This document shows, in pieces, positions 1 through 9,277 of a DNA stretch of 9,277 bases. Position numbers and translations under genes: made by a program. How positions within the stretch are numbered: position 1 is the first letter of the stretch; the number at the start of each line of letters is the position of its first letter. Origin of the DNA: a virus (Duplodnaviria > Heunggongvirae > Uroviricota > Caudoviricetes). Below the pieces are notes generated by a model, which worked only from the letters and a program-made list of their open reading frames with translations, made no database searches and was not told the origin of the DNA. The stretch lies in IMG/VR virus record IMGVR_UViG_2526164632_000010; one strand, given 5' to 3'.

Positions 1-306
1 AACGGGGGCAAAGAGGGGGTGCAAATTTTGCCGTTCCAGCAGATCACCGCAAAAGATGAGTTCATGAATGTTAAGGCGGCATCCCGTGATGATGTGCTGG
101 CTGCGCACCGTGTTCCGCCGCAACTGATGGGGGCGATGCCGGGCGAAAAAAGTGCGTTTGGTGATGTGGAGAAGGCCGCGCGGGTTTACGCAATTAACGA
201 GCTGATGCCCGTTATGGAGGCCATGAAGCACATCAATGACTGGCTTGGCGAAGAGGTGATCCGTTTTAACTCTTATGCTCTTCTTGATGAAAAAACAGCC
301 CCGTGA
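1..306 (+). CDS. Phage portal protein, C-terminal part (gene starts upstream of the window)
   Basis: Reading frame is open from base 1 to TGA at 304-306 (the listed ORF 19-306 is its GTG-initiated tail). Residues resemble the C-terminal region of P2/PBSX-type portal proteins by recall only. Convergent with the replication gene, as Q and A are in P2-like genomes. Followed immediately by a hairpin terminator. Confidence 0.5.
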   Translation, partial: NGGKEGVQILPFQQITAKDEFMNVKAASRDDVLAAHRVPPQLMGAMPGEKSAFGDVEKAARVYAINELMPVMEAMKHINDWLGEEVIRFNSYALLDEKTAP

Positions 307-322
307 TGGGGCTGTCCTTTTT
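295..322. terminator. Bidirectional intrinsic terminator between convergent genes
   Basis: Stem CAGCCCC (296-302) / GGGGCTG (308-314) with loop GTGAT containing the stop codon; flanked by an A-run upstream and a T-run downstream, so it is U-rich after the hairpin on both strands. Confidence 0.6.
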
Positions 323-845
323 ACCAGAGCTGAACCATTTTCTGGGTTCCGTCAGGCTTGAGATTATCAATTTCAGAGAAAACGTAATATTGAATGGCTT
401 CACAAACGGTGGTGTAGGGTGAATTACCTTCTTTAAGTGGCACGATATTATTATTAACGCGAACCTGTATTTCATCGTTATACATTGCGATCGAAAGAGG
501 AGTATGCACGAAGGCGACTTCGCCAGGTGTGTCGTCAACCACTGTCTCAATGCTGAAAATCAGTTTTCGCTCATCATTGCCGCCCCTTGCTTTGGGGGTA
601 GCGGCAGGGATCTGAGATAAAGGCATTCTGCGAAATCCTTCGGCTGCTTCCAGTCCGCATGAAACGTAATGCTGGCGATTACCGTCGCTATCTGTCCAGG
701 TCTGTGATGGCAGCTCCAGCGAGATTTCATAAGCATCAACAATGCCCTGGGCAAGGCGTACAAGCGGGGTCAGATCTTCATTGCGGCGAAAGCTCTCCTT
801 TACCTGCTCCCGTTTTTCTCTTAACTGCTTGTAATTAATGACCAT
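321..845 (-). CDS. Hypothetical protein, 174 aa (orphan cargo gene)
   Basis: ATG at 845..843 preceded by GGAGG with a 7-nt spacer. The listed 187-aa ORF starts at an upstream GTG without an RBS, so the shorter start is preferred. No family recognised; region looks AT-richer than the replication gene by eye. Its stop abuts the bidirectional terminator. Confidence 0.6.
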   Translation of the reverse strand: MVINYKQLREKREQVKESFRRNEDLTPLVRLAQGIVDAYEISLELPSQTWTDSDGNRQHYVSCGLEAAEGFRRMPLSQIPAATPKARGGNDERKLIFSIETVVDDTPGEVAFVHTPLSIAMYNDEIQVRVNNNIVPLKEGNSPYTTVCEAIQYYVFSEIDNLKPDGTQKMVQLW

Positions 846-875
846 AAGACAGCCTCCATTGATTTCTTTGCTCGT

Positions 876-904
876 ATTTTGCACTTACGAAGTATGGTCG
901 GCAA
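876..904 (-). promoter_or_regulatory. Predicted sigma70 promoter for the 174-aa gene
   Basis: On the minus strand: -35 TTGCCG (complement of 899-904), 17-nt spacer, -10 CAAAAT (complement of 876-881), about 25 nt upstream of the ATG. Sequence-only prediction. Confidence 0.3.
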
Positions 905-944
905 GGTGCCGTATCGCTGACGCGCTTCGCTTGTCTGCTGCTTC

Positions 945-969
945 GCCGGGGCATAAAAAATTTATGCCC
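945..969. repeat. Perfect inverted repeat, 11-bp arms with 3-nt centre (CGGGGCATAAA-AAA-TTTATGCCCCG)
   Basis: Read directly from the sequence. No U-tract follows on either strand, so it is not a classic terminator; candidate operator or RNA/DNA hairpin upstream of the 174-aa gene promoter. Confidence 0.7.
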
Positions 970-1257
970 CGACTCTCCAGCTCCTGTATCAATCAGATAA
1001 TTTCACGACGCCTTCCAGTTTATCGCCACCATCGACGGTCAGACTCTTACGCAATCCCACCACGTTGACTGTATGTTCTCGCTGCCTCAGTGCGATTTTG
1101 ACGGCCTTACCTTTCACCCCATCAAATCAAAAGCCCTCACGCCTTTTTCATGCTCAGCGTGAGAAATATGGCCATTCTGTTGTGTCTCTGCGACATCGTT
1201 CAGGGAATGCTATTTACCCCCTGAAACGCGGGCTGTTCCCCCGTCACCTGCGCGTAG

Positions 1258-1300
1258 AAAAAACGCGTTTTTTGTGCACGTACGGATCCTTGACGGATCC
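1258..1300. repeat. 16-bp perfect palindrome AAAAAACGCGTTTTTT followed by tandem ACGGATCC repeats
   Basis: Palindrome at 1258-1273; ACGGATCC at 1282-1289 and 1293-1300. Non-coding region. Confidence 0.6.
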
Positions 1301-1343
1301 AGCCGCCACGCGGGCCGGAAGTACAAAAAGTCGTTCAAAAAAA

Positions 1344-1373
1344 TTGTGCAAACTTGTGCACTATCGTGCAAAC
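1344..1373. repeat. Three (T/C)GTGCA motifs phased at 10-bp intervals
   Basis: TTGTGCAAAC (1344-1353), TTGTGCAC (1354-1361), TCGTGCAAAC (1364-1373). Helical-turn phasing suggests a protein-binding array; function unknown. Confidence 0.5.
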
Positions 1374-1396
1374 AAAAAAGCGCCTTATCGGCGCTT
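1371..1396 (-). terminator. Intrinsic terminator on the minus strand, just after the 89-aa ORF
   Basis: Minus-strand RNA would read AAGCGCC-GAUAA-GGCGCUU followed by UUUUGUUUG. Stem is 1378-1384/1390-1396. Only an A-rich tail follows on the plus strand. Confidence 0.6.
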
Positions 1397-1404
1397 CAAA
1401 AATA

Positions 1405-1674
1405 TCAATTGTTGCTGTGTATTAATCGCCAACCACGAACATATGCTTCATAAGCATCTCTGTGCCTTACAGTTCCAGCCTGGCTAAACGGAATGTTAGC
1501 TAAAACTAAATCATTCTGAGCCATAGCGCGTCCTTCAAGCGCATCTTTTATGCCTAGCTCAAAAGCACAGGCAGCGCATTTGTGCCGACCTTCTTGTCCT
1601 TGATATTCAGGGAGAGACAGAAATGTTGGGTTATAACGATGAGGGTTCTTGCAAATACCTGTTTTAGCCCGCAC
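1405..1674 (-). CDS. Hypothetical small protein, 89 aa (candidate effector of the antisense-regulated module)
   Basis: GTG start at 1674 with GAGGT about 9 nt upstream. An alternative internal start at ATG 1524 with AAGGA and a 6-nt spacer would give 39 aa. Terminator lies directly after the stop. No family recognised and no transmembrane segment. Confidence 0.4.
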   Translation of the reverse strand: MRAKTGICKNPHRYNPTFLSLPEYQGQEGRHKCAACAFELGIKDALEGRAMAQNDLVLANIPFSQAGTVRHRDAYEAYVRGWRLIHSNN

Positions 1675-1741
1675 TTTATTTACCTCATAGGAAAAATATG
1701 CGTGCCTTTACAGAGGTGCGTGTAAGCAATAAAATATACGA

Positions 1742-1838
1742 CGCACATTTTGATTTACTTCGGAAGGCACGCATATCAGGTTAAGTGAGTCCGACCGAGT
1801 TCTACGCCCCAATAGTTGCTGCTATTGGGGCGTTTTGC
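1742..1838 (+). ncRNA. Candidate antisense sRNA of about 95 nt, opposite the leader of the 89-aa gene
   Basis: Plus-strand promoter-like -35 TTTACA (1707-1712), 17-nt spacer, -10 TAAAAT (1730-1735). Ends at a strong terminator (1805-1832 stem plus TTTT). No plus-strand protein gene explains this terminator. Confidence 0.35.
1804..1838 (+). terminator. Intrinsic terminator on the plus strand
   Basis: Perfect 11-bp stem CGCCCCAATAG (1805-1815) / CTATTGGGGCG (1822-1832), loop TTGCTG, followed by TTTTGCAT. No U-tract on the minus strand. Confidence 0.65.
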
Positions 1839-1882
1839 ATGGACAATGCCGCGCAATTATCTTGTCGCTCACAATGCGAACG

Positions 1883-1910
1883 ATCTTACAAAAAGGCACA
1901 TTACTGTCAA
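1883..1910 (-). promoter_or_regulatory. Predicted sigma70 promoter driving the minus-strand leader and 89-aa ORF
   Basis: On the minus strand: consensus -35 TTGACA (complement of 1905-1910), 16-nt spacer, -10 TAAGAT (complement of 1883-1888). It sits in an AT-rich spacer containing several GATC sites. Confidence 0.4.
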
Positions 1911-2038
1911 GATAATTGATCGTTTTAATCGATAGATAATAGACAATCTATTTGTTTAACAGATCGATTATTGAAGTAAGTGCGCCAAATGGAATGATAC
2001 TGTTTCTATAAATGTGAGCATTTTTCGCGCAGATGCTT

Positions 2039-2350
2039 TTACCCAGGAAATAACGCCCGGATATTCCCAGCCATCTGGCTGGTTATCTTAGCCACTGGTG
2101 CAGACTGTGCTTCAAACTTTTTTGAGCTGATTTGTGTCACAGGTAACATCTCATCATCAGCCCATGCGGCCAGTCGGTAAGCCTCTGCCGGATTCGTCTT
2201 CAGAAGTGCCAGCCCGGCCAGAAAAGCCACGCGTTGGCCGCTTTTGCGGGCTTCTGGTGTAAGGCTGTCCAGCCAGGCGCATGCTTCTCCTTCGTTCTTG
2301 ACGGCAGCTGGCTTCAGATAGAAACTTATTCTTCTGGTTGGTGTCGTCAT
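2039..2350 (-). CDS. parR: ParR/StbB-like centromere-binding partition adaptor, 103 aa
   Basis: Immediately downstream of parM with a 4-nt gap. N-terminal RRISFYLKP...LDSLTPEARKSGQRVAFLAGLALLKTNP resembles plasmid R1 ParR (RRTIAFKLNP...LDSIPQGERSRLNRAALTAGLALYRQDP) as recalled. Confidence 0.8.
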   Translation of the reverse strand: MTTPTRRISFYLKPAAVKNEGEACAWLDSLTPEARKSGQRVAFLAGLALLKTNPAEAYRLAAWADDEMLPVTQISSKKFEAQSAPVAKITSQMAGNIRALFPG

Positions 2351-2354
2351 TGGT

Positions 2355-3314
2355 TTACTCCTTGTTCATTGCGTACAGCCCATTAACCAGAGCAAACTGT
2401 GGCACCCCGTCCGCGATGAAAGTCGCATTAACTCCGCAGGCTTCGCGGATAGCGGGTGCCACAATCTCCGCCCCTCCACCGACAACCATCACCCGCCCGT
2501 AACCGGAAAAACCCGCCAGCGCGCGGATCACTCGTTGTTTCAGTGTCTCCTCCTTTTCACGAATAACCGCCATCAGGCTGTTGTAATGCGCGTCATTGTG
2601 AATGTGCTGGCGCAGCCAGGCTTCATCGTGACGGTGCTCAATAATGGTATTGGCGATGTGGTGACTGGTACGCATACCGTTAGTGGCCATCACCGACAGC
2701 ACGGCATCAGCCATCAGGGAAACGCCTACGTTTGGATCGCAAAACACCTGGCTGATACCTGCCAGCTGCCCCTGAACCTTTGCCACATCCAGCGTGGTTC
2801 CGCCCAAATCCACAATCAGCAGGGATTCAAACGGACTCATGTCAGCCAGTGCCTTAAAGCCAGCCGGAATGGATTCAGGCATAACCCGTACGTTACGGAT
2901 AGTGAATGCTTCGCCGTTCTGGTACTCCACCGGGCGCATGACGTTCGCTTTTTTGCGGTTGATGTTGGCCATGTCCGGCTGTGCGTTTGTGTCGAAATAC
3001 TCGCTCAGTGGCAGGGTGACAACCACATCCACCTCCTGTGGCGTGATGCCTGATTTGACCAGCGCGTGATGAATGGCGATTACATTCACATCGCTGTACT
3101 GGTATTGCGTGTCAGTCGTCTGGACAAAACGATCGCTGACCGGATCAAAGCCATAGCGCACGCCATCAAGCATGTAGTTCGCGGGATGCGTGCCACCGAA
3201 CGGCGCAGACCATTCCGACTTGAAGCTGTTCGGGCTGATGGCGTTGCGGCGTTCGCCGTTCTCAGTCCATGCCAGCTTGATGTTGGTGGAGCCGTCGTCG
3301 ATACAAATTTTCAT
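2355..3314 (-). CDS. parM: ParM/StbA-like actin-type plasmid segregation ATPase, 319 aa
   Basis: ATG at 3314 with AAGGA 8 nt upstream. Motifs shared with R1 ParM as recalled: N-terminal IDDGSTNIKL, YSDVNVIAIHHAL, NRKKAN, VMPESIPAG, LIVDLGGTTLD, GVSL, GGGAE, LVNG. Confidence 0.93.
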   Translation of the reverse strand: MKICIDDGSTNIKLAWTENGERRNAISPNSFKSEWSAPFGGTHPANYMLDGVRYGFDPVSDRFVQTTDTQYQYSDVNVIAIHHALVKSGITPQEVDVVVTLPLSEYFDTNAQPDMANINRKKANVMRPVEYQNGEAFTIRNVRVMPESIPAGFKALADMSPFESLLIVDLGGTTLDVAKVQGQLAGISQVFCDPNVGVSLMADAVLSVMATNGMRTSHHIANTIIEHRHDEAWLRQHIHNDAHYNSLMAVIREKEETLKQRVIRALAGFSGYGRVMVVGGGAEIVAPAIREACGVNATFIADGVPQFALVNGLYAMNKE

Positions 3315-3344
3315 GTCGATTTTCCTTATGTTGGTTAATTAACC

Positions 3345-3457
3345 GTTTACGGGATTTTTAAATCCCGCTTTCGCCTGTTTTGTGCGCGCTTCATATATCG
3401 CGGCGCGTTTTTTGCTCATTTACGGGATTTGTGGATCCCGTTTCTGTCTGTTTTTTG
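3345..3457. repeat. Two imperfect 40-bp direct repeats, each with a CGGGAT...ATCCCG inverted repeat, upstream of parM
   Basis: Copy A at 3345-3384 and copy B at 3418-3457, about 30 of 40 positions identical, 73 bp apart. Copy A is intergenic; copy B overlaps the last codons of the replication gene. Position relative to parM matches a parC-like centromere/operator. Confidence 0.45.
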
Positions 3458-6198
3458 TTTCCACTGGTCAGGCCACCCTGCAGCAGGTCTGCTTTGCGGC
3501 TGGCGCGTTCAGTGGTTTCACTGATTCTCTGTGCGTGCTCTGCGTCGCGGATGGCGCGCAGCATGTCAGAAAGCACGGTAACGGGTGTTTTCATGGTGTT
3601 CTGATCCTGCTGAAGTGCGGATGCCAGGCGTGCGGCGGCTTCGGGGTCTGATGCCCCCAGCTGTGCCAGATAGCTGGCGACCGGGTTATGGCGGATCTCC
3701 GTGCTGCTTACGCCGTGATTACGGCTCAGGTGCTGCCAGAGCTGCGTGATTCGGCTGTCCGGGCGGGTATCCGGTTTGCGTACAATTTCATATCCCTGCG
3801 GTGCAATGATGCTGCCGTCAACGTACAGGCTGCCGCCCCGTAGCAGGTGCTGCATCTGCTGTTCACCGATATGCAGGCCGAGAGATTCGGCAGACTCCCG
3901 CCATTCTTTAGCGAGTAATTCGTGGTTATCAGGCAAAGGCCGCTGCTGTTTGCGGCTCTGTGTCCAGCTCTGCATTTCATCACTGCTGTTTTTTGCCTGT
4001 TTGTCACGAAGCGAACGCATCAGCGCCCGGCGTTCGTGCCGTTTCAGTGAGCGCATCCATTCGTTCACTTCAACGCCGTCAGGAAGCTGCGGCCACGGTG
4101 CTGGCCGTTCTTTCGACTGTTCTGTCCCGCTGTTGCCTGTTTCCTGTACACGGGGACAGTTATTGCCACGAGTCCAAGGGGCGGCAGGGCCGCCCTGAAG
4201 GTCAAAACCATTTTCGCGGGCGCTGTCTTCCGCTTCCGGTTTGCGTCTTACCAGCTTCCAGTTATCCGGATGCGTGCACACACGGGAGGATTCCCCGATG
4301 AGTGGTGACCAGATCCCGTAAATCTGTACGCTCTGTTCGCCGTAATCGTTCAGCTCATCGGCGAGGTCGTAGGCGGTGCGAATCAGGTAGTCTTTGCGTG
4401 GAACAAGTACGCCGCCCTGTTTCTCTATGTAGGTGGCAAAACATCCTGCATCAGCGGCAGCGAGTACCGCATCCATTGCGTCATCCTTCAGCCGTTGCGG
4501 GCCTTCCGGGTTGCGTGCCATCTGGCTGGCAAGGCGGCGGAGTTCACGCCACACCTGACGGGAGGGGATGCCAAAGAACTGGAACTGGCGGACCCGGTGA
4601 AGGCGCGCCCAGCCGATGGCGCGTTCCACGCTCTCGGCCATTGATTTTCCGGTTTCGTGGTCAACGCGTGGCTTGCCCGTTTTCTGGTCGATGCCATCCA
4701 CGGCGCGGCTGTCCAGGTTCTTTCCGATGTAGGTGGCGATGTAGCTGGTTGGTGTGCCTTTTGAGCCGTCTACGTACTCCGCCTTAAAACGCGGAGTTAT
4801 GTCATCGCCCAGCTCGTGGCGGTCTTCCTGAATGGCAATATCGCAGACGTGGGACACGATGGTTTCAATCTCGTCCGGATGTGCAAAGACCATCATATGC
4901 CAGTGCACGGTGCCGTCATGGTGAGGCTCCACCGTGCGGATGCCATACCAGCGCAGGCCGTCGCGGTTCAGTTTCTTGCGGACCGCCGCAAAAAACGTGT
5001 TAACCAGGTAATCGCTGGAGTCGCGCATGGTGGCCCCGTTCCATTTGGGATTCGGATGACCGTTCTCTGTTGTGGCGTGGTATTTTGACGGGCAGGTGAC
5101 AGTCAGAAACACCGCTTTGTCGCCACGGGCTTCGGCCAGAAGTTCCAGCCCCTTCATGGTGGCCATCATTTCTGCCTTACGGTGAACCGGGTTACTTACT
5201 CCCGCGTAATACACTGTCTCGAGATCAATCGTGAACCCGTCTTCGTTTTCCAGCATGAAACTTTTCAGGAAATCGCGTGTTTTCTCGCGCTGTGCGCGAA
5301 ACTCGCTTAACGCGTCCTGGCTCAGATAGGGTGATGTTTTTCTGGAAACCAGACAGGCGGCGCGGAGTTGTTCTTCTCTCCACTCGCAACGTAACAGCCA
5401 CAATTTGCGTTTCCACCATTCCGCACAGGTCAGGCGAAGGATTGCGCCCGGTAACAGTTCCGTATCCGGATCGCTCTTGTTCAGGGCTTCGTAATGTGGC
5501 GGCATGATGTGCAGGCGTAATGCGATACGGGCCAGCATCCGGTAAGCCTTCAACATTACATCCATGGTCAGCTCGCCATCTCTGGCACCAAAGCCATCGC
5601 AGAGTGTTTCGAAGGTGCTGCTGAACATCGCCGCCGTCATGGTGGCCAGCGTCTGTATCTGGTGCTTGTTGAGCTGCGGCAGGTAAAGCAAATCGTCCAG
5701 GCGTTCGCGCCCGGCAAGGGAGCGATAACCCGGTGTCAGCCAGCGCCCGTCAGTGCGATCCAGACGTTCGAATATTTTGCGCAGGGTCCCGCGCGCGTAG
5801 CGTTCAGCCTGCTGGTTCTTTTTACCTTTCTGGCGGTCAGATTCCTGTTTTTTGCGCAGGAAGGAGAGGTGGCGAATAAGCGGATCGCGCAGATAGGATG
5901 GCAGCAGGCGCAGCGAGGCCATGGCTTCATCCACCGCGCCGCGTACCTGCTTTCTGGCGTCTCCTGCCAGTGTGATGGTTTTGTCCTGTTTTTCCTGTGC
6001 GTCCAGGCTTTTATTAATCAGGTTGCCCAGCGGCGTGGCGGAGAACGCCGCATCAGCCATTTCCTGGCAGCGCTCGTTCTCTGCCCGGTAGGCATCCAGC
6101 CAGGAGGAAAGCGCGGATTCAGGAGCGGGGATCCCCGTTCCTTCACGCCCCACTGCGTGGCGCGGTTGCTGCCAGTCCCTGATGTACTCTGCCGTCAT
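3391..6198 (-). CDS. Rolling-circle replication initiator, P2 gpA family (HUH endonuclease), 935 aa
   Basis: HUH motif HWHMMVF near residue 431-437 and active-site-like tyrosine pair Y486/Y490 in SYIATYIGKNLD, the same Y-x3-Y spacing recalled for P2 A and phiX174 A. Long ORF; start is 6 nt after the stop of the preceding gene. Confidence 0.9.
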   Translation of the reverse strand: MTAEYIRDWQQPRHAVGREGTGIPAPESALSSWLDAYRAENERCQEMADAAFSATPLGNLINKSLDAQEKQDKTITLAGDARKQVRGAVDEAMASLRLLPSYLRDPLIRHLSFLRKKQESDRQKGKKNQQAERYARGTLRKIFERLDRTDGRWLTPGYRSLAGRERLDDLLYLPQLNKHQIQTLATMTAAMFSSTFETLCDGFGARDGELTMDVMLKAYRMLARIALRLHIMPPHYEALNKSDPDTELLPGAILRLTCAEWWKRKLWLLRCEWREEQLRAACLVSRKTSPYLSQDALSEFRAQREKTRDFLKSFMLENEDGFTIDLETVYYAGVSNPVHRKAEMMATMKGLELLAEARGDKAVFLTVTCPSKYHATTENGHPNPKWNGATMRDSSDYLVNTFFAAVRKKLNRDGLRWYGIRTVEPHHDGTVHWHMMVFAHPDEIETIVSHVCDIAIQEDRHELGDDITPRFKAEYVDGSKGTPTSYIATYIGKNLDSRAVDGIDQKTGKPRVDHETGKSMAESVERAIGWARLHRVRQFQFFGIPSRQVWRELRRLASQMARNPEGPQRLKDDAMDAVLAAADAGCFATYIEKQGGVLVPRKDYLIRTAYDLADELNDYGEQSVQIYGIWSPLIGESSRVCTHPDNWKLVRRKPEAEDSARENGFDLQGGPAAPWTRGNNCPRVQETGNSGTEQSKERPAPWPQLPDGVEVNEWMRSLKRHERRALMRSLRDKQAKNSSDEMQSWTQSRKQQRPLPDNHELLAKEWRESAESLGLHIGEQQMQHLLRGGSLYVDGSIIAPQGYEIVRKPDTRPDSRITQLWQHLSRNHGVSSTEIRHNPVASYLAQLGASDPEAAARLASALQQDQNTMKTPVTVLSDMLRAIRDAEHAQRISETTERASRKADLLQGGLTSGNKKQTETGSTNPVNEQKTRRDI

Positions 6199-6204
6199 AG
6201 TGAT

Positions 6205-6570
6205 TTACTTCGTTATGCCATTCAGGGTGTCGCGGCAGACTGTAGCCAGCCGCTGAATTTCCAGCACGGTGTCTTCTGTGTCGGCATGGCGATGTGTGAT
6301 GCGGATGCTGTCGGCAATCACATCGACGATTGCAGAGGATGGGCGCTGGTAAATGCCAATAACGGACGGGGTGCCACCTTCAATGCGGTAAAGCCTGTAA
6401 TTTCCCTCGTGGCTGTCAATCATGTAGCGACCATCAATAACAATCTTTCCGTCAGCGAGCTGCGGTACAGGCAGGGATTTCAGGTACATGTCATAACGTT
6501 CACGCACGCGAACGGCAAGATCACGTTCTGTGTTGAGCAGGTATTCAAGAAAGTCGTTGGCGAGAATCAT
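6205..6570 (-). CDS. Hypothetical protein, 121 aa (early operon, directly upstream of the replication gene)
   Basis: ATG at 6570 with AAGAGGA about 8 nt upstream; tightly linked to the replication gene. No family recognised. Confidence 0.6.
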   Translation of the reverse strand: MILANDFLEYLLNTERDLAVRVRERYDMYLKSLPVPQLADGKIVIDGRYMIDSHEGNYRLYRIEGGTPSVIGIYQRPSSAIVDVIADSIRITHRHADTEDTVLEIQRLATVCRDTLNGITK

Positions 6571-6642
6571 TGCGGCAATCCTCTTGTTACAGATGTGCGA
6601 AGGCCTCCCGCCGCAAGGTGCAGGAAAGGCCCGGAACAGGAA

Positions 6643-6873
6643 TTAATGGAGTTTGTTTTGCTGCTGGATGAGCTGCTGAAGCTCGCGCAGATCATCCGCC
6701 AGATAACTGAAAACAGCGGATGAATAGAGGTTTGAAAGTTCGCAGCTACGCTCATGCAGCATATTGATGTGCATGATTTGCGCGACGCGTGATGCGCGGG
6801 AAAGTCTGCGGTTGATTTCAGTCTGGATGTGACGACGCTCCGCGATAGTGCGGTGCTGTTTGCGGTTTGCCAT
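6643..6873 (-). CDS. Hypothetical small basic protein, 76 aa (possible regulator)
   Basis: ATG at 6873 with AGAGG and a 7-nt spacer. Basic N-terminus and helical-looking sequence. An overlapping 205-aa ORF in another frame is low-complexity and was rejected. Confidence 0.55.
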   Translation of the reverse strand: MANRKQHRTIAERRHIQTEINRRLSRASRVAQIMHINMLHERSCELSNLYSSAVFSYLADDLRELQQLIQQQNKLH

Positions 6874-7050
6874 GGTGTGGCCTCTACGTGTGTAAGTTTT
6901 GAAAACTCACCATCCAGAGCTGCGAAACTGTGGGTGGCGAGACGTACGAGGTTCGCAGTACCGGCAAACGCAGAACCCGGCCCGACCGAAGTCGGCCCCG
7001 TACGCCCCACCATAATTCTGATGCGAAAAAGACGTGGCGATACAGTACGC

Positions 7051-7073
7051 ACAAAAAAACCGCTGGCGCGGTT
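7051..7073 (-). terminator. Candidate intrinsic terminator or attenuator inside the early operon (minus strand)
   Basis: Minus-strand RNA would read AACCGC-GCCA-GCGGUU followed by UUUUUGU. Located about 120 nt downstream of the 99-aa gene and upstream of the 76-aa gene. Confidence 0.45.
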
Positions 7074-7195
7074 GTGCGCTACGTTTGTCAGCGGGCTGCG
7101 AAACCCGGCACCCGTTTTATGAGGTGCAGCGGAAATGTAACCTGACTGATTGCGGCATGGCAAGCGGTTTTTTTGTGTGTGCATGTTCTGGTTTC

Positions 7196-7495
7196 TTAGT
7201 GGTTCAGAAAAAAATCAAAAACCTTGTCAATGCGTTGCAGCAGCTCTTGCTGTATTGCTTCCGGCGTTTCCGGTTCGCCTGGCGCCTCCAACGTCGCGCA
7301 GAAATCCTCGATTTCATGACGGAGCGTCAGGCGAATGGCGAGAGGTGTGGTTCTGGCGTGCTCCAGCTCATCCAGCAGCGCCAGCACAGCAGACGGCGAG
7401 AGCATTGCGCGAAACGCCAGTAATTTTTGAGGCGTTGCCATTCGTTGCAGGTCAGTCGCCAGTTCGCGTAATTCCTTGTGGTTGATGGCGCTCAT
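7196..7495 (-). CDS. Hypothetical protein, 99 aa
   Basis: Start overlaps the stop of the upstream 81-aa gene (translational coupling). Acidic, helical-looking. The N-terminal ELRELA region is vaguely reminiscent of Ea22-like prophage proteins; that is a weak impression only. Confidence 0.6.
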   Translation of the reverse strand: MSAINHKELRELATDLQRMATPQKLLAFRAMLSPSAVLALLDELEHARTTPLAIRLTLRHEIEDFCATLEAPGEPETPEAIQQELLQRIDKVFDFFLNH

Positions 7496-7737
7496 GCTCT
7501 GGCTTCCTTCAGTAGCTGGTTAAACATGTTGGTAAGTGGATTGCCACACCCGAACGGCATCGGGTTTATCTGGTAAGAAAAGCGACCGCCTGTTTTGCGC
7601 TCTTTTCTTATGACTGAACCGCTGCGCCAGAGTCGGCGTAACTCCGCATTAATGGCTGTGGTTGGGGTATTCAGTGCTGCGGCGATTTCTCCACCGCTAC
7701 ACCCCGGATTGGCGGCAATATAGTCCAGAATGGTCAT
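7492..7737 (-). CDS. Putative winged-helix DNA-binding protein, 81 aa
   Basis: Start overlaps the stop of the upstream 67-aa gene. Sequence pattern (GEIAAALNTPTTAINAELRRLWRSGSVIRKER) looks like a helix-turn-helix recognition helix followed by a wing; inference from sequence only. Confidence 0.6.
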   Translation of the reverse strand: MTILDYIAANPGCSGGEIAAALNTPTTAINAELRRLWRSGSVIRKERKTGGRFSYQINPMPFGCGNPLTNMFNQLLKEARA

Positions 7738-7937
7738 CTGCGTGACTCCTGTACCTGTCGGATAAGGTTCACCCGCACCACATTCGTGGCGCAGAAGTAA
7801 GTGCCGTCAGTGAGATAGATGTGATGTGCATCCTTTTCTGAACGGTGTTTGTCGATTGTGGTAATCAGGCGTTCGTCGACTTCGTATTCCCGCCCTCTGG
7901 AGGTAAAACGAACGACAGGAAAATGCTTAATTGCCAT
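7734..7937 (-). CDS. Hypothetical protein, 67 aa (first gene after a promoter-like intergenic region)
   Basis: ATG at 7937 preceded by AAGGAGG with a 4-nt spacer. No family recognised. Confidence 0.6.
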   Translation of the reverse strand: MAIKHFPVVRFTSRGREYEVDERLITTIDKHRSEKDAHHIYLTDGTYFCATNVVRVNLIRQVQESRR

Positions 7938-8023
7938 TACGCCTCCTTGGCGTGTGCGAATACCTCCGCGAATGCGGATTGTTTTTACATTTTCTTATTT
8001 AATCTGTGGTTTTATTTGTTCTG

Positions 8024-8137
8024 TTATTCGCCAGTGAAAAAGCGTTCAATCTTTTTTATTGAATGAATAATTCGCATAATCCCAATAGCGCAGGCCACCG
8101 AAATAATCAGAACAAGCCATGAGATAAATATACTCAT
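8024..8137 (-). CDS. Small predicted membrane peptide, 37 aa (MSIFISWLVLIISVACAIGIMRIIHSIKKIERFFTGE)
   Basis: ATG at 8137..8135 overlaps the TGA stop of the upstream 80-aa gene (ATGA overlap). GGGGA lies about 8 nt upstream. One hydrophobic helix of about 19 residues followed by a basic tail. Not in the supplied ORF track because it is short; translated by hand. Confidence 0.35.
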   Translation of the reverse strand: MSIFISWLVLIISVACAIGIMRIIHSIKKIERFFTGE

Positions 8138-8376
8138 GCGATATTCCCCAGCTTATACGGTTCAATATGTTCCCCGCATTCTGCGGCACAGATCAGCTCG
8201 GAAAGTTCGTTAAGTGCATCCAGATCATCAGCGTAAAAAGCTACGTCATACAGACTTCGGATTGCTCTGGTCAATGAGTCACGGGCCGCACGTTCAGCAT
8301 GAGCGCCTGATGCACTTAAGCGAAAATAAAAACGCTCAAGTGCTTTGTTAATGAGAGTTTTATATTCTTTGCCCAT
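8134..8376 (-). CDS. Hypothetical protein, 80 aa
   Basis: ATG at 8376 preferred over the GTG at 8379 listed in the ORF track; AAAGGG about 8 nt upstream. No family recognised. Confidence 0.55.
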   Translation of the reverse strand: MGKEYKTLINKALERFYFRLSASGAHAERAARDSLTRAIRSLYDVAFYADDLDALNELSELICAAECGEHIEPYKLGNIA

Positions 8377-8460
8377 CACAACGCCCTTTAATCTGCTTTC
8401 TGTATTTCAGCTTCTGAATCCATACAAATAATTTCGATATAGGGTTCATCGCCATTAACC

Positions 8461-8664
8461 TAGCGTGCCTTTTCAGCTTCGCTAATGATTTCTCGTACGG
8501 TCTGGTACGGAAGTTCCACAAGCAGTCGCGTGCCGTTCAGATAAACGTAAGTGGCTTCGTCGGCTCCGTTTTTACCCGCCGGAGTCACTCCGTCAATAGC
8601 GGATGCACGTAATAACAGTTCACCGCGAAAATCAATAAAACGGATAAATACACCTTGTGCATGG
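8461..8664 (-). pseudogene. C-terminal fragment (about 67 codons) of a gene truncated by the IS2 insertion
   Basis: Open frame runs from the IS2 boundary (8664) to TAG at 8463..8461 and encodes ...GELLLRASAIDGVTPAGKNGADEATYVYLNGTRLLVELPYQTVREIISEAEKAR, which looks protein-like. There is no start codon inside the window on this side of IS2. Confidence 0.4.
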
Positions 8665-9277
8665 TGGATTTGCCCCTATATTTCCAGACATCTGTTATCA
8701 CTTAACCCATTACAAGCCCGCTGCCGCAGATATTCCCGTGGCGAGCGATAACCCAGCGCACTATGCGGATGCCATTCGTTATAATGCTCGAACGCCTCTG
8801 CAAGGTTCTTTGCTGCCGTTAACCCGTCTGGTTTGGGCATGATACTGATGTAGTCACGCTTTATCGTTTTCACGAAGCTCTCTGCTATTCCGTTACTCTC
8901 CGGACTCCGCACCGCCGTGTTCTTCGGTTCAAGTCCCAACATCCGGGCGAACTGGCGTGTTTCATTAGCCCGGTAGCATGAACCATTATCCGTCAGCCAC
9001 TCCACTGGAGACGACGGAAGATCGTTGCCGAAGCGGCGTTCCACCGCTCCCAGCATGACGTCCTGTACTGTTTCACTGTTGAAGCCGCCGGTAGTCACCG
9101 CCCAGTGCAGTGCCTCACGATCACAGCAGTCCAGCGCGAACGTGACACGCAGTCTCTCTCCGTTATCACAGCAGAACTCGAACCCGTCAGAGCACCATCG
9201 CTGATTGCTTTCTTTCACGGCCACTCTGCCTGTATGTGCCCGTTTCGATGGCGGTACAGCAGGTTTTCGCTCAAGCA
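8665..9277 (-). mobile_element. IS2 (IS3 family), right-end 613 bp; the element continues beyond the window
   Basis: Terminal sequence TGGATTTGCCCCTATATTTCCAGACATCTGTTATCACTTAACCC starting at 8665 matches the IS2 right inverted repeat as recalled. Contains the 3' part of insD. Confidence 0.9.
8676..9277 (-). CDS. insD: IS2 transposase OrfB (InsD), C-terminal part; 5' end outside the window
   Basis: C-terminal sequence ...[41 protein letters not shown] matches IS2 InsD by recall. Frame stays open from 9224 to the window edge. Confidence 0.9.

Follow-up and report, generated by a model that had tools for sequence, protein, structure and literature searches.

A segment of a probable P88-like Escherichia coli prophage with a predicted four-part interval between the portal and gpA genes

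Genes and features of the segment

The window (the whole stretch of 9,277 nucleotides analysed here) begins within a portal gene and ends within an insertion sequence; its features are listed in Table 1. Phage P88 and its relatives share 94–95% nucleotide identity with 79–83% of the window; P88 itself displays 94.4% identity over 79% of it, with the same gene order. Positions 1–8665 are 100.0% identical to E. coli O111:H2 strain 12A, with one difference noticed by eye, and the matching region of that strain is a chromosomal prophage whose integrase gene adjoins yecA. The window very probably represents the cos-proximal and early-gene part of a P88-like (Xuanwuvirus, Peduoviridae) E. coli prophage with a four-part portal–gpA interval. 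The earlier note on this DNA had described a P2-like prophage segment; this was borne out and can be narrowed to the P88-like group, matches to which were found in approximately 1,440 of 5,426 complete E. coli genomes.

Table 1. Coordinates of the features in the window and the basis of their assignment.
Feature	Position	Strand	Basis
Portal gene, C-terminal 101 codons (gpQ homologue)	1–306	+	PHROG 68; P2 gpQ match
Hairpin between portal stop and 174-aa gene stop, terminator-like on + strand	290–320		Inverted repeat; terminator scan (295–315)
Slot A, present-or-absent insert with 174-aa gene	289–916	-	Alignment with related loci
174-aa gene (ATG at 845, preceded by GGAGG)	321–845	-	Within slot A
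Conserved non-coding block with probable cos	917–1384		Conservation; record ends
Slot B, self-contained cassette	~1385–2043	-	Replaced by unrelated genes in relatives
89-aa protein gene (GTG start, GAGG ribosome-binding site)	1405–1674	-	ORF in slot B
Possible ~100-nt antisense RNA opposite leader of 89-aa gene	1740–1842	+	Prediction only
parR, 103 aa, adaptor of type II partition system	2039–2350	-	PF10784; PHROG 2515
parM, 319 aa, actin-like partition ATPase	2355–3314	-	PF06406; PF21523
Two 39-nt repeats, candidate parC/operator	3346–3384, 3419–3457		Direct and inverted repeats
Replication initiator gene, gpA family, 935 aa	3391–6198	-	PF05840; PHROG 91
Early gene, 121 aa	6205–6570	-	PHROG 3237
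"Derepression protein" gene, 76 aa	6643–6873	-	PF25738 (E 4e-8, above gathering score); PHROG match
C4 antisense RNA	6930–7017	-	Rfam, 80.4 bits (gathering score 45)
isrK RNA	7053–7127	-	Rfam, 69.6 bits (gathering score 50)
Early-operon genes: 99 aa, MarR-type winged-helix 81 aa, 67 aa, 114-nt ORF, DUF4754	7196–8379	-	Pfam; PHROG; strain 12A annotation
Early gene, 95 aa when intact	8389–8664	-	Side-by-side reading with strain 12A
IS2 right-end portion, C-terminal part of transposase InsD	8665–9277	-	IS2 identity; rve and rve_3 domains

The genes flanking the interval were identified by protein searches. The frame-1 translation of positions 1–306 matched the C-terminal part of PHROG 68, "portal protein" (E 2e-40), and was 47% identical to residues 247–339 of P2 gpQ (E 4.6e-28). 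The match to the Pfam Phage_portal profile (E 8.6e-8) stayed under the gathering score because only 101 amino acids of the portal lie inside the window. At the same locus, strain 12A carries an annotated "phage portal protein" (WP_000087825.1). The 935-aa ORF covered the whole PF05840 Phage_GPA profile (E 8e-129), matched PHROG 91, "nicking at origin of replication", and shared 31% identity over 640 amino acids with P2 gpA (E 3e-85). These searches uphold both identities suggested in the earlier note, in which a portal-like gene end on the plus strand converges on a gpA-family gene on the minus strand; 3,084 bp (307–3390) separate the two.

Upstream of the derepression gene, the minus strand of 6930–7140 contains an RNA module, isrK followed by C4. 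In Gifsy-1, the isrK promoter drives expression of an antirepressor, the translation of which is under RNA control (PMC4825925). The early operon is cut at 8665 by an insertion of IS2 (IS3 family). The IS2 portion is 99.4–99.8% identical to annotated IS2 copies and ends at this position, and the adjoining early gene has lost its first four codons to it and also carries a CAG-to-TAG change at 8462–8460.

Architecture of the portal–gpA interval

Segment boundaries were determined by blastn comparison of window positions 1–3500 with nine related loci. Conserved segments extended over 1–281/288, 917–1370/1384, and from 2044/2046 onward, and only 289–916 and ~1371/1385–2043 were variable. As judged from these alignments, the interval is composed of slot A, a conserved block, slot B, and a parR–parM cassette, and is not one 3-kb variable insert. 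The cassette (~1.35 kb) and the non-coding block (~0.47 kb) are common to all close relatives. Of the approximately 3 kb of unrelated cargo proposed earlier, the length is correct, but the description does not apply to these two parts: about 60% of the interval proved to be conserved core, while the remaining 40% did not. The proposed equivalence to the cos-proximal locus of P2 that carries tin and old agrees with the position of the interval, and the statement that nothing here resembles these two genes stands as well, since searches of the window with P2 Tin and Old gave best E values of 0.65–1.1.

Slot A occurs in two allelic forms, one nearly empty and the other with the 174-aa gene, which is conserved across lineages. 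This gene ends at a predicted terminator common to it and the portal gene.

The non-coding block at 917–1384 is 91–97% identical in all P88-like records and is partly kept in other P2-like prophages and in Enterobacter phage phiT5282H. On the window, the termini of the linear record LR595891.1 (P88_4B11) map side by side at the junction of positions 1325 and 1326, and the P2 cos 19-mer was not found in the window with up to 3 mismatches allowed. The cos site probably lies inside this block at about 1325, a placement taken from the ends of one database record and not from virion-end sequencing. The ~470-bp block would be the likely region of terminase recognition and cleavage, toward which the portal gene and gene A would both point, as they do in P2.

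By sequence comparison, slot B is the truly multi-allelic site of the interval. Genes found at this locus in relatives encode a ClpX-type zinc finger protein, DUF4760, DUF3800, a TOPRIM pair, Phd/Doc, and PIN/HTH proteins. The cassette present in the window was detected in 166 of 5,426 genomes, and the match overlapped an annotated parR in all 30 sampled rows. It comprises, in order, a promoter-like site (1910–1883), a structured leader (1880–1675; fold z = -4.65), the 89-aa ORF (1674–1405), and a terminator (1397–1377).

The gpA–gpQ locus of P2-like phages is a published defence hotspot, at which a partition system was noted in about one-quarter of these phages (Rousset et al., 2022; PMC9122126); the hotspot and the partition systems inside it have also been published in PMC13586616. 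The view of this interval as a variable locus that often holds anti-phage genes is in line with these reports and with the wide differences among the relatives' genes, but it found no PADLOC counterpart here: the models matched none of the five interval proteins, gpA, or the four early-gene products that were compared with them. No known defence family was matched by the 174-aa and 89-aa genes, and neither is among those tested in the text and tables of Rousset et al. (2022; PMC9122126) that were available to us.

The partition cassette

ParR matched PF10784 Plasmid_stab_B (E 1e-23) and the partition protein family PHROG 2515; both its N-terminal 60 amino acids and the NIRALFP motif at its C-terminus are conserved, unlike the linker, which varies. 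ParM matched PF06406 (E 3e-82) and PF21523 (E 2e-68) and aligned over its full length with R1 ParM (1mwk; E 8.5e-93, ~50% identity in the alignment). The parR gene lies directly downstream of parM, with a 4-nt gap, and the cassette as a whole comes immediately after gene A. Across the 14 P88-like phage records, ParM identity is never below 94.7%, and pN/pS values of 0.04–0.08 against relatives indicate that parM is under strong purifying selection. On this comparative evidence, parMR is core to the P88-like clade, not cargo. Some relatives have lost it entirely, and in one relative phd/doc occupies its place. The phd/doc pair is the addiction module of plasmid P1.

The only repeated motif upstream of parM is the pair of 39-nt repeats; they are spaced 73 bp apart, and both contain the palindrome CGGGAT-N6/7-ATCCCG. 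Half-sites of the palindromes are kept and spacers vary among 10 loci. A repeat search upstream of parM revealed no R1-type iteron array. The parC of R1 comprises ten 11-bp iterons; the centromere role of the palindromes is a guess, because there are only two of them as compared to ten iterons and the end of gene A contains one of the two. In the proposed mechanism, ParR would recognise both palindromes, and ParM filaments would drive the circular phage genomes apart after replication when the phage is episomal, that is, before integration, after excision, or in a rare plasmid state.

The 89-aa protein of slot B

The 89-aa protein is hydrophilic and consists of two copies of a ~45-aa unit, the first of which retains C8/H12/C33/C36, a putative zinc site. 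It has 172 distant relatives, and the conserved columns are C, H, RH-C-x2-C, SQ, and RH. Among 55 longer relatives, a NOV_C domain occurs in 25, HNH or HNH_2 in 14, DndB in 3, and WYL in 1. The structure was predicted with a pLDDT of 89; the fold had no match in PDB or BFVD, and none of the PADLOC, Pfam, and NCBIfam models matched the protein. Opposite the leader, a possible antisense RNA (fold z = -3.4) is predicted from a promoter-like site at 1707–1735 (10 of 12 matches) and from a terminator at 1804–1833, which has a perfect 12-bp stem and precedes a T run. In this consensus scan, promoter-like hits across the window were no more frequent than in shuffles.

Discussion

Several other readings of the segment have to be weighed against the four-part arrangement. 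A reading of all 3 kb as variable accessory cargo, probably anti-phage and equivalent to tin and old, would fit the position of the interval at the P2 tin/old locus and in the published hotspot, as well as the defence-like genes in slot B of relatives (the TOPRIM pair, PIN/HTH, and Phd/Doc). We regard this as clearly unlikely: all close relatives have kept parR–parM and the cos block, ~1.8 of 3.08 kb, none of the cargo proteins matched a PADLOC model, and ParMR serves DNA segregation and is not a known defence system. Decay of the prophage into a non-functional remnant, with a gene content that has no current role, is somewhat unlikely. IS2 within the early operon, the premature TAG in the adjoining gene, and the parM and gpA pseudogenes of some relatives speak for decay; however, all other ORFs of the window are full length compared with P88 and strain 12A, and selection is shown by parM and the 174-aa gene, both of which are conserved across lineages. 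Furthermore, the sequence is otherwise 100.0% identical to that of prophages that lack IS2, and the insertion is therefore recent. The presence of ParMR could also mean that a low-copy plasmid is the normal, or at least a frequent, state of P88-like prophages, as suggested by Rousset et al. (PMC9122126). The closed circular "plasmid" NZ_CP148288.1 (34,461 bp), which is a complete P88-like genome, the strong purifying selection on parM, and the exchange of parMR for phd/doc in one relative are consistent with this suggestion. Yet 1,711 of the 1,713 matches in complete E. coli genomes lie on chromosomes, every full relative examined, the circular record included, has kept the integrase, and that record may represent no more than a phage that had excised and was replicating when the culture was sequenced. 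A regular plasmid state is thus rather unlikely; with nearly all places chromosomal, it is not obvious what a partition system would do for the element in its usual state.

For slot B, one reading is an RNA-controlled module, toxin/antitoxin-like or anti-defence, made up of the 89-aa gene and the predicted antisense RNA; its protein would be a free-standing copy of the N-terminal zinc-repeat domain of predicted defence nucleases and would act on or mimic that domain. In 39 of the 55 longer relatives, the domain is joined to a NOV_C or HNH nuclease domain, and the nuclease part of these proteins matches the PADLOC candidate PDC-S36, PD-T4-1, and TmtA models; one free-standing homologue is located among toxin-antitoxin gene pairs, and the leader is structured, with a promoter-like site followed by a terminator on the opposite strand. 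We consider such a module very unlikely, given that the 89-aa protein itself matched no model of the three collections, that its hydrophilic character is unlike that of classical type I toxins, and that the RNA comes from a consensus scan in which promoter-like hits occur at shuffle frequency. At a very low probability, we propose that the protein is a free-standing form of an undescribed ~45-aa zinc-binding repeat (C-x3-H ... RH-x-C-x2-C), which elsewhere is the N-terminal module of predicted NOV_C/PDC-S36 and HNH defence nucleases; it might be controlled by antisense RNA and could be a new anti-defence decoy or a small exclusion factor.

In the four-part arrangement, both slots would border the ends of the linear virion genome and would not fall within the essential operons, so that recombination could exchange cassettes harmlessly. 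In the lysogen, each cassette is probably expressed from a promoter of its own, as are old and tin in P2. The locus itself and the general picture are already published, and nothing here changes either. What is corrected is the map: the "hotspot" of P88-like phages would consist of two distinct slots, one to each side of cos, together with a fixed partition cassette. A census in which all gpQ–gpA content is taken as cargo would score parMR as accessory too often and treat two independent sites as one.

Comparison with known systems

P88 relatives (Xuanwuvirus, Peduoviridae) share with the window the order of portal, parR–parM, gpA, derepression gene, and early genes. P88 itself differs in having four other small ORFs in slot B in place of the 89-aa gene, in lacking the 174-aa gene and IS2, and in carrying two extra genes, for a lipoprotein and a membrane protein, which are located between the derepression gene (76 aa) and the ead/Ea22-like early gene (window 6874–7195). 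The isrK/C4 RNAs directly upstream of a small derepression-family gene are reminiscent of P1 immI (c4-icd-ant) and Gifsy-1 isrK-orf45-anrP. In contrast to these, the module of the window lies within a P2-family early operon, just upstream of the replication gene, and the size of its 76-aa derepression protein is unrelated to that of P1 Ant. The partition cassette has the ParR family (PF10784) and the parM–parR gene order of R1 ParMRC, but is located on an integrating phage and has two palindromes instead of an iteron array; the nearest true plasmid ParM is only ~52% identical to the phage protein. The interval agrees with the gpA–gpQ hotspot of Rousset et al. in its flanking genes, its place beside the probable cos, and the kind of allelic diversity. 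In P2, this locus holds old and tin, and cos is directly beside Q, whereas in the window the probable cos is in mid-interval, a variable slot lies to either side of it, and the parMR cassette is fixed.

Gene layout and identity of the element

The ORF list combined with family searches gave one coherent arrangement of the window, in which the portal gene end is the sole credible gene on the plus strand and all other credible genes are located on the minus strand. The portal fragment matches PHROG 68 with an E-value of 2e-40 and aligns to the end of P2 gpQ at 47% identity. The 935-aa protein covers the whole Phage_GPA profile (E 8e-129) and shares 31% identity with P2 gpA over 640 residues. The earlier note had named both genes correctly and had read them, also correctly, as convergent; their spacing is 3,084 bp. 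The gpA homologue is longer than that of P2 (935 vs 761 aa). Its final ~235 residues (3391–4095, minus strand) have no equivalent in P2 by alignment; this part of the gene also overlaps one of two palindromic repeats.

Features of the window (predicted signals of the 89-aa gene included)
Feature	Position	Strand	Remarks
Portal gene end	1–306	+	PHROG 68; P2 gpQ match
174-aa gene	321–845	-	
Terminator of 89-aa gene	1397–1377		predicted
89-aa gene	1405–1674	-	
Promoter-like site of 89-aa gene	1910–1883		predicted
parR	2039–2350	-	PF10784
parM	2355–3314	-	both ParM Pfam domains
gpA-family gene, 935 aa	3391–6198	-	Phage_GPA profile
C4 antisense RNA	6930–7017	-	Rfam
isrK	7053–7127	-	Rfam
Run of small early genes	up to 8664	-	
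IS2, partial	8665–9277	-	

Two sets of ORFs were dropped as genes. Plus-strand ORFs spanning 838–1487 are located in a conserved non-coding block. A 205-aa ORF (6567–7184, minus strand) runs across both RNA genes (C4 and isrK), overlaps a 76-aa gene, and is most likely a spurious call; in related records this stretch is labelled hypothetical protein or 'similar to ash family protein'.

Megablast matched the window to Escherichia phage P88 and to a dozen related records (Xuanwuvirus, Peduoviridae), at 94–95% identity over ~80% of its length. The same prophage was found on complete E. coli chromosomes. It is listed at 100.0% identity to window 1–8665 in O111:H2 strain 12A, yet one CAG/TAG difference is visible, and at 99.9% in ETEC H10407. 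The prophage end in strain 12A has the integrase beside yecA. Of 5,426 complete genomes, 1,442 contain sequence related to window 1–3400.

Conserved segments and two variable slots

Window 1–3500 was aligned against nine related loci, a comparison with relatives that the earlier note had proposed. The conserved segments comprise 1–281/288, 917–1370/1384, and 2044/2046 onward, while two slots vary: slot A (289–916) and slot B (~1385–2043). Describing the region between portal and gpA genes as variable cargo was right in kind, but the cargo was overstated because the clade conserves ~60% of the interval. P2 Tin and Old queries produced no match in the window, in line with the earlier note, which saw no resemblance to tin or old in the cargo; the data support no anti-phage role for anything in the interval.

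Slot A has two states among the loci compared. In one, the portal end is joined by ~21 nt to the block that follows (P88, P88_4B11, a circular record, and four others); in the other, the 174-aa gene is present (the window, an ST131 phage, and a Salmonella locus). This insert occurs in 397 complete genomes. Slot B has many alleles among the relatives: four small ORFs in P88, one of them for a ClpX-type zinc finger protein; DUF4760 with a hypothetical protein; DUF3800; XF1762 or Ead/Ea22-like genes; and, in E. coli 1303 (positions 1143–2863 of the locus), a gene pair for a hypothetical protein of 399 aa and a TOPRIM protein of 172 aa, in that order. The latter pair recalls split OLD-family or PARIS-type defence systems. 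The slot B allele of the window was detected in 166 complete genomes, and the match overlapped an annotated parR in 30 of 30 sampled rows.

The block between the slots (917–1384) is without credible ORF and shows 91–97% identity across all P88-like records; parts of it also occur in an Enterobacter phage and in further P2-like prophages. Neither a search of the window for the P2 cos 19-mer nor its alignment with the cos junction of P2 gave a match, and cos was placed via the ends of a linear record. LR595891.1 (P88_4B11) has a P2-genome-like layout with Q ~400 nt from the record start, and both of its ends map to neighbouring window positions, 1325 and 1326. Judged from this one record, 1325/1326 is the probable cos cleavage region; its sequence is not that of P2 cos.

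The parR-parM partition cassette

ParM can be aligned over its full length with structures of R1 ParM (E 8.5e-93, ~50% identity). Among sequenced phages, it was found only in the P88-like group (94.7–98.7% identity) and in the P1-like phage D6 (48%), and the closest ParM on a true plasmid is ~52% identical. This distribution argues that the cassette is an old, fixed feature of the P88-like clade and not a recent acquisition. The pN/pS values of parM against six relatives are 0.04–0.08. ParR is more variable than ParM: it retains its first 60 residues and a NIRALFP motif at the C-terminus, whereas its linker is unconstrained. ParR exists in two or more allelic types, which differ in the N-terminal DNA-binding region and linker (that of the window vs that of two other loci, L002 and L009); across them, ParM and the upstream palindrome half-sites are near-constant.

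The sole repeated element upstream of parM consists of two 39-nt repeats, 73 bp apart, each with a CGGGAT-N6/7-ATCCCG palindrome. The last codons of gene A contain one of them; the second falls in the 76-bp gap that follows. Half-sites are kept and spacers change across ten loci, a pattern that suits a protein-binding site. Plasmid R1 has an iteron array, whereas these two palindromes, a possible centromere, do not form an array of that type.

A ParM search of genome contigs returned three loci only, all at least 97% identical. One contig is labelled Vagococcus sp. WN89Y (Firmicutes); its ParM is 97% identical to that of the window at the protein level and its DNA shows 94–96% identity over the conserved segments of window 1–3500. 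This assembly is probably contaminated with enterobacterial DNA.

Some relatives are without parMR. In UPEC132 (locus positions 1757–2693), phd/doc stands in place of the deleted parR and most of parM; in 2013C-3181 (1138–3124), a PIN/HTH pair replaces the cassette, of which only parR and parM fragments remain. The 'fixed' cassette is thus itself overwritable from slot B.

Rousset et al. (2022; PMC9122126) observed partition systems at the gpA-gpQ locus in about a quarter of P2-like phages and proposed maintenance as plasmids. Maintenance of a P88-like prophage in this form would agree with NZ_CP148288.1, deposited as a plasmid, a closed 34,461-bp circle that comprises an entire P88-like phage genome, including the integrase, cox, and repressor genes. 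This record may reflect either a true episomal state or excised phage replicating in the sequenced culture. Nearly all copies are, however, chromosomal (1,711 of 1,713 places). ParMR may act on the episomal phase of an integrating phage, a reading that we hold loosely.

The 89-aa protein

The 89-aa ORF has no PGAP annotation in several genomes, strain 12A among them; it is nevertheless a real gene. An exhaustive protein search revealed 172 relatives, the distant ones being accessible only in this way, since a word-indexed search returned near-identical relatives only. Conserved columns are C8, H12, R30-H31-x-C33-x2-C36, S64-Q65, and R70-H71. Alignment of longer relatives resolved the unit into two copies of a ~45-aa repeat, the second of which has lost its cysteines in the 89-aa protein. 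This C-x3-H...RH-x-C-x2-C repeat is carried by an uncharacterised family, to which the protein belongs. In longer relatives the repeat is N-terminal to NOV_C nuclease-like (25 of 55), HNH or HNH_2 (14), DndB (3), or WYL (1) domains; the nuclease portions of these proteins have matches among PADLOC models (PDC-S36, PD-T4-1, and TmtA). The structure model, a confident one (pLDDT 89), had no fold match in PDB or BFVD.

The signals flanking the gene are predictions only. These include a strongly structured leader (z = -4.65) and, on the other strand, a promoter-like site with a perfect terminator behind it, a pair that would yield an antisense RNA of ~100 nt. Promoter-like sites are no more frequent in the window than in shuffled sequence.

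Early operon and IS2 insertion

IS2 begins at 8665, is oriented like the early genes, and splits the early promoter region from the replication genes. The 95-aa early gene next to it (8389–8664) has lost its first four codons to IS2 and carries a CAG-to-TAG nonsense change (8462–8460) relative to strain 12A. The IS2 junction was found in none of the collection's complete E. coli genomes.

Comparison with known systems

The gpA-gpQ locus, its variability, and the partition system have already been described (PMC9122126, PMC13586616). Protein accessions of the window locus were not found in the portion of the supplementary tables of Rousset et al. that was accessible. Only the putative zinc-repeat domain of the 89-aa protein offers a lead that is to some degree new.

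Matches to isrK and C4 exceeded the Rfam gathering scores, and the module (6930–7140, minus strand) is located within the early operon, where the gene for the 76-aa derepression-family protein lies immediately downstream of it. Read from the sequence, this arrangement resembles isrK-orf45-anrP of Gifsy-1, where RNA governs translation of the antirepressor (PMC4825925). The module looks like an RNA switch of the P1 immI / Gifsy-1 isrK-anrP type in a P2-family phage.

What the first reader, a model, noticed from the sequence alone, without database searches (positions are those of the whole stretch)
321..845. Orphan 174-aa gene with its own promoter and terminator, next to the portal gene
It is a stand-alone transcription unit (predicted promoter, GGAGG RBS, bidirectional terminator) in the cargo interval, AT-richer than the neighbouring replication gene by eye, and matches no family I recognise. 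Single-gene units in this kind of locus are often defence, anti-defence or superinfection-exclusion genes.
Basis: inference. Interest (0 to 1): 0.5.

Follow-up and report, generated by a model that had tools for sequence, protein, structure and literature searches.

The report
Unknown-function cargo gene beside phage portal
This is a real, self-contained accessory gene carried by a P2-family prophage in its known "defence hotspot"; it belongs to a small, uncharacterised family of temperate-phage proteins (PHROG 5091), its fold matches nothing known, and its function has never been tested.

Summary
The 174-aa ORF (845..321, minus strand) is a real gene. It has ATG with GGAGG 7 nt upstream, dN/dS of 0.06-0.24, 47% GC against 58% in gpA, and a bidirectional terminator shared with the convergent portal gene. 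It is not an orphan. It belongs to PHROG 5091 (unknown function), occurs in 397 of 5,426 complete E. coli genomes, and is listed as "hypothetical" in Rousset et al. 2022's table of P2 hotspot loci.

It lies in a 635-bp indel cassette (282-916) that is absent from the otherwise ~97% identical, viable phage P88, so it is dispensable cargo. The consensus scan calls no promoter, but a weak TTGCCG-17-CAAAAT is conserved across diverged orthologues.

Distant homologues (21-31% identity, Enterobacterales only) occupy classic moron slots: between antiterminator Q and holin in five lambdoid lineages, in other P2-like hotspots, and inside a baseplate cluster. Each of seven loci checked has its own terminator or terminal hairpin. 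Some P2-like prophages carry a second, 28%-identical paralogue in the same cos-portal interval.

Best guess: a stoichiometric binding protein acting in phage-phage conflict. That function is inferred, not shown.

The parts
321..845 (-). orf174 coding sequence (174 aa, stop TAA 323-321); RefSeq WP_000236493.1 'hypothetical protein'; member of PHROG 5091
   Evidence: dN/dS 0.06-0.24; AF2 model pLDDT 90.7
853..857 (-). Shine-Dalgarno GGAGG, 7 nt upstream of the ATG
   Evidence: read from the sequence; GGAG is invariant in all five aligned orthologue upstream regions
876..904 (-). Candidate sigma-70 promoter: TTGCCG (904-899), 17-nt spacer, CAAAAT (881-876). Weak, 8 of 12 matches
   Evidence: not called by the scan; hexamers and spacing are conserved in L027, L023 and Salmonella L025 while the spacer and flanks diverge. 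Function as a promoter is inferred.
289..322 (.). Bidirectional intrinsic terminator shared by the portal gene (+) and orf174 (-): stem-loop 295-315 flanked by an A-run and a T-run
   Evidence: -20.6 and -18.0 kcal/mol; z -5.0 and -3.8
282..916 (.). 635-bp presence/absence cassette. It holds the last 8 portal codons, the terminator, orf174, the SD and the candidate promoter. It replaces 21 bp of phages P88 and 520873
   Evidence: no flanking direct repeats
1..306 (+). 3' end of the portal gene (gpQ homologue), convergent with orf174
945..973 (.). 13-bp-stem hairpin GGGGCATAAA..TTTATGCCCC with no T tail. It is the portal-proximal hairpin in phages that lack orf174, and it lies directly downstream of paralogue A in L021 and L027
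   Evidence: -28.9 kcal/mol, z -6.8
1230..1253 (-). Putative cos core. GGTGACGGGGGAACAGCCC matches the P2 cohesive end GGCGAGGCGGGGAAAGCAC at 13 of 19 positions. This would place orf174 between cos and the portal gene
   Evidence: the motif GCGCAGGYGMCGRGGGAA occurs once in the window (0 in 200 shuffles) and at the matching place in 12 P2-like loci; P2 cos sequence taken from PMC3931495. Assignment as cos is inferred.

Best explanation
orf174 is an autonomous accessory ('moron') cassette of a P88-like (Xuanwuvirus, P2-family) prophage. It sits between the putative cos site and the portal gene, inside the gpA-gpQ hotspot.

Shown:
- It is a real gene under purifying selection.
- It is dispensable for the phage.
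- It carries its own terminator.
- It belongs to a family (PHROG 5091) found essentially only in Enterobacterales temperate phages and prophages. One chromosomal copy has no phage genes nearby.
- Family members sit in cargo slots, and all seven homologue loci examined for this have a terminator or terminal hairpin after the stop codon.

Inferred:
- It is transcribed from its own weak, conserved sigma-70 promoter in the lysogen.
- The product is a soluble, mildly acidic ~20 kDa alpha/beta protein (an N-terminal helical hairpin, an antiparallel sheet, and a C-terminal helix). It probably works without catalysis by binding a partner protein.
- The most likely role is in phage-phage conflict: protecting the lysogen by sequestering or poisoning a component of a superinfecting phage, in the manner of P2 Tin, rather than by a membrane block or a nuclease.

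My confidence by layer: about 0.85 that it is moron or hotspot cargo, about 0.55 that it is a non-enzymatic binder, and about 0.35 that it acts in defence. The overall confidence given (0.35) is for the full statement including the defence role.
For: Real gene: dN/dS 0.06-0.24; intact in 395 of the 397 E. coli genomes that carry it.

Cargo:
- The 635-bp cassette is absent from P88 and 520873, whose flanks are ~97% identical. P88 is an inducible lytic phage (PMC5285337).
- GC is 47% against 53-58% in the neighbours.
- The position lies inside the published P2 defence hotspot.
- The 97.7%-identical variant WP_000236495.1 appears at least 167 times as 'hypothetical' in Rousset's Table S5.

Autonomy:
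- Bidirectional terminator.
- Conserved -35 and -10 hexamers.
- A strong terminator, 1397-1377, closes the upstream early operon.
- Five homologue loci have a scan-called intrinsic terminator 20-75 nt after the stop. L027 has a GC hairpin plus T-run read from the sequence. L021 has the tail-less hairpin.

Moron slots:
- Between Q and the holin gene in five lambdoid lineages.
- After the lysis cassette.
- In P2-like hotspots beside HicB, Phd/Fic or TumE cargo.
- Inside a baseplate gene cluster.

Diversification: a tandem pair of 28%-identical paralogues in L027.

Non-enzymatic binder:
- No transmembrane segment; family median pI about 5.2 (5.0 for this protein).
- Conserved positions are mostly aromatic or aliphatic, with no conserved His/Cys/Glu/Arg set.

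Lysogeny-linked: only 5 of 50,697 phage records carry the family. Four are P88-like and the fifth, CharmingMan, has a lambdoid layout. Only 2 of 72,556 plasmid records carry it.
Against: - There is no functional evidence at all. The protein has no PADLOC match; the family scan gave only two marginal single-member hits. No Pfam or NCBIfam match for the protein either.
- The published base rate is modest. About a third of cloned hotspot systems gave defence, and only 15-32% of unknown P2 proteins are predicted to be antiviral.
- A lone soluble protein with no effector domain is an unusual defence architecture.
- The promoter is sub-threshold and expression is unproven.
- In lambdoid phages the homologues lie in the late transcript, where they would also be expressed during lytic growth.
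- One homologue sits in an ordinary chromosomal neighbourhood with no defence genes nearby.
Confidence: 0.35

Rival explanations
1. Counter-defence protein. A small acidic binder that neutralises a host immune sensor or effector for the benefit of the phage that carries it, for example one that senses late proteins such as portal or terminase.
For: - It is small, soluble and acidic with no catalytic motif.
- The family is fast-diverging and includes tandem paralogues.
- In lambdoid phages it lies in the Q-dependent late transcript.
Against: - The family is nearly absent from isolated phages: 5 of 50,697 records.
- It is nearly absent from plasmids, which often carry anti-defence genes: 2 of 72,556 records.
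- In P2-like phages it is not in an early or leading operon. It stands alone behind a terminator.
- Anti-defence genes are rare in P2-like prophages, found in 28 of 1,511 (PMC13586616).
Confidence: 0.15
2. Non-essential helper of the phage's own lytic cycle. It might tune lysis timing, DNA packaging at cos or the portal, or prophage induction, rather than act in conflict with other elements.
For: - Its positions recur next to late functions. It lies directly upstream of the holin gene in four lambdoid lineages.
- One copy lies between the lysis cassette and the terminase gene.
- Copies lie between the putative cos site and the portal gene in several P2-like lineages.
- One copy lies inside a baseplate cluster.
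Against: - It is present or absent among phages that are otherwise ~97% identical, and P88, which lacks both paralogues, is viable.
- The gene carries its own terminator, and in P2-like phages it is oriented against the late portal operon.
- The same slots are the known cargo sites; stx genes occupy the Q-holin gap (my own knowledge).
- One copy is chromosomal with no phage genes nearby.
Confidence: 0.2
3. Lysogenic-conversion factor unrelated to phages. For example an orphan immunity or antitoxin-like protein against a bacterial toxin, or a modulator of host physiology.
For: - Tandem divergent paralogues are reminiscent of immunity arrays.
- Neighbours are often toxin-antitoxin genes.
- One copy stands alone in a chromosome.
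Against: - No cognate toxin gene sits next to it in any of the contexts examined.
- The family is tied to temperate phages, not to T6SS, CDI or Rhs loci.
Confidence: 0.15
4. Spurious or decaying ORF with no function.
For: No annotation in any curated family library. The window contains many chance ORFs of similar length.
Against: - dN/dS is 0.06-0.24.
- The gene is intact in 395 of 397 genomes.
- About 60 distant full-length homologues exist.
- The AF2 model is confident, pLDDT 90.7.
- The SD and the terminator are conserved.
Confidence: 0.02

Closest known systems
PHROG 5091 (phage protein family of unknown function)
   Same: Full-length HMM match at E 1.4e-66, residues 1-168 against profile positions 1-164 of 164. 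All 61 distant relatives in alignment A4 also match it.
   Different: Nothing differs; this is membership. The family has no name, function, Pfam model or solved structure.
P2 hotspot cargo genes tin and old (gpA-gpQ interval; Rousset 2022, Vassallo 2022)
   Same: The same hypervariable interval of P2-family prophages. Single-gene units that are dispensable for the phage. tin and old are expressed from the prophage and exclude other phages (PMC9122126; PMC9519451).
   Different: The protein matches no model in PADLOC-DB v2. I did not check whether that library includes tin or old models, and I did not compare the sequences directly. orf174 lies on the portal side of the putative cos site, not the gpA side. 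It is smaller and has no recognisable enzymatic domain. No exclusion phenotype is known for it.
Classical morons of lambdoid phages (promoter-gene-terminator units such as lambda bor/lom, HK97 gp15, stx in the Q-holin gap). Concept of Juhala/Hendrix, cited from my own knowledge; 'moron' as used in PMC9122126
   Same: An extra gene absent from close relatives, with deviant GC content and its own terminator. Homologues occupy the Q-holin gap in five lineages.
   Different: The promoter is only weakly supported here. The product is cytoplasmic, whereas many classical morons encode envelope proteins or toxins.
Alpha/beta protein-binding scaffolds: FP domain of PI31/Fbxo7, actin-capping protein subunits, Med17 C-terminal domain, T3SS chaperones
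ctx cytotoxin gene of Pseudomonas P2-like phage phiCTX (from my own knowledge, not checked here)
   Same: A cargo gene placed between cos and the portal gene of a P2-family phage.
   Different: An unrelated, secreted toxin. orf174 has no signal peptide or membrane segment.

Membership tests
PHROG 5091 | Significant full-length match to the family HMM | tested here: met
   E 1.4e-66, 224 bits, residues 1-168 against profile 1-164 of 164; 61 of 61 relatives also match
Moron (autonomous accessory cassette) | Gene absent from closely related phage genomes | tested here: met
   Window 282-916 replaces 21 bp in P88 and 520873; the flanks are ~97% identical
Moron (autonomous accessory cassette) | Own transcription terminator | tested here: met
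   Stem-loop 295-315 with a U-run on the minus strand. Five homologue loci have a scan-called terminator, L027 has a hairpin plus T-run read from the sequence, and L021 has a tail-less hairpin.
Moron (autonomous accessory cassette) | Own promoter | tested here: inconclusive
   No site reaches the scan threshold. TTGCCG-17-CAAAAT matches 8 of 12, and the hexamers and spacing are conserved in diverged orthologues.
Moron (autonomous accessory cassette) | Nucleotide composition different from the neighbours | tested here: met
   47.0% GC against 53.3% (portal end) and 57.8% (gpA)
Moron (autonomous accessory cassette) | Expressed from the repressed prophage | not testable with these tools
   Needs RNA-seq or 5'-RACE of a lysogen
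P2 defence hotspot #1 cargo (Rousset 2022 / Vassallo 2022) | Located between replication gene gpA and portal gene gpQ in a variable interval | tested here: met
   gpA is at 3391-6198 and the portal end at 1-306. The close variant WP_000236495.1 is listed in Table S5 of PMC9122126.
Known anti-phage defence systems (PADLOC-DB v2.0.0) | HMM match to a component of a described or candidate system | tested here: not met
   0 hits for the protein. Two marginal single-member hits among 61 relatives, E 0.005 and 0.009.
Known anti-phage defence systems | Reduces plating of a phage when expressed | not testable with these tools
   Experiment needed. The accession is not among the systems tested in PMC9122126: it appears only in the hotspot inventory file.
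Membrane-type superinfection exclusion proteins (Sie/Imm/Cor-like) | Signal peptide, lipobox or transmembrane segment | tested here: not met
   The maximum 19-residue Kyte-Doolittle mean is 0.99 (family median 1.0). The N-terminus is charged: MVINYKQLREKRE.
Structural or housekeeping phage proteins | Homology to a virion, replication, lysis or packaging family, or required in all related phages | tested here: not met
   No Pfam, NCBIfam or PHROG functional hit. No BFVD or PDB fold match. Absent from the viable phage P88.
Known anti-defence families (Acr, Ocr/Ard, Tad, Gad and others) | Sequence or fold match to a described inhibitor | tested here: inconclusive

The most novel reading that the evidence does not exclude
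PHROG 5091 could be a new single-protein immunity or counter-immunity family with a fold not yet seen in solved structures. It would act purely by binding, not through an enzyme or a membrane effector. It would have two deeply diverged paralogue lineages (A and B) resident in a previously unremarked cargo slot between cos and the portal gene of P2-family prophages, and it would move as a gene-plus-terminator unit among P2-like, lambdoid and E217-like temperate phages.
Probability: 0.3. Interest if true: 0.6.

Novelty: new member of a known kind. Interest (0 to 1): 0.38.

Why it matters
The gene sits in about 7% of complete E. coli genomes, in the most productive known reservoir of phage-defence genes. 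Yet it has no Pfam model, no defence-database entry, no structural relative and no published test.

If it proves to be a defence or counter-defence protein, it would add a non-enzymatic, soluble, single-protein mechanism to the catalogue. The tandem paralogues would offer a natural system for studying specificity.

If it does nothing in phage challenge, it is a useful reminder that hotspot residence alone does not indicate defence.

Either way, this analysis turns an "orphan" into a defined family with mapped cassette boundaries and ready-made natural controls. P88 carries neither paralogue, PhiR44_2 and 569R5 carry B, ED1a-type prophages carry A, and L027 carries both.

Tried and rejected
- **P2 cos search.** The pattern GGCGNGGCGGGGAAAGCA with up to 3 mismatches found only a chance hit inside gpA. 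A degenerate motif conserved across P2-like loci was then used instead.
- **Designed helical repeat proteins.** The narrow A1 profile hit these in the PDB at E 2e-10. The score is a sum of three or four weak 15-bit matches to each repeat and disappears with the deeper A4 profile. Rejected as an artefact.
- **The 42-aa ORF 989-1117 as a decayed paralogue A.** It is the best non-self profile hit in the window, but at E 0.28 and 4.9 bits. tblastn with both paralogue A proteins finds nothing below E 1. Not supported.
- **Transposition-type insertion.** No direct repeats flank 282-916.
- **The search for related loci.** It could not run with A4 because no conserved peptide stretch was found. With A1 it found only two species-representative genomes.
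- **Literature.** Searches for WP_000236493, WP_000236495 and phrog_5091 found no paper. Supplementary files of PMC13586616 are not held.
- **Plasmids.** Only two records carry the gene, so there is no link to plasmid leading regions.

Full report
**What is there**

The window is part of a P88-like prophage (genus Xuanwuvirus, Peduoviridae, P2 family). Its features are:
- the 3' end of the portal gene, 1-306 (+);
- the ORF in question, 845..321 (-);
- a doubtful 42-aa ORF, 989-1117 (-);
- orf89, 1405-1674 (-), PHROG 3941;
- ParR and ParM, 2039-3314 (-);
- replication gene gpA, 3391-6198 (-);
- early-region genes and an IS3-family transposase fragment at the right end.

The ORF starts at ATG 845, with GGAGG at 857-853, 7 nt upstream. 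Every homologue starts at the same MVINY/MTITY position, so the 174-aa reading is right and the 187-aa GTG reading is wrong. The stop codon lies 14 nt from the portal stop.

Between the two stops is a stem-loop, 295-315. It folds well on both strands (-20.6 and -18.0 kcal/mol; z -5.0 and -3.8) and is followed by a U-run on each strand. It is therefore a true bidirectional terminator.

GC content is 47.0%, against 57.8% in gpA and 53.3% in the portal end. Pairwise dN/dS among eight orthologues is 0.06-0.24, so this is a real protein-coding gene.

**The cassette**

Compared with phages P88 and 520873, window 282-916 (635 bp) replaces 21 bp. The flanks are ~97% identical. The cassette carries a different set of the last eight portal codons, the bidirectional terminator, orf174, its SD and about 70 bp upstream. 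No direct repeats flank it.

P88 was induced from E. coli K88 and is a working phage (PMC5285337), so orf174 is dispensable for the phage.

The gene is present in 397 of 5,426 complete E. coli genomes, always chromosomal, and intact in 395 of them. The flanking sequence without the cassette occurs in many more; 1,142 genomes match some part of the 250-1000 query.

**Promoter**

The consensus scan calls nothing upstream of the gene. By eye there is TTGCCG (904-899), a 17-nt spacer, then CAAAAT (881-876), which is 8 of 12 matches.

In an alignment of upstream regions, both hexamers and the 17-nt spacing are retained in L027 (84% protein identity) and in Salmonella L025 (63%). In L025 the rest of the upstream region is barely alignable. 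I take this as moderate phylogenetic support for a weak promoter. It is an inference.

Two further features point to a separate transcription unit. A strong terminator (1397-1377, minus strand) closes the upstream early operon after orf89. A tail-less 13-bp-stem hairpin at 945-973 lies just upstream of the candidate promoter.

**Position relative to cos**

The published P2 cohesive end is GGCGAGGCGGGGAAAGCAC (PMC3931495). The window has GGTGACGGGGGAACAGCCC at 1248-1230 (-), a 13 of 19 match. It sits within the motif GCGCAGGYGMCGRGGGAA, which occurs once in the window (0 in 200 shuffles) and at the equivalent place in 12 P2-like loci.

If this is cos, orf174 lies between cos and the portal gene. 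That is the opposite side of cos from P2's old and tin genes. This is an inference.

**Not an orphan**

Pfam, NCBIfam and PADLOC give nothing for the protein. PHROG 5091 (unknown function) matches at E 1.4e-66.

Close relatives come from E. coli, Salmonella and Trabulsiella. A profile search of 1.84 billion representatives returned 89 proteins at E<=0.001. About 60 are full-length, 155-185 aa, and 21-31% identical. All 61 sequences in alignment A4 match PHROG 5091, and none matches Pfam convincingly. Named sources are E. coli, Serratia, Klebsiella, Lelliottia and Yersinia.

The 97.7%-identical variant WP_000236495.1 is listed at least 167 times as "hypothetical" in Table S5 of Rousset et al. 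2022. [quoted passage not shown] It does not appear in that paper's table of tested systems.

**Genomic contexts of the family**

| Context | Loci |
|---|---|
| Convergent with the portal gene in other P2-like prophages | L021/L022 (E. coli ED1a-type, 24% identity), L025 (Salmonella), L027 |
| Directly after gpA, beside HicB and Phd/Fic | Trabulsiella L006 |
| Between antiterminator Q and the holin gene, five lambdoid lineages | L011, L013, L020, L029, phage CharmingMan |
| After the lysis cassette, before the terminase gene | L018 |
| Inside an E217-like baseplate cluster, between the spike and sheath-initiator genes | L005 |
| Chromosome, no phage genes nearby | L008 |

Five of these loci have a scan-called intrinsic terminator 20-75 nt after the stop, including the copy inside the baseplate cluster. 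L027 has a GC hairpin plus T-run read from the sequence. L021 has the tail-less hairpin.

The family is almost absent from sequenced phage isolates, at 5 of 50,697 records. Four are P88-like and one is CharmingMan, which has a lambdoid layout. It is also almost absent from plasmids, at 2 of 72,556 records.

Together these observations fit a gene-plus-terminator unit that moves between cargo slots of temperate phages.

**Two paralogues in one interval**

In L021 a 167-aa homologue (paralogue A; UniProt B7MRY5-type) ends just before the same GGGGCATAAATTTTTTATGCCCC hairpin that lies at window 945-973.

L027 carries both paralogues in tandem before the portal gene: A at 4354-4857 and an orf174-type B at 5001-5528. 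They are 28% identical to each other.

There are therefore two adjacent slots between cos and the portal gene:

| Phage or locus | Paralogue A | Paralogue B (orf174) |
|---|---|---|
| Window | absent | present |
| P88 | absent | absent |
| L021 | present | absent |
| L027 | present | present |

No significant remnant of A is detectable in the window. In complete E. coli genomes the L021-type A is rare, at 11 genomes, and the L027-type A region is nearly absent.

**The protein**

- It is soluble, with no hydrophobic segment. The family median pI is about 5.2, and this protein's is 5.0.
- With the 61-sequence alignment, AlphaFold2 gives pLDDT 90.7 and pTM 0.81. The model has two N-terminal helices (5-22, 26-42), an antiparallel sheet of about eight strands, and a C-terminal helix (145-159).
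- BFVD gives nothing, and afdb50 was unavailable.
- Family-wide conserved residues are mainly aromatic or aliphatic: Y39, L43, L45, W50, Y60, F97. The conserved polar residues are S42, D52, T101 and D104-D105. K152 is conserved in the family but is Q in this protein. There is no His/Cys/Glu/Arg catalytic constellation.

**Interpretation**

Shown:
- The gene is real, conserved and dispensable.
- It sits in a terminator-bounded cassette in the published P2 defence hotspot.
- It belongs to a mobile temperate-phage family of unknown function.

Inferred: autonomous weak promoter, expression in the lysogen, and action by binding rather than catalysis.

The role I consider most likely is phage-phage conflict in the Tin manner, where the product binds a component of an incoming phage. 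I put this at only about 0.35, for three reasons. Published success rates for untested hotspot genes are 15-35%. The gene matches no known defence model. A lone soluble binder is an unusual defence architecture.

The rivals are counter-defence (0.15), a non-essential helper of the phage's own late functions (0.2), a non-phage lysogenic-conversion or immunity role (0.15), and a spurious ORF (0.02, effectively refuted).

**Verdict**

The interpretation as hotspot cargo is supported. The defence or anti-defence function remains an untested guess.

In novelty terms this is a new, uncharacterised member of a known kind, a moron in the P2 gpA-gpQ hotspot. The gene was already inventoried as "hypothetical" in the literature. 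It is a reasonable but not exceptional candidate for experiment.

Noticed in passing
window 6930-7017 (-) and 7053-7127 (-): Rfam gathering-level hits to C4 antisense RNA (80 bits) and the isrK Hfq-binding sRNA (70 bits). They lie side by side in the prophage early region, just upstream of a 'Derepression' family ORF at 6643-6873.
   Followed up: no
window 2039-3314 (-): ParM/ParR (StbA_N + ParM_N; Plasmid_stab_B) actin-type partition system inside the hotspot. Rousset 2022 notes that about a quarter of P2-like phages carry such a system, perhaps allowing maintenance as plasmids.
   Followed up: partly
L027 4354-4857 and 5001-5528; L021 6001-6504: A second, 24-28% identical paralogue of the family (167 aa, E. 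coli ED1a B7MRY5-type) occupies the neighbouring slot between the putative cos site and the portal-proximal hairpin. One assembly carries both paralogues in tandem.
   Followed up: yes
L005 8001-8517: A 31%-identical homologue with its own strong terminator (8498-8517) sits inside the baseplate gene cluster of an E217/Pam3-like myophage contig, between the spike and sheath-initiator genes.
   Followed up: partly
window 945-973: A very stable 13-bp-stem hairpin (-28.9 kcal/mol) with no T tail on either strand. It is conserved next to the portal gene in P88, L021 and L027. Whether it acts as a terminator, an RNA stabiliser or a recombination junction is unclear.
   Followed up: partly
window 8676-9224 (-): An IS3-family transposase core (rve, rve_3) at the right end of the window. 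It is absent at that place in the E. coli O111:H2 12A prophage, which is 100% identical over the orf174 region. A related prophage (O111:H8) has IS1203 inside gpA instead.
   Followed up: no
window 3391-6198 (-): gpA is 935 aa. The Phage_GPA domain covers only residues 179-498, and a long C-terminal extension matches PHROGs of unknown function.
   Followed up: no
window 1405-1674 (-) and 1377-1397: orf89 (PHROG 3941, unknown function) is another small hotspot gene, followed by a strong intrinsic terminator. PhiR44_2 and P88 carry different genes at this place.
   Followed up: no
L029 3150-5532 and 8165-9702: In the Yersinia lambdoid prophage, the Q-holin gap also holds a reverse-oriented NA37 (YejK-like) gene with a 411-aa partner. 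Downstream of the lysis genes are a Ser/Thr kinase with a PP2C phosphatase, and Mom. All are further cargo of possible interest.
   Followed up: no

Follow-up and report, generated by a model that had tools for sequence, protein, structure and literature searches.

Locus and architecture of the module

The DNA analyzed here, a 9277-nt stretch referred to below as the window, is part of a P88-like E. coli prophage (Xuanwuvirus, P2 family), and shares 99.9% identity with a prophage in the chromosome of ETEC H10407. Read along the plus strand, the window carries the final part of the portal gene, then a minus-strand cargo ORF of 187 aa, the cos region, the module described in this report, parR, parM, gpA, and finally C4 and isrK RNAs. 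The module therefore resides near cos between gpA and the portal gene gpQ, the position of hotspot cargo, as this region of P2-like phages is an anti-phage defence hotspot (PMC9122126; PMC13586616). Its local G+C content is 39%, compared with 53% for the window.

The original prediction placed two convergent transcription units at this site. On the minus strand, a near-consensus promoter was proposed to drive a leader of about 200 nt followed by an 89-aa ORF and an intrinsic terminator. On the plus strand, a promoter-like sequence and a strong terminator were proposed to define an RNA of about 95 nt that is antisense to this leader, which was also said to contain a perfect 13-bp inverted repeat with a nested 6-bp stem. 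Sequence scans, inverted-repeat searches and folding computations locate every one of these features where they had been placed (Table 1).

Table 1. Features of the module, with positions numbered from the first nucleotide of the window.
Feature	Position	Strand	Basis or remark
Sense sigma-70-type promoter, TTGACA-16-TAAGAT	1910..1883	minus	sequence scan; position kept in diverged alleles (alignment A5)
Predicted sense transcription start	~1876	minus	from promoter
Structured 5' untranslated leader, ~202 nt	1675..1876	minus	fold -68.9 kcal/mol, z = -3.4 versus shuffles
Leader hairpin 2, perfect 13-bp arms with nested stem	1696-1708/1764-1776; nested stem 1716-1721/1742-1747	minus	inverted-repeat search and fold
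89-aa ORF, GTG start	1405..1674	minus	Shine-Dalgarno GAGG at 1684-1687, 8-nt spacer; PHROG 3941
Intrinsic terminator of the ORF, 8-bp stem then TTTTTTGTTT	1397..1377	minus	scan; 7 nt past the stop codon
Perfect 11-bp inverted repeat, CAATTATCTTG / CAAGATAATTG	1854-1864/1908-1918		brackets the sense promoter
Antisense promoter, TTTACA-17-TAAAAT	1707..1735	plus	inside the leader; scan and comparison of alleles
Predicted cis-antisense RNA, ~97 nt	1742..1838	plus	both ends predicted
Hairpin 1 (12-13 bp stem) and TTTTG tail, read as intrinsic antisense terminator	1804..1838	plus	covariation, G-U excess

Only two sites in the entire window match the promoter consensus at 10 of 12 positions, and these are the sense and antisense promoters, which share a single 246-nt non-coding stretch. 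Two or more such sites arise in 1% of local dinucleotide shuffles and in 22% of window-wide shuffles, and because of the latter figure the count alone is weak evidence. The 11-bp inverted repeat around the sense promoter is confined to this lineage, and is missing from the closest diverged allele (L057), which is carried by another P88-like prophage.

Two additional candidates for module parts or control mechanisms were considered and set aside. A palindrome at 1912-1971 recurs only in the L057 allele, where it likewise adjoins parR, and is missing from the copies in lambdoid prophages. For these reasons it is more likely to belong to the phage backbone than to the module, and it may be parC. 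Control resembling that of tum from phage 186 was rejected because no LexA box is present.

A conserved promoter signature on the antisense strand

Comparisons among diverged alleles support the proposed layout of an ORF overlapped upstream by an antisense RNA, because these alleles keep the promoter and a hairpin with a T-rich tail, and because they exhibit covariation and strand bias. Specifically, at least eight lineages with unrelated spacer sequences retain TTTACA, a 17-nt spacer, and a -10 element of the form [T/C]AnnnT, with the variants TAAAAT, TACGAT, TAGACT, TAGAAT, TACTCT, TAATCT, TAGTCT and CACAAT. The antisense promoter is found 35-40 nt before the start codon in these alleles, and 45 nt before it in an allele from Gilliamella (L043), in which the -35 element reads TTTACT.

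An alignment of 15 leaders (A5) has only 16 invariant columns, eight of which are hexamer bases of the antisense promoter. These eight fall in the sequence TGTAAAG, which reads as the TTTACA -35 element on the opposite strand, and at positions T1, A2 and T6 of the -10 element. Two of the other invariant columns belong to the start codon, and three to hairpin 1. We regard this pattern as a sigma-70 promoter signature because T1, A2 and T6 are invariant and are held at a fixed distance of 17 nt from TTTACA, whereas the sequence between them varies freely. Of 81 distinct leaders in the wider family, 37 carry the pattern and 44 lack it, compared with an occurrence of 0.3% in shuffled leaders.

A covarying hairpin that favors the antisense strand

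The predicted 97-nt plus-strand RNA folds better than shuffled sequences (z = -3.4) and ends in hairpin 1, whose stem is formed by a perfect 12-bp inverted repeat (1804-1815/1822-1833). This hairpin has a predicted free energy of -22.7 kcal/mol on the plus strand and covaries among alleles. A consensus terminator scan does not list the plus-strand hairpin because its tail is only TTTTG. Among the homologous loci, nearly every lineage examined has an antisense-strand hairpin with a T-rich tail located 65-100 nt past the predicted antisense start. The quality of these tails ranges from a textbook U7 in a group from the human gut to several poor U-tracts, such as TTTCCCTTAT, and the tail is clearly poor in the Gilliamella allele.

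Covariation was assessed using base-anchored stem alignments, in which the stem of hairpin 1 was registered by hand and loops were trimmed to four bases. These alignments replaced a MAFFT-based covariance model, in which misregistration of the 3' arm had left only four base pairs. In the anchored alignment, 92.3% of cells are paired and six of the ten pairs show compensatory, two-sided changes. The resulting covariation score of 0.622 compares with 0.197 for shuffled alignments (0 of 500 reach the observed value) and no more than 0.18 for slid controls, although the lineages compared have common ancestry, such that the tests are not independent and the P values make them appear more so than they are. 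The E. coli lineage itself is uninformative with regard to covariation, as 165 of 166 genomes share at least 99% identity in the leader; one E. coli variant (L016) has a broken stem pair with no compensation.

The strand on which this hairpin acts is indicated by its G-U pairs, of which there are 15 when the alignment is read as antisense RNA and three when it is read as sense RNA (six versus one for the inner ten pairs). Similarly, the antisense version of hairpin 1 exceeds the sense version in stability in 14 of 20 cases, and the predicted antisense RNA as a whole does so in 17 of 21 homologous elements, with a mean difference of 6.6 kcal/mol.

These same data bear on the possibility that no functional antisense RNA exists, and that the conserved boxes and hairpins act instead at the level of DNA or of the sense mRNA. 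In that case, hairpin 1 would serve to stabilize or process the mRNA, TGTAAAG would be bound by a protein, and the inverted repeats would function as operators, perhaps in connection with Dam methylation at GATC. Such an arrangement would account for the inverted-repeat arms that bracket both promoters in E. coli, for the GATC at 1882-1885 that overlaps the sense -10 hexamer, and for the 2.5-fold enrichment of GATC upstream of these genes (8.3 versus 3.3 per kb). It would also agree with the good pairing of hairpin 1 when read on the sense strand (88.5%), and with a Providencia-like group in which the hairpin shows no strand preference, being as stable or more so on the sense strand. However, the stem sequences change while pairing is kept, which argues for an RNA structure rather than a protein-binding site, and both the G-U excess and the folding energies favor the antisense strand. 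Furthermore, the invariant T1, A2 and T6 at a fixed distance from TTTACA across a free spacer are the marks of a promoter, and only the antisense strand has a T-rich tail after the hairpin. We therefore consider it improbable that a functional antisense RNA is absent. Across the alleles compared, conservation extends to the predicted antisense promoter, to its terminator and to the RNA structure specific to that strand.

The covariance-model search called for by the original prediction was also conducted. No Rfam family matches positions 1300-2100 at its gathering score, and the same is true for eight homologous loci. The best matches below threshold score 22 bits (ctRNA_pGA1 and sar, the latter with a threshold of 43), and are limited to the terminator hairpin.

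A structured leader predicted to conceal the ribosome-binding site

The architecture of the sense leader is likewise found in diverged alleles. In E. coli, hairpin 2 encloses both the antisense promoter and the antisense start site, and the predicted fold includes the nested stem (GTGCGT/ACGCAC) as well as pairing between an ACCU at the base of hairpin 2 and the AGGU of the Shine-Dalgarno sequence. The Shine-Dalgarno sequence is thus predicted to be paired, with an unpaired probability of 0.03-0.11. Other lineages carry a different inverted repeat at the position of hairpin 2, and a separate local hairpin sequesters the Shine-Dalgarno sequence. In a second lineage group, this sequestering hairpin lies outside the antisense overlap.

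Over its whole length, the predicted antisense RNA is a complement of the central part of the leader. Its 3' end stops approximately 38 nt short of the sense start, and it covers the region 68-164 nt upstream of the start codon, leaving the ribosome-binding site uncovered. The RNA cannot block the ribosome directly because it pairs at least 68 nt upstream of the start codon. Moreover, the Shine-Dalgarno sequence stays paired in silico when the region covered by the antisense RNA is blocked, and for this reason there is no evidence of a simple translational switch.

We also consider it very unlikely that a genuine antisense RNA serves as something other than a plain repressor, either by activating the mRNA through the opening of hairpin 2, or by conferring immunity in trans, as c4 and sar do on ant, against incoming phages that carry the same cassette. 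In favor of such roles, the E. coli antisense RNA spans both the 5' arm of hairpin 2 and the Shine-Dalgarno-pairing ACCU, and cassette alleles are exchanged between phages with recombination joints inside the leader (see below). These roles are countered by the Shine-Dalgarno pairing that persists when the covered region is blocked, by the second lineage group with its sequestering hairpin beyond the reach of the antisense RNA, and by the lack of homology to c4 or sar (the sar match noted above is far below threshold).

We instead propose that the module is probably a self-contained prophage accessory cassette (a 'moron'), in which a soluble 89-aa protein is gated by a cis-antisense RNA made from its own leader. 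The sense promoter would yield an mRNA composed of the folded leader, the gene and its own terminator, whereas the plus-strand promoter would yield the antisense RNA ending at hairpin 1. We infer both the production of these two RNAs and the direction of regulation, wherein the antisense RNA would hold protein expression down in the lysogen. The most likely route is formation of an extended duplex that leads to RNase III-type cleavage and decay, with interference or collision between the convergent promoters as a possible second component. A separate local structure would keep the Shine-Dalgarno sequence paired.

The 89-aa protein is a conserved, soluble domain

The ORF matches the PHROG 3941 profile along its full length (E = 6.3e-49; residues 4-89 versus profile positions 1-86 of 86). 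Word-based homologue searches give only near-identical proteins, and thus the family size rests on an exhaustive search of representatives, which yields 172 clusters at 50% identity, mostly stand-alone proteins of 80-95 aa. Metagenomes give roughly 490 hits. Six residues are invariant in this family (C8, H12, R30, G41, Q65 and R70) and six more are nearly so (Q25, H31, C33, C36, S64 and H71). Together they form a Cys-His-Cys-Cys set and two Q-x-G-x-x-R-H-K/R repeats. Between alleles, third codon positions are near random at 35% identity, whereas approximately 75% of amino acids are retained; where measurable, dN/dS is 0.06-0.11. As judged from these patterns of substitution, the ORF is a real, conserved gene, and homologues likewise have a terminator after the ORF. 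It is mostly unannotated in RefSeq (for example, in H10407) and is otherwise named a hypothetical protein.

An AlphaFold model predicts a helical, soluble fold (pLDDT 90.4) that has no match in searches of the PDB and BFVD. C33 and C36 are positioned at the start of helix 1 in this model, and the Cys-His-Cys-Cys set is an apparent, putative zinc site. The protein is basic (pI 9.2) and of a soluble type (GRAVY -0.57), and a hydropathy search for a hydrophobic or membrane segment finds none (highest 19-residue value 0.58). These properties indicate that it is not a membrane peptide. The ORF has no family match in Pfam, NCBIfam or PADLOC, and no homology to any known type I toxin emerges from these searches, in agreement with the original prediction that it resembles none of them. 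The literature yields no description of either the protein or the antisense RNA.

The domain is also fused to DndB/DGQHR, HNH_2, NOV_C and WYL domains in other proteins, and forms the N-terminus of a 279-aa protein within a DpnII-type restriction-modification locus. Stand-alone copies occur directly before BstA (PADLOC match 1e-118), directly after a type II restriction enzyme (PADLOC match 6e-114), and beside a pair of Dam-class and N4/N6 methyltransferases. The same domain thus stands alone in the module, and elsewhere forms part of DndB-like, HNH and NOV_C nucleases or is found next to BstA and restriction enzymes. This context fits a sensor or controller module that binds nucleic acids or nucleotides, and not a membrane toxin. 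The protein is likely to act through nucleic-acid or nucleotide binding in phage-host conflict.

Could the protein nevertheless be the toxin of a true type I toxin-antitoxin or abortive-infection module? Freely made protein would harm the cell, for instance by binding DNA, and a labile RNA antitoxin would be lost upon phage attack or prophage loss, thereby releasing the toxin. The module has the usual layout of a type I system, in that its leader is long and folded, its Shine-Dalgarno sequence is predicted to be paired, and a near-consensus promoter would give rise to a short, structured antisense RNA. It also occupies defence hotspots in three kinds of prophage. Likewise, homologues adjoin BstA and restriction enzymes and the domain is joined to nucleases, and soluble type I toxins do exist, as exemplified by SymE and RalR. 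The absence of a hydrophobic segment and of any PADLOC, Pfam or NCBIfam family match speaks against this explanation, however, as does the location of the ribosome-binding site outside the antisense RNA. In addition, the domain elsewhere looks like a sensor or DNA-binding module that is joined to an effector, rather than like the effector itself. On balance we judge a toxin function to be rather unlikely.

More tentatively, the cassette might be the founding member of an undescribed family of antisense-gated conflict modules, with a zinc-binding sensor or DNA-binding domain as its product. Such a protein could be used for defence, for anti-defence, or as a controller that possibly reads GATC methylation.

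The cassette travels among temperate phages

A survey of 5426 complete E. coli genomes shows the module in 166 of them (3%), among which are ETEC H10407 and strains of O111, O55 and O157. Diverged alleles with the same order of promoter, leader, ORF and terminator are found in P2-like, P22-like and lambdoid prophages and in Gilliamella. The conservation in related prophages that the original prediction listed as a check is thus borne out for the ORF and its layout, both by the wide family of the ORF and by the recurrence of the cassette in three kinds of prophage. The L057 allele occupies the same parR/cos site in its P88-like host and encodes a protein with 64% amino-acid identity. In a P22-like Salmonella phage, the allele resides directly downstream of cI, which is the position of bstA in BTP1 (PMC8585504), and alleles in lambdoid prophages are close to Q or lysis genes. 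Cassettes of this kind are spread among all three types of prophage.

Recombination joints are evident within the leader. For example, alleles L062 and L133 are 98% identical from -280 to -76 relative to the start codon, 85% identical from -75 to -1, and 69% identical in the coding region. Judging from these alignments, the cassette moves between phages as alleles.

The positions taken by the cassette are the three classic slots for accessory genes in temperate phages. Should the antisense RNA be confirmed, the module would combine an RNA family absent from Rfam, a conserved structured leader, and a protein domain with neither a Pfam entry nor a known fold, all of them undescribed. A soluble, domain-type product would then join the small set of antisense-gated phage genes, and would open a way to study a domain found repeatedly in restriction and abortive-infection loci. 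The proposal is easy to test because the cassette is only about 540 bp in size, including its native control elements.

Comparison with known antisense-controlled systems

The original prediction likened the module to antisense-controlled systems such as hok/sok, ralR/ralA and P1 c4/ant. This likeness stands for the layout but not for the components, which have no homology to type I toxins, to antitoxin RNAs, or to c4 and sar. The hok/sok system (parB of plasmid R1) is similarly a mobile cassette in which a long folded leader hides the ribosome-binding site, and in which a short, structured cis-antisense RNA has a strong promoter and its own terminator. However, Hok is a 52-aa membrane peptide whose translation is coupled to mok, whereas the module encodes an 89-aa soluble protein with a Cys-His-Cys-Cys set. 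Sok overlaps the ribosome-binding site of mok, unlike the module's antisense RNA with its upstream target, and the two systems are without sequence or Rfam similarity.

The tisB/istR-1 and zorO/orzO systems resemble the module in having an antisense target far upstream of the ribosome-binding site, a long leader and a masked Shine-Dalgarno sequence. In these systems the antisense RNAs are divergently transcribed and share only short complementarity with their targets, whereas the module RNA overlaps fully and is convergent with the mRNA promoter; furthermore, the TisB and ZorO toxins are small hydrophobic peptides. The symE/symR and ralR/ralA systems are closer with regard to the product, as each involves an antisense-controlled, non-membrane protein on prophage or other mobile DNA. 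Their soluble toxins are nuclease-like and have no homology to the module, and their RNAs also pair differently: SymR covers the ribosome-binding site, and RalA requires Hfq and pairs within the coding region rather than in the leader.

Among phage systems, P1/P7 c4 and P22 sar (both of which act on ant) are comparable in that a small antisense RNA gates a regulatory or accessory gene in the lysogen. A genuine C4 RNA is present elsewhere in the window (6930-7017, 80 bits) and is distinct from the module, the resemblance to sar is confined to the terminator hairpin, and the ant antirepressors are unrelated to the module's protein. The old and tin genes of P2, located near cos, and bstA, located downstream of cI in P22-like phages, share their genomic positions with the module. 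They likewise have their own promoter and terminator and travel between phages as cassettes, although the module matches no defence family known to PADLOC. To our knowledge, antisense RNA control has not been reported for old, tin or bstA.

By these comparisons of sequence and structure, the module is a member of none of the hok/sok, tisB/istR, zorO/orzO, c4 or sar families. It is best described as a new form of predicted antisense-gated mobile-element cassette, built around a new protein domain.

Allelic variation and downstream genes

Comparison of two homologous loci, L062 (positions 1211-1734) and L133 of the Salmonella P22-like phage BIS08P22 (3211-3734), reveals that the promoter and 5' leader of the cassette share 98% identity, whereas the coding regions share only 69% and are saturated at synonymous sites. 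The cassette is a mosaic, and its alleles are therefore exchanged through recombination within the leader. In BIS08P22, the annotation also lists a 'hypothetical protein' of 78 aa downstream of cI (L133 3165-3401). This ORF overlaps the cI terminator as well as the cassette's promoter and leader, and is probably not a real gene.

In several alleles, a second gene that varies from locus to locus lies closely downstream of the small gene, which suggests that the small protein often acts together with a partner protein. In the allele of the window, no second gene is present between the small gene and cos.

Features of the window and, where named, of homologous loci
Feature	Position	Strand	Remarks
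Second cargo gene, 187 aa (PHROG 5091)	321-884	-	between cos and the portal gene
Inverted repeat, 11 bp, perfect (CAATTATCTTG / CAAGATAATTG)	1854-1864 / 1908-1918		flanks the sense promoter
GATC sites	1882, 1918, 1962; also loci L004, L043, L057, L062, L096 and others		clustered in control regions
C4 antisense RNA	6930-7017	-	Rfam match, 80.4 bits
isrK Hfq-binding RNA	7053-7127	-	Rfam match, 69.6 bits
Insertion-sequence transposase, 182-aa ORF	8676-9224	-	rve and rve_3 integrase-core domains
Second gene, L057 (another P88-like prophage)	1834-2121		uncharacterised 95-aa protein
Second gene, L134	3642-4286		uncharacterised 214-aa protein
Second gene, L043 (Gilliamella)	3108-4028		BstA

Surroundings of the cassette

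Like the small ORF, the second cargo gene is encoded on the minus strand, and its product has no match in Pfam or PADLOC. This gene is probably disrupted in ETEC H10407, because an IS1 element is present at the locus and the sole ORF annotated there is shorter (130 aa). Repeated TTGTGCA(A/C) motifs at 1268-1375 adjoin the probable cos end, and the genome record of phage P884B11 begins near position 1325 of the window. These motifs may be terminase-binding sites.

Further along, the matches to the C4 and isrK RNAs are clear and adjacent to each other. A 205-aa ORF (6567..7184) that overlaps both is therefore probably spurious. The transposase ORF is located within the prophage early region, at the far right of the window.

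Sequence elements in the control regions

One arm of the 11-bp inverted repeat overlaps the -35 hexamer of the sense promoter, and the other spans approximately +12 to +22. The repeat is not retained in L057. An imperfect 26-nt palindrome, rich in ATCGAT and GATC, is found at 1912-1971 between the module promoter and the parR stop codon. It is also present in the P88-like allele L057, but the lambdoid copies of the cassette lack it. Inspection by eye of the region upstream of parM (3315-3390) revealed no obvious iterons. The palindrome may be the parC centromere, sited downstream of parR.

GATC sites occur at 8.3 per kb in the control regions of the cassette versus 3.3 per kb in the flanks, often over the sense -10 hexamer (TAAGATC, TAGGATC) or directly past the antisense -35 hexamer. 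Members of the protein family are also found alongside methyltransferases of the Dam class and restriction loci of the DpnII (GATC) type. A connection with GATC methylation is possible.

Follow-up and report, generated by a model that had tools for sequence, protein, structure and literature searches.

The window, a 9,277-nucleotide stretch of DNA analysed as a whole, belongs to a P88-like (Xuanwuvirus, Peduoviridae) prophage: 79-83% of it aligns to P88 and its relatives at 94-95% identity, its gene order matches that of P88-like genomes, and both a portal gene (TIGR01540) and gpA (PF05840) are found in it. Two genes of plasmid-partition type, parM and parR, lie directly downstream of gene A, whose end is 76 nt upstream of parM, and parR starts 4 nt past the parM stop (Table 1). 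The original prediction described an intact parMR pair beside the replication gene of a P2-like element, and this description stands, as two minus-strand ORFs coincide with it to the nucleotide. Four plus-strand ORFs that overlap parM and parR (2535-3053, 2794-3069, 3066-3338 and 2234-2386) found no match in Pfam, and we regard them as antisense artefacts. Beyond parR, toward the cos/portal end, is a variable cargo interval that lies outside the par module; two of its ORFs (321-884 and 1405-1674, both on the minus strand) match only PHROG families of unknown function. PADLOC returned no match for ParM, ParR or the neighbouring ORFs.

Table 1 Features of the parMR region, in coordinates of the window
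Feature	Position	Strand	Basis or reading
Variable cargo interval, parR to cos/portal end	307-2038		Matches of relatives break here
parR (stbB), putative centromere-binding adaptor, 103 aa	2039-2350	-	PF10784; phrog_2515
parM (stbA), actin-like segregation ATPase, 319 aa	2355-3314	-	PF06406, PF21523 and R1 ParM match
AT-rich palindrome GGTTAATTAACC	3333-3344		Between proximal unit and parM ribosome-binding site
Proximal repeat unit, palindrome CGGGATTTTTAAATCCCG at 3350-3367	3346-3384		Candidate ParR site or operator
Gene A, P2-type replication initiator/endonuclease	3391-6198	-	PF05840, E=8e-129
Distal repeat unit, palindrome CGGGATTTGTGGATCCCG at 3423-3440	3419-3457		Candidate second ParR site

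ParM contains both ParM domains at full length, an N-terminal StbA_N domain (PF06406, E=3.3e-82, profile positions 1-157 of 158) and a C-terminal domain (PF21523, E=1.6e-68). Structures of R1 ParM (1mwk and others) match residues 2-316 with E=8.5e-93, the two proteins are 47% identical over their full length, and the motifs DDGSTNIKL, PESIPAG, DLGGTTLD and GGGAE are the same in both in the alignment, so that the nucleotide-binding motifs are conserved. By these matches, ParM is an actin-fold ATPase of the kind found in R1-type (type II) partition systems. Among E. coli alleles, dN/dS of parM is 0.00-0.15 at dS of 0.02-0.14, indicating that the gene is under strong purifying selection.

ParR is assigned by sequence to the Plasmid_stab_B family of ribbon-helix-helix proteins (PF10784, E=9.8e-24, residues 6-71) and to the PHROG family phrog_2515, annotated as 'partition protein' (E=6e-59), and its gene is the small adaptor gene expected downstream of parM. 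It had no sequence match in the PDB, and a single-sequence AlphaFold model was discarded for its low confidence (pLDDT 44). Residues 1-14 (MTTPTRRISFYLKP) are invariant across the E. coli alleles compared. At the C-terminus, a motif N-x3-(L/F)FP is shared by all prophage ParRs and by the ParRs of pETEC_35 and a C. freundii IncFII plasmid, proteins whose overall identity is only 23-52%. The N-terminal strand region and this tail align between prophage and plasmid ParRs, whereas the prophage protein is shorter than those of pETEC_35 and the C. freundii plasmid (140-143 aa). ParR exists in three alleles of about 52% mutual identity, next to ParM and upstream DNA that are 98% identical, and the palindromes described below are the same across the allele classes.

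Upstream of parM, the canonical position of parC, we found two 39-nt direct repeats that are 79% identical and 73 bp apart from start to start. Each holds a perfect CGGGAT-N6-ATCCCG palindrome; the proximal unit spans -70 to -32 from the parM ATG, and the distal unit falls within the last codons of gene A. When the window was shuffled 200 times, none of the shuffles gave even one perfect match to the palindrome, and a complete P88-like genome has the motif at the two homologous sites and nowhere else, apart from one chance-level match with two mismatches. The GGG..CCC cores are kept in the Plesiomonas and Hafnia homologues and the spacing of the units (72-73 bp) in Plesiomonas, while the flanking sequence is not conserved across these genera. 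Hafnia has a different ORF upstream, so the sites follow parMR rather than gene A. The original prediction of centromere-like repeats is therefore borne out in part: two significant palindromic units occupy the parC position, but Tandem Repeats Finder and repeat scans upstream of parM and downstream of parR found no array of short iterons, and no promoter was detected in the region. The AT-rich palindrome beside the proximal unit carries a conserved TTAAT-AA box that is possibly a weak -10 region; inspection of this box by hand gave no convincing -10/-35.

With two units only, against the iteron arrays of related plasmids, the repeats may be a mere operator or may hold no ParR site. We considered in this light that ParM and ParR are genuine and the palindromes serve solely as an operator for ParR autoregulation or as hairpins in the A-parM transcript, with the centromere elsewhere or absent and ParM perhaps not pushing DNA at all. 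The small number of units would fit this, as would the upstream layout of the Serratia and Enterobacter homologues, which differs. As RNA, the palindromes can form hairpins (z=-3.3), so that they may have a role in the mRNA, and the distal unit has a terminator-like score on the plus strand. On the coding strand, however, no U-tract follows the hairpins, the motif has no other copy in the whole phage genome, and it sits where parC is expected, with cores and spacing that persist across genera where the surroundings do not. We thus judge this explanation unlikely and continue to treat the two units as candidate ParR sites.

A simple scan of the minus strand between gene A and parM returned no promoter-like or terminator-like site, and from this lack of consensus signals parMR is probably co-transcribed with gene A. 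Because the pair lies behind A in the same orientation, and neither a terminator nor a strong promoter was detected between them, its expression would most likely come with that of the early/replication operon. Gene A of P2 belongs to a repressible early operon, and the P2 replication origin lies inside gene A and gives rise to monomeric circles, a plasmid-like substrate. In the prophage of this window, an IS2 insertion from about position 8665 disrupts the early region upstream, so this particular copy of parMR may not be expressed. Supplementary data from two studies, an EHEC ciprofloxacin transcriptome/proteome and an O157 proteome, offered no usable record of parMR.

The A-parM-parR block is present in 1303 of 5426 complete E. 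coli genomes (24%), at up to 3 copies per genome, and carriers include UTI89, O104:H4 2011C-3493 and O157:H7 strains. P88-type gene A (at least 80% coverage) occurs in 1321 genomes and parMR in 1278; about 97% of P88-type A genes come with parMR, which is core to the P88-like lineage, not variable cargo. Phage P88 and 14 of 14 P88-like phage records carry the cassette. Outside this group, the only deposited phage genome with a StbA-type ParM is that of the phage-plasmid D6, which implies that P2/186-type phages have none. The expectation that P2-like phages normally do without parMR is thus correct for the P2/186 type but fails for P88-like phages. RefSeq labels the two proteins 'plasmid segregation protein ParM' and 'plasmid partitioning/stability family protein', PHROGs gives the cassette its own 'partition protein' families, and the paper on Citrobacter phiSM lists it as cargo (PMC6456863). 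The cassette is a standard, already annotated component of a very common phage lineage, and the rarity and novelty that the original prediction implied are not upheld: the arrangement is common and, in large part, already described in P2-like phages. Our literature searches turned up no work on what parMR does in P2-like phages, nor any experimental or expression data on a P88-like parMR.

In Plesiomonas, Hafnia, Serratia and Enterobacter, more divergent P2-like prophages show the same order, A-parM-parR-(cargo)-portal. These divergent relatives were reached via a protein search and not via the scan of genome contigs for ParM, which yielded no more than three loci, nearly identical to one another and including one from a 'Vagococcus' assembly that is probably contaminated. 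Portal, terminase and gpA of these prophages are 29-55% identical to those of P88, and ParM is 54-63% identical. Identity to plasmid ParMs is bimodal: 6 records lie at 95-99%, whereas at least 4994 stay under 60% and reach, among the matches listed, a maximum near 53%. In the phylogeny, prophage ParMs group apart from plasmid ParMs, a claim that we limit to two prophage subclades with 100% bootstrap support each. Monophyly of all prophage ParMs is not claimed, its bootstrap being 49% and one protein of unknown context (P0023) falling near the Serratia group.

These comparisons bear on two further explanations. The first is that parMR is a non-functional hitch-hiker, a decaying plasmid fragment that is carried passively. 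Truncated ParM clusters do exist in the protein collection (P0006, P0010 and P0017), and the prophage of this window has suffered the IS2 insertion. Full-length clusters (1308 and 4287 members) are nevertheless far more numerous, the ParM motifs are all intact, dN/dS is low, and the prophages keep the position even though their backbones share only 30-55% identity, which makes passive carriage, already disfavoured, very improbable. The second is that the genes act on others during lysogeny: ParR or the centromere, supplied by the prophage, may disturb the partition of related phages or plasmids that enter the cell (partition incompatibility or exclusion), or the pair may serve anti-phage defence as cargo in the P2 A-to-cos hotspot. 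The cassette does border the variable cargo interval, genomes may hold several copies, and the divergence of ParR beside a near-constant ParM could mean avoidance of cross-talk. Yet the palindromes are the same whichever ParR allele class is present, cross-reaction is unlikely with plasmid ParMs that are at most 53% identical among the matches listed, and no promoter of its own was detected for the pair. A defence system specifically was rejected, given the negative PADLOC result and the near-constant association of parMR with P88-type gene A. We consider an action on other elements distinctly unlikely.

Nearly all copies of the block in E. coli (1449 of 1451) are chromosomal and lie inside prophages; the other 2 are on plasmids. 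Residence is thus not that of a low-copy extrachromosomal element, nor do these phages resemble phage-plasmids, which are separate replicons without an integration module, since P88-like genomes encode a tyrosine integrase, C and cox. The only phage-sized circular record that we found is the 34,461-bp 'plasmid' pZ1323PEC0009-2, a complete P88-like genome. It could point to a facultative plasmid-prophage in which parMR sustains a low-copy episome for many generations as an alternative to integration, for instance in hosts that lack attB. The 32,167-bp, phage-sized contig that carries the Plesiomonas homologue and ends beside int would suit such a lifestyle, as would the fact that the closest ParM of a phage that is not P2-like is that of D6, a plasmid prophage. 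However, the origin of pZ1323PEC0009-2 is no more than about 18 nt away from the breakpoint of integrated copies, which fits an excised circle or a break of the assembly graph at att better than a stable plasmid. No uninterrupted attP junction was found in the complete E. coli genomes, a result that carries no information on episomal copies, as any match across the origin of a circular record gets split in two. Gene A, moreover, would not be expected to drive replication while the early operon is repressed. Together with the chromosomal residence and the integration genes, this makes a facultative plasmid state improbable, and long-term plasmid maintenance is an unlikely role for parMR. A transient extrachromosomal role is favoured over a stable one because the copies are overwhelmingly chromosomal and integrase, C and cox are present.

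We therefore arrive, with moderate confidence, at a reading in which parMR is a functional R1-type (type II) partition module and a core block of P88-like and related P2-like temperate phages, its role being deduced from the features above. In this scheme, ParR dimers would bind the two palindromic units upstream of parM, and the conserved C-terminal tail of ParR would capture ParM-ATP filaments, which in turn would push sister circular phage genomes apart. Expression would fall after infection or induction, while the genome is a free circle, and the likely job of the module would be to distribute or position transient extrachromosomal copies before integration, after excision and during replication. 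Against a partition role, the lytic cycle is short, and segregation has little obvious use in it. A bolder version, which we put forward tentatively and regard as rather doubtful, is that phages of the P88 group segregate unintegrated or excised circles by an actin-like ParMRC system whose minimal two-palindrome centromere is beside the replication gene, measurably raising lysogenisation or retention, or allowing a low-copy carrier state.

As a sequence feature the cassette is ordinary, although it is under strong purifying selection and roughly one complete E. coli genome in four carries it. If the bolder version were true, a quarter of E. coli strains would host a prophage with a conditional plasmid phase. 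If the module segregates transient phage circles, integrating elements would be seen to invest in partition for brief extrachromosomal phases, and a minimal two-site centromere would be on offer for ParMRC studies. Experiments should be simple, as P88 and phiSM are inducible and plaque-forming.

Of the known systems, ParMRC of R1/IncF plasmids (StbA/StbB/parC) shares the Pfam families, the parM-then-parR order and the repeats upstream of parM. It differs in that the cassette studied here is on an integrating P2-like phage that is nearly always chromosomal, that ParM falls in prophage-specific subclades, and that the prophage repeats contain no recognisable promoter and consist of two 39-nt palindromic units, whereas parC regions of related plasmids such as pETEC_35 are arrays of 10-11-bp T-rich iterons. 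The best functional analogy is SrpMRC of SXT/R391, which stabilises the transient excised circle of an element that integrates, and whose expression is confined to the activation programme for excision and transfer (PMC4489591). It too is a type II (ParM-type) locus conserved in a normally integrated element; segregation of transient phage circles would extend its lesson from ICEs to tailed phages. Unlike parMR, SrpMRC is on an ICE and linked to int and oriT instead of a rolling-circle initiator gene, SrpM is no more than a distant relative of R1 ParM, and a ParR domain cannot be recognised in SrpR.

Another integrated prophage with an actin-like protein and an adaptor is CGP3 of Corynebacterium glutamicum (AlpAC/alpS), in which the adaptor AlpA binds in front of alpAC; both genes are induced early, and efficient replication of phage DNA requires AlpA and AlpC (PMC4446434, PMC5539076). 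AlpC belongs to another actin-like family in a Gram-positive host, whereas the P88-group genes are close R1-type homologues known from sequence. The cassette of P88 itself (NC_026014, gp17/gp18) is the same as that of the window, with ParM 98.7% and ParR 83% identical and a location likewise between gene A and the portal end; the two differ in the parR allele, in the downstream cargo and in the IS2 within the early region of the copy studied here. Phage D6 encodes StbA/StbB with a StbA-type ParM of 48% identity, but it is a P1-like plasmid prophage, where partition is expected, and its upstream repeats are of the TCTCAAAT type, unlike those of the P88-like cassette. The annotation of D6 cites 'similar to phage P88 StbA protein'.

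We mapped the window from its ORF listing together with Pfam and NCBIfam scans. The original prediction had placed a plasmid-type parR and parM pair at 2039-3314, next to the replication gene of a P2-like prophage; its coordinates are exact, both families are confirmed by Pfam, and the overlapping plus-strand ORFs have no family match, which together establish that the cassette was read correctly. The adjoining replication gene is a P2-type gene A, located upstream of parM. Window ParM covers both Pfam domains (StbA_N and the ParM C-terminal domain) over their full length and matches the crystal structures of R1 ParM (E=8.5e-93), with which it shares 47% identity and unchanged phosphate-binding and adenosine motifs. 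Only 4 nt separate the parM stop from the parR start. The ParM/ParR module is, with high confidence, genuine and functional.

Gene map of the window
Feature	Position	Strand	Basis
Portal gene 3' end, PBSX/P2-Q-type	19-306	+	Pfam/NCBIfam
Poorly characterised ORFs	307-2038		ORF listing
parR	2039-2350	-	Plasmid_stab_B, E=9.8e-24
parM	2355-3314	-	StbA_N, E=3.3e-82; ParM C-terminal domain, E=1.6e-68
Replication gene A, P2-type	3391-6198	-	Pfam/NCBIfam
Small early genes, consecutive	to about 8660
IS2 copy	about 8665 to window end		NF006918, E=6e-131

In a megablast search of deposited phages, 79-83% of the window aligns at 94-95% identity to Escherichia phage P88 and its relatives, including the genus Xuanwuvirus (Peduoviridae), Citrobacter phage phiSM, vB_EcoM-569R5, PhiR44_2, 520873, 503458, P884B11, and Chuche. 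The P88 gene order is int, C, cox, early genes, A, parM, parR, a few small genes, and portal. RefSeq names the P88 pair 'plasmid segregation protein ParM' and 'partition protein', PHROGs holds 'partition protein' families for both ParM and ParR, and the record of phage D6 carries the annotation 'similar to phage P88 StbA protein', while the P88 paper makes no mention of parM/parR (PMC5285337). The expectation that P2-like phages normally lack partition genes holds for P2/186-type phages, which have no StbA-type ParM, but not for the P88-like lineage, in which the pair is common and already annotated. Being common, conserved, and annotated beforehand, the cassette as an object was already known.

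Of 5426 complete E. coli genomes, 1303 carry the 1422-bp segment that comprises parR, parM, and the repeats, with UTI89, O104:H4 2011C-3493, and O157:H7 strains among them, and the neighbour of the segment is a 'replication endonuclease' in every case. P88-type gene A (≥80% coverage) occurs in 1321 genomes and parMR in 1278, indicating that nearly all members of the lineage carry parMR as part of their core and not as a variable moron. A search of 50,697 phage records yielded an StbA-type ParM from the 14 P88-like records and, outside that group, from the phage-plasmid D6 alone (48% identity).

ParM identity across 72,556 plasmids is bimodal, with 6 records at 95-99% and at least 4994 below 60% (best about 53%). 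A protein search recovered intermediate ParMs (54-63% identity) in prophages of Plesiomonas, Hafnia, Serratia, and Enterobacter, and all of their contigs carry gpA, parM, parR, a short cargo, and then the portal and terminase of P2-like prophages. Relative to P88, these backbones have diverged to 30-47% identity in the portal, 35-43% in the large terminase, and 29-55% in gpA, with ParR at 39-42%. Matches at 50% identity or less lie in an ICE (Dickeya), an integrated plasmid-like region (Mangrovibacter), and a plasmid (Cronobacter). In neighbour-joining trees the prophage ParMs group together, forming two subclades with 100% bootstrap each and 49% for their union, and dN/dS of parM among E. coli alleles is 0.00-0.15 at dS 0.02-0.14. 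The relatives' shared layout, the trees, the plasmid identities, and dN/dS show that parMR at the A-to-cos position of P2-like phages is old, or has been exchanged repeatedly among them, and that selection has kept the association. Recent capture from a plasmid does not account for it. An assembly labelled 'Vagococcus sp.' (Firmicutes) also has a 226-kb contig (NZ_JBQPOM010000071.1) whose ParM shares 97% identity with the protein of the E. coli prophages; Enterobacterales contamination of the assembly is the most likely explanation.

The original prediction also included centromere-like repeats, which is borne out only in part. Repeat scans detected no short-iteron array around parM/parR in the window, whereas the parC region of pETEC_35, among the nearest plasmid homologues, has T-rich 10-11-bp repeats in two clusters. 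Instead, two 39-nt direct repeats (3346-3384 and 3419-3457, offset by 73 bp) lie upstream of parM, each enclosing a perfect CGGGAT-N6-ATCCCG palindrome. A perfect match to this palindrome arose in none of 200 shuffles, and a complete P88-like genome has the motif only at the two homologous sites. The distal unit lies within the final codons of gene A, whose stop codon falls between the units. In an alignment of E. coli, Plesiomonas, and Hafnia sequences covering 160 nt upstream of parM, the only blocks common to all are the GGG...CCC cores of both units, spaced 72-73 bp apart, and a TTAAT-AA box near -25. Hafnia has an additional 167-aa ORF between gpA and parM and carries the distal unit in the 3' end of that ORF, which indicates that the units accompany parMR rather than gene A. 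The palindromes may alternatively have a role at the RNA level, as the region folds better than its shuffles (z=-3.3), although such folding is expected of any region that contains palindromes.

Serratia and Enterobacter differ both in the N-terminal strand of ParR (NRKISFYLKP vs TRRISFYLKP) and in their upstream layout, which has a long inverted repeat (GGGAAC..ATAGAAAAAT vs ATTTTTCTAT..) and additionally a GCCGTTTAAACGGC-type palindrome. Such a pattern would be expected of co-evolving adaptor-centromere pairs, but it is circumstantial. Within the compared E. coli prophages, ParR occurs as three types with a mutual identity of about 52%, beside a ParM that is about 98% identical and upstream DNA with a mean column identity of 98%. 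Residues 1-14 and a terminal N-I-x2-(L/F)FP motif are all that the three alleles keep in common, and the ParRs of pETEC_35 and of a C. freundii IncFII plasmid end with the same tail motif. Among 40 evenly spaced records sampled from 1304 matches, 20 align through the entire parR, 3 only from query position 167, and 16 only from position 258, at about parR codon 18; many alignments therefore point to a recombination boundary inside the gene. This boundary lies just past the part coding for the presumed DNA-reading strand, leaving codons ~18-103 (window 2039-2296) as the variable portion.

The most economical reading is a ParMRC module that would be transcribed together with gene A, with ParR binding both candidate palindromes; their 73-bp spacing, about seven helical turns, would place them on the same face of the helix. 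ParM filaments could then separate or position free circular phage genomes after infection, after excision, or during replication. P2-type replication starts from an origin inside gene A and yields monomeric circles, so a plasmid-type machine with its centromere next to the origin would make mechanistic sense. Integrating elements do use such partition: the SrpMRC locus of SXT/R391 ICEs gives stability to the excised circle, its expression being confined to the activation programme (PMC4489591), and AlpAC links the circular DNA of prophage CGP3 to actin-like filaments and is required for efficient replication (PMC4446434). We have moderate confidence that parMR segregates or positions free phage circles.

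The original prediction had offered extrachromosomal maintenance or a recruited partition module, and this interpretation is partly supported. In complete E. coli genomes, the 1422-bp segment occupies 1449 chromosomal places and 2 on plasmids, an overwhelming predominance of chromosomal copies that speaks against stable maintenance as an episome being the principal mode. One of six 'plasmid' records with a phage-type ParM is a complete P88-like genome (NZ_CP148288.1, pZ1323PEC0009-2), circular at 34,461 bp, with int, C, cox, and parMR. The origin of this record is no more than about 18 nt from the att point at which integrated copies break in chromosomes, a position easier to reconcile with an excised circle, or with a break of the assembly graph at att, than with an independently maintained plasmid. 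The Plesiomonas homologue is on a phage-sized contig of 32,167 bp (WEKF01000002.1) with an end adjoining the integrase gene; it may represent a copy that was excised or episomal, or the assembly may have broken at att. Both records are leads, and neither is evidence that these phages live as plasmids.

A simple scan of the gene A-parM gap found no sigma-70-like promoter or terminator on the coding strand, and the closest minus-strand promoter-like site (1910-1883) lies downstream of parR, directed at a cargo ORF. At the other end, the IS2 copy (to 9277; OrfB C-terminus 8676-9224(-), 99.8% identical to IS2 of other records) breaks the early region just upstream of a DUF4754 gene. Because it stands between the cox-side early promoter and gene A with parMR, the insertion may have deprived the cassette of that promoter and left this prophage copy defective. 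Rfam places a C4 antisense RNA (80 bits) and the Hfq-binding sRNA isrK (70 bits) at 6930-7017(-) and 7053-7127(-), directly upstream of a 'derepression protein' ORF (6643-6873(-)), which looks like a P1/P7-style RNA-controlled antirepressor module in a P2-like early region.

Matches to relatives break off between parR and the portal, an interval that is the known non-essential cargo position of P2 (tin/old). ORFs 321-884(-) and 1405-1674(-) belong to the function-unknown families phrog_5091 and phrog_3941 and have no Pfam or PADLOC match; the roughly 500 nt at 885-1400 hold no supported ORF, and A-rich 10-13-bp tandem repeats occupy 1325-1372. Between two convergent promoter-like sites, 1707-1735 (+, 10/12) and 1910-1883 (-, 10/12), lies a hairpin with a perfect 12-bp stem (1804-1815/1822-1833); TTTT follows it on the plus strand, and a perfect 13-nt inverted repeat lies at 1696-1708/1764-1776. 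These signals (1696-1910) could give rise to a plus-strand transcript of ~100 nt that is antisense to the 5' leader of ORF 1405-1674. The slot right after parR holds a HicA/HicB toxin-antitoxin pair in Serratia (7450-8084 of that locus) and a KAP-family NTPase gene in Enterobacter (7411-8757), contents that fit a hotspot for accessory or defence genes.

Follow-up and report, generated by a model that had tools for sequence, protein, structure and literature searches.

The textbook example of an actin-like machine for DNA segregation is ParMRC, which has been studied on plasmids. Phages also encode centromeres that segregate phage DNA, such as the parS sites of P1 and P7 and the sop-type sites of N15. 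These are type I systems (ParA/ParB) of plasmid prophages, whereas the locus considered here is type II (actin-like) and belongs to a phage that is almost always integrated.

In plasmid R1 the binding of the adaptor protein ParR to its iterons is established and parC is reported to be strongly curved (PMC2241845). The R1 parC has a 39-bp core with the par promoter, which is repressed by ParR (PMC2241845). The iterons are direct 11-bp repeats (AAAACAAACCC) arranged five and five, in clusters that start 94 bp apart. ParMR loci on Enterobacterales plasmids (Pantoea L175, Cronobacter L181 and Mangrovibacter L179) have two repeat clusters just 5' of parM, each of three direct ~11-bp (T/A)TCTC iterons. 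The Pantoea iterons flank a sigma-70-like promoter, and in Cronobacter a TATAAT is seen by eye between the clusters. Among prophages, CGP3 of Corynebacterium glutamicum carries AlpA/AlpC/alpS, whose adaptor binds to repeats ahead of the operon that encodes it (PMC4446434). The excised CGP3 DNA is linked to the filaments, and expression is early after induction (PMC4446434).

Here we describe a pair of palindromic repeats upstream of parM in a 9,277-bp stretch of viral DNA (Caudoviricetes; IMG/VR record IMGVR_UViG_2526164632_000010), referred to as the window. Comparison of sequences suggests that the two 39-nt units probably serve as the parC centromere of a type II ParMRC partition module carried by the phage. 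The locus belongs to a known family of type II partition loci. What is unusual is the build of its candidate centromere, in which two palindromic units occur without a recognisable promoter and which lies in an integrating phage. Literature searches on ParM in P2-like prophages returned nothing on this locus.

The locus resembles the parC of R1 and R100 (where ParR is also called StbB) in lying directly upstream of a parM-parR pair; the ParR is again a member of PF10784 and shows 33% identity with R1 ParR across its N-terminal 61 aa. It also shares with R1 parC two repeat-bearing halves around a core, helically phased A-tract DNA and a leader with the CATAAGGA motif. The differences are in the repeats, which are two 39-nt palindromic units 73 bp apart rather than 5+5 direct iterons; in the core, which contains a promoter in R1 and none detectable by sequence scan in the window; and in the host replicon, a plasmid for R1 and an integrating P2-like prophage here. 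The Enterobacterales plasmid loci (ParM 50-52% identical, PF10784 ParR) match the present one in the place of their repeats and in the 72-73 bp between the starts of the clusters, and differ in their iterons and in the ParR strand, RRKIxFY and not RRISFYL. As in CGP3, an actin-like filament protein and a DNA-binding adaptor come from an integrated prophage. The CGP3 role is experimentally supported, whereas the present case is built from genes and sequence. The CGP3 proteins are unrelated at the family level, its 24 alpS repeats (TTAAnnG) lie in the promoter region and its host is Gram-positive.

The rep-parM junction of a P88-like prophage

The window is the early region of a P88-like prophage (Xuanwuvirus, Peduoviridae, P2-like), and about 80% of it is similar to phage P88 and relatives at ~94-95% identity. 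The genes rep, parM and parR all lie on the minus strand in that order (Table 1). ParM and ParR are encoded right beside the repeats, and both are labelled partition proteins by PHROG. No gene is annotated by RefSeq between rep and parM.

Table 1. Features at the rep-parM-parR locus (window coordinates)
Feature	Coordinates	Strand	Description
rep	3391..6198	-	935 aa, gpA-type rolling-circle replication endonuclease; Pfam Phage_GPA, 8e-129
whole proposed parC region	3330..3470	.	141 bp; AA/TT periodicity
distal unit	3419..3457	-	A-rich flank and palindrome CGGGATCCACAAATCCCG (3440..3423); proposed ParR-binding half of parC
core between units	3385..3418	-	34 bp; holds the rep stop codon (3393-3391) and an A6 run
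proximal unit	3346..3384	-	A-rich flank and palindrome CGGGATTTAAAAATCCCG (3367..3350); proposed ParR-binding half of parC
small ORF (probably not a gene)	3339-3419	-	26 codons, MSKKRAAIYEARTKQAKAGFKNPVNG; starts 26 nt before the rep stop codon, ends just 5' of the parM ribosome-binding site
parM ribosome-binding site	3323..3327	-	AAGGA, within the CATAAGGA motif common to R1 and other parM leaders
parM	2355..3314	-	actin-like ATPase; StbA_N (PF06406, 3e-82) and ParM C-terminal domain (PF21523, 2e-68)
parR	2039..2350	-	adaptor protein; Plasmid_stab_B (PF10784, 1e-23), the family of R1 ParR/StbB

The two units are direct repeats that match at 31 of 39 positions (79%). Their starts are 73 bp apart, which leaves 34 bp between them. 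In 300 dinucleotide-preserving shuffles of 3200-3600 the best pair of 39-mers had 22.3 matches on average and 27 at most. Each unit contains one exact CGGGAT-N6-ATCCCG palindrome, and these are the only two sites of this sequence in the 9,277-bp window, where 0.29 matches with up to two mismatches are expected by chance. In one complete 34.5-kb relative phage genome, GGGA-N8-TCCC is likewise confined to these two sites. The distal unit falls wholly within the last 22 codons of rep. The proximal unit lies in the 76 bp between rep and parM. Its GGG is 52 nt 5' of the parM ATG, and together the units span 36-143 nt upstream of that ATG. Repeated cis units thus stand directly upstream of parM. The preliminary description had reported imperfect direct repeats with internal palindromes, 73 bp apart upstream of parM and one of them inside the last codons of the replication gene; the repeat and palindrome searches agree with this on every count.

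A third, weak match to the 39-nt unit (64% identity) was seen at 4108-4146, in rep coding sequence 689 bp from the pair. It has AAACAGGCAACAGCGGGAC in common with the unit flank and no TCCC partner. It was rejected as a real unit and is probably due to chance or a remnant.

The candidate parC region has the strongest 10-11.5-bp AA/TT periodicity in the window (power 2.21 at 3330-3470, against a maximum of 2.1 over 262 tiles). Shuffled sequences gave a mean of 0.64 and none of 400 reached 2.21, while R1 parC scores 2.6 on the same measure. The signal is present in the Hafnia and Serratia loci and absent in Plesiomonas. This periodicity predicts bent DNA, and the region in this respect is helically phased as in R1. 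The units themselves are built differently, since R1-style direct arrays of ~11-bp iterons (5+5) are not found and two units with 18-bp palindromes stand in their place. An apparent likeness of the half-sites to the R1 motif (AAATCCCG / AAAACCC) was not significant: with a matrix of the ten R1 iterons the half-sites rank only ~95th-107th in the window, and A-rich coding DNA scores above them.

In ParR the N-terminal strand TRRISFYLKP is invariant among relatives and the C-terminal linker is free to vary. A sequence search of ParR against the PDB gave no match, and the AF2 monomer model from a 16-sequence alignment was poor (pLDDT 54.5, pTM 0.31). A profile search of genome contigs with the ParR alignment found four loci only, and tblastn against plasmids recovered phage-like copies only. 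A ParM 98-99% identical to that of the window can be paired with a ParR that is just 52-55% identical (for example L038 and L092, which are the same contig). All of this divergence is in the C-terminal linker (residues 64-95), while the N-terminal 63 residues and the last eight (NIRALFPE type) are kept. The middle of parR looks mosaic or fast-evolving because the divergence sits wholly in the linker.

Several other features of the window were observed. An IS2 copy at 8651-9277 is 99% identical to many IS2 records, and the P88-like similarity stops at this copy (~8663). The upstream part of the early region, which in P88 is the cox/C/int side, is thus interrupted or replaced in the window. On the minus strand at 6930-7140 there are strong Rfam matches to C4 antisense RNA (6930-7017, 80 bits) and isrK (7053-7127, 70 bits), and a weak match to the a1/b1 target of C4 at 7088-7140. 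All three are inside a mechanical ORF (6567..7184) whose N-terminal part resembles PHROG transcriptional regulators, and a 21-nt inverted repeat (7047-7067 / 7160-7180) brackets the isrK match. This stretch looks like a P1/P7-type immI antisense-RNA module within a P2-like prophage. The minus-strand sequence 3' of parR (1880-2000) is AT-rich and non-coding with short palindromes (atagattgtctattatctatcgat). It includes a promoter-like TTGACA-17-TAAGAT, good by eye, and a GC-rich hairpin (ccccaatagcagcaactattgggg) further downstream, and could be a separate transcription unit or a small RNA before the next ORF.

Conservation and the link to parMR

The palindromes vary among close relatives. Only 31 of 80 IMG/VR relatives with a ParM at least 98% identical have both exact palindromes. 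The constant part is GGGA-N8-TCCC, and the perfect 6-bp arms are not fixed. Two arm bases are commonly polymorphic: the sixth in the distal copy and, in the right arm of the proximal copy, the fifth. The spacers are variable. In 94 distinct sequences the arm changes are all one-sided, with none compensated on both sides. The site region has a mean minor-allele frequency of 0.032 over 91 distinct sequences of the E. coli type, compared with 0.033 at third codon positions of parM and 0.0025 at its first and second positions. The 16 GGGA/TCCC positions have a lower value than the rest (0.017 versus 0.034), a difference that is not significant (permutation p = 0.22). Over short distances conservation is thus weak.

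More is learned from distant relatives. The Hafnia phage L167 has two units (GGGATTCATGAATCCC and GGGATTTGAAAATCCC) at the same distance of 73 bp; in the core, a +1 and a -1 indel compensate each other and so keep this distance. The Hafnia rep ends within palindrome 1, in another reading frame. The Plesiomonas phage L171 is so distant that the four-fold sites of parM are saturated relative to the window (35% identical). It nevertheless has GCGGGACAACAAAAACCCG and GCGGGACAACACTAACCCA, of the GCGGGAC-N-CCC type and 72 bp apart, at -131/-59 from the parM ATG compared with -125/-52 in the window. The pair of GGG-N10-CCC motifs thus persists in distant relatives with its spacing fixed at about seven helical turns, and is maintained as DNA sequence, whatever protein frame crosses it.

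Every related locus that was examined has equivalent repeats at this position upstream of parM. Their type appears to change with the type of the ParR N-terminal strand, a pattern that is drawn from four clades only. ParR proteins with RRISFYL (E. coli type, Hafnia and Plesiomonas) go with two direct units holding GGGA-N8-TCCC. Those with RKISFYL (Serratia L172 and Enterobacter L173, L185 and L186) go with one 14-20-bp inverted repeat (CGGGAACGATATAGAAAAAT / ATTTTTCTGTTTCGTTCCC) that has a 26-28-nt gap and arms of the GGGAACGATATAGAAAAAT type. The plasmid loci of Pantoea, Cronobacter and Mangrovibacter pair RRKIxFY with arrays of (T/A)TCTC iterons, and R1 pairs RRTIAFKL with its own ten. The geometry of the pair matches that of the plasmid homologues L175 and L181, whose two iteron clusters start 72 and 73 bp apart, respectively.

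The repeats follow parMR and not rep. In Enterobacter phages (L173) a methyltransferase gene and a 71-aa gene separate rep from parM, and the repeats still adjoin parM, 1.2 kb from rep. In a P2-like relative without parMR (L170, Rep 52% identical) the motif is absent throughout 9.5 kb. Only the non-conserved C-terminal tail of rep overlaps the distal unit, and the C-terminal parts of Rep show no conservation between lineages. Counted by codon position, the polymorphic sites of the rep tail number 12/8/10; those of the preceding 88 rep codons number 39/44/64 and those of parM 11/10/70. With frameshifts in A-runs, some relatives have a shorter tail and others one that continues into the next frame. 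The rep-repeat overlap therefore looks incidental: the tail has no coding signature, and the rep frame simply stays open into the site as far as the next stop codon. The preliminary description had proposed that the overlap could couple control of the partition genes to expression of the replication gene. This proposal is not borne out: the tail lacks codon-position bias and shifts frame or fuses in relatives, Hafnia stops in a different frame and two genes intervene in Enterobacter.

Single-base indels in two A6 runs (3451-3456 and 3408-3413) were seen to give differing rep C-termini (3394-3459 in the window; relatives L002-L164). Some relatives have short tails (...GNKNRQKRDSQIP*), and three sequences have an in-frame fusion of rep with the 26-codon ORF.

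The site region is widespread in E. coli. Of 5426 complete E. coli genomes, 1297 contain the 181-bp sequence of 3300-3480, with 1433 places on chromosomes and only two on plasmids. It is 100% identical in ETEC H10407 and several further ETEC strains. One record deposited as an E. coli plasmid (NZ_CP148288.1, L177; 34,461 bp, circular) comprises an entire P88-like phage genome: it has genes for integrase, Cox, capsid and tail and shares the rep-parM-parR region with the window. This record may represent the phage in excised or episomal form.

Transcription of parMR and alternative readings of the repeats

No sigma-70-like promoter was found by promoter scan on either strand of 3100-3800, so that the repeats do not flank a recognisable parMR promoter. 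A relaxed scan gave nothing comparable in the core of any phage-type locus, and the same scan recovers the core promoters of R1 (TTGATT-16-TAAACT) and of the Pantoea plasmid (TTGAGC-17-TAACAT). Both scans were negative just after the proximal unit as well; hits with a -35 that begins ~27 nt before the ATG would have their -10 across the start codon and are meaningless. A terminator scan of the sense strand between rep and parM was also negative, and terminator-like sites are on the plus (antisense) strand only. An intrinsic terminator of rep is not evident: the sense-strand hairpins are followed by UAAAUGAG and UAAACGG and there is no U-tract. Lack of a sense-strand terminator makes co-transcription with rep more likely. 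The sequence is most simply read with parMR as the distal end of the early rep operon, although ParR bound at the candidate site could, speculatively, still hinder read-through.

The autoregulatory half of the classical parC definition is therefore missing, because no promoter was found in the core. The parC-type site had been suggested to double as the parM operator, and the sequence scans, which find no sigma-70-like promoter in or near the core, lend that role no support. Of the three-part reading in the preliminary description, the parC-type site is favoured on comparative evidence, and the operator and the coupling to rep are not supported.

Other origins for the repeats were weighed against a parC-type site. 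Transcripts that cross the rep-parM junction would contain the palindromes, which might act as RNA hairpins in processing, stability or translation control and not as a DNA site. The sense strand does fold into two 7-8-bp hairpins (MFE -41.4 kcal/mol, z = -3.25 versus shuffles), and the common ATCCCG>ATCCTG variant would retain a G-U pair in the sense RNA. Such a role is nonetheless unlikely. The one-sided arm changes give no two-sided compensation in the 94 distinct sequences, the Plesiomonas GGG/CCC around a 10-nt spacer is too weak to pair as a hairpin, and in this region the sense strand has neither a U-tract or terminator nor an Rfam match. Moreover, a constant spacing of 72-73 bp and A-tracts phased at 10.5 bp are properties of duplex DNA. 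Another possibility is a site for some other protein, be it a gpA origin or termination element, a phage regulator or a host factor, next to parM by coincidence. One copy is inside rep, the origins of the P2 family lie within gene A, and HUH initiator proteins often recognise inverted repeats. We regard this as improbable, a little more so than the hairpins, because the repeats travel with the parMR module: L170 has a gpA gene and no motif, the Enterobacter repeats adjoin parM at a distance from rep, the repeat type tracks the ParR type, and the geometry is like that of plasmid parC sites that have no gpA gene nearby.

The polymorphism in close relatives, which is at the level of synonymous sites, with palindrome arms broken in many and core positions not significantly more conserved, is what would be expected of a neutral 73-bp duplication that is decaying and has no present function. 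Over longer distances this account does poorly, and we consider it about as improbable as a site for another protein. The GGG-N10-CCC pair and its spacing survive in Plesiomonas, where synonymous sites of parM are saturated; the paired indels in Hafnia preserve 73 bp; and each ParR clade has its own conserved repeat structure in the same place. A coding origin, as a duplicated peptide motif or a small gene, is very unlikely. Both units are read in equivalent frames, by the rep tail (...KQTETGSTNPVN) and by the 26-aa ORF (...KQAKAGFKNPVNG), and that ORF is intact with 26 codons in most E. coli-type relatives and in Hafnia. Its polymorphic sites are nonetheless spread evenly over codon positions (13/14/13), several relatives have frameshifts or premature stops, Plesiomonas lacks the ORF, Hafnia reads palindrome 1 in another frame and PHROG gives no match. 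The 26-codon ORF (3419..3339) is thus probably not a gene, and the duplicated ...NPVN peptide was rejected with it for its lack of codon-position bias, frameshifted relatives and absence in Plesiomonas.

A parC-type site remains the best explanation for the repeats. It accounts for their position, plasmid-like geometry, uniqueness in the genome and helical phasing, and for the way in which they travel with parMR and match the ParR type.

A model for the candidate centromere and its implications

We infer from the sequence how such a site may work, including the binding of ParR, the number of ParR dimers bound and a function in segregation. Dimers of ParR, a protein of ribbon-helix-helix type, would bind the inverted GGGA/TCCC half-sites in each palindrome, with centres ~13 bp apart, and probably the A-rich flank of each unit as well. 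The two occupied units, seven helical turns apart, would be on the same face of intrinsically bent DNA. Both could then assemble a single ParR-DNA partition complex, which would capture or cap the ends of ParM filaments, and growth of the filaments would push copies of the phage DNA apart. The parMR genes would probably be the last to be transcribed in the early rep operon, and rep would simply read into the candidate centromere until its stop codon, so that the overlap is incidental.

The locus is nearly always chromosomal and is apparently without a promoter of its own. We would therefore expect the machine to work chiefly on excised or replicating circles, once the phage has been induced or has infected a cell. 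A broader proposal is that about a quarter of complete E. coli genomes carry a prophage ParMRC spindle that is made only after infection or induction and acts on excised, replicating phage DNA. This would be a Gram-negative counterpart of CGP3 AlpACS and not a device for plasmid maintenance. We put it forward as a tentative possibility that is, on balance, doubtful. If it is correct, the spindle might position or separate phage genomes or permit a transient plasmid-like carrier state. The prophage would then contain a true module of the R1 family, with a promoterless two-palindrome centromere closing its early replication operon.

This integrating P2-like prophage contains a complete module of the R1 family, whose candidate centromere is built differently, at a locus that is small and well defined. 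If ParR binds both palindromes, this would be a minimal type II centromere of two units and no promoter. Such a site would be useful for learning how few ParR dimers can cap a ParM filament, and it would raise the question of what an integrating phage gains from a segregation spindle.
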